Positions 1 to 64,000 of a DNA stretch of 64,000 nucleotides are shown one piece after another. Under the pieces are notes generated by a model. That model was given only the letters and a program-made list of their open reading frames with translations, made no database searches and had not been told where the DNA came from. Location of the stretch: the NCBI GenBank assembly GCA_034189385.1, contig JAXHVD010000019.1:1-64000 (forward strand). Direction: 5' to 3'. A program made the translations under genes and the position numbers. Within the stretch, counting starts at the first letter, position 1; each line of letters opens with the position of its first letter. The DNA comes from Thermodesulfobacteriota bacterium (GTDB lineage Bacteria; Desulfobacterota; Desulfobacteria; Desulfobacterales; C00003060).

Positions 1-787
1 TATCGTTGACATGGAAGTCATCATCTTCGCCAATAGAAATATGACGCCGCTCGCGCATCAGGTCCTCGATATCCTTCTCGACCTTTTCAGTGGAAACGCC
101 ATCTTGTGCCGAAACGTAAATCTCACTCACGTCCGTGTTCCCTGCAATGCGCCGCTGAAGTGTGCGCAAAGGGATAAGCACGAAGTCATCCTGATCTGCG
201 CCAAAGCTGGACTGACCCTTTGATTCAAACACGCCGATAACCTGGCAGGAAAGCTTCTCGAGCCGGATGGTAGCACCCAAAGGGTCCTGGCCGCCAAAGA
301 GCACATCACGGACTGTGGTACCCAGTATACACACTGCCTTGCCAGCCCGTAGTTCGCCACCACTAAACTGCCGTCCGTTTTCAAGCTCCCAGCCCCGCAC
401 CTGCAGGTAGGCATTGGTGCTACCGGTGACCGCGGTGGACCAGTTCTCGTTTCCGTAAATGGCTTGTGTGGCTTGGGATGCAATCGGTGCCACTGCAGCC
501 AATCCAGAGATTTCCCGGACGATTGCTTCGGCGTCGTCCACGTCAAACATGTCTGCTGTTGAGCGCGTCCCGCCAGGGCCGCGACCACGCTGGCCTGGTC
601 TGACATGCAGCAGATTGCTGCCAAGGCTGGAGATCTCGTCGGCAACCTGCGCGGTGGCTCCGCGGCCCAGGGTGACCATGGTGATGACGGCAGAAACCCC
701 GATAACGATGCCCAGAATGGTCAACGATGAGCGCATGACGTTGCGACGGATTTCCCGTGAAGCCAGTAGTATTGTTTCCCATAACAT
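1..787 (-). CDS. MacB-family ABC transporter permease (3' end runs off the window; absent from the ORF track)
   Basis: Manual translation from ATG at 787 (TAATG overlap with the upstream ATPase stop): [60 protein letters not shown], the typical MacB permease N-terminus. Confidence 0.93.
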   Translation of the reverse strand, partial: MLWETILLASREIRRNVMRSSLTILGIVIGVSAVITMVTLGRGATAQVADEISSLGSNLLHVRPGQRGRGPGGTRSTADMFDVDDAEAIVREISGLAAVAPIASQATQAIYGNENWSTAVTGSTNAYLQVRGWELENGRQFSGGELRAGKAVCILGTTVRDVLFGGQDPLGATIRLEKLSCQVIGVFESKGQSSFGADQDDFVLIPLRTLQRRIAGNTDVSEIYVSAQDGVSTEKVEKDIEDLMRERRHISIGEDDDFHVND

Positions 788-1515
788 TATGTAGCCCCCC
801 CGTTCTGGTCCTGAGAATGGATGACACCATCGAGAAAGTGAATGATTCGTCTGGCATAGGCTGCCATGTCAGGCTCATGAGTAACCATCACAATGGTAAT
901 ACAGCTATCTTGGTTGAGCCTCGTTAGAAGCTCCATAATTTCACGGCTGCGGGCAGAATCCAGATTGCCGGTTGGCTCATCGGCCAGCAAGACCTTTGGA
1001 TCAGTGACGATGGCACGGGCAATGGCGACCCGTTGCTGCTGCCCACCGGAGAGTTCTCCGGGCGTGTGTGTCTCCCACCCCCCGAGCCCCACTACCTCCA
1101 AGGCCTTAAGGGCGCGGGTTCGCCGCTCACCGGCCTGTATGCTACGATAGATTAAGGGCAGCTCCACGTTTTCCAGTGCTGAAGTGCGGTTTAAAAGGTT
1201 GAAACCCTGGAAGACAAAGCCCAGATAATGACGGCGAAGCAACGCCCGTTGATCTCGGGATAGCCTACCAACGTCAACACCTTCGAACAAGTAGGCTCCA
1301 ATGGTCTGTGTATCCAAACAGCCCAAGATGTTCATACAGGTGGACTTGCCCGACCCACTTGGCCCCATCACGGCTACAAATTCACCCTGGTCGATGGACA
1401 AGTCAATTCTCCGCAACGCGTGCATGGCTGCGCCGCCCGCACCATATGCCTTGCTCACATCCTGCAGCTCGATCAGAGGGCGATTTTCAGTTTGGTTGAA
1501 GACGGTGGTATTCAT
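787..1515 (-). CDS. ABC transporter ATP-binding protein, MacB/LolD type
   Basis: Walker [10 protein letters not shown], signature [14 protein letters not shown], Walker [12 protein letters not shown]. Confidence 0.96.
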
Positions 1516-2807
1516 CAGCGCGTACTCACTGTATCGACCACGAGTGTTATCCCAGGCTCAAGGTCGCCGCCCGTTATCTCAGTCATCACACCATCGGTCG
1601 ACCCGGTCATGACGGCAATGGCGACGAGTTGTCCGTCCTGCAGCGTCCAGACACGCAGTTGCTTGCTGCCAGCGGTCCCGCCGTTGCGCTGTTTCGACTG
1701 GGATCTCGGCGGATGCGGAAGGAGGCTGCTGATGATGCTGCCACCGTTAGATGGGGCTGTCTTCTCTTGTACTGGAGGGGCAAAACGCAGTGCGGCATTG
1801 GGCACCAGGATGGCGTTTTCCACCTTCTGAACCGTGATGTCGGCGGTGGCCGTCATCCCCGGCCGCAGGGACAGATCCGAGTTGTCCACGTTCAAGACGG
1901 TTTCGTAAGTCACCACACCGTCCACGGTCTGGGAACCGTAACGGACCTGGGTGATCCGCGCCGGGAAGGTCCGATCCGGATAAGCGTCCACGGTGAAACT
2001 GGCCTCATGTCCCTTTTTCACCTGGCCCACATCGGCCTCGTCCACGTCCACATGGAGTTCCATCTGGGTCAGGTCCTCGGCCAGGGTGAACAGCACCGGG
2101 GCCTGCAAAGAGGCAGCCACAGTCTGTCCAGGTTCCACGCTGCGTGTAAGGACGATGCCGTTAATGGGTGAGTGGAGGACCGCTTTTGATAAATCCGTCT
2201 CATTGAAGTCGAGGGTGGCCTGGGCTTCAGAGACTTGCGCCTTGGCACTGGCTTCGTCAGCCAGCGCGCGATCAAGGGCCGCCTCGGCCGCGTCCAGGTC
2301 GTGCTGCGACGGGACCTTGTTGTCGCTCAGCTCTCGGACCTGTTCTAACCGCGCCAGTTCATTACGCGTTTCCTCGACAGTGGCCTGGGCCTCCAGAACC
2401 TTTGCCCGGGCCGATTCCAGGGCGGCCTTTGATTTGAGGACCTGTGCTGCGAGCTTATCGGTATCCAGCCTTGCCAGGACCTGGCCGACCTTCACCTGGT
2501 CGTTGTAGTCCACCTCGACCGCCTCGATGGCCCCGGAGACCTCAGAGCCCACATCGACCTGGTTGGTCGGCTCAAGGGTGCCGGTCGCAGTCACAGTCAC
2601 GATTAGGTTCCCCCGCTGAACTTCCTGGGTTTGGTAATGAATCGAATTGGACTTCTCTAACCTCTTCCACGCAACAGCCATTGTCAGTCCCACTACTGCG
2701 AGGAGGCCCAGGAGAAGCCACCTTTTCAGGTGTTTCCTGTTTCCTGTGGCCTGGTCGATGCCCAGGGTTTGGCTAATGTCGGATTCTGCGTTGGTGTTGG
2801 ATTTCAT
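1515..2807 (-). CDS. macA: Efflux periplasmic adaptor subunit (MacA-like)
   Basis: N-terminal TM, lipoyl halves (VDVGSEVSG...VKVGQVLARLD; SPINGIV), coiled coil, LRPGMTA motif. Confidence 0.93.
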   Translation of the reverse strand: MKSNTNAESDISQTLGIDQATGNRKHLKRWLLLGLLAVVGLTMAVAWKRLEKSNSIHYQTQEVQRGNLIVTVTATGTLEPTNQVDVGSEVSGAIEAVEVDYNDQVKVGQVLARLDTDKLAAQVLKSKAALESARAKVLEAQATVEETRNELARLEQVRELSDNKVPSQHDLDAAEAALDRALADEASAKAQVSEAQATLDFNETDLSKAVLHSPINGIVLTRSVEPGQTVAASLQAPVLFTLAEDLTQMELHVDVDEADVGQVKKGHEASFTVDAYPDRTFPARITQVRYGSQTVDGVVTYETVLNVDNSDLSLRPGMTATADITVQKVENAILVPNAALRFAPPVQEKTAPSNGGSIISSLLPHPPRSQSKQRNGGTAGSKQLRVWTLQDGQLVAIAVMTGSTDGVMTEITGGDLEPGITLVVDTVSTR

Positions 2808-2828
2808 GATTCCCTTCCAAATTTGACC

Positions 2829-4295
2829 CTATGTGGCGTTATCAGGCTCAAGGGATGTCCACCCACCCCCGATGGCCTTGTAAAGGGTTATCAGGTTGGA
2901 GGTGACTTCAGCGTCGCTACTTGCTAACTGATCCTGGAGTAATAACAATGAGCGCTGCGCATCCAGTACGACTTGAAAATCGATGAGCCCTGACGAATAC
3001 TGAGTTTGTGCCAGATCAACAGCACGGTTTGCAGCCTGTGACGCTTCTACCAGCGATCGCCGCCGAACCTGCTCGTCAGCGTAGGCGACAAGCGCGTTTT
3101 CGACTTCTTCCAGTGCCGTGAGGACTGCGGCCTCATATTGGAACAGCGCCTGTTCCTGCAGTGCGGTTTGGACCTTAATATTTTGCCGTATGCGGCCTCT
3201 ATCGAAGATCGTCCACCCGATATTCGAACCGATCGCGGATGTGCGGGCGGCAGACGAAAACAAATTCCCCAGTGAAAGGGCCTCTAATCCAATCGACCCA
3301 ATCAGGGAGAACTTGGGATACAGGTCGGCAATGGCAACGCCAACTTGCGCCGTCTGAGCGGCCAGTTGGCGCTCGGCCTTGCGCACATCGGGCCTGCGTC
3401 GCAAGACGTCGGCGGGGACCCCAACGGCTACCTCTAGGGCACCAACCGGGATGGCTTTGGGTTCGGTCAGTGCATCCTTCAAGAAGCCAGGCTGCTCACC
3501 CAGCAGTACTGCGAGCCGGTTTCCGGCCTGCTCAAGCCCCGTCTCCAGCGTTGGTATCTGAGACCGTGTCTGCTCCAGATTGTACTTGGCTTGTTCTACG
3601 TCAAGCTGCGTCGTCAGGCCGGCCTGAAACCGCCACTGGGTGAGGTTGTGGGTTTCCTCCTGCGCATCGAGATTCGCCTCCGCAATGGACAAGCGGGTCT
3701 GAAACGAACGTACCTCAATATAGTTCAGGGCAACTTCAGCAAGCAGGGTGACAAGGACGTCCCGCAAATCCTCTTCGCTCGCCCGCAGCTCCGCTTCTGC
3801 CGCCTCAACGGAGCGGCGAATGCCGCCGAATAGATCCAGCTCCCAACTGGCATCAAACCCCGCTGCGTAGAGCTCACGCGTCTCACCGCCACCGGTTTCT
3901 TCGCTGCTCCGGTTTTGGCTTACAGAACCGGTGGCTTCAATGGTGGGGAAGCGATCAGCTTGGCTGACCCCACGGCGGGCCCGAGCCTCACGAAGACGCG
4001 CCCGCGCCTCCTTGAGGTGGAGGTTGCCTGCAACGGCTCGTTCCATCAGGCTCGACAAAGTTGGATCGTTGAGAGTCGTCCACCAATGTGCCAGCGTTTG
4101 CGGATCTATCTGCTCAGCGTTCAGGCCACCCTCCAACTCAGCGGTCCACTTTGCAGATGCCGAAACCTCAGGAGGGACGTAATCCGGCCCCACGGTCACA
4201 CAGCCTGCGAGCAGCAGCAACAGGAGCGTGAGACAAGATGCACGTGATGTGGTGACACTAATAACTGAAGAAATCATTGGTTTTCCTCTAATCAC
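2829..4295 (-). CDS. Outer-membrane efflux lipoprotein, NodT/OprM (TolC) family
   Basis: Lipobox LAGC-VTVGPDY, ASWELDLFGG and RRPDVRKAE motifs; true start may be ATG 4277. Confidence 0.94.
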   Translation of the reverse strand: MIRGKPMISSVISVTTSRASCLTLLLLLLAGCVTVGPDYVPPEVSASAKWTAELEGGLNAEQIDPQTLAHWWTTLNDPTLSSLMERAVAGNLHLKEARARLREARARRGVSQADRFPTIEATGSVSQNRSSEETGGGETRELYAAGFDASWELDLFGGIRRSVEAAEAELRASEEDLRDVLVTLLAEVALNYIEVRSFQTRLSIAEANLDAQEETHNLTQWRFQAGLTTQLDVEQAKYNLEQTRSQIPTLETGLEQAGNRLAVLLGEQPGFLKDALTEPKAIPVGALEVAVGVPADVLRRRPDVRKAERQLAAQTAQVGVAIADLYPKFSLIGSIGLEALSLGNLFSSAARTSAIGSNIGWTIFDRGRIRQNIKVQTALQEQALFQYEAAVLTALEEVENALVAYADEQVRRRSLVEASQAANRAVDLAQTQYSSGLIDFQVVLDAQRSLLLLQDQLASSDAEVTSNLITLYKAIGGGWTSLEPDNAT

Positions 4296-4584
4296 TGGCG
4301 TTGTTCCTCGCCCTGCCGCCAGAACCTCTCCTGGGTGGGTTATCCGGTCGCAGGACGAGCCGGTTTCCTTCCTGTTCGCATGTTCCTGTCACCGTATCCC
4401 CGCGCGGGTCTACAAACTCTGCCGTATCCCCAACAGATTTTCCTTCGCAAGCAGTATACGCCTCCGGTGGCGGACCGTGATGCCTTCGGCCGGTTTCCTG
4501 CAAGGATGTATCATCTCCAAACGCGTTGGCGGTGATGAGGATTCCAAGTAGAGCAATAAATATGAATGTCTTTTTTGTTTTCAT
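4288..4584 (-). CDS. Small secreted protein with two Cys (GPPPEAYTACEGK...GTC)
   Basis: AAGGAGG RBS, signal peptide ending ANA, overlaps the next gene of the efflux operon. Confidence 0.8.
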   Translation of the reverse strand: MKTKKTFIFIALLGILITANAFGDDTSLQETGRRHHGPPPEAYTACEGKSVGDTAEFVDPRGDTVTGTCEQEGNRLVLRPDNPPRRGSGGRARNNASD

Positions 4585-4639
4585 TGAAAAACCTCCTTAA
4601 GTTGATTTTTTAATCTAGCCCACCTCGTGGTGTCTATTC

Positions 4640-4670
4640 GGTGCCCCTCCAGCAAACCAGAAGGGGCACC
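4640..4670. terminator. Intergenic hairpin (partial terminator or mRNA stabiliser) after the Spy-like gene
   Basis: GGTGCCCCT-N13-AGGGGCACC, perfect 9-bp stem. Confidence 0.55.
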
Positions 4671-4700
4671 ATGCCCGATAGTCGGTCAGCGGCATGCCTT

Positions 4701-5258
4701 TCAATTTTTGTAACAATTCTTATTGCCGAGCTTTGCCACCGAATGGCGCCCGGAGATAAGTTTTTGGCCCTGCCTTGGACCATTTTTTTCCTGACACATT
4801 TTCTGCACGCTTAGCTTTTTGATTTGCTCTGCATTCAGAATTTTTCTAAGGGCCAGGCGCCCTTCGATTTTCTGGATAAACAGTTTCCCCTTTACGTCTG
4901 AGATCTTTTGCCCCAACTTGAGGACAGTCGTCTCATCAACAACATCATCGGAAAAGGCCTTGTCCATTTGCAGGCGAAAGCTGTCGAGCTGCGCTTTCAA
5001 CGCCAAACGCTTTTCACTGAAGGCGAAATCCGCATCCCGGATTTGTTTGACTTGGCTTTGGGCAAGTTCCAGTTTCTGAACCATTTGCGGGTCCCGCCAG
5101 ATTCCAAGAGCAGACCGGTGATGGTCTTTCCTGTCAAACCCCTTGCCTTGCCTTCCGTCTCCGGGTTCGGATGCTCCTGCAATTGAAGGAATGAAGCATA
5201 CCGTGATCAGAAGAACCATTACGGTTGTGCCAAGTTTTTTGAAATGTTTCGATTTCAT
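4701..5258 (-). CDS. Spy/CpxP-like periplasmic protein
   Basis: AAGGAGG RBS, signal peptide, helical body with degenerate LTXXQ motifs (LELAQSQ, ILNAEQ); divergent from a CpxRA-like pair. Confidence 0.75.
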   Translation of the reverse strand: MKSKHFKKLGTTVMVLLITVCFIPSIAGASEPGDGRQGKGFDRKDHHRSALGIWRDPQMVQKLELAQSQVKQIRDADFAFSEKRLALKAQLDSFRLQMDKAFSDDVVDETTVLKLGQKISDVKGKLFIQKIEGRLALRKILNAEQIKKLSVQKMCQEKNGPRQGQKLISGRHSVAKLGNKNCYKN

Positions 5259-5333
5259 GGTGTACCTCCTTTTATGGATTTTTTATTTTCCGGGGATTTT
5301 TCCCTCGGCTTTGAGTGTAAGATAAACCACGAA

Positions 5334-5383
5334 TGTAAAGGAATTTTGTTGTTCGGAGACAAAATTGTAAAGATTTTGTAAAG
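5334..5383. promoter_or_regulatory. Putative OmpR/CpxR-type operator (TGTAAAG direct repeats)
   Basis: TGTAAAG at 5334, 5366 and 5377, the last two 11 bp apart; resembles the CpxR GTAAA-N5-GTAAA box. Confidence 0.55.
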
Positions 5384-5442
5384 TGAATTGCTCTCGTGTT
5401 ACGGAAAGTATAAAAGTAAGGCAATGAATGTGATTTGAAGGG

Positions 5443-6195
5443 ATGGATGTACCCATGACGCATCGAGCGGTTGAGCCGTCTAATATGAAGATCCTGATTG
5501 TCGATGATGACAAGAAACTCTGTCAGCTCGTGGCGGACTACCTGGAGCCCATGGGATACGAGGTAGGGGCTGCCCACAACGGTGCTCAGGGACTGCAAAT
5601 GATCCTTGAGGGCGACTACCACGCGGTGATCCTGGACGTCATGATGCCACAAATGGACGGGTTTGAAGTCTTGAAACGGTTGCGCGAAGAATCCGACATT
5701 CCGGTTTTGATGCTCACTGCACGAGGTGAAGAGACCGACAGAATCGTGGGACTCGAGATGGGGGCTGATGATTATCTTCCTAAGACCTTCTCCTCACGGG
5801 AGCTTCTAGCACGCCTTCGCGCCGTTACCCGCCGATATTCTATATCCGAAAGCCGGGCGGCATCAGCAGCCACGGATAAGATTTTGAAATTTGGAAATCT
5901 GGAAATCGAGCAAAGCTCCCGAACGGTTCGTCTGGATAAAGAAACGCTGAACCTGACACCCCTTGAATACGATCTGCTGGCCAGCCTGGCCGGAGCCGCC
6001 GGCCGGGTTCTGACCCGGGATCAACTTTTGGATGCCGTTGCCGGACGGAATTATGAGGTTTTCGACCGCTCCGTGGATGTCCATATTTCCTCGTTGCGGC
6101 GCAAGCTCGGAGAAGATCCACGCAATCCCAGATTCATTCAAACGGTTAGAACAGCAGGATATATGTTCAAGGGACCGGAGGATCAGAAATCATGA
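5443..6195 (+). CDS. OmpR/CpxR-family response regulator
   Basis: Receiver (IVDDD, LDVMMP, GADDYLPK) plus winged helix (RSVDVHISSLRRKL...IQTVRTAGY). Confidence 0.96.
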   Translation: MDVPMTHRAVEPSNMKILIVDDDKKLCQLVADYLEPMGYEVGAAHNGAQGLQMILEGDYHAVILDVMMPQMDGFEVLKRLREESDIPVLMLTARGEETDRIVGLEMGADDYLPKTFSSRELLARLRAVTRRYSISESRAASAATDKILKFGNLEIEQSSRTVRLDKETLNLTPLEYDLLASLAGAAGRVLTRDQLLDAVAGRNYEVFDRSVDVHISSLRRKLGEDPRNPRFIQTVRTAGYMFKGPEDQKS

Positions 6196-7730
6196 AACCG
6201 GCTTCGTCTTTATTCACCAAGATCCTATTCTGGTTCTTTCTGAATATGATCTTGGTCGCGGCTACCCTGGCGGTTTTCTTTGCCTTTCAGCCGCATGTAG
6301 ATCTGCATGCGATTTTCGGCCAACAAGGAACACATCGTTTGCAAACCGCCGGCATGTTGATTTCCCATGACCTGAGTCAGACGCCACGGGCGAACTGGCC
6401 CGAGGTGCTCGCCAGGCATGCAGCGATCCACCAGGTGGATTTCGCACTCGTGCTTGCAGACGGACCTCGCTTTTCTTCAAAGGATATGGATTTTCCTGAG
6501 GAGATAATAACAAGGGTGAGGGGCGCTTTGCGACGCAAACCTCCCCGAGGCCCGGTGACGCCACCCCATGTGTTCGACGATCCTCAAAGACAACCGGGAA
6601 ACCACGCCATTGATGATACCAGTGACTTCCTGAAAAAGGGGGCCATCGGAAGAAAACCATCCAGGGACGCCGGTGTGCATGATAGAAAACCGCATTTTAT
6701 GATGCGAACACGGCATCCAACCCGCTACTGGTCCGGGATTCGGGTACACTTGGCGCCTGAATCGTTATACCCCTCTCCACCAGCCGTTCTATTGGCTGTA
6801 TCGGATTCCATGACAGGAAACGGATTTTTTTTCGACCCGCTTCCCTGGATGGTCGTGGCTGCGGTGGTAATACTGATTTCGGTACTTCTCTGGATTCCGA
6901 TGGTCAGAAACATTACACGACCGCTTGGTCGCATGACCCGTGCAACAGAGGAGATTGCCAAGGGACGCTTTGATGTGACCATCCATGAACCCAGGTCTGA
7001 TGAGATCGGACGTCTGGCGAGAGCAATAGACCACATGACCTCACGGTTATCCGCTTTTGTGAAAGGCCAAAAGCGGTTCATGGGAGATGTAGCCCATGAA
7101 CTTGGCTCTCCCATAGCCCGAATTCAGTTCGGCCTTGGCGCCTTGGAACAGCGAGTTGAGGGGAAAAGCCGCAAGCGGGTCATCGAGGTGATGGAAGATG
7201 TTGACAACATGTCCAAACTGGTCAATGAACTGCTCGCCTTCTCGCGGGCGGATATGAAGTCAAATACGGTCAAACTGGAAGAAATTGACCTACTTTCTGT
7301 GGTTCAAACGGTGGTGAAGCGGGAGGTCACACCGGCAGCAAAGATAATCACCAGAATAGATCCGGGGGTCCGTGTTATGGCATCTCCGGAGCTTCTGAGC
7401 CGCGCACTTGCCAATTTGGTGAGAAATGCCGTCAAATATGCTGGAGCCGACGGTCCTATATATTTAAATGCTGAAAAAAGAAACGATGTGGTCGAAATAG
7501 AGGTTCGAGATGCCGGTTCCGGTGTTCCCGAAAATCTCCTCGATCAGCTTTTCGAGCCGTTCTTCCGCCCTGAAGCTTCAAGGGATAGAGATTCCGGGGG
7601 TGTGGGCCTTGGACTGGCTATCGTGAAAACTTGCATCGAGACCTGCAAGGGTACCGTATCTGCCCGAAACCTTGAACCTACCGGTTTTGCAGTAACAATC
7701 ACTCTAAACACCAAAAAGTTTCATACTTAG
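6192..7730 (+). CDS. CpxA-like membrane sensor histidine kinase
   Basis: Two TMs, HAMP, H-box VAHELGSP, HATPase GGVGLGLAI; ATGA overlap with the regulator. Confidence 0.95.
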   Translation: MKPASSLFTKILFWFFLNMILVAATLAVFFAFQPHVDLHAIFGQQGTHRLQTAGMLISHDLSQTPRANWPEVLARHAAIHQVDFALVLADGPRFSSKDMDFPEEIITRVRGALRRKPPRGPVTPPHVFDDPQRQPGNHAIDDTSDFLKKGAIGRKPSRDAGVHDRKPHFMMRTRHPTRYWSGIRVHLAPESLYPSPPAVLLAVSDSMTGNGFFFDPLPWMVVAAVVILISVLLWIPMVRNITRPLGRMTRATEEIAKGRFDVTIHEPRSDEIGRLARAIDHMTSRLSAFVKGQKRFMGDVAHELGSPIARIQFGLGALEQRVEGKSRKRVIEVMEDVDNMSKLVNELLAFSRADMKSNTVKLEEIDLLSVVQTVVKREVTPAAKIITRIDPGVRVMASPELLSRALANLVRNAVKYAGADGPIYLNAEKRNDVVEIEVRDAGSGVPENLLDQLFEPFFRPEASRDRDSGGVGLGLAIVKTCIETCKGTVSARNLEPTGFAVTITLNTKKFHT

Positions 7731-8560
7731 TTTTTAGCGGAATATAAATTCTCTATAAATCGCTATCGGCAGCCGCATGGCTCATTGTCCTTTTCCTTTT
7801 ACCAACCCAATGGAATCCTGGCGTTTTTCTACATCAATCGCCTCAACTAATCGTATAGTATCATCAACATTCATTATGATTTAACGATGCTGATATATTG
7901 AAATTCTCTCAACAATTTCTGAATTTTCAAACCTTGTGATTATTGCCAATTACCTAGCCGGGTAGGGTTTCAACGTCCATGTTAGACTACCTGCCCTTAT
8001 CAGAAGCTGTCCATGCAATCAACCCAGTGGTGATCGCTTGCTAATACCCCTGCCAGGGCAAAAACCCAGTGAGGTTTGACGCAAACCCAGACAGGTTTGA
8101 TGCACAAGACTCGAGATCGCCATCGAATTCAAGCCTGTAGACTTTACAGGTGGATCACCACCTGTGGACCATTTCTGCCCGGTTTTCGTACCAAAACCGC
8201 TGCATTAATGTTGCATTATTACTATTCGCGACAAACCTCCCACTCCTGGCATCTTGTCTGAATCTCACGTATTTTCAACTCATTACCGTTTATTACCTGA
8301 TATTTCAGCATATTTCTTTTGCGTCATACCCCCCCGTATCTAGTACTGATTATTAGCTGCGGTGAGGTTTGTCCAAAACCCGAGGGGGGCATGGCGAAGG
8401 CGGACAGATGCTTTGGGAAAAATGGCCAGACCAAAGGAGCAACGAAAAGAAGCCTAAAACCAATTTCACCTTTAGCAAACCTCCTATCGAGCCGATAATG
8501 CAAGAAACCCTTAATCTTACTTACAGGACAGGTCTGTCAAAATATACCAGAGGTGATTCT

Positions 8561-9823
8561 ATGAAAAACTTGCGAACTTTCTATTTTTCTACAAGAAATC
8601 ACGGCCCATATGGATGGCCCTGGAGGACCATACTGTGCATTTCCCTGGCCGGTCTACTCTGGCTAGGCCTAGAGGACGCCTGTGCAAAAGGAGAAAACCG
8701 AGATGAAGGGGCCCTCGTTTTAGGCATGTCCACCGCGTTGACCGGCCCGACAGCCGTTCTAGGCATTAACATGCGGACAGGAGTCTTGGCGGCCATTCAC
8801 GAAAAGAACCAATCAGGCAACACACGTGGACACAAGGCAAGTCTGACATCTTTGGACGACGGTTATGAGCCTACGCGCACAGCGCCTAACATGCGCAGAC
8901 TCATTGATAAGGAACGCGTACTGGCCGTCATCGGAAATGTCGGAACGCCTACAGCGGTGGCAGCGATACCGATCGCAAATGGTAGCAAGACACCGTTTTA
9001 CGGAGCGTTTACTGGAGCAGGGGTGTTGAGGAAAACTCCGCCCGATCGGTATGTCATCAATTATCGCGCAAGCTACGCGGAAGAGACGACGTCTATGGTC
9101 AATGCACTTATTAACCATGGGGGATTAGAGCCCCATGAAATTGGTTTTTTCACACAACGAGATGCTTACGGAGATGCTGGATTTGTAGGTGGGATTACAG
9201 CCCTTAAACGCCATGGCCTAAAAAATGAAGATGCCATTATTCATACACGCTACGAGCGCAATACAATGGCCGTGGAGAATGCCGTTGCGGACATGATTCT
9301 GGTCAAGCCCCCGCCCCGTGCAGTCATCATGGTCGGTGCCTATGCCCCATGTGCGGCATTCATCAAGCGCGCGAAAGAGTTTGGTTTGGAAGCCATATTT
9401 CTAAATGTCTCTTTTGTGGGCGCCGAGCCATTGGCTCAGAAACTAGGTAAGGCTGGTGATGGCGTGATCGTTACACAAGTCGTACCCCATTTTAATTCAA
9501 AAGTGCCGATTGTCGATCAATATAGAAAAGCCCTTCGTTCATACGATCCATCAACAAAACCAACTTTTGGCTCGCTAGAGGGATATATTGCCACAAAGAT
9601 CTTTTTTCGGGCTGTAGACACCATTGAAGCCCCTATCACCCGAGAGTCAATCGTCGACGCGTTAGAAGGATTGGGTGAATTTGATATTGGACTGAAGGAA
9701 CAGCTCAGGTTGGGACCAGATGAACATCAGGCGTGCCATAAGGTATGGCCCACTGTTTTGCGAGGTAACGAAATAGTGTCATTTGATTGGGAAGAACTCA
9801 GCGCTCGATTACTGAGGAGATGA
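8561..9823 (+). CDS. Periplasmic ligand-binding protein, LivK/type I PBP family
   Basis: LGMSTALTGP, LDDGYEP, GNVGTPT, NYRASY motifs; start moved to ATG 8561 (AGAGGTG RBS). Confidence 0.9.
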   Translation: MKNLRTFYFSTRNHGPYGWPWRTILCISLAGLLWLGLEDACAKGENRDEGALVLGMSTALTGPTAVLGINMRTGVLAAIHEKNQSGNTRGHKASLTSLDDGYEPTRTAPNMRRLIDKERVLAVIGNVGTPTAVAAIPIANGSKTPFYGAFTGAGVLRKTPPDRYVINYRASYAEETTSMVNALINHGGLEPHEIGFFTQRDAYGDAGFVGGITALKRHGLKNEDAIIHTRYERNTMAVENAVADMILVKPPPRAVIMVGAYAPCAAFIKRAKEFGLEAIFLNVSFVGAEPLAQKLGKAGDGVIVTQVVPHFNSKVPIVDQYRKALRSYDPSTKPTFGSLEGYIATKIFFRAVDTIEAPITRESIVDALEGLGEFDIGLKEQLRLGPDEHQACHKVWPTVLRGNEIVSFDWEELSARLLRR

Positions 9824-9824
9824 T

Positions 9825-12800
9825 ATGAGTGAACATACAGTGAAAGAAGGCGGTAGCAAAGCCAAGAGCTTGGTTTGGACGATCACGCTATTGGGCTTGT
9901 GCGCCGGTGTCGCCATGCTGGGTATTGTTTTATTGACTCTTTCCGATATTCGCTCAAAGCGCGAGAAGCTTGACGCACTCCAAGTAGAGATGACCCGCAT
10001 GGTCACCTCTTTGGACCCATACCTCAATCAGGGCCGAGAGGAAATGACGGGATTGCTTCACAAAGATCCCGAAGAGACAGGTGATGGAGGCTGGTTGAAC
10101 AGCTTAACCGATTTCGTTGCGGATTACAGAAACCGAGGTATTGTTAACAAAGATAATATATTAGGAGTTCTCGATGAGTTCGATGGCATATTGTCGGACC
10201 TCAAAGAAACTCGGAAAAAATGTTTGCTTTGGCAGGAAGAGCGGGAAATGATCAAAAGGGTTCTTCCGGGGGCCCGCAAAGAGGTGGACTTATGCCTTAC
10301 AAAATTACGTTCTAAAGTGTCCAGCGTTGAAGGGCTTAGGCGCTTGCGCAATGCTGTTCAAATTCGGGAGTATCGAAATTCAGAAAAAGAGCGAGCTAAC
10401 AAACTTGCAGGTGAGATTATAGATAACATAAGCCATAGTACCGATATTTCTACAATCAAGGCTGAGCTGGCAGACCTGTCCTTGCTCTCCGAGCAGCTCG
10501 TTGGTGAAGAGGAGATCGACAATCTAGCCGACTTAAAAGACAATCAGTTTAAACCCAGGCTGTACAGATTGCGGCAAGGTCTCACGCATTTCAAAAACTA
10601 CAATTTGTTGCAAGGAGATTCGGATGAAGAACTTCTAACGAACATTGAGGCCGCATTGTTTGGCCAAGGCTTCCATGTCGATACAATCCACCAGACGATT
10701 GTACTTGGAACAGGTGGACTTTATAAGCTGTGCAAGGAAAAGCTATCTCTTGTTGACGAACAGAAAAAGCTCAACGCCCAAGTGAATCAACATTTCGAAA
10801 AGTTTAGGGCTGCCAGGGAAAATTTGGTTGTGAATGTCGAGGCTGTTGCGAATCAAACCGCAATTAATGCAGAAAATTCCCTTGGGAATGCTTGGACTAA
10901 GATGCTGGTCGTGTGGATTGTCTCGATAGGGTTGTTCCTTACGCTATCTGCGAGGATAGCTCAAACACTTACGGGTCAGGTGAGAGCCATTGAGAACACG
11001 AATAAGGAATTAGCAAATGAGATTATAGAGCGTCAGCGCGTTGAAGATGCCCTTGTCCAGAGTAAGGAAATGCTCAGAAAGGCCAATGAGGAACTGGAAG
11101 AGCGGGTAGACGTGCGCACAAGAGAATTAAAGACGGCAAACAGACTGTTGGAAGAAGAGGTGGATGAACGGAAGGAAGCCGAAGAGAAATATCGAAGCCT
11201 CAGCGAAGAGTTGTCGGAAGGATTAGCTGACGTTTTTGAAGCATTGAAACTGATTTCAGCAGGAAATCCGTCCGTAAAGATACGCGAAAGCTCGAAACTT
11301 GAGTCGATTTCAAAACTGAAACGCATTGTCAACATGACCGCACGTAACATTGGCGAAATGGTGAACCTATCCCATGAGTTTGCGATTGGCCTTGCCGAGC
11401 ACTTCGACACATTGAACAGGGTCTCGACCGGTGATTTCAGTGCGCGGGTGTCTGACGCCTCGCAAGAAGAGCTGCTGCAATCCCTCGGGAAGGTGACAAA
11501 CCACATGATTGAGAGTGTGTCCAGAGAAATTGCCGAGCGGAAGCAGGCTGAAGAGGCAACCGTGCTTGCTCACAAAGAACTAAAGCAGATATTTGACACC
11601 TCAGCTGATGGTATGCGTGTGGTTGATAAGGAATTCAACGTGCTTCGAGTCAATAGGGCCTTCGCCATGCTATCGGGCCGGAATGAGACAGAGGCGCTGG
11701 GTAAAAAATGTTATGAGGGGTTCACTGGTGAAATGTGTCACACGCCCCAGTGTCCGTTGACAAAAGTGGTGAGTGGTGAGGAACATGTCGAGTGTGAAGT
11801 TGAAAAGGAGTGTTCTGATGGGACCAAGACACCTTGCATGTTGACGGCAACTCCATTCCGCGGGTCCCAGGGTGAACTGATTGGCATTGTTGAGAATTTC
11901 AAAGATATCACGGACCGCAAACGCGCCGAGGAGGCTTTGCTGAAGGCAAAAGAGACTGCTGAGGCGGCCAACCGGGCCAAAAGCGATTTTTTGGCCAACA
12001 TGAGCCATGAAATCCGAACGCCCATGAACGGTGTGATAGGTATGACGAACCTATTACTCGATACCGAGCTAACCCAGGAACAGCGGGAGTATGCGGAAGT
12101 CGTACACAAGAGTGGTGCCTCACTTCTTGGGATAATCAACGAGATCCTGGATTTTTCGAAGATTGAAGCTGGCAAACTAGATCTTGAACCCATTGATTTT
12201 GATCTGAGATCGACGGTTGAAGACGCAGTAGATACCCTTGCCATAGCTGCACACCAAAAGGGACTCGAACTGTCTTGCTTGCTTCGCAACGAGGTGCCGG
12301 CTTTTGTTCGAGGCGATCCAGGACGATTGCGCCAAATTCTTTTAAATCTGGCAAATAATGCCATTAAATTTACAGAAAAAGGAGAAGTAGCTATCCGCGT
12401 AATGCTTGAATCAGAAGATGTTTCTCATAGCACGATTCGGTTTAGCGTTTCCGATACTGGTATTGGAATTCCCCCAAGAAGACAGAATCGTCTCTTTAAA
12501 TCTTTTTCTCAGGTGGATGCTTCTCACACACGCAAATACGGTGGCACAGGATTAGGACTTGCTGTGTCAAAACAGTTGTGTGAGATGATGGGAGGGCAAA
12601 TTGGCGTAGAAAGCGAGGAGAACAAAGGCTCTACGTTTTGGTTCACAATTGTTTTGGAAAAACAGCCTATACAACAACTATCTGAACACATTGTTTTAAA
12701 AGATATTCGTGGAAAACGCATCCTGATAGTTGATGATAATGACACGAATAGATTTGTCTTAACAGAAATGCTGAAATCTTGGGGTTGTCGCATTGACGGT

Positions 12801-13547
12801 GCACCAGAGGGTGAAATAGCGTTGGAAATGTTGCACAAGGCCCAAGCGGCAAATGATCCTTTTGAGATAGCCGTTCTGGACATGCAGTTGCCGGAAATGG
12901 ACGGAGAAACCCTTGGACGAAAGATCAAAGAAGATTCTAGAATAAGAAGCACAATTCTTGTGATGCTGACTTCAGTGGGCCAGCGTGGGGATGTTGCAAG
13001 AATTAAAGAAATTGGATTTGGTGGCTACCTTAACAAACCCGTAAAAAGCTCCGATCTTTATGACTGCCTCATCACTGTTGCCGGGATAGAAGCAAAAGGC
13101 GCTGATGTTCAGGCCCCAGAAGTAGTGACCAGGCACACTATCCAAGAAAATCAAAAACGCACAGTTCGTATCCTGCTTGCGGAAGACAACGAGATCAATC
13201 AAAAGGTGGCCATGAACATTCTGAAAAAGTCGGGCTACCGTGCAGATACTGCGGCAAATGGTAAAGAAGCCATAAAAGCCCTTGAGGAGGCTTCCTACGA
13301 CTTGGTACTAATGGACATACAAATGCCGGAATTGGACGGTTTTGAGGCGACCAGCATTATACGGGATCCAGATTCCAAGGTACGGAATCACCAAATACCC
13401 GTCATAGCCATGACAGCCCATGCCATGAAGGAAGATAGACATCGGTGTCTTGACAATGGAATGGATGACTATACTTCGAAACCCATAGATCCAGAAGAGC
13501 TGATAGAGAAAATCCAGAAATGGACTGACGTTTGTAACGAAATCTGA
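9825..13547 (+). CDS. Hybrid sensor kinase: periplasmic domain, tandem HAMP-like module, PAS, HisKA/HATPase, two receivers
   Basis: Two TMs, FLANMSHEIRTPMNG, GDPGRLRQIL, YGGTGLGL, receivers IVDDN and LAEDN. Confidence 0.96.
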   Translation: MSEHTVKEGGSKAKSLVWTITLLGLCAGVAMLGIVLLTLSDIRSKREKLDALQVEMTRMVTSLDPYLNQGREEMTGLLHKDPEETGDGGWLNSLTDFVADYRNRGIVNKDNILGVLDEFDGILSDLKETRKKCLLWQEEREMIKRVLPGARKEVDLCLTKLRSKVSSVEGLRRLRNAVQIREYRNSEKERANKLAGEIIDNISHSTDISTIKAELADLSLLSEQLVGEEEIDNLADLKDNQFKPRLYRLRQGLTHFKNYNLLQGDSDEELLTNIEAALFGQGFHVDTIHQTIVLGTGGLYKLCKEKLSLVDEQKKLNAQVNQHFEKFRAARENLVVNVEAVANQTAINAENSLGNAWTKMLVVWIVSIGLFLTLSARIAQTLTGQVRAIENTNKELANEIIERQRVEDALVQSKEMLRKANEELEERVDVRTRELKTANRLLEEEVDERKEAEEKYRSLSEELSEGLADVFEALKLISAGNPSVKIRESSKLESISKLKRIVNMTARNIGEMVNLSHEFAIGLAEHFDTLNRVSTGDFSARVSDASQEELLQSLGKVTNHMIESVSREIAERKQAEEATVLAHKELKQIFDTSADGMRVVDKEFNVLRVNRAFAMLSGRNETEALGKKCYEGFTGEMCHTPQCPLTKVVSGEEHVECEVEKECSDGTKTPCMLTATPFRGSQGELIGIVENFKDITDRKRAEEALLKAKETAEAANRAKSDFLANMSHEIRTPMNGVIGMTNLLLDTELTQEQREYAEVVHKSGASLLGIINEILDFSKIEAGKLDLEPIDFDLRSTVEDAVDTLAIAAHQKGLELSCLLRNEVPAFVRGDPGRLRQILLNLANNAIKFTEKGEVAIRVMLESEDVSHSTIRFSVSDTGIGIPPRRQNRLFKSFSQVDASHTRKYGGTGLGLAVSKQLCEMMGGQIGVESEENKGSTFWFTIVLEKQPIQQLSEHIVLKDIRGKRILIVDDNDTNRFVLTEMLKSWGCRIDGAPEGEIALEMLHKAQAANDPFEIAVLDMQLPEMDGETLGRKIKEDSRIRSTILVMLTSVGQRGDVARIKEIGFGGYLNKPVKSSDLYDCLITVAGIEAKGADVQAPEVVTRHTIQENQKRTVRILLAEDNEINQKVAMNILKKSGYRADTAANGKEAIKALEEASYDLVLMDIQMPELDGFEATSIIRDPDSKVRNHQIPVIAMTAHAMKEDRHRCLDNGMDDYTSKPIDPEELIEKIQKWTDVCNEI

Positions 13548-13648
13548 TTCGAATGGAAATACGCACGCAAAAAGCTGTTCCATCTGACCCGTAACCTTTC
13601 CCTCTCGTTTCGATTGTCATTGAAACCTATATGGTTAGGAAGACTAAA

Positions 13649-13999
13649 ATGATTCGTATACCAACTGACAGAGCACCCACACATCCTGGCGAGATGCTTC
13701 TTGAAGAATTCTTGAAGCCAATGGACCTTACGTAGCGACAATTGGCCGATGCGATCTATGTGCCTTACCAGAGCATTTGTGAAATCATCAACGGCCGCCG
13801 CAGAATAGAACCGAGCACGGCTTTGAGGCTTTTTAAGTTCTTTGGCGTTTCGCCTTATTTCTGGATGAATCTACCGCTTCGGTGGGATCTATATTTTGCC
13901 CAGAGATCTGAAACAGATGAGCTGAGAAGTATCTGGCCGCTTTCAACGCCGGGACCACGCTTTCGTAGATCCAGCGCCCAACAAATGGCCGGACAATGA
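13649..13999 (+). pseudogene. higA: HigA-family antitoxin interrupted by an in-frame TAG
   Basis: MIRIPTDRAPTHPGEMLLEEFLKPMDLT*RQLADAI...ALRLFKFFGVSPYFWMNL; TAG at 13733-13735 where HigA usually has Gln; no higB upstream. Confidence 0.8.
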
Positions 14000-14135
14000 T
14001 TGTTGCTTCTCGACAACATGTGGGCTCAAGCTTTGATCCCCACTTTGAATATATATGCGGCTCTTCTCCGATTTAGTTGTAGCTAATGAAGGCAAGTCAA
14101 ATGAATAATCTTCAGGTGAATAGGTGTGGTCCCAG

Positions 14136-14361
14136 AGGGTTCAAGGGGTCAAGGGTTCGAGGGGTCAAGTGAAATGCTGAATATTTTCATATGCTTTAAG
14201 ATTGAACCCAGGCTCTTTGCCCTGTGTTTAGAGCTCTGTTGATTTGGCAAAACGATCCGGAGAATCGGTGAACGCGGAAGGACATTGGCGTGAAGATTAT
14301 ACCGATCCTGTTCGACTTGTAAACACCCTCGGCCCCTGGACCCCTTGGATCCTTGGACCCT
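14136..14361. repeat. Inverted arrays of four 8-mers flanking about 160 bp
   Basis: AGGGTTCA AGGGGTCA AGGGTTCG AGGGGTCA (14136-14167) versus CGGCCCCT GGACCCCT TGGATCCT TGGACCCT (14330-14361). Confidence 0.7.
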
Positions 14362-14985
14362 CTTCTCCAACTAAATTGGAGAAGAACCATATATACAAAC
14401 AACTAGTTTAAAAGCCATAAGTTTCGTGTAGTTAGAACCAATTTCCGCTCAACTCTTCTTGTGAATGTTCCAAACAATGTCATCTCGCCGTCCACTTCCG
14501 CTGAAGGACTCGGGGGCTTTAGGAGCTTGACAAAGCCTGTGAATGCCAAATAAAACTATCCGCTTGATTTCGGCTGTGGCAGGCAATGACCCCCACTTCT
14601 GGCCGTTTGAGTGTAACGTAGGGTTGGGCCTCAACAGTCCTGCAGATAGAGGCGTTGGCAGAATCATGAAGAGTAAAAAAACAGGTTTGACCAGCGGCTC
14701 ATGTGTAAAAGACTTCTTACTAAACTATGGACGAGACTGGGTTCTCACATGTCATGATGGGTCATATGGCTGCATTGGACGAGCTAGCACAGCTGGTTTG
14801 GGGCCACGGCCAAGCCTACCATGGAAAGGTCCGATCACTACTCCTTGGTTGTTGAGAGGAGATCCCAGAGTCAGGGTCGGCAACGCACGACAAGGTACTA
14901 TAGGAAACAAGGCTATCTTCGAAGTCAAATCGCCACAGACTGCCGTGTAATGATTCCCTTGTTATCCCTACTCAGGAGGAAATAT

Positions 14986-17841
14986 ATGAATAGAGTCAAG
15001 AAAACCGCCAACTGCGCAGCTATCCTTCTTTGTACGATTGCTTCCATGGTCCTTTCCTCAACGGTCTGCGCCGAAGAGGACTTCATCGTAACCCTCGGAG
15101 AAAATAAGGTTTTTACAGCCTACAATTATGACTACACGCGTATCTGGAACCAATATGGCTCCATAATAGAAAGCAGCACAGATGGACAAACGGCAAGTGC
15201 CCATGTCTTTTGTGACGATGGGCAGCCTACCACCTGTCAGGAAGGACGGGCCTTCATAGGAGCTGGAGTCACTTTTCAAACTCGGGAGGGCCCAGGGCAA
15301 AAGACCTATGCCGATGCAACCATTTCCATAACCTTTAGCTATGCCACGGAGGTTGACTTTAAACCTGAATTGGGGTCAGCTCATGTTTGGATAGATTTGC
15401 TGGCACCCGACTCCGAACTACATTCCATAGCATGCGGGAAAATAGGCCTCCACATAGGAGACATTTCGTTTCATGAAGAAAGCGGGCACGATTCAAAAAA
15501 AGATACTCTTACATTAATTAGTGACGGTTATCCGCTATTCGCGGGAAGACTCTACGGTATTACAGCCAATCCATATATCGGATTGCACGCCTGCGGCGAT
15601 GGCGCAGAGGCAAGGGCTGAAGTTACTATTCATGAAATCAAAGTATTATTTACCCCGGAAGATGAAGAACCTCACCGGCCAATAGCTATTTTTGATTATA
15701 CCCCAAGCGATCCTGAAGTGGGGGAGTCAGTAGATTTTATTTCAACTTCCTACGATCCAGATAATGACCCCCTGACCTATTTCTGGTCAGTCCACGATAA
15801 TTCTGACGGAAGCACTTTGGAAACTTTTGAAACAGAAGGTTTCTCTTATATCTTTACCAAGGAAGGTGCTTTCACTGTTACCTTGATGGCCTCTGACGGC
15901 GTTTTTACTGATGAAACCAGTAAAACTGTAGGTCTTACAATCCCTGAACCTACGGTGACGCCTTGCACAACTGATTCGTCAGTCGAAATGCACCAAGAGT
16001 ACTGTAGGTGTTACGATATCAAGAATAATGCAAAAGTTCCTATTGTAGTCAATTTCAATATAGAAGAATTGAGAGAAAACATTACTCAAACTCTTCTTTG
16101 GAGTCCCTTTTCAATTGATTCGGAGCTGAAGCGTTTAACGACTGAAGTTGCTATTCCTGCCGAGCAAACACAGAGGCTTTGGTTCCCAGACGATGATTAT
16201 TATGTACATCAATGGTATTGGATCAATAACGAATCATGGTGGGTGAATAATTTGCAGTATGCCATTGATCTGTTTGATCTCTTATATCCTCATGAATTTG
16301 ATGCTATTGATCAGGCTTTAGAAGCAATGAAAGAAGCTTTTTCAGGGATACAGGTTAACAAGTTAGAAACCGTGGAGTACCTGCTAAAGGGAAGAGGGAG
16401 CTGGTGGAATGACGATTCTTTGGCAACATACGATTTATCCATACCTGACGTGAATATCACAGCTCACGTGCCCAAGAATAAACAAGATTACTTTGAACAA
16501 ATGCTAGTTGCAACCAGCAGGGGGCTCAGAGCAAGCGAAATCGCTTGTCTGCTCATGGGTCCCGATCTTTTTTCGATGATCAGAGCCTCTGCATTTGCCA
16601 TTATAGAAGCTGCGGCACTGACGAAATCAACCCACTGTTATGAAGAAGCTCTCGACCCACCGGATGATGATTATGCTGTATTGGTTGAGCCGCAACCCAT
16701 ATCCTGGCCTGAGATTAATGATATCCCGGAAAACGCACCTTCGAAACCTTTTATGAGTAAAATGCTCGAAACCTTGTCTTTACAAAAAGCCCATGCCCGT
16801 TCTTTATTCAAATACGAGGGAGCTGCCGTTGCTGGTGATGCCAACTGGGAAGCCTCTCAAATGGAACAGGTTTATAAATATTCAAGGATGATGAGGGAGG
16901 CCTATGCTGAGGCCCTTGTCCTTTTTCAGGAGTTGGTCCCTAATTTGCCCGACATTCAGCCTGAAATGATAGAAAAGGGCAAACAAATACTCATGAATGA
17001 GGGGTTGCCAGAAGTGGAGAAGAACATTCTCAGTCGTGAGCTGGGATTTGGGCCTGCGGACTTTGACAAGCTTACGGCAGCATTGTTATCTCCTGATAAC
17101 CTATGGCCTAGTTCATATAGTGTTTTAAGGAATTTGTTATTGATATCTATCATTCAAGCCAATGATGCTGCCTTTAGGGAATTAGAGGCGTTTATCAGTA
17201 TTAAAATTACAAAACTCGGGGAACCGATTCGTCTACCCTCATCTGAGGATTTAGAAATATTGGAGGGTATGAAGACCGATATTGAACAATTGATGGCTCT
17301 GGGAAATTATTCAGAAGGGTTACTAAGAAAGATTGAAGTCTTGAGTAATCGCTATGAGGAGCTATTAATACGTACTAATAATTATCCAGCTTTAGAGATT
17401 TATGATCAGACCCTGAAAAATGCCTTTTCCAGTCTGCAAGCTGATGCATTTACGTCAATTCCTGGAACATGTTCCTATCTTGGTGATGACCCGAGGCCGC
17501 TGGCGCCGGACATGGATGTGTTCAGGTTCTCTGGAACCGCGGGAGAGACCGTTACGGTAACCCTGGAATCTAGCCCGCCTGAATACGGTGCGGGAAAAAG
17601 GGCGGTTTTGATAATGAGAAATCTAGGACGTGGACTTCGGCTTTTTAAAAGGCTCAACGATAAACTGCCCCTTGAGATGACGGTCACTCTACCTATAGCG
17701 GGGGAGTACCATGTCAAGGTGATGGAGGCCCCTGGAAGAGCAGTCATTTGGGGAGAGAAGTACGAGGGGGACTATTGCGTTACGTTGGAGGCTTCCCCTG
17801 AGACCATGGGGACATTGGTGCCAGATCTTGATGTGGAGTAG
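14986..17841 (+). CDS. Large secreted protein with a PKD domain and a C-terminal PPC-like beta domain
   Basis: AGGAGG RBS, signal peptide ending VCA, PKD pattern (PIAIFDYTP..SYDPDNDPLTYFW..GAFTVTLMASDG), C-terminal DMDVFRFSGTAGETVTVTL. Confidence 0.8.
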   Translation: MNRVKKTANCAAILLCTIASMVLSSTVCAEEDFIVTLGENKVFTAYNYDYTRIWNQYGSIIESSTDGQTASAHVFCDDGQPTTCQEGRAFIGAGVTFQTREGPGQKTYADATISITFSYATEVDFKPELGSAHVWIDLLAPDSELHSIACGKIGLHIGDISFHEESGHDSKKDTLTLISDGYPLFAGRLYGITANPYIGLHACGDGAEARAEVTIHEIKVLFTPEDEEPHRPIAIFDYTPSDPEVGESVDFISTSYDPDNDPLTYFWSVHDNSDGSTLETFETEGFSYIFTKEGAFTVTLMASDGVFTDETSKTVGLTIPEPTVTPCTTDSSVEMHQEYCRCYDIKNNAKVPIVVNFNIEELRENITQTLLWSPFSIDSELKRLTTEVAIPAEQTQRLWFPDDDYYVHQWYWINNESWWVNNLQYAIDLFDLLYPHEFDAIDQALEAMKEAFSGIQVNKLETVEYLLKGRGSWWNDDSLATYDLSIPDVNITAHVPKNKQDYFEQMLVATSRGLRASEIACLLMGPDLFSMIRASAFAIIEAAALTKSTHCYEEALDPPDDDYAVLVEPQPISWPEINDIPENAPSKPFMSKMLETLSLQKAHARSLFKYEGAAVAGDANWEASQMEQVYKYSRMMREAYAEALVLFQELVPNLPDIQPEMIEKGKQILMNEGLPEVEKNILSRELGFGPADFDKLTAALLSPDNLWPSSYSVLRNLLLISIIQANDAAFRELEAFISIKITKLGEPIRLPSSEDLEILEGMKTDIEQLMALGNYSEGLLRKIEVLSNRYEELLIRTNNYPALEIYDQTLKNAFSSLQADAFTSIPGTCSYLGDDPRPLAPDMDVFRFSGTAGETVTVTLESSPPEYGAGKRAVLIMRNLGRGLRLFKRLNDKLPLEMTVTLPIAGEYHVKVMEAPGRAVIWGEKYEGDYCVTLEASPETMGTLVPDLDVE

Positions 17842-18069
17842 GTGACGTGGGAACAGGACTATATCGAGCAGGGGCAGGATTAGAGAAGGTGTCCTCCCCT
17901 TTTCCCTCAAAAGACCCTGCATCTTGTGGTGGCGCCCTGCAACCCAGGACTCTCTGAAATGCCTTGCCGCGACTGCGGCGCCAACGGACAGGGCGAGACG
18001 ATGGATGAAACCAAGGAATAAAGGACAGAATAGGGACAATAGCCTATGGGTATGAGGTGCGGGGGGGGA

Positions 18070-19398
18070 CTAGATGTCTTTTATGAGGAGATTTGCCGGT
18101 GAGCTTTCAATCGCTTCGCCAAAGGCCTTGAGGCACTGGGAGAGTCTTTCCAGTTCCTTTGACTGGACTACGGGGACCGAGTCGGTGCCGTGCCCCTCCA
18201 GTTTGTCAATGACGTACTTGATGGTCATGAGATCAATGCTGGAAGCGGGCTGATAGGAAGCCTTGCGGCCTTGCTTGTGGCATATCTCGGAAACGATGGC
18301 TGCTTCCACCAACTGCTGCAATATCTCACCGACGAGCCGGACAGGAATCTCCAACGTGCTGGCGATCTCAACGGCCGAGAGGGCCTTTCCCCCTTCAGAA
18401 AAGACCTTCACCAGAAGATGGACCACCCGCAGGGTGAGCAGCCTTTTAAAGGCCTGACTGACACTGGAGCAATCCGGTTCGAACTCGTAGGTCTCCACGT
18501 GCTGGTGGGCTGAGGAGATCTCTGCGCCCAAAAGGACAATCATCCAACTCAGTTGGAGCCACAGAAGGAAAAGGGGTAGGGCTGCAAAGCTCCCGTAAAT
18601 AGCATTGTATCTGGCCACACCGATCTGAAAGGTAAGATAGACCACCTGAAAAACCTGATACAGGGTGCCTGCCACAATTCCGGCAAAAAGGCCTGAGCTA
18701 AAACGGATTTTGGTGTTGGGCATGAACATGTAGACGAAGGTGAAAAGGATCCAGATTACGCAGTATGGCAGCAGCTTTAACGTAAGAAAGATGGCTGGGC
18801 TAATAGCCCCTAGAAGGGTAATCTTTTCTACCACCAGCTGCACCTGGCTCTTTATGACCACGGTGACGGTGCTAGAGAGAATGAACAAGATAGGACAGAT
18901 CAGTATGGCGGAAAGGTAATCGCTGGTCTTTCTTGCAATGGTTCTTGGCCTGTCAATTCCCCATATGTGGTTGAAGGCTTCTTCAATGTTTCCCAGGAGC
19001 CTGATGATCGACCAGAACAACAGGAGAAGGCCTGCCCCGGCAATAACGCCGCCCTTGGCGTTTTCAAGGAGTGAGCGGGCAAATTCCATGACCCGCCGAA
19101 CAATCTCCTCTTGGCCCTGAAAGGTCTCAAAGAGCTGCCTTTCAAGGGCCCCTTCAAATCCAAAGCCTTTGGCGATACCAAAGGCCATGGCCAGCACAGG
19201 CACAATGGAAAGCAGGGAATAGAACGTGAGCGCAGAGGCCCTGAAGAGGCAGTCATGGTTTTCAAATCCCCGCACCGAGAGGATAATGATCCTTAACAGC
19301 CTGATCCCAACGGCCTTGACCCGGGGGAGCTCCCTGGAGCGGATCCTCCAGATATCGGTCTTAATGAATGCAATCTTCTTTGCCAGCACTGTGAGCAT
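18070..19398 (-). CDS. YihY/BrkB-family membrane protein with a C-terminal winged-helix extension
   Basis: ASALTFYSLLSIVP, IEEAFNHIWG, YNAIYGSFAALPLFLLWLQLSW..LLGAE motifs. Confidence 0.92.
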   Translation of the reverse strand: MLTVLAKKIAFIKTDIWRIRSRELPRVKAVGIRLLRIIILSVRGFENHDCLFRASALTFYSLLSIVPVLAMAFGIAKGFGFEGALERQLFETFQGQEEIVRRVMEFARSLLENAKGGVIAGAGLLLLFWSIIRLLGNIEEAFNHIWGIDRPRTIARKTSDYLSAILICPILFILSSTVTVVIKSQVQLVVEKITLLGAISPAIFLTLKLLPYCVIWILFTFVYMFMPNTKIRFSSGLFAGIVAGTLYQVFQVVYLTFQIGVARYNAIYGSFAALPLFLLWLQLSWMIVLLGAEISSAHQHVETYEFEPDCSSVSQAFKRLLTLRVVHLLVKVFSEGGKALSAVEIASTLEIPVRLVGEILQQLVEAAIVSEICHKQGRKASYQPASSIDLMTIKYVIDKLEGHGTDSVPVVQSKELERLSQCLKAFGEAIESSPANLLIKDI

Positions 19399-19700
19399 TC
19401 TCTATTGCACGCTGTGCCCCGCCGGTTCCTATCCCAGGTGCTTTACGTCATGGGGCTTTCCGTAAAACACATCATCAACCATCCCTCCCTATGTTGCCAA
19501 ATCTGGGGGGTACAAATCTTGACACACCTACCATGAGTGGAAACAAGCGACGTGAAATGTAAGGATAACATATTCTCTTTCAATGAAAAAGGAGCCTTTT
19601 CAGCCAGGCCGGCTGTGGCCACAAGAGCCCCATGTGCCAGGCGACACGGTTTCCAACAAAATCCTTGCTTTCGCTCAAGGCAATAGATAGTAACAGCATA

Positions 19701-19978
19701 GGCGTTGGCCGTTTACTGTTGACCGTCATTCGTTGTCAGCTTAGAAATGGGACGCCTTCGGCCTCTCCCTAAGCCCTTGAGAACCTCCCGTTCGACCTAG
19801 AGGCTCTCGACAGGCAGGTCGAACCCGCGGGCTCTCTCTTAGGCTCTTCGCGTCTGTTTGTTTGGTTACATGGCTGCGGGGGACATCTGGCCAGAGGGGG
19901 GGGATATGTTTGTCGGTGAACGGCCTGCGACGAGCTAGGCCGAGTCGACAACGGAAGACGGTGAACCTTGACGCGCCA
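19701..19978. other. Long nested inverted-repeat structure upstream of hemL
   Basis: 19718-19737 pairs with 19947-19966 (17/20 Watson-Crick); inner stems CCTAAG/CTTAGG and GTTCGACCT/AGGTCGAAC. Confidence 0.55.
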
Positions 19979-20010
19979 GCGAAAAGGAACAAATGAAGGA
20001 GCTTTGTCTT

Positions 20011-21300
20011 ATGAAAACCAGTCTGTCTGAAGAACTCTTTATCAAGGCCCGGAAAGTGATCCCCGGCGGCGTGAACAGCCCTGTCCGGGCCTGCCGGTCC
20101 GTGGGCATGGACCCTCTTTTTATTGAGCGTGCCGAAGGCTCCAAGGTCTTTGACGCTGACGGCAACGCCTATATAGACTATGTGGGCTCTTGGGGTCCCA
20201 TGATTTTGGGACATCGGCATCCAGAAGTGATTGCGGCCATTGAAAAGGTCCTGGCACGGGGAACCAGTTTTGGCGCCCCAACCGATCTTGAAGTGGAACT
20301 GGCCAACATGGTGGTTGAGGCTGTCCCTTCAGTGGAGATGGTCCGGATGGTAAATTCCGGCACGGAGGCCACCATGAGTGCTGTTCGCCTGGCAAGAGGC
20401 GTCACCGGCCGCGACGTGGTGGTCAAATTTGACGGGTGCTATCACGGTCACGGCGACACCTTCCTGGTCCAGGCCGGCTCAGGTGTGGCCACGCTGGGGA
20501 TACCGGGAAGCCCTGGTGTGCCTGAGGCCTGTGTCAAGAACACCCTGTCATTGCCCTATAACGATATTGAACGGGTGAACGAGGTGTTTTCGGAAAAGGG
20601 GGAGACCATCGCAGCCATCGTTGTGGAGCCCGTGGCCGGTAACATGGGCCTTGTGCCGCCGGCGCCAGGGTTCCTAGAGACTTTGAGAAAACAGACCCAG
20701 GACCACGGGGCCGTCCTTATATTTGATGAAGTCATGACCGGCTTTCGGGTGGCCTACGGTGGAGGGCAGGCCCTTTATGGTGTGACACCCGATCTGACTT
20801 GCCTGGGTAAGGTCATAGGCGGCGGGCTCCCTGTGGGCGCCTACGGCGGGAAATCTGAGATCATGATCCAGATCGCCCCTGAAGGGCCTGTCTATCAGGC
20901 GGGAACCCTTTCAGGTAACCCCGTGGCCATGGCGGCGGGCATGGCCACCCTGAAGTGCCTGCAGGCACCAGGGTTCTATGAAGCCCTTGAAGACAACTCC
21001 GCTATGTTGGCCGATGGGCTCAAGGGGGCTGCCGCCAAGGCGGGGATCCCGGTGGTGGCCAATCGGGTCGGTTCCATGCTGGGAATGTTTTTTACCGACC
21101 AAGCGGTTTCGGACTTTGCCGAGGCCCAGAAAAGTGATGTGGCGCTGTTTTCAAAGTATTACAAGGAGATGCTCAACGAGGGCGTATACTTAGCCCCCTC
21201 ACAGTATGAGGCAGGCTTTGTGTCGGGCGCTCACAGCGAAGGGGATATTGAAGCCACCATCCGAGCGGCCACCAAGTTTTTTCAGGCTTTGACAATCTAA
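20011..21300 (+). CDS. hemL: Glutamate-1-semialdehyde 2,1-aminomutase
   Basis: [55 protein letters not shown]. Confidence 0.98.
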
Positions 21301-21523
21301 TAGCATCGTGGGGCGCTCAGAGGGCGTCACTCTGGCGAACCAGGGATAGGGGGCCTGAAAAGGGGCTGTGGCCTGAAACCTATTGAAATAACACAATTCC
21401 GACGCCTGTTGAGATGACAACAAAAACAGATACCTGACCTATTGCGATGTCACCAAGCATTTAGGGATTGACTTAAGCGGCATGGTGTGGTAGGTAGCGC
21501 CTGGTTTTTCCAAAGGCCACACC

Positions 21524-21790
21524 GTGTCCACGGGGGGTCTTGGAACCGTGTTCTTTGGCAAAAAAATATCAAGGGAAACCAAGGGGCTGTTCAAGGATTT
21601 GTGGTATTACAGCAGCCTGAGCTTTTCCATTGCCCTGTCGATCGTTATCGGTCTGGGCATCGGGTACTGGCTCGACAATCGGGTATTTAAGACAACCTCT
21701 CCATGGTTCACCCTGATTTTTCTCGGTTTTGGCATCGCGGCCGGTTTTCGGAACATATACCTGGCCATGAAAAAGAGCCAAAAGATGTAA
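21524..21790 (+). CDS. atpZ: AtpZ/AtpI-family small membrane protein
   Basis: IGLGIGYWLD...PWFTLIFLGFGIAAGFRN; first gene of the F0 block; exact start uncertain. Confidence 0.88.
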   Translation: MSTGGLGTVFFGKKISRETKGLFKDLWYYSSLSFSIALSIVIGLGIGYWLDNRVFKTTSPWFTLIFLGFGIAAGFRNIYLAMKKSQKM

Positions 21791-21803
21791 AAGGCTTGCG
21801 GGT

Positions 21804-22190
21804 ATGCGTGTCGAAAGAAGAGTACTCAGACTGATTACCGTGTTAAACTGGGTGCTTTTTGTGATGGTTACGATTTCAGGATTCCTTTTGGCACCAGGGC
21901 CTTTTGCCTGGGGTATCGTGGCCGGAGGGCTCATCGTTACCGTCAATTTTCAGCTCTTGTATCGATCCCTCAGCCGGGCGTTGACCCCACCGCACGTGGC
22001 CAACGTCAGAGTGGTTTTGGGAAAGTATTATATCCGTTTCTTGGTCAGTGCTGTCATTATATTCGTGTTAATAGCAGACCATTACGTCCATCCCCTGGGC
22101 CTGATTATTGGCCTGTCCGTAGTGGTCACCAGTATTTTTATAACAACGCTAAACGAAATAAGAAGAATACTTTTTAAGGAGGCGGCGTGA
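21804..22190 (+). CDS. atpI: ATP synthase protein I
   Basis: Four-TM protein (YYIRF...HPLGLIIGLSVV) directly before atpB. Confidence 0.85.
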   Translation: MRVERRVLRLITVLNWVLFVMVTISGFLLAPGPFAWGIVAGGLIVTVNFQLLYRSLSRALTPPHVANVRVVLGKYYIRFLVSAVIIFVLIADHYVHPLGLIIGLSVVVTSIFITTLNEIRRILFKEAA

Positions 22191-22191
22191 C

Positions 22192-22881
22192 ATGGAACAT
22201 CCAATTCTCTTCCTGGTGAAGCTGTTTGAGGCCATTGGCTTCGGAGATTTTGCCCACCACTATCCCCATGTAATTTACACGTGGCTCATTATGCTCATCC
22301 TCATCGTCCTTGGCATTGTTGCCACCAAGGGGATCAGCATGATTCCCACGAAGGGGCAGAATATTTTTGAGCTTGTCATTGGGGGGATTGAAGAATTCAC
22401 TGTTGACGTCGCCGGGGAGGAGGTCCGCCGTTTCTTTCCCGTTCTTGCTACGGTATTTATCTACATATTCGTGTGCAATCTCTCTGGCCTGATTCCGGGA
22501 TTCTTTCCGCCAACGGCTGCCGTCAATACGACCCTTTCTTGCGCCCTCGTTGTCGTGCCCCTAACGCACATTATTGGTGTCATGTTCCACGGCGCCAAGT
22601 ACTACAAGCACTTCATGGGGCCCATATGGTGGATGTCTCCCATTATTTTGCCCATAGAACTGATCGGACATGCGGCCCGAATCCTCTCGCTGAGCATCCG
22701 TCTTTTTGGAAACATGGCTGGCCACGAGTTGGTTTTGGCCATTCTCTTTTTGCTGGCAGGTGCCTTTTTCGCCCCCCTGCCGATCATGGCCCTAGGTATC
22801 TTTGTCAGTCTGGTGCAGGCCTTTGTGTTCTTCCTGCTTTCGACCATGTATTTTTCTGGCGCCATGGAGCATGCCCATTAA
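22192..22881 (+). CDS. atpB: F0 ATP synthase subunit a
   Basis: RILSLSIRLFGNM with the essential Arg; LVQAFVFFLL. Confidence 0.97.
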   Translation: MEHPILFLVKLFEAIGFGDFAHHYPHVIYTWLIMLILIVLGIVATKGISMIPTKGQNIFELVIGGIEEFTVDVAGEEVRRFFPVLATVFIYIFVCNLSGLIPGFFPPTAAVNTTLSCALVVVPLTHIIGVMFHGAKYYKHFMGPIWWMSPIILPIELIGHAARILSLSIRLFGNMAGHELVLAILFLLAGAFFAPLPIMALGIFVSLVQAFVFFLLSTMYFSGAMEHAH

Positions 22882-22945
22882 TCAGAATATAAGTGCTGTG
22901 GAAGAAGCCCATAAATCAAATCTTTTAGTGAAGGAGGGAAAAGCT

Positions 22946-23320
22946 ATGTTTAAGAAACTGTCGTGTTCAACCCTGGGATCTGCATTCCTGCTCTTTGCCC
23001 TGTCCACGGTAGCCTATGCTGCTGGTGGCGAGACAGCCATTGCCGGCCTGAAGTATTTCACGGTCTCCGTGTTCGCAGCAGGTTTTGGTATCGCTGTGGC
23101 AGCTTTTGGTGGCGCTCTTGGCCAAGGTATGGGGCTCAAGTCTGCTGTTGAAGGTATCGCCAGGAACCCTGAGTCCTCAGGTAAAGTGACCGTGACCATG
23201 TTGATTGGTCTGGCCATGATCGAGTCTCTGGTCATCTACGCGCTGGTTATTTCCTTGATCTTGATCTACGCCCATCCGCAGTCTGCTGGGATCGCAGCTC
23301 TGTTTGGCGCTGGTCACTAA
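22946..23320 (+). CDS. atpE: F0 ATP synthase subunit c
   Basis: AAGGAGG RBS before ATG 22946; GQG...IARNPE...AMIESLVIY. Confidence 0.97.
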   Translation: MFKKLSCSTLGSAFLLFALSTVAYAAGGETAIAGLKYFTVSVFAAGFGIAVAAFGGALGQGMGLKSAVEGIARNPESSGKVTVTMLIGLAMIESLVIYALVISLILIYAHPQSAGIAALFGAGH

Positions 23321-23348
23321 TCAGCCATATCACTTAGCATCAAGAACA

Positions 23349-23391
23349 AAACAGGGTTGCCATCGCTCCTGTGGCGGTAGCAACCCTGTTT
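23349..23391 (+). terminator. Rho-independent terminator after atpE
   Basis: AAACAGGGTTGC...GCAACCCTGTTT 12-bp stem followed by a T-rich tract. Confidence 0.8.
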
Positions 23392-23473
23392 GCATTTTGT
23401 CCCAGCCTTTCGCCTGGAACGTGTTTTATAGAGGATAGAGCCTTGTCCCACACATTTGTGGACTAGCTTGCCC

Positions 23474-24109
23474 ATGAAGTCTGTTAACATTCCTCATGTT
23501 GCCATAACCCGTTTGTCACTCTATGCAAGGAATCTTGCCCTTTTAGATCAAAAGGGGGTAGAGATGGTTTCCTCGGCGCGGTTGGCGGACATTTGCGGGG
23601 TGAATCCTGCCCAAATACGAAAGGATCTGGCGTACTTTGGTGAGTTTGGAACAAGAGGCCTCGGCTATTACGTAAAAGAGCTTCTCTATGAAGTCCGCAA
23701 CATCTTGGGTCTGGAAAAGAAATGGCACATGGCCTTGGTAGGCGTGGGCGGTCTTGGCGTAGCCCTTCTCAAGGATGCCGAGTTCGTGAATCACGGGTAC
23801 ATCTTTGTGGCAGCCTTTGAGAAGGACCCAGAAAGGATCGGCATGCACATTGGGGATCTCACCGTTGCATCCCTTGAGACCATGACCCCTTTGATCCAGG
23901 AGAAGGGGATTGAACTGGGTGTCATTGCAGTGAGCGCACCATGGGCTCAAGAGGCGGCTGACAGGCTGGTGAAAGCCGGCGTCAACGGTGTCCTGAATTT
24001 TGCGCCAGTTCAACTCCAGTGCCCTCATGATGTCTATATAGAAAATGTCGACTGGGCGCTTAAACTGGACGTCCTTTCTTATAAGCTCTCCTGGCCCACA
24101 TCACGGTAA
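23474..24109 (+). CDS. rex: Redox-sensing transcriptional repressor Rex
   Basis: RLSLY...QIRKDLAYFGEFGTRGLGY wHTH; Rossmann VGVGGLG; VLNFAP. Confidence 0.95.
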   Translation: MKSVNIPHVAITRLSLYARNLALLDQKGVEMVSSARLADICGVNPAQIRKDLAYFGEFGTRGLGYYVKELLYEVRNILGLEKKWHMALVGVGGLGVALLKDAEFVNHGYIFVAAFEKDPERIGMHIGDLTVASLETMTPLIQEKGIELGVIAVSAPWAQEAADRLVKAGVNGVLNFAPVQLQCPHDVYIENVDWALKLDVLSYKLSWPTSR

Positions 24110-24127
24110 CAACTTGATTGAGCACAA

Positions 24128-26953
24128 CTAGGGCAAGACCTTGCGCAAGAACTGGCCGGTATAGGAATGAGCCAGTTGTGCGATCTCTTGTGGCCTGCCG
24201 CACCCCACTACCTGCCCCCCATCGTTTCCGCCTTCCGGTCCCAGGTCAATGATGTAATCGGCCGATTTGATGATGTCTAGATTGTGCTCGATGACGATAA
24301 TGGTGTTGCCCCCATCGGCCAGGCGGTTGAGTACATCCAAAAGCTTCTGGATGTCTGCAAAATGGAGACCCGTAGTTGGCTCGTCCAGGATGTAGACTGT
24401 TCGACCTCTTCCCCGCCTGCTCAATTCCCTTGAAAGCTTGAGTCGCTGGGCTTCGCCACCCGAAAGGGTGGTAGCAGGCTGTCCAAGGTGGATATAACCG
24501 AGTCCTACGTCGGCCAGGTACTCGAGTTTGGTCCTTATGTTCTTCACCTTTCCGAAAAACTCCAAGGCCTGGTTTACCGTCATATCTAAGGTTTGAGAGA
24601 TGTTCTTGCCCTTGTACCTCACATCCAGGGTTTCCCTGTTGTAACGACTGCCGCGACACACATCGCAGGTGACATAGACATCAGGCAAAAAGTGCATCTC
24701 TATCTTGATGATACCATCGCCGCGACAGGCCTCACACCGGCCCCCCTTGACGTTAAAGCTGAAGCGTCCAGGTTTATAACCTCGGACCCTGGCATCTGGT
24801 GTTCTGGAAAAGAGCTCTCGTACGTATGCAAACAGCCCTGTATACGTTGCGGGATTGGAGCGCGGGGTGCGTCCAATAGGAGATTGGTCAATGTGAATGA
24901 CACTGTCCACTTTCTCCAGGCCCGTGAGTCGGCCATATCTACCAGCGCCTTTTCTGGAGTGATAAAGATGTCGCGCCAGGGCCCGGTACAAGGTTTCAAT
25001 GACAAGAGTCGACTTCCCAGATCCAGACACCCCTGTGACACAGACAAAGCAGCCCAAAGGAAACTTTACGGTAATGCCCTTGAGGTTGTTGGCGTATGCA
25101 TCCTCCAGGCATAAGTAGCCCGCTTTCTGGGGGCGGCAAGCAGATGGCACCGTTATCGTTTTTCGGCCGGAGAGGTATTGGCCTGTAATAGATACTTCAT
25201 GCTTGAGAAGCAAATCAGGTGGCCCGCTGAAAACAAGGTGCCCCCCTTGAACACCGGCGCCGGGCCCCATATCGATGACATAATCGGCGGACAGGATGGT
25301 CTCTGCGTCGTGCTCCACCACAAGGACGGTGTTTCCCAGGTCGCGCATCTCCTCCAGAGTGCTGAGTAGTCTTTGGTTGTCTCGCTGGTGCAGACCGATG
25401 CTTGGTTCGTCCAGTACATAGAGGACTCCAGTCAGTTTAGAACTGATCTGGGTGGCGAGCCGTATGCGCTGCCATTCTCCAGACGAGAGGGAGGCTGACG
25501 GCCGGTCTAGGGTAAGATAGCCCAAGCCTACGCGAGTCAAAAAGAAGAGTCGCGCCTCGATTTCCTTTAATATGCGCTTTGCAATGGTTTCTTGTCTTCG
25601 GCCCAGGTGAAGGGCACTGAAAAATTTAAGGAGTTCCCCTATGGAACGGGCACTGATTTCATGGATAGACTCCCCTCCTATCTTCACTGCAAGGCTTTCC
25701 GGCCTGAGACGGGCACCATGACACTCCGGGCAAGGACACAGGTTCATGAACCTTTCAATCTCCTCTCTCACCTGCTGTGATGAGGTTTCCTTATAGCGTC
25801 GTTCAAGGCTTGAGATGACTCCTTCGAAAGGCCTGCTGTAGGTGTGACGTTTGCCGTCACGTTCCAAATAAAAGACAACAGGTTCGCCCTTTGAGCCATA
25901 GAGCAACAGTTCCTTAAGGAGGGCCGGAAATTTTTTGAAAGGGGTGTAGACATCCACCTGGTGCCTACTAGTGATGGCATCCAATACTTGGTAGAAGTAG
26001 ACTGAGTGGCGGTTTTCCCATGGGATGATGGCACCCTCGCGCAGTGAGAGTGAAGGATTGGGAACAATCAGGTCTGCATCAAATACCATCATAGAGCCCA
26101 GCCCGTTGCATGCAGGGCAGGCCCCTTGGGGGCTGTTGAAGGAAAAGCTGGCCGGTTCAAGAGGAGGATAGCTAATACCGCAATGCAAGCAGGCCGACCT
26201 TTCACTGAAAACAACGGAATGGCCGCCAACAACATCCACCGTCACAAGACCTTCTGAAAGACTCATGGCAAGTTCTATGGAATCGGCCAAACGGTTCCTG
26301 GCGGAGTCCTTGACAGCCAGGCGGTCTACTACTACCTCCACTGTGTGCCGCCTGTTCTTGTCAAGGGTGATGCCTTGCTCCAGGTCATAAATCTTGCCGT
26401 CTATCTGGACCCTGGCAAATCCGTCCCTTCTGAGCCTTTGAAGCAGTTTCTGATGGGTTCCCTTCTGTCTGCTCACCACTGGAGACAAGATGATAATCCT
26501 GGTCCCGTGCTCGAGGGCCATGACTTGGTCCACCATCTGCTCGACCGTTTGGGCGGAAACAGGCTGCCCACACTGATAGCAGAAGGGATCTCCAACTCTG
26601 GCAAAAAGGACCCGCAGGTAATCATGGATCTCGGTGACGGTCCCTACGGTAGATCTGGGGTTTTTCGTAGTCGATTTCTGCTCAATAGCGATAGCCGGAG
26701 AAAGGCCTTCAATGATGTCCACATCTGCCTTGTCCATACGCTCCAGAAACTGGCGCGCATAGGCAGAGAGTGATTCCACGTATCGGCGTTGTCCTTCGGC
26801 ATAGAGCGTATCAAAGGCGAGTGTAGATTTGCCGGAACCTGACAGCCCCGTCACCACCACAAGTCGATTCCTTGGAATGTCCACATCGATATTCTTAAGA
26901 TTGTGCTGTCGTGCACCGCGCACGACAATGGCATCAAAGGACATTTTGCTCAA
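24128..26953 (-). CDS. uvrA: Excinuclease ABC subunit A
   Basis: [38 protein letters not shown], two ABC cassettes, zinc fingers. Confidence 0.99.
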
Positions 26954-27539
26954 TCCGGTGCCCTATTTTAAGGTCACAAAGGGGTTGATGAAATGGCAAA
27001 CGAGCTGTTGTAACCACGCCGAGTCCGCTGCAAGGGAAGCAAAAAAAGATTTGAGATGTGCACTTCAACCAAGGCCCACTCTTTTGGATCGTGAGTCTTG
27101 GTTTTCCTGTGCCTGCCGACGGAAACATCGTGGGTGCCCTCCTTATGCTCATAAGAATGGAAAGACCGGATCTCACCGCCAAATGGTGACGAAAAGGGCG
27201 TCCGTCTGTCATTGTCCATGGCAAAGGGCCTATCGTCAACAGATATTCATGGGTCCCAGTTGCGAGCCATAAGGCTATATTTATCTGTATTCTGGTTTTG
27301 GTGGAGTTGAACAAGGCAAGCAGGAGATTCGCCGGTGGCAAGATAGGCGCTGTGACCAATCTCGTTTCCATCTCGGTCGCTTTGTTGTCTCTTGCCGACT
27401 AGGTGTTTGCTTGACCAATATCTCCCAGAGAAAGCGTTTTTTCCCCCAAACGCTCTTCACGATAGGCCACCTGTCCTACCTGGCTTTTGGCGGCATCAGG
27501 ATCGCCAGTGACTGACATCTTCAACAGGAGTAGAGCCCC

Positions 27540-27960
27540 CCAGTCTCCCGTTGGATTTCTCCTTTCCCAAGATATCCTTACTTAACGGGATGTTGCCCAA
27601 ACCGCAATCTCTTTGACCGGTTCGTTGGGGCGTTTTTTGCCGACAAATCTTGGCGATGCGAAAAACGAGCGATTTCAACTTCTTGAGCCCGAAGGGCGAG
27701 TTTTGAAAGCGCCTGGAGCAAGCCTTAGATTTGTCAAAAAACGTCTCAGAACAAGGGAAAAGGGATTTGGGCAACAGCCCGTTAACAAATGGCCCAAGCC
27801 ATGTTCTTTCTGACAACTCGAGGCAAAAACGACAAGACCCTCTTTTATAAATATCTTGACTTTATGGCCGCCACCGCTACCCTGCAAGACACTGGTTGCT
27901 TTCATGGAACAACACCTGCAACAGACTGGCAAGCAAAACGCCTCAATGGGCCCTTAAGTA
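27540..27960 (-). pseudogene. DUF4388 (PatA N-terminal-like) domain relic, frameshifted and interrupted by a MITE
   Basis: Fragments LKGPL / ASLLQVLFHES / ATSVLQGSGGGHKVKIFIKEGLVVFASS..HGLGHLL; removing the 27582-27785 element restores GHLLSKDILGKEK in frame; boundaries approximate. Confidence 0.5.
27582..27785. mobile_element. MITE copy 1 (about 200 bp, 20-bp terminal inverted repeats ending in TTAA)
   Basis: TTAACGGGATGTTGCCCAAA ... TTTGGGCAACAGCCCGTTAA; no transposase coding capacity. Confidence 0.85.
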
Positions 27961-28102
27961 AAATGGAATAGCCGTCTTTTCACGGTGCTGTCATGGTTGA
28001 CGCCTCCGTAGAAAGCCTTTTTCGGGCGACATAGCGCATTTTGAGAGAAAAGCAACGAGGATGTTCGGCGTTAAGAAATGCTTACTGTTTGAGGGCCTTA
28101 GC

Positions 28103-28305
28103 TTAACGGGCTGTTGCCCGAATCCCTTTTCGCTTGGGCTAAAGCGCTTTTTGACAAATGTAGGGCTCGCTCCAGGCGATGTCAAAACTCGCCCTTCGGG
28201 CTCAAGCAGTTGACATCGCAAGTCTTCCACTTTGCCAACATTTGTTGGCAAAAGACGCCTTAATGCCCGCTCAAAGGAATTCTTGTTTGGGCAACAGCCC
28301 GTTAA
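28103..28305. mobile_element. MITE copy 2, opposite orientation to copy 1
   Basis: TTAACGGGCTGTTGCCCGAA ... TTTGGGCAACAGCCCGTTAA; shares internal TTGAGCCCGAAGGGCGAGTTTTGA (reverse complement) with copy 1. Confidence 0.85.
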
Positions 28306-28542
28306 GTCTTAACATTTTAGCCGAACATTACAAGTGCCCCCATCTCTTTTCAAGCCCGCAGGCGCAAATGCTCAGGGAGAGAGAAAAAGGGACTCTTCCC
28401 AACGTCATCATGGGTGATGGAGGTGAAGCTCCAACAATCGAGAATATGCAATAAATTCTGTGGGATTGTATGTGAGTTGTTACCTGTAATCTTCAAGCCG
28501 GATGCCGACAAAATGGCGTCCCAAGAGCAAAAAGGTGAAATC

Positions 28543-28848
28543 ATGGCCATTGCAGAAATCAGCGTGGTTCCCATCGGCACAAAGTCGACCAGCCTCAGCA
28601 GCTATGTTGCCGCGTGTCTCAAGGTTTTGGAGGACTCTGGCATGACCTACGAGCTTCACGGCATGGGAACCAACATTCAGGGGGACCTAGAAGCCCTCTT
28701 CGAGGTTGTCCGGAAAATGCACGAAGTGCCTTTTGGGCGAGGGGCACTTCGAGTAGTGACCAACATCAAGATAGATGACAGGCGAGACAAAAAAGGCTCG
28801 GCAAAGGGCAAGGTGGACGCCGTGTTGATGAAACGACGACAGGTCTGA
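28543..28848 (+). CDS. MTH1187/UPF0045 family thiamine-binding protein
   Basis: MAIAEISVVPIGT..SLSSYVA...YELHGMGT...RVVTNIKIDDRRDK. Confidence 0.93.
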   Translation: MAIAEISVVPIGTKSTSLSSYVAACLKVLEDSGMTYELHGMGTNIQGDLEALFEVVRKMHEVPFGRGALRVVTNIKIDDRRDKKGSAKGKVDAVLMKRRQV

Positions 28849-29468
28849 TCTTTCCAATCCGCTCTCGAAAGCCCCCTTTTTCCGTCCATTGTGCGCTACA
28901 TTCATCCGAAGAAGCTAAGGGGCCTCGTCTCCATAGTAAATAATGGGCCCCTTATGGCCAAAGGCCCCAAGGAACAGGCCTGTCATCCTCATCGCCGCAC
29001 CGATTACGACTATCTCCATTTTTCTTCCAGACAAGAGACGAACGAGATGATCTGTTTACAAAACAAAGACTTCCCGAATCTTGACCCAGAAGGGGAACTT
29101 CTTCATATACGCCTCTCTCTAACTCATGTCTTGTATTGCCTGTTTCACAATAGGGACATTTGGGCCTTGCACTTAAAGGGGACATATTTGGTCTGGTAAC
29201 ACAATTCTCCTATCCACGCCTTGATAGCCTGTGTCACAGGATGGTATAGGTCAAGCTGTAAGCTAGGCCTTCTCTTGCCATGAGTTCTGTGCAATGGTCT
29301 TGCTGGAACAAGACATGGTCCCCAAAATGCCCACGACGCGTCCAAACGCTCCGACATGGGCCCTTTGACTGGTGTCACGTATCTCTAAGGCACCACACAA
29401 GATGGATCAAAGAGTTCATATACGAGTGAAAGGGCGATAAAGGGCTCCAGCTATTCTGGAGGGCTGTA

Positions 29469-31697
29469 GTGGTTCGTCTACCCATAGAGCTCAATTTCTG
29501 GATTATACCTCCCCTTGTAAGTTTTCTGACACTCGTCTTTCTAGCCGGCCTGGCCCTGGGCAAGGGAAAGGGCCGGAAGGTGAATCTTCTTCTTGCCGGC
29601 ATTTGTCTTCTGGGGGCCTTTTTGAGCTTGGAGAAGGCCCTGGCGGCAGTCATGACTGATCCTGCTTTAGCTTTGCGTATCAGTCGCCTAGACCACCTGT
29701 TCGTAGTCTTCTTCATCCCTTTGTACCTCCACTTCACCTGTACGTTTCTGGGAATAACCAAGCGAAAATGGTTAATCGGTTTGGCCTATGCTTTGAGTGC
29801 GTGCTTGAGTCTTCTTTCACAAGGAGACGACTACCTCATTGAGGTACGGCGCTACTTTTTCGGGTACCACGCCAAGGGTGGGCCTTTGATATATGTCTTT
29901 GGAGTGGCAAGTACAGCAAACACCCTCTATTGTCTCTATGTCCTTTTCTGCGCCCTTAGGCGGGAGAAAGACCCGGATCGAAGGAACAAGACCAAATACA
30001 TCATCCTGGGACTCGGTGGCGCTGCCCTCATGGCCCACTTCAACTTCTTGCCTCTGGCGGGCATTGTTTTCTATCCCCTAGGAAACATCGCCTTTGTCCC
30101 CCTCCTTCTGCTGGGCTTTGCCGTGTTGAAACACGACTTACTCGACATCGGTTTCGTGGTTCAAAAAGGGCTTCTTTATTCTCTTCTCACAGGTTTGGTC
30201 ACGGGGTCTTACGCACTTATGATCATTCTGTTCAATCAGGTCTTTCAGGGCCTAGGCCAGAGATGGTCCATTTTGTTTTCCGTCCTTTTTTTCATTGTGA
30301 TCGTGTTTGTTTTTGAACCGCTCAAGAAGCATGTACAAGTGGTCATTGACAGATTGGTCTTCAAGGGCAAATACGATTATCAGAAGACGCTCATGGCATT
30401 GAGCGATACCCTGGCCTCCATGCTAAACCTCGATGAGATCATGGAGAAGACCCTCACGACCCTTACAGAGGCCATGTATGTTGACTGGGGCTGCGTGATG
30501 CTCATGGATGACACCAAGGCCCGGTTTCAGATTCAAAGTCAGAAGGGGGCCTTGTCCAGCGTAAATGGCCAGTCCATTAGTGAGGCAAGCCCCTTGATTG
30601 TGGAATTGGGCCACAGAAAGAGGGAGGCTAGCCGCTACAGCCTTGAAGAATGGTCGGAGCGTTCCGAGGACCCCGCCGGACTAAGAGAAGATTTCAACTC
30701 CTTAGGTGGCACGGTGATCATCCCCATGATCTTCAAAGGGCGGATAAACGGGCTTCTGGTTTTGGGAAACAAGAAGTCAGGAGATCTTTTTACGGCACAG
30801 GACCTTGAACTCCTCCGTACCCTGGCCAATCAATGTGCTGTGGCCATCGAGAACGCCAAGGCATACGCACTCATAGAGGATCTCAATGCCAACCTTGAGA
30901 GCATGGTAGAGGAGCGGACCAGGGCGCTCACGAGGGCACTGGAAGAGAAGGAGAAGACACAAGATCTTCTCATTAGATCTGAGAGCTTGGCTGCTGTGGG
31001 GGCTCTTGTGGCAGGTGTTGCCCACGAACTCAACAACCCCCTGACGAGTGTTTCCAGCTTGGTGCAGTCGGCCGTTGAGACAATGGAAGAGATTCCCCCT
31101 GGGCAGGTCCTTGGATCCAAGGGCCCCTCGGAAGAAAGGAAAGAGTTGATCGATGATTTGCATTTCAGCCTGAAGGAACTGAACCGCGCCAAAGATATCG
31201 TGGCAAGCCTCCTCGGCATATCCCGCCAGACCCAGGAATACTCTGAGCCTGTTATGTTGAATGATGTCTGCCGTAATGCCCTCAGGGTTCTTCACAATCA
31301 GGTCAAACGCACGGGCATTGTGATGGTGGAGGACTATGGGACGGATTTGCCGCAGATAAGAGGAAACTTTGCAAACTTGGGCCAAGTATGTCTGAACATC
31401 CTGACCAATGCCATCCAGGTGCTGGGCAATGGGCCCGGGGAGATCGTTGTCAGGACGCGGTACAGGGAGGGGGAAGGCGTGGTGGTGTTTGAATGTGAGG
31501 ACAACGGTCCGGGAATCCCCCGTGAGGTCATGAAAGACATCTTTAAACCCTTTTTCACGACCAAGGAGGTAGGCAAAGGAACGGGCTTGGGCCTATATCT
31601 TTCCTATGAGATTGTCCGCCGACACCAAGGTGATATTGTGGCTGAAAACAGTCATCAGGGCGGTGCCACCTTCCGTGTGAAACTGCCCGTGGCCTAA
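29469..31697 (+). CDS. Membrane sensor kinase: multi-TM N-terminus, GAF, NtrB-type HisKA/HATPase
   Basis: About 9 hydrophobic helices, GAF end (LANQCAVAIENA), AGVAHELNNP, FFTTKEVGKGTGLGL. Confidence 0.93.
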   Translation: MVRLPIELNFWIIPPLVSFLTLVFLAGLALGKGKGRKVNLLLAGICLLGAFLSLEKALAAVMTDPALALRISRLDHLFVVFFIPLYLHFTCTFLGITKRKWLIGLAYALSACLSLLSQGDDYLIEVRRYFFGYHAKGGPLIYVFGVASTANTLYCLYVLFCALRREKDPDRRNKTKYIILGLGGAALMAHFNFLPLAGIVFYPLGNIAFVPLLLLGFAVLKHDLLDIGFVVQKGLLYSLLTGLVTGSYALMIILFNQVFQGLGQRWSILFSVLFFIVIVFVFEPLKKHVQVVIDRLVFKGKYDYQKTLMALSDTLASMLNLDEIMEKTLTTLTEAMYVDWGCVMLMDDTKARFQIQSQKGALSSVNGQSISEASPLIVELGHRKREASRYSLEEWSERSEDPAGLREDFNSLGGTVIIPMIFKGRINGLLVLGNKKSGDLFTAQDLELLRTLANQCAVAIENAKAYALIEDLNANLESMVEERTRALTRALEEKEKTQDLLIRSESLAAVGALVAGVAHELNNPLTSVSSLVQSAVETMEEIPPGQVLGSKGPSEERKELIDDLHFSLKELNRAKDIVASLLGISRQTQEYSEPVMLNDVCRNALRVLHNQVKRTGIVMVEDYGTDLPQIRGNFANLGQVCLNILTNAIQVLGNGPGEIVVRTRYREGEGVVVFECEDNGPGIPREVMKDIFKPFFTTKEVGKGTGLGLYLSYEIVRRHQGDIVAENSHQGGATFRVKLPVA

Positions 31698-31740
31698 GAT
31701 GCCCGGGGGCGCCTCCGCCTTATGCCTCCCTTGTTTTCTG

Positions 31741-32784
31741 TCATTTGCCCTTTGAAGGGTCTTCTCTGTTTTTTGCCCTCTCCGCTGCCTGGTGGGCGGC
31801 CATACCTATGGCAGCTATAAGGCTCCCCGGATCTGCCTTGCCTGTGCCTGCAATGTCATAGGCAGTACCATGGTCGACGGAGGTTCGCACAATGGGTAGC
31901 CCTAGTGTTGTATTCACCCCATCTTCGAAGTGGACCATCTTAAAGGGGATGAGGCCCTGGTCATGATACATAGAGATGACGGCATCCCATTTGCCCTTTA
32001 GGGCCCAGTAAAAAAGGGTGTCCGGTGGATAAGGGCCGGACACATCAACGCCTTCAAGGGCAGCCTTGTCTATAGCCGGGGAAATGAGGCGGACCTCTTC
32101 ATCTCCAAACAGGCCCCCTTCCCCTGCATGGGGGTTGAGTGCCGCCACAGAGAGCTTGGGCCTTGGGATGCCAAAGGAGCGTCTCAGGGCCTCATGGGTG
32201 ATGCAGATAGTCTGAAGCACTGCCTCGGTCGTAAGATCCTTGGAAACCTGGGCCAAGGGAAGATGAATGGTCACCAAGGCCACTCTGAGTCTGCTGCCTG
32301 CTAGCATCATCACATACTCTGAGGTCTTCGTCTGTTTAGCCAAGAGTTCCGTGTGCCCCTCAAAGCCAAATCCGGCCTTGCGCAGGGCCATTTTGTTAAT
32401 GGGACAGGTGACCAAGGCATGGGTGCGGGCCTCCATGGCCCAGTCAGCACCTTGGGTGATATAGCCTACCATGGCCCGAGCAGTCTCTTTGGTAGGATGG
32501 CCGAGCCTGAGCCGGCCATCATCCAGGCTGGAAAGGCCAACCACATCTATTTCCCCAAAGCGGTAGCGTCCCGCCTCTGGGCCCTCAACAGGTCTTACGG
32601 ATAGATCTGTTTGAAGCCGCTGGGTTGCCCCACGCAACACCTGGATGTCACCTAACACCAGGGGCCGGCAAAGGTCATACAAAGAGGTCTGTGAAAGGGC
32701 CTTTAAGACAATCTCAGGCCCGATGCCCACAGGGTCTCCCATCGTGATGCCAACAATTGGACGGTTCATCATGGTTTCTACCAA
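31741..32784 (-). CDS. pdxA: 4-hydroxythreonine-4-phosphate dehydrogenase
   Basis: ITMGDPVGIGPE, GHTE, LNPHAGE, MYHDQGLIP, RTSVDHGTAYDIAG. Confidence 0.97.
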   Translation of the reverse strand: MVETMMNRPIVGITMGDPVGIGPEIVLKALSQTSLYDLCRPLVLGDIQVLRGATQRLQTDLSVRPVEGPEAGRYRFGEIDVVGLSSLDDGRLRLGHPTKETARAMVGYITQGADWAMEARTHALVTCPINKMALRKAGFGFEGHTELLAKQTKTSEYVMMLAGSRLRVALVTIHLPLAQVSKDLTTEAVLQTICITHEALRRSFGIPRPKLSVAALNPHAGEGGLFGDEEVRLISPAIDKAALEGVDVSGPYPPDTLFYWALKGKWDAVISMYHDQGLIPFKMVHFEDGVNTTLGLPIVRTSVDHGTAYDIAGTGKADPGSLIAAIGMAAHQAAERAKNREDPSKGK

Positions 32785-32853
32785 GTCCTTCAGCGCTGCA
32801 TGAAAGTTTTTCTACAGGTTTTAGAAAAAGAAGTCAAATATCTCACCCCACGA

Positions 32854-32953
32854 TTGAACCCTCCCCGTGGCGACTCGACTGAGCTCGTCGAAGTCAAGCC
32901 ACGGGGGCTGCGGTAGCTCTCCTGTGGAGAATGCCCTCGCTTATTCGGTTCAA
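32854..32953. repeat. REP/MITE-like palindromic element with TTGAACC/GGTTCAA ends
   Basis: TTGAACC..CCCCGTGGC[GACTCGACTGAGCTCGTCGAAGTC]AAGCCACGGGG...GGTTCAA. Confidence 0.65.
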
Positions 32954-33587
32954 AGTCCAAAGTCCCTTTACAGGGCTCGAGGTACAGGCCCCACCGTCAC
33001 CACATATATCCCAGGTCTCCCTTCTACAAAGACTTTATCCTGGGAAAAACAGAGCATTATGGCTTTGCGGTATTTTTGTGGACAATTTATAGAAAATAGA
33101 AGAAAACCGAAGAAAATGAGAGATAGTGATAATTGCGAGATTTGACAATATCGGTTACAGAACACGCAAAACCTCAAAAATACACGCACATGAGAGGGCG
33201 GTCAGGAAGGGGTACATGACAGAGCTTTTTGAAAGGGTACTGCTCAAAGTGATACGAGATTAAATGGTTATGAGATGTTGAAAAATATTTCACGAACTGA
33301 TCAGGACTCGCCCCCTTCCGGTTTGACAATAGAGCAGTAATAACCTAAAAGCCACACATCCTTTCAGAATTCAAGGCTACTTTTTCCCAACATTCTCATC
33401 AAAATCCCGTATTTTGGTTTTTTTTTGAAGGCTTATACCTGGCACATGATTCTTTAGTCCCTGGAGCTTTTACTAACCTTTTAAAGGCCATGAGGCAACA
33501 GAGCCGGGCGTCAGCCCATGGTGCCTTGCCTTTCCATCTATGATGAATCTAACATGTTCAGTTCCTAGTGAGGCCTGTGATAGAACC

Positions 33588-34928
33588 ATGGAGACTGTCT
33601 GGGATGAAGCCAAAACCCGTATTCACGAGAGGATGCCCCACCATAGCTTTATGCTGTGGGTTGAACCACTGGAGTGTCTCTCGCAGCACGATAGGGGAAT
33701 CGTCTTAGGTTGCCCCACCAGCTTCTTTAAGAATTGGGTTACACGGCACTACCTGAGTCTGATGAAAGCGGAGTTGGAAGGGGTGTGGGGAGGACCTTGT
33801 GGCATTTCCCTCAAGCTCTGCGACAAGCAGGATGCAAATGGAGACAATAGGCCACAATACGACCAACTTGTTTTTCCTCATGTCACAGATCAAGGGTATC
33901 TGCCGGCTCATTTTCACAGGGACTTCACCTTTGATCAGTTCGTAGTGGGGATATGCAATAACTTCGCCTACAATGCTGCCCTCTCATTGGCCTGCACGGA
34001 CAGCATCAACCACAATCCTCTTTACCTGCTATCGAATATAGGCCTGGGCAAGAGTCATTTGTCCCACGCAGTGGCGAACCATGTACTGTCGAAGGATCCA
34101 ACCATTCGCGTCTGCTATGTCACGGCAGAAGAGTTCACCAATGGCATGATTCGCGCACTGCGCCATGACAGAATAGAAGAATTCAAGGAGCGGTATCGGA
34201 GACAGTGTGACGTCTTGCTGCTGGAAGATGTGCAGTTTCTCAGTGGCAAGGTCAAGACACAGGGCGAGTTGGCCTGTACGTTGGACGCACTCCTTGAAGC
34301 CGAAAAGAAACTTATTTTCACAGGTACCTATCGGCCTGGTGACATCCCTAAGATGGACGAAAAGCTTACGTCCCGCCTTTCCGCAGGCGTCATCTCAAAT
34401 ATCGAATCTCCGGACTACGACACCCGTGTGCGCATTCTAAAGAAAAAGGCTGCACTGAAGCAGATCAGCATATCCAACGACGTGGTCCATTATCTGGCAA
34501 GCGAACTGACACAAAATGTGAGGCAACTTGAAAGTGGGCTGATCGGGGTTTCGGCCAAAGCCTCGTTGTTGAATCTGCCCATAGAGGTTGATCTGGCCCG
34601 CAGTGTGGTGAAGAACATCGTTCGACGTTCACAGGAAATCACGGTAGAGCGTATACAAAGGCTCGTGTGCAAGCATTACAATCTGACCATGGAAGAATTC
34701 CTGTCCCGGTCACGGAAACGCAGCATTGCCCAACCTAGACAGATTGCCATGTATTTGGCCCGCCGCTACACAGGCCAATCCCTCCAGGCCATTGGCCGAA
34801 GCTTCAATCGGTATCACGCTACTGCACTATATGCCATAGGTACCGTAGAAAAACTCATCCGAGAGAAAGGGCCTGTCCAGAAGCAGGTGGAATTCCTTTC
34901 CCAAAAGTTGGAGTCCGGCGACATTTGA
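33588..34928 (+). CDS. dnaA: Chromosomal replication initiator DnaA, divergent paralogue
   Basis: All four domains: FTFDQFVVG..N.FA, NPLYL..GLGKSHL, NVRQLES, RQIAMYL; not followed by dnaN. Confidence 0.92.
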   Translation: METVWDEAKTRIHERMPHHSFMLWVEPLECLSQHDRGIVLGCPTSFFKNWVTRHYLSLMKAELEGVWGGPCGISLKLCDKQDANGDNRPQYDQLVFPHVTDQGYLPAHFHRDFTFDQFVVGICNNFAYNAALSLACTDSINHNPLYLLSNIGLGKSHLSHAVANHVLSKDPTIRVCYVTAEEFTNGMIRALRHDRIEEFKERYRRQCDVLLLEDVQFLSGKVKTQGELACTLDALLEAEKKLIFTGTYRPGDIPKMDEKLTSRLSAGVISNIESPDYDTRVRILKKKAALKQISISNDVVHYLASELTQNVRQLESGLIGVSAKASLLNLPIEVDLARSVVKNIVRRSQEITVERIQRLVCKHYNLTMEEFLSRSRKRSIAQPRQIAMYLARRYTGQSLQAIGRSFNRYHATALYAIGTVEKLIREKGPVQKQVEFLSQKLESGDI

Positions 34929-36313
34929 TCCCCGTCATCTCCAAAGTTGCAGCCATTGTGGGCCAACCATATGTAAGCACGGCAAACGAAGATTTGCTCT
35001 GCTACGCTTACGATGCCACGAACCGTCACCACCTGCCAGATGGAGTGGTCTTTCCGGGAAAGACGGAAGAGGTCTCGGCCATCATGAAGGTGGTAAACGA
35101 AGCTGGTGTCTATGTGGTACCCAGAGGTGCCGGCACCGGGATGAGCGGGGGCGCCCTTGCCGTTCAAGGCGGATTGGTCATGGTGATGACCCGGTTCAAT
35201 CGCGTTCTTTCCGTAGATGTAGACAATCTTCTGGCCGAGGTGGAACCTGGAGTCATCACGGCCCATTTTCAGGAAGTCGTGGAAAGAAAAGGGCTATTCT
35301 ACCCCCCTGATCCTGCCAGCGCCAAGTACAGCACACTCGGGGGAAACGTGGCTGAATGCGCTGGAGGTCCCCGGGCCGTAAAATATGGCGTAACCCGTGA
35401 TTACGTTCTCGGCCTTGAGGTCGTTCTTCCATCGGGAGAGATCATCACCACCGGGGTGCATACGGCCAAAGGTGTGGTAGGATACGATCTGACCAGGCTG
35501 ATAGCCGGCTCTGAAGGAACACTTGGGATCGTCACCAAGATCGTCCTTCGCTTGGTTCCGTTGCCCGAAGTGGTGCGCACCTTAGGGGCTGTCTTTGGAC
35601 GCATCCGGGATGCTGCAAGGACAGTCTCTGAAATTGTGCGCTCCGGTCTTATGCCTAGAACCTTGGAGTACATGGACCAAGCCGCTATCAGGTGCGTTGA
35701 AGACTACTTGAAGATTGGGCTCCCTGTGGACGCGGGGGCCATGCTCTTAGTGGAGGTGGACGGGAGTCCGCCAGCTACTGATACGGCCCTTCAGCATCTT
35801 GCAACCATTTGCGAGAAAGGCGGGGGCCGCGAGATCAGAGTGGCCCATTCTGAACAGGAGGCCAAAGCCCTTTGGCGGGCCCGTGAGGCCATATCTCCGG
35901 CCCTTTTCCGTCTCGGACCCCACAAGATCAACGAAGACATTGTCGTGCCTCGGAACCGGATCCCAGACATGGTGGAATGGATAGAGGATCTTAGGAAACG
36001 TACCGGCCTCACCATGGTGACCTTTGGCCATGCAGGCGACGGCAACATCCATTTCAACATTATGTTGGACAAGGGGGACAAGAAGGCGGTCAACAAGGCC
36101 GAGGCCGCGGTAGAAGAGCTTTTCAGGCATACTATTTCCCTGGGGGGAACCATCTCTGGAGAGCACGGGGTGGGGATCACAAAGGCCCCTTACCTGGAGA
36201 TGGAGCTTGGAGACCCGGAGATTGCCCTTATGAAGCGCATCAAGGCCGCCTTTGACCCCAAGGGCATCCTGAACCCAGGAAAGATATTTCCTCCTCCAGT
36301 GCCATTCCATTGA
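34925..36313 (+). CDS. glcD: FAD-linked oxidase, GlcD/D-lactate dehydrogenase family
   Basis: PRGAGTGMSGG, YPPDPAS, GPRAVKYGVT, GHAGDGNIH, SGEHGVG, FDPKGILNPGK; overlaps the dnaA stop. Confidence 0.92.
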   Translation: MIPVISKVAAIVGQPYVSTANEDLLCYAYDATNRHHLPDGVVFPGKTEEVSAIMKVVNEAGVYVVPRGAGTGMSGGALAVQGGLVMVMTRFNRVLSVDVDNLLAEVEPGVITAHFQEVVERKGLFYPPDPASAKYSTLGGNVAECAGGPRAVKYGVTRDYVLGLEVVLPSGEIITTGVHTAKGVVGYDLTRLIAGSEGTLGIVTKIVLRLVPLPEVVRTLGAVFGRIRDAARTVSEIVRSGLMPRTLEYMDQAAIRCVEDYLKIGLPVDAGAMLLVEVDGSPPATDTALQHLATICEKGGGREIRVAHSEQEAKALWRAREAISPALFRLGPHKINEDIVVPRNRIPDMVEWIEDLRKRTGLTMVTFGHAGDGNIHFNIMLDKGDKKAVNKAEAAVEELFRHTISLGGTISGEHGVGITKAPYLEMELGDPEIALMKRIKAAFDPKGILNPGKIFPPPVPFH

Positions 36314-36510
36314 CAGAGCTGAAGTCAGAATCCCTGCCATCAACCAGACAGGCGATCCCTGTTGCCGGTTCCTCAGGGTGTGGTGGCAGAAGCAATCGGA
36401 AAGGCCCCTATAGGTGAGTCTTCTGAGCCTGCCTACATCTGTTGACACAGACTGAATTATTTGACAGATTGAGCCACCAACTGAAGCCCTGTGAGAAGAA
36501 AGGTAGATTC

Positions 36511-37023
36511 ATGATGAACTGGATCAAGGTCGTCCTTTTGGGTCTGCCACTGTGCTTCTGCTCCTGCCTTACCACTAGTGATATCAAGAGTAGCCTCAAT
36601 ACCTTTGCCTTGCCCCGACCTACGAAGCCGGTCCGCTATTCAGGCGTAGCAAATATGAAACTGTATTCGAAGCCCAATTGCGAGAGCAGCTTTTTGGAGA
36701 AATTGCCGTTAAACGAAAAACTACTCCTTTTAAAGACCAGGCTCACATGGGCCTTTGTAGAAGTCACCAGGACAGGTGCCACCGGGTGGGTTGAGAAGGC
36801 GTACCTGGAGAAAAACCCTCTGGCCGTGAAGACAGGCCCAAAGGCGAACATAGACAGACCACAGCGTGAAGCTGCCTCCAAGGCCACTGAAAAGAGAAGT
36901 GAGGAAACGACCAGAAAAAATGTGCTCGACGTCCTTCAGCCCGACGGAGCCACTGCGGCCCCTGTGGAAGAGCCACCGCCGGCCAAGGCCCGAAAAGGGG
37001 CTGACGCATTTGATGCCTTCTAG
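36511..37023 (+). CDS. SH3-domain putative lipoprotein
   Basis: Signal peptide with Cys (LCFCSC); SH3b-like W..V...GATGWV; low-complexity tail. Confidence 0.7.
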   Translation: MMNWIKVVLLGLPLCFCSCLTTSDIKSSLNTFALPRPTKPVRYSGVANMKLYSKPNCESSFLEKLPLNEKLLLLKTRLTWAFVEVTRTGATGWVEKAYLEKNPLAVKTGPKANIDRPQREAASKATEKRSEETTRKNVLDVLQPDGATAAPVEEPPPAKARKGADAFDAF

Positions 37024-37082
37024 CGGGTGTTTCTGTCTGCCACGCCATTTTCGGTTCTTGTTGTGACCGCTATGACAAGCCA

Positions 37083-38888
37083 GTGACTGACAAAGAGAGC
37101 CAATCAAAATTTGAGAAACTCCAGGAAAAGGGCCGCGCCTTTGCCGCAAAGCGGGCTCAGGATGCCAGGGCTCTTGCCGCAAAGGGGACACAGGAGGCCA
37201 AGGAATTTTATGCCAGATCCAAGGAAGCGGTCATTGACGGCGTTTGTGAACTGTTGTCTATTTCAGACAAGAGAAAAAAGGCCATCGCCGATGACATCGC
37301 ACGAGGCTCGACCCCCCATACCAGTTATTACATCTTGATGTCTGTTTCGGCCCTGATTGCCAGCTTCGGCCTGGTAGCGAACAGCCCCGCTGTTGTTATT
37401 GGAGCCATGCTGGTATCCCCGCTCATGACCCCGATTTTTGGTGTTTCTCTCGGTCTGGTCCGAGGGGACATGTCTCTTTTAAAAAAGGCCCTGCAAGCCG
37501 AGGTCGGGGGTGTGGCTCTGGCCATTGGGGTGGCGACCTTCTTTGGCCTCTTGCCCCTGTCTTTGGAAGTCACTTCGGAGATGCTGGCTCGTACTAGTCC
37601 CACCTTGTTGGATCTCCTGGTGGCTGCCTTGGCCGGTTTGGCAGGTTGCCTTGCCATGATTGATGAAAGAATCAGCCCTGTTCTTCCCGGCATCGCCATT
37701 TCGATTTCCCTGCTACCACCCCTTTCCACCTGCGGCCTCTGCCTTGCCGTGGGGGCTTCCCAAGGGGCCTATGGCGCTTTTCTCCTGTTCTTTGCCAATT
37801 TTTTGGCTATTCTCATGGTGGCCTCGGGCATCTTCATTGTCTCAGGCTTCGTCACCAGGGAGCAAATAGGGCCGAAGTGGGTCTTTTTGAAGCGGTTTTC
37901 AGCCGCCTTTGTGGCCCTTTTGCTGGTGACCGTCCTTCTGACGCAAGCCCTTATCACTATTACGAAAGAGCGAAGGATATCAAGAAGAATAGAAGAGGTC
38001 TTTGAAGAAGAGCTAAGCTCCATCCCGGCCACTTCAGTAGAGCAGATCATCCACAGGACAGGGGAAGACAAAATAGATGTGCTGGCTACCCTTAGAACTC
38101 CGAAGGTCTTTTCTCCCGACAGGGTCAAAAGGATTGAAGACAAGCTGAATGAACGTATCGACCCAGACACCAATCTTATCGTCCGGTGCGGCATCGCCAG
38201 AGACGTTTCCTCTACCGGTTCCACCAGTGCTGTGGTCACCGAGGACCTGAACGGAGAGTTCATCACCGCCCGATTAGATCCTGTGGTAGAAACGGTTCAG
38301 ATGGCTGAGCAGGCGTTAAGAGAGATGTTGGCTGGGCATCCCGAGCTCTTCTTGGAGAACGTGGACCTTGTTGAGCTTGCAGCAGGGCAGGTCATCTTGG
38401 CCAGTATCCAGAGTAGCAGAGCCCTTATTGCCCATGAGGTTGAAGCATTTGAAGATAGAATTCAAGAAAGGTTGGACAACCATGATATTCGACTGCTGGT
38501 TCGCTGCAATGACCTAGTTGATGTAACCAGCAAAGGCCACGTCCTTTACGGAAAGGCCCATTTCGGCAAACTCTCGCCAAGTGAGTTGAATCTACAAAAG
38601 ATGATTGAGAAAAGGACAAAGGAGCAGATTGAAGGTGCGGCAAATATGTTTGCTACCAATGTCGACGCCATATTAAAGGATGGGCAATGGTCTGTAAGGG
38701 CAGAGGTGGTGGGGCCAAAAATGATGACGCCTGAACAGGTGAGACAGATCGAAAGGGACGTGTCAAGAATCGTTCGACATCAGGTAAACATCTATGTTTG
38801 GTGCCGTTCCGAGCTTATGGTTACGAAAGAAGCGTATTCATCAGTGAAAGATTTTACCAAGGAGATGATGGAAAAGAAGAAAAAATAG
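37083..38888 (+). CDS. DUF389/TIGR00341 membrane protein with an extended repeated C-terminal region
   Basis: NSPAVVIGAMLVSPLMTPI, EMLARTSP, LPGIAISISLLPPL. Confidence 0.9.
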   Translation: MTDKESQSKFEKLQEKGRAFAAKRAQDARALAAKGTQEAKEFYARSKEAVIDGVCELLSISDKRKKAIADDIARGSTPHTSYYILMSVSALIASFGLVANSPAVVIGAMLVSPLMTPIFGVSLGLVRGDMSLLKKALQAEVGGVALAIGVATFFGLLPLSLEVTSEMLARTSPTLLDLLVAALAGLAGCLAMIDERISPVLPGIAISISLLPPLSTCGLCLAVGASQGAYGAFLLFFANFLAILMVASGIFIVSGFVTREQIGPKWVFLKRFSAAFVALLLVTVLLTQALITITKERRISRRIEEVFEEELSSIPATSVEQIIHRTGEDKIDVLATLRTPKVFSPDRVKRIEDKLNERIDPDTNLIVRCGIARDVSSTGSTSAVVTEDLNGEFITARLDPVVETVQMAEQALREMLAGHPELFLENVDLVELAAGQVILASIQSSRALIAHEVEAFEDRIQERLDNHDIRLLVRCNDLVDVTSKGHVLYGKAHFGKLSPSELNLQKMIEKRTKEQIEGAANMFATNVDAILKDGQWSVRAEVVGPKMMTPEQVRQIERDVSRIVRHQVNIYVWCRSELMVTKEAYSSVKDFTKEMMEKKKK

Positions 38889-38955
38889 CATGGGGGCAGA
38901 CAATGTTTCTATCGGCCCCTGTTATCACATCTCTGATGATCGCTTTTGAGACAAT

Positions 38956-38984
38956 CCTGTGCCCGGACCTTGGCCGGGCACAGG
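38956..38984. terminator. Hairpin between convergent DUF389 and hsp20 genes
   Basis: CCTGTGCCCGG-N7-CCGGGCACAGG, perfect 11-bp stem. Confidence 0.7.
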
Positions 38985-39001
38985 TTCCATGTGGTTCGCA
39001 G

Positions 39002-39445
39002 TTAGCTTTTTACCTCGATTTTCTTAAGCTTAGCCTTTTTAGACTTGGGGAGCGTGAGCTTCAGCACGCCGTCCTTATAAGTGGCATCCACTTTGTCGGT
39101 TTCAACGTCAAAGGGAAGTCCGATGCTCCTTGAAAAGGCGCCATAGCTTCTTTCTGTTCGGTGGTAGTTTTCCGCCTTTTCTTCCTTTTCGTGCCTTTTC
39201 TCCCCCCTGATGGTGAGTAGACCGTCTGTGAGATGGATGTCCATATCTTCCTTGTCCATCCCGGGAATCTCACCTCTTACGATGAGCTCATTTTCGGTTT
39301 CAGATATGTCAAAGGCGGGAGTAAATCCCCCTTCTTCTGTGAAAAGGCCTGGCATTGCGAAATCCTCGAAAAAGCTGTTCAGGAAATGGCGGCTAGGGGG
39401 GCTATACCATCTTCTTCGTCTTAGTATTGGTGTTAAAGCCGTCAT
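39002..39445 (-). CDS. Hsp20/alpha-crystallin small heat-shock protein
   Basis: PAFDISET...EIPGMDKED...ERSYGAFSRSI...ATYKDGVLKLTLPK; GGAGG RBS before ATG 39445. Confidence 0.96.
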   Translation of the reverse strand: MTALTPILRRRRWYSPPSRHFLNSFFEDFAMPGLFTEEGGFTPAFDISETENELIVRGEIPGMDKEDMDIHLTDGLLTIRGEKRHEKEEKAENYHRTERSYGAFSRSIGLPFDVETDKVDATYKDGVLKLTLPKSKKAKLKKIEVKS

Positions 39446-39793
39446 ATTTGACACCTCCCCTGCATATTATTTCAGGCTATCACTCACCTGATCCTACCTA
39501 AAATTTAATTCCTTTATGCGGACGGTCAAGGGGGGTAATGACATTTTTTTATGCCCCTTTCCTTTTGTCTGAGACATTTGTTGCTGCGTGCGCAACCGTT
39601 TGTCTAACCTCAATTTAGTGGCTTGCTACAAGAATTTGACAAGCATGGCGGTTTCCATTAGGTATGTGTTCCAGAGAACATCATCATTGCGCTTGTGAGC
39701 ATGTCATGGTGTGCTCCTTGTTCCGAAGTTGGCGCCAGAGATGTCTTCCAATGGCAATCATGCACAATCATAGGCCGACAGGGAATAGAGATC

Positions 39794-41068
39794 ATGGCCC
39801 CTGAGTCTTTGAAAAAGCCCCTGCGTTACCGATGGCTCATCTTCTGGGTCCTGGCCCTGAGTTATATACTCGTCTATTTTCACCGTCTCTGCCCGGCCGT
39901 GGTGGCCGTTGACATGATGTCCGATCTCAAGGCGGGAGGGGCTCTGCTCGGGCTGCTAGGATCTGCCTACTTCTATCCCTATGCGCTTATGCAGCTACCT
40001 GCAGGCCTCCTTTCAGATTCCTGGGGACCTCGTAAGACCATTACCCTCTTTTTCACAGTCGCCTTTGCGGGTTCTATGCTGCTGGGCTTGGCTCCCTCGC
40101 TGTTTTGGGCCATCATTGGGCGCACGCTCGTGGGCCTCGGTGTCTCTATGCTCTTCGTCCCCACGATGAAGGTTCTAGCAGAGTGGTTTCGTGTCAAGGA
40201 GTTTGCCACCATGACAGCTATTCTCATGGCCATGGGGGGGGTTGGCTCCCTCAGTGCGGCTGCGCCCTTGGCCCTGCTCAGCACCTCTATTGGCTGGCGT
40301 TTTTCCTTTGTTGCCGTGGGGGTGATGACGTTACTCCTCGCAATCCTGGTATGGCTTCTTGTGCGGGATCGGCCTGCTGATTTGGGCTGGCCCTCGCCTT
40401 CCGAGCCCGCAGGACCCAGTGCGCCTTCAGTTGCGCTTCTAGAGGGAATGAAAAAGGTCCTCACCTACCCGAGATTCTGGCCCATTGCCATCTGGTTCTT
40501 TTTTGACTGTGCGGTCTTCTTCTCTTTTGGCGGGCTTTGGGGAGGACCCTATCTCATGCAGGTCTACGGGTTCACAAAGGCAGAGGCAGGCCAGATCCTT
40601 TCGATGCTCGCTGTTGGCATGATTGTGGGAAGTCCCATCCTCAGCTTTTTGTCCAATCGCATCTTCCAAGGACGAAAGCCGGTACTTATCCTTTCTAGCT
40701 CTGTCCTGCTATGCCTTACGGCGCTGTTGGCCTTTTACACGGAAGAGATTCCCCTTGCAGGCCTGTACCTCGTCTGCCTGGGTCTTGGTATCTTCTCAAG
40801 TGCTGTGGTGGTGATCGGCTTTACCACCACCAAAGAACTCTTCCCAGTTCAGATAGCAGGGACATCCACCGGCCTGGTAAACCTCTTTCCTTTTGCCGGG
40901 GGCGCTGTTTTTCAACCCCTGATCGGATATGTGTTGGAGCGCCAGGGCCGTGTAGAGGATGCCTTTGCTTTGGCAGGCTACAAGCAGGCCTTCTTTGTCC
41001 TTTTCATCTGTGGCCTCATTTCCTTTGCTGCCACGCTGTGCCTCAAGGAGACATTGTCCAAGAAGTGA
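39794..41068 (+). CDS. MFS transporter
   Basis: 12 TM pattern, motif A GLLSDSWGPRK, GRTLVGLG. Confidence 0.93.
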   Translation: MAPESLKKPLRYRWLIFWVLALSYILVYFHRLCPAVVAVDMMSDLKAGGALLGLLGSAYFYPYALMQLPAGLLSDSWGPRKTITLFFTVAFAGSMLLGLAPSLFWAIIGRTLVGLGVSMLFVPTMKVLAEWFRVKEFATMTAILMAMGGVGSLSAAAPLALLSTSIGWRFSFVAVGVMTLLLAILVWLLVRDRPADLGWPSPSEPAGPSAPSVALLEGMKKVLTYPRFWPIAIWFFFDCAVFFSFGGLWGGPYLMQVYGFTKAEAGQILSMLAVGMIVGSPILSFLSNRIFQGRKPVLILSSSVLLCLTALLAFYTEEIPLAGLYLVCLGLGIFSSAVVVIGFTTTKELFPVQIAGTSTGLVNLFPFAGGAVFQPLIGYVLERQGRVEDAFALAGYKQAFFVLFICGLISFAATLCLKETLSKK

Positions 41069-41195
41069 GGTTGAGCGCCTAGCATGGAGCATCAGGTTTC
41101 AATGAATCAAGGGACTGGGGGGCACTGAAATCCTTCAACCGCTGACTGCCTGTGTGGCAGGGAGTCCAGTGTCACGGGAGCAAGAGATCCCATCC

Positions 41196-41798
41196 ATGGT
41201 GCACCACAATAGGAAGCAAAAGTCGAAACTGAGGCAAAAACGCCGGAGGGCGGTGCGCTTTCCAACTGTGGGCATCGAACTACTCTTCTGCCCCGTTGAA
41301 GGCAAATGCCTGGACCATGTGGGAAGATATCTGATGGAAGCTGCCGGCGTGGATATGAGTCTATCTGGAATAGCCTTTGATGTTGATCGCCCCCTGCGGC
41401 CGGGGCAGAAACTCCTAGTGATTGTGGAATCGCCCGCGGGCCGGGCTGGCGAAAAGCTAGTTACTGAGGTGCGTTGGTGCAACGCGTTGCCTGACGGCAG
41501 TTACAGGGTCGGCACGGCCATACAGGAGGCACAACCACTGGATGACCTGGGAGAAAAACTGAACATCAAGCCGGAACCCATTAGTGCAGGGCCGGAATTC
41601 CCGTCTGAAGTGGAGTTCTTCTGCCCCTCCTGTCATAAGAAGGCAACCTTCCACTTCCTGGGGGTGCAACCGGGAACATGGCCAAAGGGGATGCTTCCGC
41701 TCTATGACTGCTCCTGCTGTAACTCCACTCTCACGATCACATCAATTCTAAGATACAACCGTCAGCTCAAATTTGGTCAGAACCTTGGCAATTCGTAA
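41196..41798 (+). CDS. PilZ-domain protein with a C-terminal zinc ribbon
   Basis: RRAVRF (RxxxR) and DMSLSG (DxSxxG) motifs; CPSC...CSCC. Confidence 0.8.
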   Translation: MVHHNRKQKSKLRQKRRRAVRFPTVGIELLFCPVEGKCLDHVGRYLMEAAGVDMSLSGIAFDVDRPLRPGQKLLVIVESPAGRAGEKLVTEVRWCNALPDGSYRVGTAIQEAQPLDDLGEKLNIKPEPISAGPEFPSEVEFFCPSCHKKATFHFLGVQPGTWPKGMLPLYDCSCCNSTLTITSILRYNRQLKFGQNLGNS

Positions 41799-41816
41799 AT
41801 GGGCAAGAGGTTAAGG

Positions 41817-42131
41817 TCAACAGGCACAGGAACAGCTGCCACACGAATCTGGCCGTTGCATTGCTGAGGAAATGGAAAACCCAGAACCCATGGGCGATTC
41901 AACATAATCCACTTTTACTGGGTTTATCCGTTCAAACAACCCCTTTTCAATCACATAGGTAAGTCCCTCTACGTCAAATATGGCGTCTTCATCTCGTGAC
42001 TCATCCAGAGCCATTCCCAGTGCAGGTCCCGATCATCCGCCTCTGAGCATGATACGGATAGGTGATATCTCTTCTCTGTCTCTCAATGCCTCTTTGATCA
42101 TATCACTGGCTTTTTGTGTCACCTCAAACAT
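41817..42131 (-). CDS. HesB/IscA-like selenoprotein (Sec at codon 33)
   Basis: GAGGAGG RBS; MFEVTQKASDMIKEALRDREDISPIRIMLRGG-TGA(42035-42033)-SGPALGMALDE...SCGSCSC; hairpin TGGCTC-TGGAT-GAGTCA after the UGA. Confidence 0.9.
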
Positions 42132-42303
42132 GCAACGAACCTCCTCATTCATGCTGACTTTATGTTCCTTGGGTTTGTAAACATTATGCAGTTAGGCCCA
42201 TTTGTCAACCAAAGAAAAGCCCTTTTCCCTGCCTCCCCTCGTCTGGGTGGCCACATTTCAGGGTAATGAAAAACACCAGCCTTCCCCTGGGTGTTAGCCA
42301 TGA

Positions 42304-45246
42304 TCATTTGAGATTTAGGTCCACACGGCTGTCCCGCAAGTTTTCTTGCTTGCCTGGAGCAAGAGACTTGGCTTCCACCAGGAAAACCCTTCCCGGATCA
42401 ACCTTTCCAGATCCCAGGATATAGTCTTTCACTTGCTGTGCGCGCTTGAGGGCGAGTAACCTGAGATCGTTATCTGAGACCTCAACATGTTGCAGAATCA
42501 GTCTCTCCATCTCGGGCACCGGCAACCGCTTGGTAAGGCCCACAGGATTTTTAGGCTTCTCAAATTTTTCAGCCTTGTACACTTTTTTGAGATATTTTTC
42601 GTACTCATCAGCCTCTATCGTGATCTCGTCTACGGAGAGATGTGCCGTGCCTTTCTTCACCAGTCTCTTCAGTTTCACGGCCTTCAGTTTCTTCTTGAAT
42701 AAATACTGCCGCAGTCCCTCCCTGTCCTTTTCAACGTCAACGTGCCCTTCAATGTCCATTTTCAGAGAAGGTCTCTCATAGAGCACCTCTATGATGGTAT
42801 CCAGCTTCTTCTGAGTCTGTTCGGTCAGAGGATAGGTGCCGTAGTCAAACTCCAGGGCATTGCATTGTTCTCCCACTGGAAGCATGGCCCCCAGTAGCGA
42901 AAATGGGGAGGTAGCGGCCTTTGTAAGAAGATTCGTAAGCACTTGGACAATGACCCTGCCGAGGCTAAACTCAGGGTCATCGGTACGACCAGAGACAGGC
43001 AGATCTAAATGGATCTCTCCGTTTCTGTCCTTGAGCAGAGCAACTGCCAGTCCTACGGGGAGATTGACTGCGTCAGGGCTCTCCACCCTCTTTCCAAAGG
43101 TAAGCTGATCAATAAATACACGGTTTTCAGAATCAAGCTTCCTTTCTTTAATCAGGTATTCTAGATCAAGAAAGAGCTTGCCCTTTTCGAGGGTCTGGCC
43201 CACAAATTTCCCGGCATAAGGGCTCATGGGGCTGAGATCTATGTCCTTGAGAGAAATCACAAGGTCTACCAGGAGATCCTTTGTCAGGGGGTTAATCTTG
43301 CCACGGATCTCAAGGGGCGCGTGGTCGTCCAACTTGCCGTCCACAAGGACCTCGGCAGTTGTCGTTTCCTCAGAAGAGATGCCGGATATGGTACCCTTAA
43401 TCTCCACCAGGTCCGATGAGTAATGGGGCTCAATCTGTCTGTCCAAGAAACGAATGTGCCCACCGTCAAGAGTGATGCTTTCCACGGAAACGGGTATCAC
43501 GGCTTCTTCTTTCTTGGCAGCAGGCGGCGTCTCTTCAACCACCTTTTCCTTCTCTTTCGTGACGGTCTGAATATTTGTTTTCCCCTCAGGGTCTACGATG
43601 ATCCAACTATAGAAATCGGTTAGGGAAAGTTCCTTGATACGGATGTGGGTAGGATTGTAGCCGAGGTCTATGTCACGAACATCCAGAGAGCCCCACTTTA
43701 GGAAATCGTCGGCATGGAGCTTGTCCACGGAGTTGAGGCCAGACAAAGCAGCCTTCCCCAAATACCTCACGCCAAGTCCCTTGTGCGAAGACTGGGACAA
43801 AGCCAGTTTGCCGGCCGTGGAAAAGGTGCCATTCGTTACCATGATCTTTACTTGATCCGTGAAATAGGGCTCCAGCCATCGCACCTCCACGCCTTCCAGA
43901 GTCAGGTCCACATCGGCAGAAAATGGAGTAATCCCGACGACTGCTTCAGCAGACAAGGGGCCCTTTCCGTTCAACTGACAGGCAAGGTGGGCTTTGCCCC
44001 TGGTGTCTTTAACTGTAGAGATGGCTTGTGCCGTGACATCCATGTCGTCGACCCTGAGTGTGACCGGAGCCCCTGTTTCGGAGGACGAGCCAACAGAAAA
44101 ATCCGAAAAGATGAAGCTCCCGTCACGCACCCCTATGTCGTCCACGGTAACAGTGGGTGGAGTGGCAGGCCCTTGTGAAGAGGGAGGTTCTTTCTCCTCT
44201 TCGCGCACGGGAATGATCGACTGGATGCTTAATTCCCCTAACGCATCGCGTGTGCACTGAACTTCAGGCGAATCGAGCAGGATCTTGGACAGGTGGAACT
44301 CTTTGGACATAAGGTCTGAGGAGGCGATGGAGATGTGAAGCAGGGGGAAGGAGAGCAGTGGACGTTCCTCAGCGTCTACGATCTCTACGGTTTTCAGAGA
44401 GATGTCTCCCGTGACTGAAAGGGACGGCGGTCCGTCAATCTGCTGCATGTAAGAGAGCGCGGCGCTTGTGTTAAGATGCCCCGTGAGAACCTTTGCCTGC
44501 CAGCCAAGGGGCACATAGGCAAGATAGTATGGAATATCGATATCGTCCAAAGTGATCTCTAGAATCGTTTCTGCGGAATCAGCAAAGGGCTTTGTCTGCC
44601 CCTTAAAGGAGACAGGCCGTTCATTGATTTTTGCCGAAAAGGAAGGTTCCACAAACGTGTCTACGTGATAGGGCAGATTAGATATGAACGGAACGGTGAC
44701 ATTGAGGTCAGTGACTTGGTGATCCCTGTTTTTGGGCACGTCAAGGAAATGGATACGGCCGCTCAACAACTGGATGTTGTTCAAGGAAAACTTGACAGGC
44801 CTTGATTCTGGTTCAGGGGCCTGTGGTTCTGATGGTTTTTCTTTTATCAGATCAGAGAAATTGTACTGTCCTTCTGAGTCACGGACAATATTTACATTAA
44901 GCCCGTTGAGCCTGAGTTCTCTGATGATGGGGGCTCTTTTGAACAGGGACATGATCTGAACGTTGGTGTACAACCGATCAAAAGACACAAAAGTCTCCGA
45001 ACCTTCAGGCTCCTTTATTACAAATCCTTGCACAGTCGACGAGAGGACGTAGGGGTTCACATCTACGTCTTCAATGGTCACGTGACGATGCAGCTGTTCT
45101 GTGAGTTTTTTTTCCAACAGCCATTTGAAAAGGCTGGGAAGGACGAGAAAGCCGACTATGGTGTAAAGAAAGAGGCAGATCCCTATCCCTATCAGCCATT
45201 TGTTCAGCAGACCGGTGGTCCTCATCTTCTGGAACCGTGACATCAT
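42304..45246 (-). CDS. DUF748 repeat protein with an OmpA-like C-terminal region
   Basis: YTIVGFLVLP N-terminal TM, repeated beta-rich units, LAVALLKDRNGEIHLDLPVSG, LALKRAQQVKDY. Confidence 0.9.
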   Translation of the reverse strand: MMSRFQKMRTTGLLNKWLIGIGICLFLYTIVGFLVLPSLFKWLLEKKLTEQLHRHVTIEDVDVNPYVLSSTVQGFVIKEPEGSETFVSFDRLYTNVQIMSLFKRAPIIRELRLNGLNVNIVRDSEGQYNFSDLIKEKPSEPQAPEPESRPVKFSLNNIQLLSGRIHFLDVPKNRDHQVTDLNVTVPFISNLPYHVDTFVEPSFSAKINERPVSFKGQTKPFADSAETILEITLDDIDIPYYLAYVPLGWQAKVLTGHLNTSAALSYMQQIDGPPSLSVTGDISLKTVEIVDAEERPLLSFPLLHISIASSDLMSKEFHLSKILLDSPEVQCTRDALGELSIQSIIPVREEEKEPPSSQGPATPPTVTVDDIGVRDGSFIFSDFSVGSSSETGAPVTLRVDDMDVTAQAISTVKDTRGKAHLACQLNGKGPLSAEAVVGITPFSADVDLTLEGVEVRWLEPYFTDQVKIMVTNGTFSTAGKLALSQSSHKGLGVRYLGKAALSGLNSVDKLHADDFLKWGSLDVRDIDLGYNPTHIRIKELSLTDFYSWIIVDPEGKTNIQTVTKEKEKVVEETPPAAKKEEAVIPVSVESITLDGGHIRFLDRQIEPHYSSDLVEIKGTISGISSEETTTAEVLVDGKLDDHAPLEIRGKINPLTKDLLVDLVISLKDIDLSPMSPYAGKFVGQTLEKGKLFLDLEYLIKERKLDSENRVFIDQLTFGKRVESPDAVNLPVGLAVALLKDRNGEIHLDLPVSGRTDDPEFSLGRVIVQVLTNLLTKAATSPFSLLGAMLPVGEQCNALEFDYGTYPLTEQTQKKLDTIIEVLYERPSLKMDIEGHVDVEKDREGLRQYLFKKKLKAVKLKRLVKKGTAHLSVDEITIEADEYEKYLKKVYKAEKFEKPKNPVGLTKRLPVPEMERLILQHVEVSDNDLRLLALKRAQQVKDYILGSGKVDPGRVFLVEAKSLAPGKQENLRDSRVDLNLK

Positions 45247-45581
45247 CTAGCTCTCCCGCCTGTCCATAGGCGTCTGTCCAAAGCTTCAGGTGTGAAGATC
45301 CATTGGAAAGGTAAAGTACCACGACATAGCCTTTTGAGTCAAGGATATGAAGCAGTTAGATCGACTTGGAGGAAGTAAAGTGGCCTCGTGCGGTTTTCGT
45401 TCTGCAAAGGCAGGCCCCTTCAACTCACTATACAAATTGACACTGGCCCTCGGACTATGCGATCCTATTCACACCATCTTCAAGGGTGGCAATAAAAGGG
45501 GGGGCCTTTTTGCCACCCCCCTGGCCAAAGGCTCACGCAGAAGAAGCGGTCAGGGGTTGAGTCTAAATGGAGGGAGGTATC

Positions 45582-45935
45582 ATGCTGTCTTTAGAAGAGC
45601 TAAAGAAAGAAAACGATGTCATCAATGAGATCAGTTGGGATCTGGGGCCGGAGGATGCGGTGAAGCTTTACCTGGAATGGGGAAATACGGACTGGGGCAG
45701 TGGGAAATATGTGATCCGTTCGAAAAGCGACTATTCAACGTATTTTGCGGTGAATTGTTGGAACAAGCCCTACTATATATACCTCATCCGCCGCAATTCT
45801 GAAGAGGCTGTTGAGCTGGCGAAATTTGAACTCCCCAAGCAGTTTGAAAAAGACGTTTGTGAACTGAAAGGGGTTTATGCCCTTGGGGACGACGTAAAGG
45901 CGTGGCTCAAAAAGGAATTGGGTGCAGAGAGGTAA
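45582..45935 (+). CDS. DVU0772-like conserved protein
   Basis: GGAGG RBS; ISWDL.PEDAVKLYLEWGN...YFAVNCW...LIRRNSEEAVELA, recognised from memory of the family. Confidence 0.8.
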   Translation: MLSLEELKKENDVINEISWDLGPEDAVKLYLEWGNTDWGSGKYVIRSKSDYSTYFAVNCWNKPYYIYLIRRNSEEAVELAKFELPKQFEKDVCELKGVYALGDDVKAWLKKELGAER

Positions 45936-46492
45936 AGAGGACCTATCTTCGAATCTGCGGGCCCATGTTCCCTGACAGGGGATAAGGGCATCCACGCTCG
46001 GCATAGTCAAAAAACATGCCCAGGATTGGTCAAATTTCCACCTCTTGCCCTGAAGGAAGGCCGGTGAATGCCCTTTTTGGTTGACGATGAACGCATACGA
46101 GCCAGATAACCGACTTAAGTTTCGCACTCTTCTCAACCGTTAGAAATTACGGCCAAAAGTGTGCTGAGGTTCGTAGAAAACGGAAGGGCCCTGCCTTGGA
46201 CCCTTTTGATGCAATGGGAGCCTCGGTTGAGGGACATCCGCTTCTCTTCGGCCTCCAATGCCTTTAGTACCTGTGCGAAGATTCTGGGTCGCAAGGGCTG
46301 TAGGCCTTCGTTCACCGAATTTCCCGCTCCCTCTGTTGCATATCCCAGGGGGTACAAGTCTTGACAGAGCTACTATGAGTGAAAAGGGGGGGCGAAACTT
46401 GAGGAACCTATTCATGTCTGCCGAAAAGATGGTTCTAAAGGATGTGGTCACGCCGGTCAAAAACGGGGCCCAGGGACCGGGGCGTTGACACT

Positions 46493-46738
46493 TCAAGCTG
46501 CTTCCAAGGTGATCCTTTGGACACGTCGGCATATGTGTGATGGCACCTGGCCATAGAGGTCCATCCCACCGGCCCCCTGGTCTATTTTCAACGGTTGCAC
46601 GGTGGACTTGTAGGGGCACTCAGAGCAGTCCCAAGAGGGCCAGTACTCTTTAGCCGCTTGATCCAAGCATTGGCCATAATGGGGGCAATACACATTTTTC
46701 TGATCGGTCTTGTCGCACGCTCTAGGTCTCCGTTGCAC
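46493..46738 (-). CDS. Small Cys-rich hypothetical protein (C-x5-C-x13-C-x2-C)
   Basis: AGGAGG RBS inside the upstream regulator, GTG start; NVYCPHYGQCLDQAAKEYWPSWDCSECPY. Confidence 0.65.
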   Translation of the reverse strand: MQRRPRACDKTDQKNVYCPHYGQCLDQAAKEYWPSWDCSECPYKSTVQPLKIDQGAGGMDLYGQVPSHICRRVQRITLEAA

Positions 46739-47126
46739 TGTCTATGCCTCCTTTCTGTCTGTCAGAAAGTGTCGATCCGAGGAGGGCAGCGACCTCTGAA
46801 AGATCTAACGATCCCTTTGAAACAAATCCGTCAGCTCCTGCATTGTAAGCCGCCTCTCTATATTCCGGCAAATCGTGGTGGGTAAGGATGAAGATTGTCA
46901 TCTCCGGATAACGCTTCTTGATCGTTCTGGTCAGCTCAACGCCACTCTGTCCAGGCAAGCGGACATCCACGAAAAGGACATCGGGCAAGAATGTCGTCAC
47001 TTTTTTCAGTGCCTCCTCTGCGTTGGCAGCCTCTTCAATGAAGACAGATGGAAACCTTCTGCTCAGGGCGTCCCTGAAGGTCCTCCGAAACAGAGTGCTG
47101 TCTTCGACAAGCAATATCTTCAACAT
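46722..47126 (-). CDS. Single-domain response regulator (NarL-type receiver)
   Basis: ILLVEDS, VDVRLPGQSG, AGADGFVSK. Confidence 0.9.
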   Translation of the reverse strand: MLKILLVEDSTLFRRTFRDALSRRFPSVFIEEAANAEEALKKVTTFLPDVLFVDVRLPGQSGVELTRTIKKRYPEMTIFILTHHDLPEYREAAYNAGADGFVSKGSLDLSEVAALLGSTLSDRQKGGIDSATET

Positions 47127-47475
47127 GTTCTTTCAGCCACAATGACCGCCAAGATGGATGATTTGTAGAACATTTTAGGAGTTGTCCACTGACTTGGACC
47201 TTTCACGTCGCCCCGATGGGCCCCAAAAAGCTTGCAATGGTCGGTCAAAGTAGTTGTGCAGGGCTCTGCAAGATCCTCTCACCTGTATTTGCCAAGGTTG
47301 TTTAAAGGCCACAGTGTTGCAAAACAGACTTTACGGGACTTTTTCTTGGTGGTAAATGGGGTGAATGACGTATTTGTGACTGCGACAGGCTGTATTTTGA
47401 GCCTTCTCGATACAGTAGGCTGAGGAAGTCTGGGGGTTGTATGACGACCAGTTGAGAAGGCTCCCCGAGGCGATT

Positions 47476-48132
47476 ATGGACAGGCCATATAGGATTTTCA
47501 TCGCCGAAGACTACACGATCCTCAGAGAGGGGTTGAGGGCCCTCGTGTCGTCTGACCCGAACTTTGAAGTCGTAGCAGAAGCCAAGGACGGCCAGAGTGC
47601 CATACGAGGTGTTCAGGAGTTTAAGCCGGACCTTGCCTTGATGGACCTCTCCATGCCGAGAATGAGCGGCATGGATGCCATTTCCGAAATAAAACGCAGA
47701 AGGCCTGAAACGAGGATCGTAGCCCTTACCGTGCACAAGGCAGAGGAATATGTCATTGAGGCCCTTCGGGCCGGTGCTGACGGGTATGTCCTCAAGGATG
47801 CCAGCCACAAGGAATTGATGGTGGCCATCAAGAGTGTCCTGGCCGGCAGGCGCTATATCAGTCCTGGCATTTCAGACAGACTCATAGAGGCTTACCTGGA
47901 GATAAAAGGGCCTGGGAAGGTGAAGTCACAGTGGGACAGCCTTACATCACGGGAGAGACAGGTGCTCAAGCTCATCGGTGAGGGTTACAAAAACAAGGAG
48001 ATTGCAGATTACCTGTGTATTAGCCCGAAGACCGTTGAAAAACATCGGTCCAACCTCATGAAAAAGCTGGACCTGCACAGCGCTTCTAAACTCACTGCCT
48101 ATGCGGCAGTGCGGGGCCTCATCGAGAGGTAG
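47476..48132 (+). CDS. NarL/LuxR-family response regulator
   Basis: Receiver plus LTSRERQVLKLIGEGYKNKEIA...TVEKHRSNLMKKL. Confidence 0.96.
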   Translation: MDRPYRIFIAEDYTILREGLRALVSSDPNFEVVAEAKDGQSAIRGVQEFKPDLALMDLSMPRMSGMDAISEIKRRRPETRIVALTVHKAEEYVIEALRAGADGYVLKDASHKELMVAIKSVLAGRRYISPGISDRLIEAYLEIKGPGKVKSQWDSLTSRERQVLKLIGEGYKNKEIADYLCISPKTVEKHRSNLMKKLDLHSASKLTAYAAVRGLIER

Positions 48133-51004
48133 CCCCTTTCCCACTGGGCCACGAGGCCCTGATCAGCGTTCCCGTCCCAGGCGCAGATTCAACGGCAAAA
48201 GTCCCACCAGAAAGCTGGGTCCGCTCCTTCATACTCGTCAGACCGATACCTGCCTTAGGGCCTTTCCCAAAAAACACAGGGGCCACCTCAAATCCCTGAC
48301 CGTTGTCCTGGATCGTCAGTTCTGTACAACCGCCTGTTTCATTTAGGGAAATCGTCACCAAGTCTGCATGAGCGTATTTGGAAGTATTATTCAGGGCCTC
48401 TTGTAACACCCTGAAGATCACTATTTTCAGCGGCTCGGGCACGTTTTCTTCTTTGATGTCTACCCTCTTTACGATTCGAATTCGCGAATAGAGCCTTTCA
48501 AATTCGCGGCAAAACCAAGCGATGGTCGCCACGATTCCCAGATCGTCCAGTAGGGAGGGGCGGAGGTCCGTATGAATCCTCCGGACCTCTTCACTGGCCC
48601 GCTGAACCATGGGGATCACCGCCTGCAGTGTCTGTAGCCCTTCGTCGGTTTCTCCTTTACGAATCTGGCTGAAGGCATTCTCCGTCCCAAACTTGACGGC
48701 TGCCAGGGCCTGTCCAATGCTGTCATGAAGCTCTCTGGAAATCCTGCTCCTTTCCTCCTCCTGCACGCTGAGCAGCCTCTTGGACAGGCGGCGAAGATCT
48801 TCTTCTGATCTTCTGACCGCATCCTCTGCCCTCTTTCGGTCGGTGACGTCAATCCCAAGCTCCAGTACCAGGGGCGATCCGTCTATGTCAGTGAAGGGAT
48901 AGTCGTAGACATGGTATGTCCGTGCCCGAGCATGATCGAACCATTCCCATTCTTCCGGGCTCTTTGTCTGAAAGACCCTGAGTGTGGGGCACTCTTCACA
49001 TGGTTTGTTACGGTCCCTCAGAACCTCATAGCATCTTTTTCCTTTAGGATCACCAAAGGCCTTTCGGAAGTATCTGTTGGCAAAACGAACCGTATAATCT
49101 TCAGCCTGAAGATAAACAAAAGCTGGAAGTTCCTCCAAGAGCGAAAAAAACCTCTTTCGTTCCAGGGTGATTCGCTCTTCCGCCACTCTAAGATCGGCCT
49201 CTGCCCTCAGTGCCGTAATCCCGTACGCAAGATCGGCTGCCAGGTCAGATAACAGCCCCACTTCCTCCTTGTCAAATGCACCTGGTTCACAGGCGTAAAT
49301 GCTCAGGGCACCAAAGGCCCTTCCTTTTTCTATCAAGGGCAGAGCAATCGAAGCTGTATAACCACGTTTTAGGGCCTCTGCGCGCCACGGTGCGAAATGA
49401 GGATCCGTCAAGATGTCCCTGGCCACACAAGGCTCCTTTGTGCGTATAGCCCTTCCCGTGGGACCGCGTCCCCTCTCTGTATCGGCCCAGGAAATATCCG
49501 CTGTTGCCAGATATCCCTCTTCAAAACCGCTCTGGGCTGCAGGACGCACTGTTTTTGCCTCGTCCTGTTCGGCGAGGCCCACCCATGCAAGACAATATCC
49601 CCCGTCATCCACAATGATGCGACAGACCTCATCCATGAATGCAAAGGCGTCACTGGCGCGGATCAACGCCTCATTACAACTACTCAGAACTCCCAGGGTT
49701 CTGTTGGTCCGAAGAAGGGCGACTTGGGCATCTTTTCGCTGTTCTATTTCGTCTCTGAGCTGCTCATTTGCTCGGGCCAGTTCTGCCGTCCGATTTGCTA
49801 CCCGATCCTCTAGCTCTTCATTGGCTCTTCTGAGGGCCTCTTCTGCCTTCTTGCGTTCTGTGATGTCACGGAAGATGCCCTGGACGAGCGGTGGTTCTCC
49901 AACCATGGTTACTGAAGCAGTAATCTCGACGGGCACGATTTTGCCTGATCCTGTCACGATCTCTGCCTCGTCATTCAGGGAGCCCTTTTCCGTGATGTGC
50001 CTTTTGAATTTATCCCGATAGTAGTCTGCCCTGCCTGGCGGATGGAGGCTCGTGTGGTGCTTTCCGATGATGCTGTCACGTCCCTTTTCCAACAGCACTT
50101 CTGCGGCCCGATTGCACCTGGTAATCAAGCCGGTCTCTGGGTCAGCCCAGAATATGGGATCTACTGCGCTTTCAAATGTGAGTCTAAACCGCTCTTCGCT
50201 CTGGTGCAACGCCTTCTCTATCTGCTTGCGGTGAGTGACATCGCGTACGATGATAAGATCCGCCGGTCTGTTTTGATAGGTGATGAGGCCTCCGCTGATC
50301 TCGCCATATATGGCCCTGCCATTCTTATGAAGGAGTCTTAACTCATACCCTATGGGCACATCTTTTCCTTCTATCCTCCGGCCGTAGTACTCAATGGCCT
50401 TGGTAACATCGTCAGGATGCACCAAGTCCGAAAATTTCCTGTCGACAAACTCTTCGACACGATAGCCCCCCATGGCCGAGAGTCGGGGATTGGCATACTT
50501 GACCGTGCCGTTCTGGATGATGCCGATACCGTCATTGGCCCTCTCAACTAAACTGCGATATTTGTTCTCACTCTCCCACAGGGCCTCGTTGGCCAGTTTC
50601 CGTTCAGTGATGTTCTCATGGACCACTACGATATAGGTGCTTCCATCCCTTGTGAAGCGACTGATCCTTCCAACAAACCACAGGTGTTCTGTGGGGGTAT
50701 GGCAGGGATACTCCCTTTCGCATCGCTCCCTTTGCCCAGCGAGGACGGCTCGAAGGTCTGCTGCAAAGGCAGCTGCCCCCTCGCTGCTACCCCCAAGGGC
50801 AGCATCACAGACTTTCAGGTAATTGGCGCCCTCACCCACTTTGTCCGTGGAAGCAGAATGGGCTGTAGCAAAGTCGCGACACGACTGATTCACCGCAACG
50901 ATCATGCCCTTTTCATCAAGAAGCGCGATGTGAGCAGACAGTGCATCGATAGTGGCTTGGGCGAAGCGTTCCTTGTCGTCAGAAGCGCTCACGATTTCCT
51001 CCAA
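48119..51004 (-). CDS. Cytoplasmic PAS-PAS-PAS-GAF-PAS histidine kinase, HisKA_3 (NarX/UhpB type)
   Basis: Repeated (D/N)(I/V)T.RK PAS ends, GAF, EERSRISRELHDSIGQ, LRPSLLDDLG, DNGQGF, GLTSMKER. Confidence 0.95.
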   Translation of the reverse strand: MEEIVSASDDKERFAQATIDALSAHIALLDEKGMIVAVNQSCRDFATAHSASTDKVGEGANYLKVCDAALGGSSEGAAAFAADLRAVLAGQRERCEREYPCHTPTEHLWFVGRISRFTRDGSTYIVVVHENITERKLANEALWESENKYRSLVERANDGIGIIQNGTVKYANPRLSAMGGYRVEEFVDRKFSDLVHPDDVTKAIEYYGRRIEGKDVPIGYELRLLHKNGRAIYGEISGGLITYQNRPADLIIVRDVTHRKQIEKALHQSEERFRLTFESAVDPIFWADPETGLITRCNRAAEVLLEKGRDSIIGKHHTSLHPPGRADYYRDKFKRHITEKGSLNDEAEIVTGSGKIVPVEITASVTMVGEPPLVQGIFRDITERKKAEEALRRANEELEDRVANRTAELARANEQLRDEIEQRKDAQVALLRTNRTLGVLSSCNEALIRASDAFAFMDEVCRIIVDDGGYCLAWVGLAEQDEAKTVRPAAQSGFEEGYLATADISWADTERGRGPTGRAIRTKEPCVARDILTDPHFAPWRAEALKRGYTASIALPLIEKGRAFGALSIYACEPGAFDKEEVGLLSDLAADLAYGITALRAEADLRVAEERITLERKRFFSLLEELPAFVYLQAEDYTVRFANRYFRKAFGDPKGKRCYEVLRDRNKPCEECPTLRVFQTKSPEEWEWFDHARARTYHVYDYPFTDIDGSPLVLELGIDVTDRKRAEDAVRRSEEDLRRLSKRLLSVQEEERSRISRELHDSIGQALAAVKFGTENAFSQIRKGETDEGLQTLQAVIPMVQRASEEVRRIHTDLRPSLLDDLGIVATIAWFCREFERLYSRIRIVKRVDIKEENVPEPLKIVIFRVLQEALNNTSKYAHADLVTISLNETGGCTELTIQDNGQGFEVAPVFFGKGPKAGIGLTSMKERTQLSGGTFAVESAPGTGTLIRASWPSGKGATSR

Positions 51005-51247
51005 TGAGTTTCCTTCTGCACTTATGGCCCTTTTCTAAACTTGTTACATATGTCTGTGCACTGCTTTTTGTCAAGGCCGACGGCTTTGCCCAAAAGTCTT
51101 TGTCTTGGTGAACACCGGGGCTGGGGAGGATTCAGGCCCGCTCAAGAGACTCGCTGGGTTGCATATCTGCAGCAGGAGGAAGGGTCAGGGAATGGCCAGT
51201 GGGGCCAAGAAAGGCTTTTCGCAGGACCTTTATGAAGACAAGGCAAA

Positions 51248-52693
51248 TCAGGCCATCTTGGGCAACGTGAAGTGAAAGGTCGACCCTTGGCTCTTTTCGG
51301 ACTCTACCCAGATCTGGCCACCATGATCATTGACGATCTTTTCAACAATGGTAAGGCCTAACCCTGTTCCTTCTTCATCCTGCACTTCTCGAATGCGGAG
51401 AAACATCTCAAAGACCTTTCGATGATACTTGGGATCAATCCCGATACCATTGTCTTTCACATAGAACTGGTGAAAGTCCCCGCCATCGTGATGGCCGATT
51501 TCAATCTCGGGGTCTTCCCTGTCCCCAATGAACTTGATGGCGTTTACGAGGAGATTCTCGAAAACTTGATGGATCTTGTTCCTGTCACAGTAGGCTGGAG
51601 GCAGGTGGTTTGTGACCACAAGCTCTATGCCCTTGTCTTTCAGTCTGGCTGCCAGACCTGTGGTCACGTCTTTTACAATCTCCGAAACAGGCACGTCTTG
51701 GAAGACATACTCGGCCTGACCCACCCTTGCCACTGCCAGCAGGTCAGAGACCAGCAGCTCCATTCTTCGGGCATTGACATGAATGCGTTCAAGGCACGCC
51801 TGGTCCTCGTCCGTCAGGTCCCCTTGGCGCCTATCGAGCAAGATAGAGGAAAACCCCTGGATGTGGGCGATAGGGGTTCTGAGGTCATGAGAGACTACGT
51901 GAACAAAGTTTTTCAGCTCTTCATTCTTCTTGGTGACGGCCTCTTCGGCCCGTTTGCGCTCACCTATTTCTGCTTCCAGCTGTTTGTTGGCCTTGCTGAG
52001 TTCTGCTGTTCTCTCTGTTACCCGCATTTCCAACTCATCACGAGATTTCTGCAGGGCCTTTTCGGCCCGTTTGCGCTCCGTCATCTCTCTGGACACACTT
52101 TGTATGGTTTGGTTTGTCACCTGCTTCAAAGACTCCAAGAGTTCCACAGGAGAACTTCCAGCCACGTGGGCACCTAGGTCGCCCCTTGAAACCCTATTTA
52201 AGACGTCAAAGTGTTCAGCAAGGCCCATGGCAAACTCGTGAGACAGATCAACGATTTTTCTAAGTTCTGTGGCCGTGAGGTTAACGATATGCTTCAGTTT
52301 GACAATCAACTCCAGTCGGGAGCTTTCGTCTAAGTGTACCTCCGGGTTTCCTGCAGCAATCTCTCTCAAGGCCTGGAACACTTCTGACAGACCCAGGGCT
52401 AATTCCATGCTGGTCTCTGCCAACTCCCGATCTCGTTCCTCGACCATGGCCCTGAACTCTGCGAATTGTCGGCTTGTCACCCAAAGGGTATCTTGAATGG
52501 AATCCACCCCGATGTTTGCCTTAAAGGGCTCGCATACAAGACACATCTCCATCTTTTCTAGAAATTTACCCTGTATCTCATTGCGACAATGGGTACCTGA
52601 GATAAGCCAACACTTCCGTTCCCTTGCCTGATAAACCGGGCACGCCTCTTCATGGCAATCAAAGTATTCCCAGCACAGTGTCCCTTTTTTCAT
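51248..52693 (-). CDS. Soluble histidine kinase with an N-terminal Cys/Trp-rich (two-CW-like) domain and a tandem HAMP-like module
   Basis: GAAGGAG RBS; CWEYFDC..CPVY..CWLISGTHC..CLVC; VVSHDLRTP; GTGLGL. Confidence 0.92.
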   Translation of the reverse strand: MKKGTLCWEYFDCHEEACPVYQARERKCWLISGTHCRNEIQGKFLEKMEMCLVCEPFKANIGVDSIQDTLWVTSRQFAEFRAMVEERDRELAETSMELALGLSEVFQALREIAAGNPEVHLDESSRLELIVKLKHIVNLTATELRKIVDLSHEFAMGLAEHFDVLNRVSRGDLGAHVAGSSPVELLESLKQVTNQTIQSVSREMTERKRAEKALQKSRDELEMRVTERTAELSKANKQLEAEIGERKRAEEAVTKKNEELKNFVHVVSHDLRTPIAHIQGFSSILLDRRQGDLTDEDQACLERIHVNARRMELLVSDLLAVARVGQAEYVFQDVPVSEIVKDVTTGLAARLKDKGIELVVTNHLPPAYCDRNKIHQVFENLLVNAIKFIGDREDPEIEIGHHDGGDFHQFYVKDNGIGIDPKYHRKVFEMFLRIREVQDEEGTGLGLTIVEKIVNDHGGQIWVESEKSQGSTFHFTLPKMA

Positions 52694-53582
52694 GCCGCAA
52701 TCACTCCTTCTCCCTTCGCAGATCCCACTGCTCACAGTGGACACTGCCTGATCATGTCAAAAGACCCTCTTGATGATGGCTGGCAGGGCCCACATGGCCC
52801 GCCCTAGCCACAAGTGCCCTTAGTTCTTTTTGACGGTAGTAGGGATTGGCGTATCCTGCGTGAGCATAGGTAGGTTTTACGTCCAGGTCAAGGAAAAGGC
52901 GCAGGACGTGCATTCATTGCCTTCAACTCTTCACACCGGCCTTTTGCTAACGGGAGAGTAATGACGCATCATCATTCTCAAAGATGTCACTTGCCTCCTG
53001 CTCCCTTGACCCCTTCCACTCGGTTTGTTTACGGCAGAGGCGAAGAGAACATGTCCATCTTGTCATGGTGACAGATATACAATATGATACATGCCGAATG
53101 CCATGGAACCCATTTATGGCAGGAGTTAAGGACAACGAGTCCCAGGGGAGGGTTCTGCCAACGTCTATGGTAGCGTTCCTGTGGGCGCAAGGCACCAGTG
53201 TCAAGACAGGCCTTGTTGAGTGCATTTGTCGGCTGCCTTGGGATGGTGAGGGGGGCGCGAGCAGTGTAAAAGGGTTTCCCACGAAAGAAAAATCATGGGG
53301 GAGGTAGACTTATTGTCCGCCTTGTCCGTCTAAGATAGGAGCTTGGGTGGATGCATATACCAGAGAGTGCTCCTCCATGAATGGCATCTTTTGCCCCCGT
53401 ATGTTCTCCCCGGATTTGCGCCTGCGGTGAAAACCCATACGGGGCCTTGTCTTGGGAAATAACCTGCATTTTTGGGGTACCCATTGCCGACTCCGGCGGG
53501 ATGAGCGGTCCGCCCTGGCGGATCAAAAAGCTTACCAGAACCAAGTGAGAAGGGAGTGCAAAGGTCTCAATAAGGGTGGGCG

Positions 53583-54848
53583 ATGAAACATATGCGTATT
53601 TGTGTGATCATTTTTCTATTGACCTTCTCTTTAACAGCCCAAGGGGCGGCTCAAGAGGTTCTCACCTGGCCCGATTGTGTCAGGAAGGCACTGAAGCACC
53701 ATCCTGATGTGATCTCGGCAAAGGAGAAGGTGAGGCAGGCGGAAGCTGATAAGAAGATCACAAAAAGTGCCGTCCTGCCGCAGGTGACAAGCGAAGTGAG
53801 TGGCAAAAAGTCGAAGACGGAAAAACAGCCGGAGCAAGAAAGCTATGCCTATCGCATTAGTGGAAATCAGCTCCTCTTTGACGGCTTTAAGACTAGGTCT
53901 GATCTAAAGGCGGCAACGCAGATCACGTTGGCGCAACAGTACGATTATGCCGTGGTATCGTCAAATATCCGGTTAGCGTTGAGAAAGGCCTTTGCCTCTC
54001 TTCTAAGGGCCCAGGAACTCATCTCCTTGACCGAAGAGATTGCCGAGCGCAGGAAGCAGAATGTGGACTTGATTCAGCTCCGGTACGAGGCCGGCAGGGA
54101 GCACAGGGGGGCCTTGCTCACAGCCCAGGCAGATTTGGCTCAAGCTACCTTTGAAGTAGGCCGGGCAAAGAGGAATCTCTTCGTCGCCCAGCGGGAGTTG
54201 TCCAAGGAGCTCGGCCGAAAAGAGTTTGGTCCCATCACAGTGACGGGGTCCTTTGACATGGAGCCCGTTGCCGGCGACAGGCCTGACTTTGAATCCTTGG
54301 CAAAGGAGACGCCTTTTCTAAAAGAGCTTATAGCCAGAAAAGAGTCCGCCCGGTGGGGTGTGAAATCGGCAAAGGCCGAGTATCTTCCCCAGGTCTATCT
54401 AAATGCCGCTTTTGGGGAAACTGCCACAGACTGGCCTCCGGAAGAGGGCGAGTGGTCGGCCGGCCTCACCCTTTCTCTTCCTATATTTGAGGGGGGCAGC
54501 AGGCAGGCCCGGGTCTCCAAATCCAAATCTCAACTGAGGCAACTAGCAGCCGATGAAGAGAGTGGAAAGGACAGCGTTGTGCTGACATTGGAAAAGACCT
54601 GGAAGGCCTTGCAAGATGCTGCCGACTTTGTCTCAGTTCAGAAGAAGTTTTTAGATGCCGGCCGGGAGCGGGCCAAGATAGCCGGTGCCCAGTATTCCAC
54701 AGGGCTAGTGGCTTTTGACGATTGGATTATCATCGAAAACAATCTTGTCAGTGCCAAGAAGGCGTATCTTGACGCCCAGGCAGATCTGCTCGTAGCCGAG
54801 GCGAACTGGTATCAAGCCAAAGGAGGCACACTGGAAGATGTTCAATAA
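53583..54848 (+). CDS. TolC-family outer-membrane protein
   Basis: Signal peptide, QLLFDGF and LSLPIFEGG repeats, helical body. Confidence 0.92.
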   Translation: MKHMRICVIIFLLTFSLTAQGAAQEVLTWPDCVRKALKHHPDVISAKEKVRQAEADKKITKSAVLPQVTSEVSGKKSKTEKQPEQESYAYRISGNQLLFDGFKTRSDLKAATQITLAQQYDYAVVSSNIRLALRKAFASLLRAQELISLTEEIAERRKQNVDLIQLRYEAGREHRGALLTAQADLAQATFEVGRAKRNLFVAQRELSKELGRKEFGPITVTGSFDMEPVAGDRPDFESLAKETPFLKELIARKESARWGVKSAKAEYLPQVYLNAAFGETATDWPPEEGEWSAGLTLSLPIFEGGSRQARVSKSKSQLRQLAADEESGKDSVVLTLEKTWKALQDAADFVSVQKKFLDAGRERAKIAGAQYSTGLVAFDDWIIIENNLVSAKKAYLDAQADLLVAEANWYQAKGGTLEDVQ

Positions 54849-55800
54849 TAGGACCATTGCCGTTGTTTCCATCCTGGCACTGTCGGTTGCAGCGATTGTT
54901 TCTTTCTACAAACTCAGAGGCAATACAAACGGCACCTCTTTCACCAAAGAGATCCGCCCTGTGGTGGGCGATATACAGATCGCGGTGATGACCACGGGCG
55001 TGGTGGAGCCCCAGAATCGTCTTGAGATCAAACCTTCCATCAACAGCCGGATTGAAGAGATCCTCGTTCAGGAAGGAGACCAGGTCACCAAGGGCCAGGT
55101 CCTTGCCTGGACGAGTTCCACGGAACGGGCGGCCCTTGTGGATGCCGCCCGGTCCCAGGGAGACAAGGCCCTGGCCTACTGGGAGCAGGTCTACAAGCAG
55201 ACGCCCATCATATCGCCCATTGACGGAGAAGTGATTGTCCGTTCCATTGAGCCCGGTCAAACGGTGACGACTAATGACACCGTATTGGTTTTGTCGGACC
55301 GGCTCATCGTGAGTGCGCAATTTGACGAAACCGATATCGGAAGGGTGAAGTTGGGAAAAGACGCAGTCATTGCCTTGGATGCTTACCCAAGTGTGAAGAT
55401 CAAAGGCACGGTCGATCACATTGCCTATGAATCCGAACTGGTCAACAACGTGACCATCTATGACGTGGATATTGTCCCTCGGCAAGTGCCCCCCTTTTTC
55501 CGCTCCGGCATGAGCGCAAACGTGGAGGTCTTGGAAAAAAGGCGACAAGGCGTGCTCCTCATCCCTGTGGAGGCGATTGAAAGGGAAGACGGAAAGGCCT
55601 TTGTGACAGTAAGAAGAAAGGGAGGAACCGGCCTTGAGCGGCAGGCCATCGAGATCGGCATCCTGAATGCAAAAAACGCAGAGGTTGTCTCTGGTTTGAC
55701 CGTTGAAGATGTACTCATTGTGCGTGATCAGGCCTATACCCCCCCAAAAAAAGCTAGTGGGACCAATCCCTTCTTGCCTTTTCGGGGAAAGAAGAAATGA
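54838..55800 (+). CDS. macA: Efflux periplasmic adaptor (MacA-like, very short hairpin)
   Basis: IEEILVQEGDQVTKGQVL, SPIDGEV, FDETDIGRV, RSGMSANV. Confidence 0.9.
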   Translation: MFNNRTIAVVSILALSVAAIVSFYKLRGNTNGTSFTKEIRPVVGDIQIAVMTTGVVEPQNRLEIKPSINSRIEEILVQEGDQVTKGQVLAWTSSTERAALVDAARSQGDKALAYWEQVYKQTPIISPIDGEVIVRSIEPGQTVTTNDTVLVLSDRLIVSAQFDETDIGRVKLGKDAVIALDAYPSVKIKGTVDHIAYESELVNNVTIYDVDIVPRQVPPFFRSGMSANVEVLEKRRQGVLLIPVEAIEREDGKAFVTVRRKGGTGLERQAIEIGILNAKNAEVVSGLTVEDVLIVRDQAYTPPKKASGTNPFLPFRGKKK

Positions 55801-57758
55801 TCAGGGTAAAGGGCCTCTCTAAAACCTATTGTGCCGGAAAGGTGCCGGTGCCGGCCTTGCAGGACGTCACCCTTGAGATCGGCCAAGGGGAGTTTGTGGC
55901 TGTCATGGGACCGTCGGGCTCAGGAAAGTCCACCCTGTTGCATATCCTGGGATGCTTGGACCGTCCTGACAGCGGCTCGTACAGCCTGCTCGGAACAGAG
56001 CTCTCCGAGTTGACGGACGACCAGTTGGCGCAGCTCAGAAATGGCCTGGTGGGTTTCGTCTTTCAACAGTTCCATCTCCTGCGGCGGGTAAGCGCCATTG
56101 AAAATACAGAGCTTCCCCTCATCTATGGGGGCAAGAAAGAGATCAGAAAAAGGGCCTACGAGAAGCTTCAGGCCGTGGGGCTGGCAAGACGGGAAGATCA
56201 CCGCCCAAACGAACTTTCAGGTGGCGAGCAGCAACGGGTGGCCATTGCCCGGGCCCTGGTGGCAGATCCCATGATCATTTTTGCAGACGAGCCCACAGGA
56301 AACCTGGATAGCAAGAGCGAAAAGGAGATCATAGACATTCTTAAGACACTAAACGGCCAGGGAAAGACCATTATCATGGTGACCCACGAACCAGGGGTGG
56401 CAAGGCACGCCCAGAGGGTCATTTCGATGCGGGACGGAAAGATCGTCTCTGATGAGGTCAAGAAGGCGCCTATGTCAACGCGCCTGAAGACCGATGGGTC
56501 AATATTAGATATCCTCTCCCACAAGCGCTTGTCTTTCGGCCGCATGGCCTTTGTGCAGCACTTGCGTCAGTCCATGCGGGCGATTCTGTCCAACAAGGTG
56601 CGCTCCTTTCTTTCCATGTTGGGTATCCTTTTTGGGGTTGCCGCTGTGATCGCCATGCTCGCCTTGGGAGAAGGGGCCAAGGCCTCCATCGAGGAAAAGC
56701 TAAAGAGCCTGGGGTCGAACCTCCTTTCTGTCCGGGCCGGTTCGGCCAAGGTGAGGGGGGTGGCTGCGGCAGCCGGATCGGTGACCCGATTTACCTTTGA
56801 TGACGTGGCGGCCGTCCGGGAGCTCACCCCCTTGGTGAGCAAGGTCAGCGCCTATTCCAGGGGAAGCGGACAGGTAGTCTATGAAAACGAGAATTGGAGC
56901 ACCAGCGTTCAGGGTGTGGGCTTTGATTACGGTACTATGCGCGCCAGTGTTCCCACTGTGGGGAGGTGGTTTACCCAAGAGGAGATCGGCAGGCGCGAGA
57001 AGGTGGCCATCTTGGGTCAAACGGTTGTGGAGCACCTCTTTGGCAACACCAGCCCCGTTGGCGAGACCGTTAAGATCAATCGCATCTATTTCAAGGTCAT
57101 CGGTATCGCCCCTGAGAAAGGCTTTGGCGGGCACCGCGATTTTGACGATACCGTCTATGTCCCTGTCACCACGGCCATGTACAGGGTCCTAGGCAAAGAC
57201 TATCTTGACGGCATCTATGCGGAGGTGGCAGACGCAGACTCTGTGGAAAAGGCCCAGGAAAAGATCAGCCAACTGATCAGGAAGCGTCACAGACTCCCCA
57301 AAGACGACGAGGACTCCTTCTATATCAGAGACATGAGCGAGATTCAGGAGATGTTAACAAGCACCACCGAGACCATGGGTCTCCTTTTGGGGTGCATTGC
57401 CGCCATCTCCCTTATCGTGGGGGGGATCGGGATCATGAACATTATGCTGGTCTCTGTGACAGAGCGCACAGGCGAAATTGGCCTCCGCAAGGCCGTGGGG
57501 GCCTCTGGGGCAGACATCATGTCCCAGTTCTTGATCGAATCGGTGGTCATGACTTTTAGTGGGGGGATCATCGGGATTCTCTTGGGCGGCGGCACGGCAT
57601 TTGTGATGTCTGCAGTCGTGGGATGGTCTACGGAGGTAACCCTTTTCAGTATTGTCTTGTCCACCACCTTTTCCATTGCCGTAGGGATCGGGTTTGGTCT
57701 TTGGCCGGCCCGCAAGGCCTCGGAGTTAAACCCCATAGAGGCATTGCGGTATGAATAG
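55797..57758 (+). CDS. macB: Fused MacB ABC ATPase-permease
   Basis: [17 protein letters not shown], then permease [13 protein letters not shown]...[17 protein letters not shown]...NPIEALRYE. Confidence 0.96.
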
Positions 57759-58131
57759 GCTTGGGTGGTGTGCAACTCCCTCTTTTTTCTGATCGGTTGT
57801 TCCTTCCTATGGACGTCCTATGGGGCGATGCTCTATGTGAAAAGCCGAACCCGAGCCGAGGCCCGTCTGAATCTTCGTGTGTGGGCACTTGGTTTGCTCT
57901 GTCTCTGGGGTCGTAGTGGGCCTCTGGGTTTGTGCTTACTAGCCTCTCGCCGGAGATCCATGTCTTCCCCAACCCTGATGATATTGAACCACAGGGGCGA
58001 TCTGCGACACGGCACCGCCCGTTTCCCACCCAGTGGATTGTTTCCTGGACAGGGTAGCCCCCACATCAAGTGCTCCACCCTGCGTCAACCCATGAAAGGG
58101 CACGCTGTCAGACGGGAAACAAATACATGCC

Positions 58132-58200
58132 TTATATATTATTATTTATATATAGATATATTAAATAGTATATTATATATTATATATTTATGTTTAAATT
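58132..58200. other. Extreme AT-rich tract
   Basis: 69 nt containing 3 G and no C, in an otherwise GC-balanced window. Confidence 0.9.
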
Positions 58201-58651
58201 CATGAAATATATGCACAGGATATTTCTCATCCTAGAGGATCTCATTTTTTATTTTCCCTTTTGGGGTTGCCTATTAGAATTTCAATTCCTATTATATAGA
58301 TCTGTTTCATTGGAGACAGAAAACTTTGTTGCCCCTAGGCGACAACCCAAAAGACCAGGACCTGTGTTGGAACCTAAACCCCATTGAAGTTCTAAAGAAA
58401 AACGCAATCACAGCTAACGGCCACAGTTGGCCCACGTTTTCTATGCCAAATAAGGAAAAGGCGTGGCGTGGCGCGGGCGAAAAGTCCCGTGCTCCCCTTA
58501 GACTAAGTACAGGAAAGGAGGGTTTTGGACATATTCTTTATCTAGAATGCAGTTCACCTAAAAGGGTAAATAGCCCTTGGAAAACTTATATCCACAGTAC
58601 CCTCGGCTTCTGCAACACCAGGGGCAAGACAAGAGAAAGGAGAAAAGAGGA

Positions 58652-59203
58652 ATGCAAAGAATGTGTGTATTGGTGATGATGGCAATCATTCTGGCGGGCG
58701 CGGTGGGCTCCCCGCAGGTCGTGTTGTCGGCCTGACCCCCTGTGAGCACGTCTCCTCCGGCGGGGGGGACAGTGGCGCCCAGCGCACCTGCGCCTGTAAG
58801 AGAATTAGGCATAAGTGAACCGATGAGAGATTTTCTGGACAACATCGCCCCAGCGAGGGAGCCCGGCATCAGCCCCTTGGATCGCTTCAGAAACCGATTA
58901 TCGGGGGGCGTTTTAGGGAGCACTCCCACGTCGGCAGGGGCACTCTTTGGAAGACCACAGGGTGTTCTCGGCAGGGTATTAGGGGGCCTGAACGCCCGCA
59001 GCGGGCTGGAACGCTTCGGCCTTTTTGCATCAGGCACAAACGGCACGGCATCAGGGCCGCCCGTTTCCAACCAGGGCGGGTATGACACCAACAAAGAGCC
59101 TGGTTCCGCCTGTGGTGATACGGCACCACCTTCTGTCATCGGGGGCTGGGCCTTTGAGACTCCCGTTGCCACTCCGCCTGAACCTTGGTACCAGTTGCAG
59201 TAG
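58652..59203 (+). CDS. Secreted Pro/Gly/Ser-rich protein with an in-frame UGA at codon 28 (candidate selenoprotein, or pseudogene)
   Basis: Purine-rich RBS (AAGGAGAAAAGAGG); MQRMCVLVMMAIILAGAVGSPQVVLSA-TGA(58733-58735)-PPVSTSPP..., in frame with ORF 58742-59203; hairpin 58750-58770. Confidence 0.5.
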
Positions 59204-59897
59204 TCCACACATAAGCACCGGCTGCCCTCTGCAGGGCCCGGTGCCAGTGCTTTTTACCACAGATCCACTCCAACCCACAAAGGCTAATGCCTGACCGAAT
59301 TGGCCAGGCATTAGCTTCGCGCTCTTCCACAAAGTCCGTAGTATCTCTTATTCAAAAGGTTATTTGGCGGAAAGCTGCTGGCCAGGGCCATTCGCCCGCC
59401 AAAACCTCCCACAAGCTTCCCCTTTGGGCCATTTTTCCGCTTTTTTACCTCTTCTTGTCTCTTGATCAGTTTTCTCGGAACATATCAAAGGCTTGTAGGC
59501 TACTCTGGGCCTGCCAGACGCTATGGCTAATCAATTCTTGACGCCACCTTAATTAAATGGACATCGTCCTAACAGAATGCTAATAAAACGCCGCGTGGCC
59601 ATGAGGCCACGGGGTGTCTGGAAAAAACGGCGCTGCTTCGCAAGGTCGCCCCAAAAAGGCTTGTTCTGTCCAGTCTCTAACCTTCAAAGCGTTTCCGCTA
59701 TACGTGACAGTCGCCTACTACCTCCGCGTCACATACAGTCGCGTCACGGAATACGCTTTTGTAGTGCCGCCCATTCGTCAATGATGGAGACAGCGAGCCA
59801 CACCGGCCATGCCCCTCGTGAGGCCTTCATGATGAGGCCGTTCGATGTGCGAGTGATCGCTATCAGGTAAGGGCAACCATCTGAAAAAGGCCATTGT

Positions 59898-62135
59898 ATG
59901 GATCTCTATCTGTTGTCAATATTCGTACTGATCGGTCTTGCGATTTCCGACCTGATTGTCGGCGTTGTCAATGACGCCGTCAACTTCTTGAACTCTTCAA
60001 TAGGCTCCAAGGTAGCGCCACGCCATGTGATTATGATCATCGCAAGTCTGGGAATACTGGCAGGTGTGACCTTTTCCAGTGGAATGATGGAGGTGGCAAG
60101 AAAAGGGATATTCCATCCAAAGTTTTTCGTCATGCCGGAACTCATTACCATTTTTCTGGCCGTTATGCTTACGGACATCATCCTTCTCGATCTTTTTAAT
60201 ACTTATGGCCTGCCCACATCAACCACGGTATCCATCGTCTTCGAGCTCCTGGGCTCTGCCGTGGCCGTATCCTTGATTAAGATTTACACGGCGGGCCATA
60301 GCCTTGTTACACTGGTGAATTACATAAACACTGGGAAAGCCCTCGCCATTATTTCCGGAATTCTCCTGTCCATTGTGATTGCATTTTTTTCTGGAGTCAT
60401 TGTTCAGTTTATAGCTCGCGTTGCATTGACATTTGATTACAGAAAACGTCTTAAGCGTTTTGGGGGTATTTGGGGGGGCCTCTCCCTCGCAATCATAACC
60501 TATTTCATACTGATAAAGGGTGCCAAGGGGACATCATTTCTAACGCCCCAGTCCATTGCCTGGATCAGCACTCATGGGTTGATCATACTGTCACTTGGCT
60601 TTGGGGTTTTTGGTCTTATTTTTCAACTGTTGGCAATCTATACGAAGATCAACATCCTGAAACCGATTGTCTTGCTTGGAACCTTTTCCCTTGCAATGGC
60701 CTTTGCCGGCAATGATCTTGTAAATTTCATTGGTGTTCCCCTGGCCGGACTGAATGCCTATCATATCGCTTCAGCGTCTCATGAACCCCTGCGCGTGACC
60801 ATGGATGCCCTTCAAAAACCTATCCAGACGAATACATTGCTGCTGCTGATCGCCGGGGCAATCATGGTCGTCACCTTATGGGTGTCCAGGAAGTCCCGCA
60901 CAGTCACTCAAACAGAAATCAGTCTGGGCAGGCAGGAAGAAGGCCTGGAACGCTTTTCTTCTTCGGTACTTTCAAGAAGTATTGTACGTCTGTCTCATGC
61001 GGTCTTTTCCTTTTCAAATAGATTCATGCCCGTATCTTTGAGGAAGACAATCTCCCGCCGTTTGGACCCAGGTGCCTACAGTTGTGCACCTTCAATAGAC
61101 GGGAAAATGCCTTCTTTTGACCTGGTACGCGCTTCTGTAAACCTTATTGTTGCAAGTGCTGTCGTTTCCTTTGCAACATCATTGAAGCTTCCGCTTTCAA
61201 CAACGTACGTTACATTCATGGTGTCTATGGGAACATCGCTTTCGGACCAGGCGTGGGGAAGAGAAAGCGCTGTCTATAGAGTGACAGGGGTGCTTACGGT
61301 AATAGGTGGATGGTTTCTGACAGCACTTGTGGCGTTTTCAGTCTCCCTTGTTTTTGCATTTGCCATATATTACTTTAAACTCCTGGCCGTTTTAGGCTTA
61401 CTGGTGCTTTTGATTTCTGCTGTAGTCCACAGCTACCGTCTTCATTTCAGAAGGGAAAAAGAGAGCCGTGCGATCGAAGCCTTCAGCCTAAAGGACATCA
61501 GTGATTCCCACGCTGCAATCAACGCTTCTTTTGAGCAGACCGGGTGCTTTCTAAAGGAGATCAGCGATAGTCTGGGGCTGTCTTTTGAAGCCGCCTTTTC
61601 GGAGGACAGGCAAAGGCTGAGAGATACTACGACCTGGACAGATAGGATTCAGAAATGGGCTAACATTATTATCATAAATGTTTTTGAAACGCTTTTTCTT
61701 CTTCGTGATAATGCTGTGGACAGCACGCAGAAATACGCAAGAACCATAAGCTGCATACAGGGTATTGTGGCAAGCCACAGAGATATCATCAAGCGCTCTT
61801 ATGTGCATTTTGAAAACTGTCACGAAGGATTTAGTGATGTTCAGAAAGAAGAGCTAAGGCGGATCAAAACATATATTACCCGGCTGTTATGGAACACCTC
61901 CATCATGTTAAGGCAGAGGAAAAAAGTTGATTACGATTATGTTGCTAACCAACGTCGGAAATTGAACAACCTGGTTACTGAATTTGACAAGAACCAGATA
62001 AGACGGATACAACACGCTGAATCCAGGACCCGCTTGAACATTCTCTATTACGGATTGATGGAAAACTCCGTCAACATTGCCCAACACACACAGAATTTGC
62101 TTGATATCTTCAGGGAATCTTTCAGAGCGAAATAA
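59898..62135 (+). CDS. PiT/PHO4-family inorganic phosphate transporter, long form with a helical PhoU-like tail
   Basis: GVVNDAVNF, GLPTSTT, AGNDLVNFIG, LPLSTTYV. Confidence 0.92.
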   Translation: MDLYLLSIFVLIGLAISDLIVGVVNDAVNFLNSSIGSKVAPRHVIMIIASLGILAGVTFSSGMMEVARKGIFHPKFFVMPELITIFLAVMLTDIILLDLFNTYGLPTSTTVSIVFELLGSAVAVSLIKIYTAGHSLVTLVNYINTGKALAIISGILLSIVIAFFSGVIVQFIARVALTFDYRKRLKRFGGIWGGLSLAIITYFILIKGAKGTSFLTPQSIAWISTHGLIILSLGFGVFGLIFQLLAIYTKINILKPIVLLGTFSLAMAFAGNDLVNFIGVPLAGLNAYHIASASHEPLRVTMDALQKPIQTNTLLLLIAGAIMVVTLWVSRKSRTVTQTEISLGRQEEGLERFSSSVLSRSIVRLSHAVFSFSNRFMPVSLRKTISRRLDPGAYSCAPSIDGKMPSFDLVRASVNLIVASAVVSFATSLKLPLSTTYVTFMVSMGTSLSDQAWGRESAVYRVTGVLTVIGGWFLTALVAFSVSLVFAFAIYYFKLLAVLGLLVLLISAVVHSYRLHFRREKESRAIEAFSLKDISDSHAAINASFEQTGCFLKEISDSLGLSFEAAFSEDRQRLRDTTTWTDRIQKWANIIIINVFETLFLLRDNAVDSTQKYARTISCIQGIVASHRDIIKRSYVHFENCHEGFSDVQKEELRRIKTYITRLLWNTSIMLRQRKKVDYDYVANQRRKLNNLVTEFDKNQIRRIQHAESRTRLNILYYGLMENSVNIAQHTQNLLDIFRESFRAK

Positions 62136-62178
62136 CTATTTGAAATGAAGGGATTTTTCTCGGCACGAGGAGGGGGTA

Positions 62179-62874
62179 ATGCGTATTCCATTTCTTTCGG
62201 GGTTTTCCATCTCGCCATTTGACGGTCTCCAGGAACATGCAGAGAAGGTCAAAGAGTGTGGATGGGCATTTCAGCAGGCCATAGAGTGCCATGCCGCAGA
62301 GAAATGCAAGATGTTTGACGAATACCGTCAGGAAGTCACTAGGCTGGAGAATGAAGCTGATGCTGTAAAACGCAGGATCCGTGGGCACTTACCAATGGGA
62401 ACAAGGCTCCCCGTGAGTCGATTTCAGGTGTTCATGTACTTGAAGGAACAGGACAAGGTCCTGGATTCTGTTGAAGAGGCCCTTAATTGGCTCTCCTATC
62501 GACGTACCCCACGCATCGGGAATAACGAAATAAAGGAGTCGTTGTTCCGTCTTGTTGATGCTGTGCTTGAACCCATTGAAGAGCTAAGTAGATTGGTGGC
62601 TGAGGCGAAGAAGTACTTTGACAGTTACTCTGAGAAACAGCGCAACATTGTGAAAGATATTATTCGCAATCTTCGAAAGAGGGAGCATGAGGCGGACATG
62701 GTTGAAGACGAATTGAAATACAAGGTCTTCAGTATGGAAACAGACCCAGTAGCCATATTTCATCTCGTCAAGCTTGCTGAAATCATCGGTGCTGTTGCTG
62801 ATCATGCAGAAAATACGGGAGATGTGATGAGGGGTATGATTGCACGGAAAGAAAAGACCTTTTTTGGTAAATAG
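62179..62874 (+). CDS. DUF47/TIGR00153 PiT accessory protein
   Basis: SPFDGLQEH, LENEADAVKRRIR, EQDKVLD, EHEAD, VADHAEN. Confidence 0.93.
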   Translation: MRIPFLSGFSISPFDGLQEHAEKVKECGWAFQQAIECHAAEKCKMFDEYRQEVTRLENEADAVKRRIRGHLPMGTRLPVSRFQVFMYLKEQDKVLDSVEEALNWLSYRRTPRIGNNEIKESLFRLVDAVLEPIEELSRLVAEAKKYFDSYSEKQRNIVKDIIRNLRKREHEADMVEDELKYKVFSMETDPVAIFHLVKLAEIIGAVADHAENTGDVMRGMIARKEKTFFGK

Positions 62875-63048
62875 ACAAGGGGGCTTTTTACGCCAGAAAA
62901 TACCCTGTCCTTCGCGCCAATATCAAAGTCCTCTTGAAGGCCTGTGCCCCTGTATTTGCACTGCAGTGTAAGATCAAGGCCCTTACGAAGGCCCTACCAG
63001 GAAGTGGGCACGGGCCCCCATCCAAGGACGTCTGTCAGATGACAGAAC

Positions 63049-63972
63049 CTAGGTAATGCCATGAATGAGGATAAAAGACAGAAGGCCCGTCGAAACTGGC
63101 GTCAAAACCCAACCTATCCCTATCTTGGTAAGCATGCGCCCGCTAACGGTGCGCACCCCCCCCACGAGACCTACCCCTACCACTGCCCCTACCACTGCCT
63201 GAGAAGAGGAGACCGGGACTCCGATTTGGGTGAAAACATGGAGGGTGCATCCAGTAGCCAGGACACAGATGAGGGCAGAAAAGGGATCCAGGGGGGCAAT
63301 TCCCTTGCCCACAGTCATCATGACCTTTTGGCTATAAGTCAGCACCCCGCTGGCAATGCTCAAGCCTCCAATGAGTGAAGCTGTCCCAGTCGATAAGATC
63401 CCTGCCCCTACGTAAACGCCAGTGACGTTGGCCACGTTATTACAGCCCAAGGCATAGGCGGCGTAGGCGCCTGTGGTGATGATCCCAAATGCATAGAGCA
63501 TATTCCTGTATGTCATACTCTTGATTGTCAAGGCTAGGGTGTAATCCAAGAGGCGATGAAGGAAATAGGCGACGACGATCCCCATGACTGGCGTCAAGAT
63601 CCAACACAGGACAATCCCCAATAGCTTAGAAAAATCGGGAGAACCCCCAAGAACGCTGGCACCAACGATAGCACCAATAATTCCCTGGGAAGCCGAAGCA
63701 GGAATGGCAAGGTAGGTAAGGACAATCATGATAACGGCTGTGGCCAAGGTGCAACAGAATGCGTGCATGGGTGAAAGGCGAGATACTTCGTTCAACGTGG
63801 TCATGCATTTTGGACCCTCAAGGAGAGAGCCCAGCAGAACGAAGGCTGCAGTCAACAAGATGGCTGTTCTATATTGTATCGTTCCTGTGGCAACCCCCGT
63901 GCCGAAGATGTTGGCAGAGTCATTTGCACCCAGGCTCCAGCCCATGGAAACACCGCTGATTATCTTCCACAT
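63049..63972 (-). CDS. PiT-family anion permease (short form)
   Basis: GANDSANIFG, PASASQ, GCNNVANVTG, GVPVSSSQAVVG. Confidence 0.92.
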   Translation of the reverse strand: MWKIISGVSMGWSLGANDSANIFGTGVATGTIQYRTAILLTAAFVLLGSLLEGPKCMTTLNEVSRLSPMHAFCCTLATAVIMIVLTYLAIPASASQGIIGAIVGASVLGGSPDFSKLLGIVLCWILTPVMGIVVAYFLHRLLDYTLALTIKSMTYRNMLYAFGIITTGAYAAYALGCNNVANVTGVYVGAGILSTGTASLIGGLSIASGVLTYSQKVMMTVGKGIAPLDPFSALICVLATGCTLHVFTQIGVPVSSSQAVVGAVVGVGLVGGVRTVSGRMLTKIGIGWVLTPVSTGLLSFILIHGIT

Positions 63973-64000
63973 TATCTACATCTGTGCCCCAACTACACCT

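Follow-up and report, generated by a model that had tools for sequence, protein, structure and literature searches.

The question raised by this locus is whether a UGA codon near the start of a small secreted-protein gene is read as selenocysteine (Sec) and, if so, what an exported protein of this kind would do. The window, that is, the whole stretch of 64,000 nucleotides analysed here, is the first 64 kb of contig C11 in a 4.13-Mb genome that is 90% complete. A ribosome-binding site and an ATG at 58652 open a frame whose codon 28 is TGA and which stays open for 155 further codons; the first-pass annotation had given the same coordinates, and they are correct. Database gene calls cover codons 58-183 only (P0001). 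Among the six frames, the plus frame has the best ratio of synonymous to non-synonymous change. The features of the locus are as follows.

58637..58642, plus strand: Shine-Dalgarno-like AAGGAG, 9 nt 5' of ATG 58652; AGGAG is retained in the metagenome loci L029-L031.
58652..59203, plus strand: full gene, 183 codons including one in-frame UGA, from sequence, conservation and frame comparison.
58652..58708, plus strand: predicted Sec-pathway signal peptide, residues 1-19, with putative cleavage at A-V-G/S-P, from the hydrophobic core, the small (-3,-1) residues and the family start A/S-P.
58733..58735, plus strand: UGA codon 28, probable selenocysteine, predicted mature residue 9; retained in L029, L030, L031 and the X2/X4 contigs.
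58750..58770, plus strand: SECIS-like hairpin, 9 bp, GGC loop at +24, -13.0 kcal/mol, within all four constraints of the SECIS model.
58808..58984, plus strand: three predicted amphipathic segments (residues 53-65, 73-83 and 98-111), hydrophobic moment 0.5-0.65.
59111..59113, plus strand: Cys154, the sole Cys of the mature chain, invariant in 8/8 rows of alignment A4 and also in P0128 and P0130.
59150..59200, plus strand: C-terminal tail ending PEPWYQLQ, common to a sheath-like family and other secreted proteins.
59201..59203, plus strand: true stop TAG, conserved in L029-L031.
59281..59317, plus strand: strong inverted repeat 3' of the gene, no U-tract, -23.3 kcal/mol, z -4.56.

The inverted repeat is likely a 3' end or stability element; its arms are retained in L029 with a different loop, and the X3 and X4 contigs jump from 59205/59209 straight to it; the spacer after the stop changes. 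Promoter and terminator scans gave nothing decisive, and Rfam returned two chance lncRNA matches only. A TolC-MacA-MacB type exporter operon lies upstream (53583-57758, plus strand), and two PiT-family phosphate transporters with a DUF47 gene lie downstream (59898-63972). The gene stands alone between them and the flanking DNA differs in L029, so the neighbours give no hint of function. A 216-aa antisense ORF (58558-59208), which is also open in L029 and L030, was taken as a mirror frame: it shows fewer synonymous changes (6/12 and 12/25, versus 11/9 and 17/24 in the plus frame) and no family match.

The organism had been thought to decode Sec, and the genome bears this out: selA, selB and selD are present above family cut-offs together with one tRNA-SeC (selC), and selD itself contains a TGA. 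The HesB-like gene of the window has its UGA at 42035 on the minus strand, in a G-G-U-S-G-P motif with a 6-bp hairpin. Candidate selenoproteins are very numerous in the genome: further in-frame UGAs, flanked on either side by coding signal and followed by hairpins at SECIS distance, were seen at G000:C63 30866 (minus), 20557 (plus), 14262 (plus) and 39146 (minus), G000 being this genome.

The hairpin behind codon 28 consists of a stem at 58750-58758, a GGC loop at 58759-58761 and a stem at 58762-58770, with nine pairs including two G-U pairs, and its loop begins 23 nt downstream of the UGA. The bacterial SECIS model, as laid out in the accessible text of PMC13188914, has a loop of 3-9 nt with G in one of the first two places, a stem of 4-16 bp, a spacing of 16-37 nt and an energy of -7.5 kcal/mol or lower. 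With its 3-nt GGC loop, 9 bp, 23 nt and -13.0 kcal/mol, the candidate falls within each of these four limits as that text gives them, so that the earlier assignment of a 9-bp stem with a G-initiated loop to the bacterial SECIS model holds. For reference, 24 Sec codons were chosen from genome-wide UGA lists by the motifs of known families. Of these 24, 23 have a stem with a G-led loop starting at +19..+28, 8 have at least eight perfect pairs, and 4 have energies of -13.0 kcal/mol or lower; the candidate hairpin thus ranks among the best of this genome. As a background, other TGAs were screened for a perfect stem whose G-led loop lies at +19..+28 and whose energy is -13.0 kcal/mol or lower; such a stem follows 2 of 825 TGAs that end ordinary genes and 6 of 5000 random ones, the +19..+28 range having been fixed post hoc, after inspection of this genome's Sec genes. 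Recoding the segment synonymously with the peptide fixed reached -13.0 kcal/mol in 212 of 20000 trials and nine pairs in 27 of 20000, and with base shuffles the figures were 1.6% and 0.8%. The fold does not stand out from dinucleotide shuffles (z -0.16 and -0.59). In the unconstrained minimum-energy fold starting at the UGA, the C-run right after the UGA pairs with the G-run instead; the SECIS fold is favoured once the first 11 nt are omitted, and these 11 nt are expected to lie under ribosome cover. Genome-wide, ten UGAs follow a ribosome-binding site, an ATG and a signal-like stretch and have at least 60 open codons downstream; two of them have a hairpin of -7 kcal/mol or lower, the one at codon 28 being the stronger. 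Taken together with the conservation described below, these features make it likely that UGA 28 is read through as Sec.

Relatives of the locus come from marine and marine-sediment metagenomes, and the named homologues are labelled Thermodesulfobacteriota. From 441 pattern matches, a metagenome contig scan yielded the three loci L029, L030 and L031; at 82-92% protein identity, each of them still has the TGA, the 21-nt hairpin, the TAG and the tail. L030 and L031 are identical over the gene and are therefore counted as one lineage. Contigs, not reads, were also compared from four runs (X1-X4) of two studies, of which X1 may be the source of the window DNA. The X2 contig spans the UGA site with no change there; the X4 contig, about 89% identical, has four differences over 58704-58773, none in the UGA or the hairpin; and two X3 contigs and one X1 contig keep UGA bases 2 and 3, base 1 lying at the edge of the stretch compared. 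Codons 29-30 are variable (P-P, P-R, P-L and G-A). As to hairpin covariation, the hairpin is intact in the relatives, with no compensatory change in the DNA compared, and for neither L029 nor L030 does its lack of change reach significance (P 0.33 and 0.12). In two protein homologues the amino acids predict substitutions that would preserve pairing: C to U opposite G in P0004, and G to A opposite U in P0128.

At the protein level, seven matches (one of them the protein itself) were found among 657 candidates, and a 50% library search gave nine, of which four were kept and P0131-P0135 were dropped as repeat-driven (P0132-P0135 on inspection). The homologues, a small and lineage-restricted family, comprise 10 clusters and 15 sequences, of which 14 were inspected. 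None of these 14 begins upstream of codon 31, as would be expected of gene callers if a stop lay upstream; DNA was compared for close relatives only, and the stop in the homologues of 56-74% identity is judged from the gene calls. None of the 14 combines a signal peptide with Cys, Ser or Trp at codon 28. Since no Cys homologue was found, the usual Sec/Cys test yields nothing here. Of the alternatives foreseen for the aligned codon, conservation of the UGA was found in 3/3 loci and alternation with Cys was not.

Homologues at 56% identity, and two that are more distant, still have the frame, Cys154 and the tail. Over the gene, dN/dS is 0.33 against L029 and 0.56 against L030; it is 0.25-0.43 for codons 43-183 and 0.7-0.8 for the signal part. 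By these ratios, the frame downstream of the UGA is under purifying selection. The suggestion that the TGA arose from a TGY codon in a decaying gene is therefore not supported, given this constraint on codons 43-183 and the conservation of the UGA in relatives. In L030/L031, a 2-nt deletion in a TG-repeat stretch after the ATG puts the ATG out of frame and would abolish the full-length product, while the UGA, the hairpin and the downstream frame remain intact; the deletion suggests gene loss, slippage-type switching or a shared assembly error, and together with the dN/dS of 0.56 there it makes the gene appear dispensable. No convincing orthologue was found among 40 relatives by DNA (short matches outside the gene only), in 36 genus genomes by protein (best E 0.017), in 400 class genomes or two scans of the genome-contig collection, or, by profile search, in G013, an 89% complete genome. 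A 43-nt stretch upstream of the gene (58574-58616), without an Rfam match, has 81% matches in G003 and G005, where the orthologue was not found, and is possibly a regulatory site.

Where the chain is cut decides the place of Sec in the mature protein. The first-pass annotation had drawn a 27-aa signal peptide with Sec as possible first mature residue or lipid acceptor. The hydrophobic core extends to about residue 15, after which comes G-A-V-G/S-P-Q. The (-3,-1) residues at 19/20 are small in every variant (A-V-G in the window, A-V-A in L029, A-L-G in L030/L031 and V-L-G in X4), and the S-P that follows matches the A/S-P start of the family that shares the tail. At 27/28, L-S-A-U does fit the lipobox pattern; yet an earlier, signal peptidase I-type site is conserved, L029 has F-S-A there, with Phe at -3, and G-S-P-Q separates the site from the hydrophobic core. 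Phe at -3 suits signal peptidase I poorly, and a lipobox so far from the core and behind Pro-Gln is unusual. The (-3,-1) pattern thus favours 19/20 over 27/28, and Sec as first mature residue or lipid acceptor becomes the less likely reading. With cleavage at 19/20, Sec would more probably be residue 9 of a mature chain of 164 residues. The idea that the UGA replaces the Ser of an A/S-P-P-V start was abandoned, codons 29-30 being variable.

Gly, Pro, Ser and Ala make up 49% of the mature chain, which is rich in them outside the amphipathic segments. An AlphaFold2 model from an 8-row alignment has a mean pLDDT of 49, with helices at 56-65 and 75-83 and no strands; the chain is predicted to be mostly disordered. 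Pfam and NCBIfam gave no hit at E up to 10.

When the read-through frame was compared by tblastn with its own genome, its last residues were matched in other genes. A motif scan and a tail profile placed the tail at the end of ten frames at E of 1.4e-4 or lower (next match E 0.53), namely six paralogues of 287-307 residues, two shorter secreted proteins, one short relic and the candidate gene. Nine of the ten, the candidate included, have a signal-like N-terminus, the tenth being the short relic. In a profile-profile comparison, the candidate tail aligned with the sheath-like family over 30 columns (E 2.4e-5, probability 76%). Among 37 genus genomes the tail DNA pattern matches this genome only, and a looser pattern matches three places in G013. 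In one short secreted relative (C2:7237), the family core is matched and the tail is different. Short tail or core relatives were seen at G000:C2 stop 104604 (minus), C6 stop 4122 (minus), C2 stop 7237 (minus) and C20 stop 48220 (plus); some have part of the sheath-like core, some the tail and some both, and one is a 28-codon tail relic without a signal peptide. Together they suggest that the tail is portable. A frameshift at 59185-59186 had been invoked to extend the frame to 59294. In L029-L031 the TAG at 59201 and the preceding tail are both kept and the DNA diverges with indels directly behind them, and complete homologues stop at the same PEPW tail. Because the tail is shared across frames of the genome and the TAG is conserved, 59201 is taken as the true end and the frameshift is unnecessary.

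The tail-sharing family, here called the parent family (A3; 157 homologues among 7994 candidates scored), has an A/S-P-P-V start and an invariant Cys. Its AlphaFold2 model is all-beta with about 12 strands at pLDDT 84.8, confidence being low beside the Cys and in the tail; by this model, with the strand count taken from the secondary-structure string, its members are predicted to consist of a signal peptide and 12 antiparallel strands. The family has no significant Pfam or NCBIfam match. Searches against PDB sequences, Foldseek PDB/BFVD and the ESM Atlas gave no usable match and no SH entry, and VIA-align gave none either (best Z 6.3), which does not by itself imply a new fold. Aligned by eye, the family is colinear with the archaeal SH sequences in Supplementary Data 1 and 3 of PMC11576556, and on this by-eye judgement we regard it as archaeal-sheath-like. 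The accessible passages of that paper describe an SH core of two six-stranded sheets and no SH homologue in Bacteria, and PMC10593813, in the part available, proposes that archaeal sheath rings are linked by a disulfide from a loop-tip Cys. The candidate protein lacks the SH beta core, and only its last 30 columns align to the parent family.

The parent-family profile found nothing in 400 other genomes of the order or in viral contigs, one match in 36 genus genomes and one in 400 genomes of the phylum (E 3.6e-10; L055, G624:C186). L055, from another order of the phylum, is a distant member with an N-run in the gene and a different tail. One sheath-like subunit lies in a locus headed by a CsgG-family gene (Pfam PF03783, E 7e-20) in both G000 and G013. 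These are the two of 37 genus genomes that have the parent family, and also the two with a close match to that CsgG; four other genus genomes match it weakly. G000 and G013 are related, so they do not count as independent evidence. The locus (G000:C18, L024 1181-6634; G013:C418, L064 710-5926) consists of the CsgG/HfaB-family gene, an unknown secreted protein, the sheath-like subunit and two more secreted proteins. The candidate gene is not part of it.

Based on these observations, we propose the following route. The DNA itself offers a single frame interrupted by one UGA, together with a SECIS-type hairpin and, in the genome, a full set of Sec machinery genes. SelB would, with high probability, bind the hairpin so that Sec is inserted. 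Signal peptidase I would then probably cut after residue 19 and leave a disordered chain of 164 residues with Sec at position 9, one Cys and the tail. The PEPWYQLQ tail, common to six sheath-like subunits and a few unrelated secreted proteins, likely serves as a portable address to a CsgG-type export or assembly route. The selenol might then bond the invariant loop Cys of the sheath subunits or its own Cys154, or form a Se-Se dimer carrying two tails. A Se-S bond is harder to reduce than a disulfide; such a bond might staple or tether the polymer in sulfidic sediment, and the amphipathic segments might contact the membrane or the sheath. The exported Sec protein would thus be a disordered accessory of a sheath-like polymer, Se-S or Se-Se linked, a reading that we favour tentatively and with a slight lean toward doubt. 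The link between candidate and sheath rests on some 20-30 residues. That the bacterium builds an archaeal-type sheath through a curli-type pore and staples it with a dedicated, unstructured Sec protein, whose Se-S or Se-Se cross-links would withstand sulfide, is a doubtful extension.

Several other explanations account for part of these data. If the UGA were a true stop, there would be a 27-residue leader followed by re-initiation at GTG 58742, GTG 58772 or ATG 58823, which would yield a tail-bearing protein of the cytoplasm, or else weak read-through by a near-cognate tRNA. The distance from the UGA to the first GTG is 6 nt, every gene call in the databases begins downstream, and the downstream frame is kept in L030/L031 despite the out-of-frame ATG; however, none of the three start codons has a clear Shine-Dalgarno sequence, a hairpin with tuned codons sits at SECIS distance, the stop is UGA in every DNA compared, and tail-bearing frames other than the short relic begin with a signal-like N-terminus, so that we consider this quite improbable. 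A lineage-wide pseudogene, in which a Ser or Trp codon became TGA once (TCA or TGG to TGA is one change) and the hairpin merely reflects Pro/Gly codons, would suit the low-complexity body, the fold z near zero and the frameshift of L030/L031. It would leave unexplained the frame, Cys154 and tail of the 56%-identity homologues, the dN/dS of the downstream part and the lack of an intact sense-codon version among the 14, and it is accordingly judged highly improbable.

The remaining two alternatives accept Sec and differ in what it does. Cleavage at L-S-A/U would give a free N-terminal Sec or, after lipidation by Lgt, a seleno-lipoprotein. The S-A is unchanged in L029-L031 and the X4 contig, and the U-P-P-V of the window resembles the family start S-P-P-V; yet the pair of prolines that follows U varies, cleavage in the tail-sharing family falls at A/S-P rather than at a lipobox, and the conserved 19/20 site, the Phe of L029 and the intervening G-S-P-Q all argue for the upstream cut, which makes this reading improbable. 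The protein could also be a real secreted selenoprotein in which Sec28 and Cys154 form a redox or soft-metal pair, acting in thiol-disulfide exchange with cysteines of the sheath or trapping metal at the cell surface, not a permanent cross-link. This view shares all the Sec evidence of the cross-linking model, accounts for a flexible chain that has a single Sec and a single invariant Cys, and agrees with the predominance of redox proteins among bacterial selenoproteins in the accessible part of PMC13188914. It is nevertheless unlikely in our view, as there is no CxxU/UxxC motif and no fold, and the neighbours of Sec vary in a way unlike a catalytic site.

Compared with known bacterial selenoproteins, the candidate is alike in its UGA, its hairpin geometry and energy and the selA/B/C/D set, and unlike in having no Cys homologue, no redox motif and predicted disorder. 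None of the 119 families in Table 1 of PMC13188914, as that table is available, matches by name or motif. A close parallel is with SaoC and the exported Sao selenoproteins (10.1101/2022.07.06.499078, accessible text), which are likewise small, exported, from anaerobes and with a Sec hidden by annotation. The Sec of these proteins lines up with Cys of CC/CU motifs, and those among them that are lipoproteins retain an ordinary lipobox Cys, whereas the candidate Sec would lie near the mature N-terminus with no Cys counterpart. Exported or new selenoproteins have been discovered via Cys homologues, as described in the available parts of 10.1101/2022.07.06.499078 and PMC1088965.

Like archaeal SH/MspA of Methanospirillum, Methanolinea, Methanothrix and ANME-1 (PMC6242892, PMC10593813 and PMC11576556, each in its accessible part), the parent family has a signal peptide and 12 predicted antiparallel strands, occurs in many copies per genome, and shows a loop Cys as well as motifs colinear by eye; the candidate is without the beta core and has only the last 20-30 residues of the parent family. 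The PEPW string is absent from the supplementary files of PMC11576556 examined, and the passages available do not mention selenium. Curli (type VIII secretion) and the HfaB holdfast anchor are brought to mind by the CsgG-family gene that heads the sheath-like locus of G000 and G013. The curli export signal is N-terminal, whereas the putative address of the candidate is C-terminal and its gene lies elsewhere in the genome. PEP-CTERM proteins resemble the candidate in bearing a short portable Pro-Glu-Pro tail on unrelated secreted proteins. In PEP-CTERM the PEP motif is followed by a transmembrane helix and basic residues; the candidate chain, in contrast, ends five residues after PEP, with no transmembrane helix, basic cluster or NCBIfam sorting match. 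The literature searched, with incomplete coverage of subscription journals and with bioRxiv supplements that may list more candidates, held nothing that dealt with this protein, a Sec lipobox or an SH homologue from Bacteria.

We therefore regard the gene as probably representing a new family of secreted selenoproteins, on the strength of sequence comparison, in which the mechanism of Sec decoding is itself textbook; what is novel is the family, its lack of a Cys counterpart and its putative link with a surface polymer. The bacterial selenoproteins catalogued so far are mostly enzymes or redox-motif proteins found via Cys homologues, and a disordered exported Sec protein with a surface-polymer address and no Cys counterpart would escape such searches. 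If the proposal is right, Sec would act as a structural cross-linker of the cell envelope, a role absent from the 119-family inventory as available. As a putative portable signal, the PEPWYQLQ tail is also relevant to the passage of sheath-like proteins through the outer membrane of a Gram-negative cell. The family is confined to a few uncultured lineages.

A last observation concerns the sheath-like proteins themselves. P0155, P0157 and P0158, members from different assemblies, share a C-T-Q-L-E that is absent from the full-length members listed, and their chains stop at one common position, 66-67 residues in. This would be accounted for if all three had a UGA in the loop that follows strand 2, and these proteins may thus carry Sec as well.
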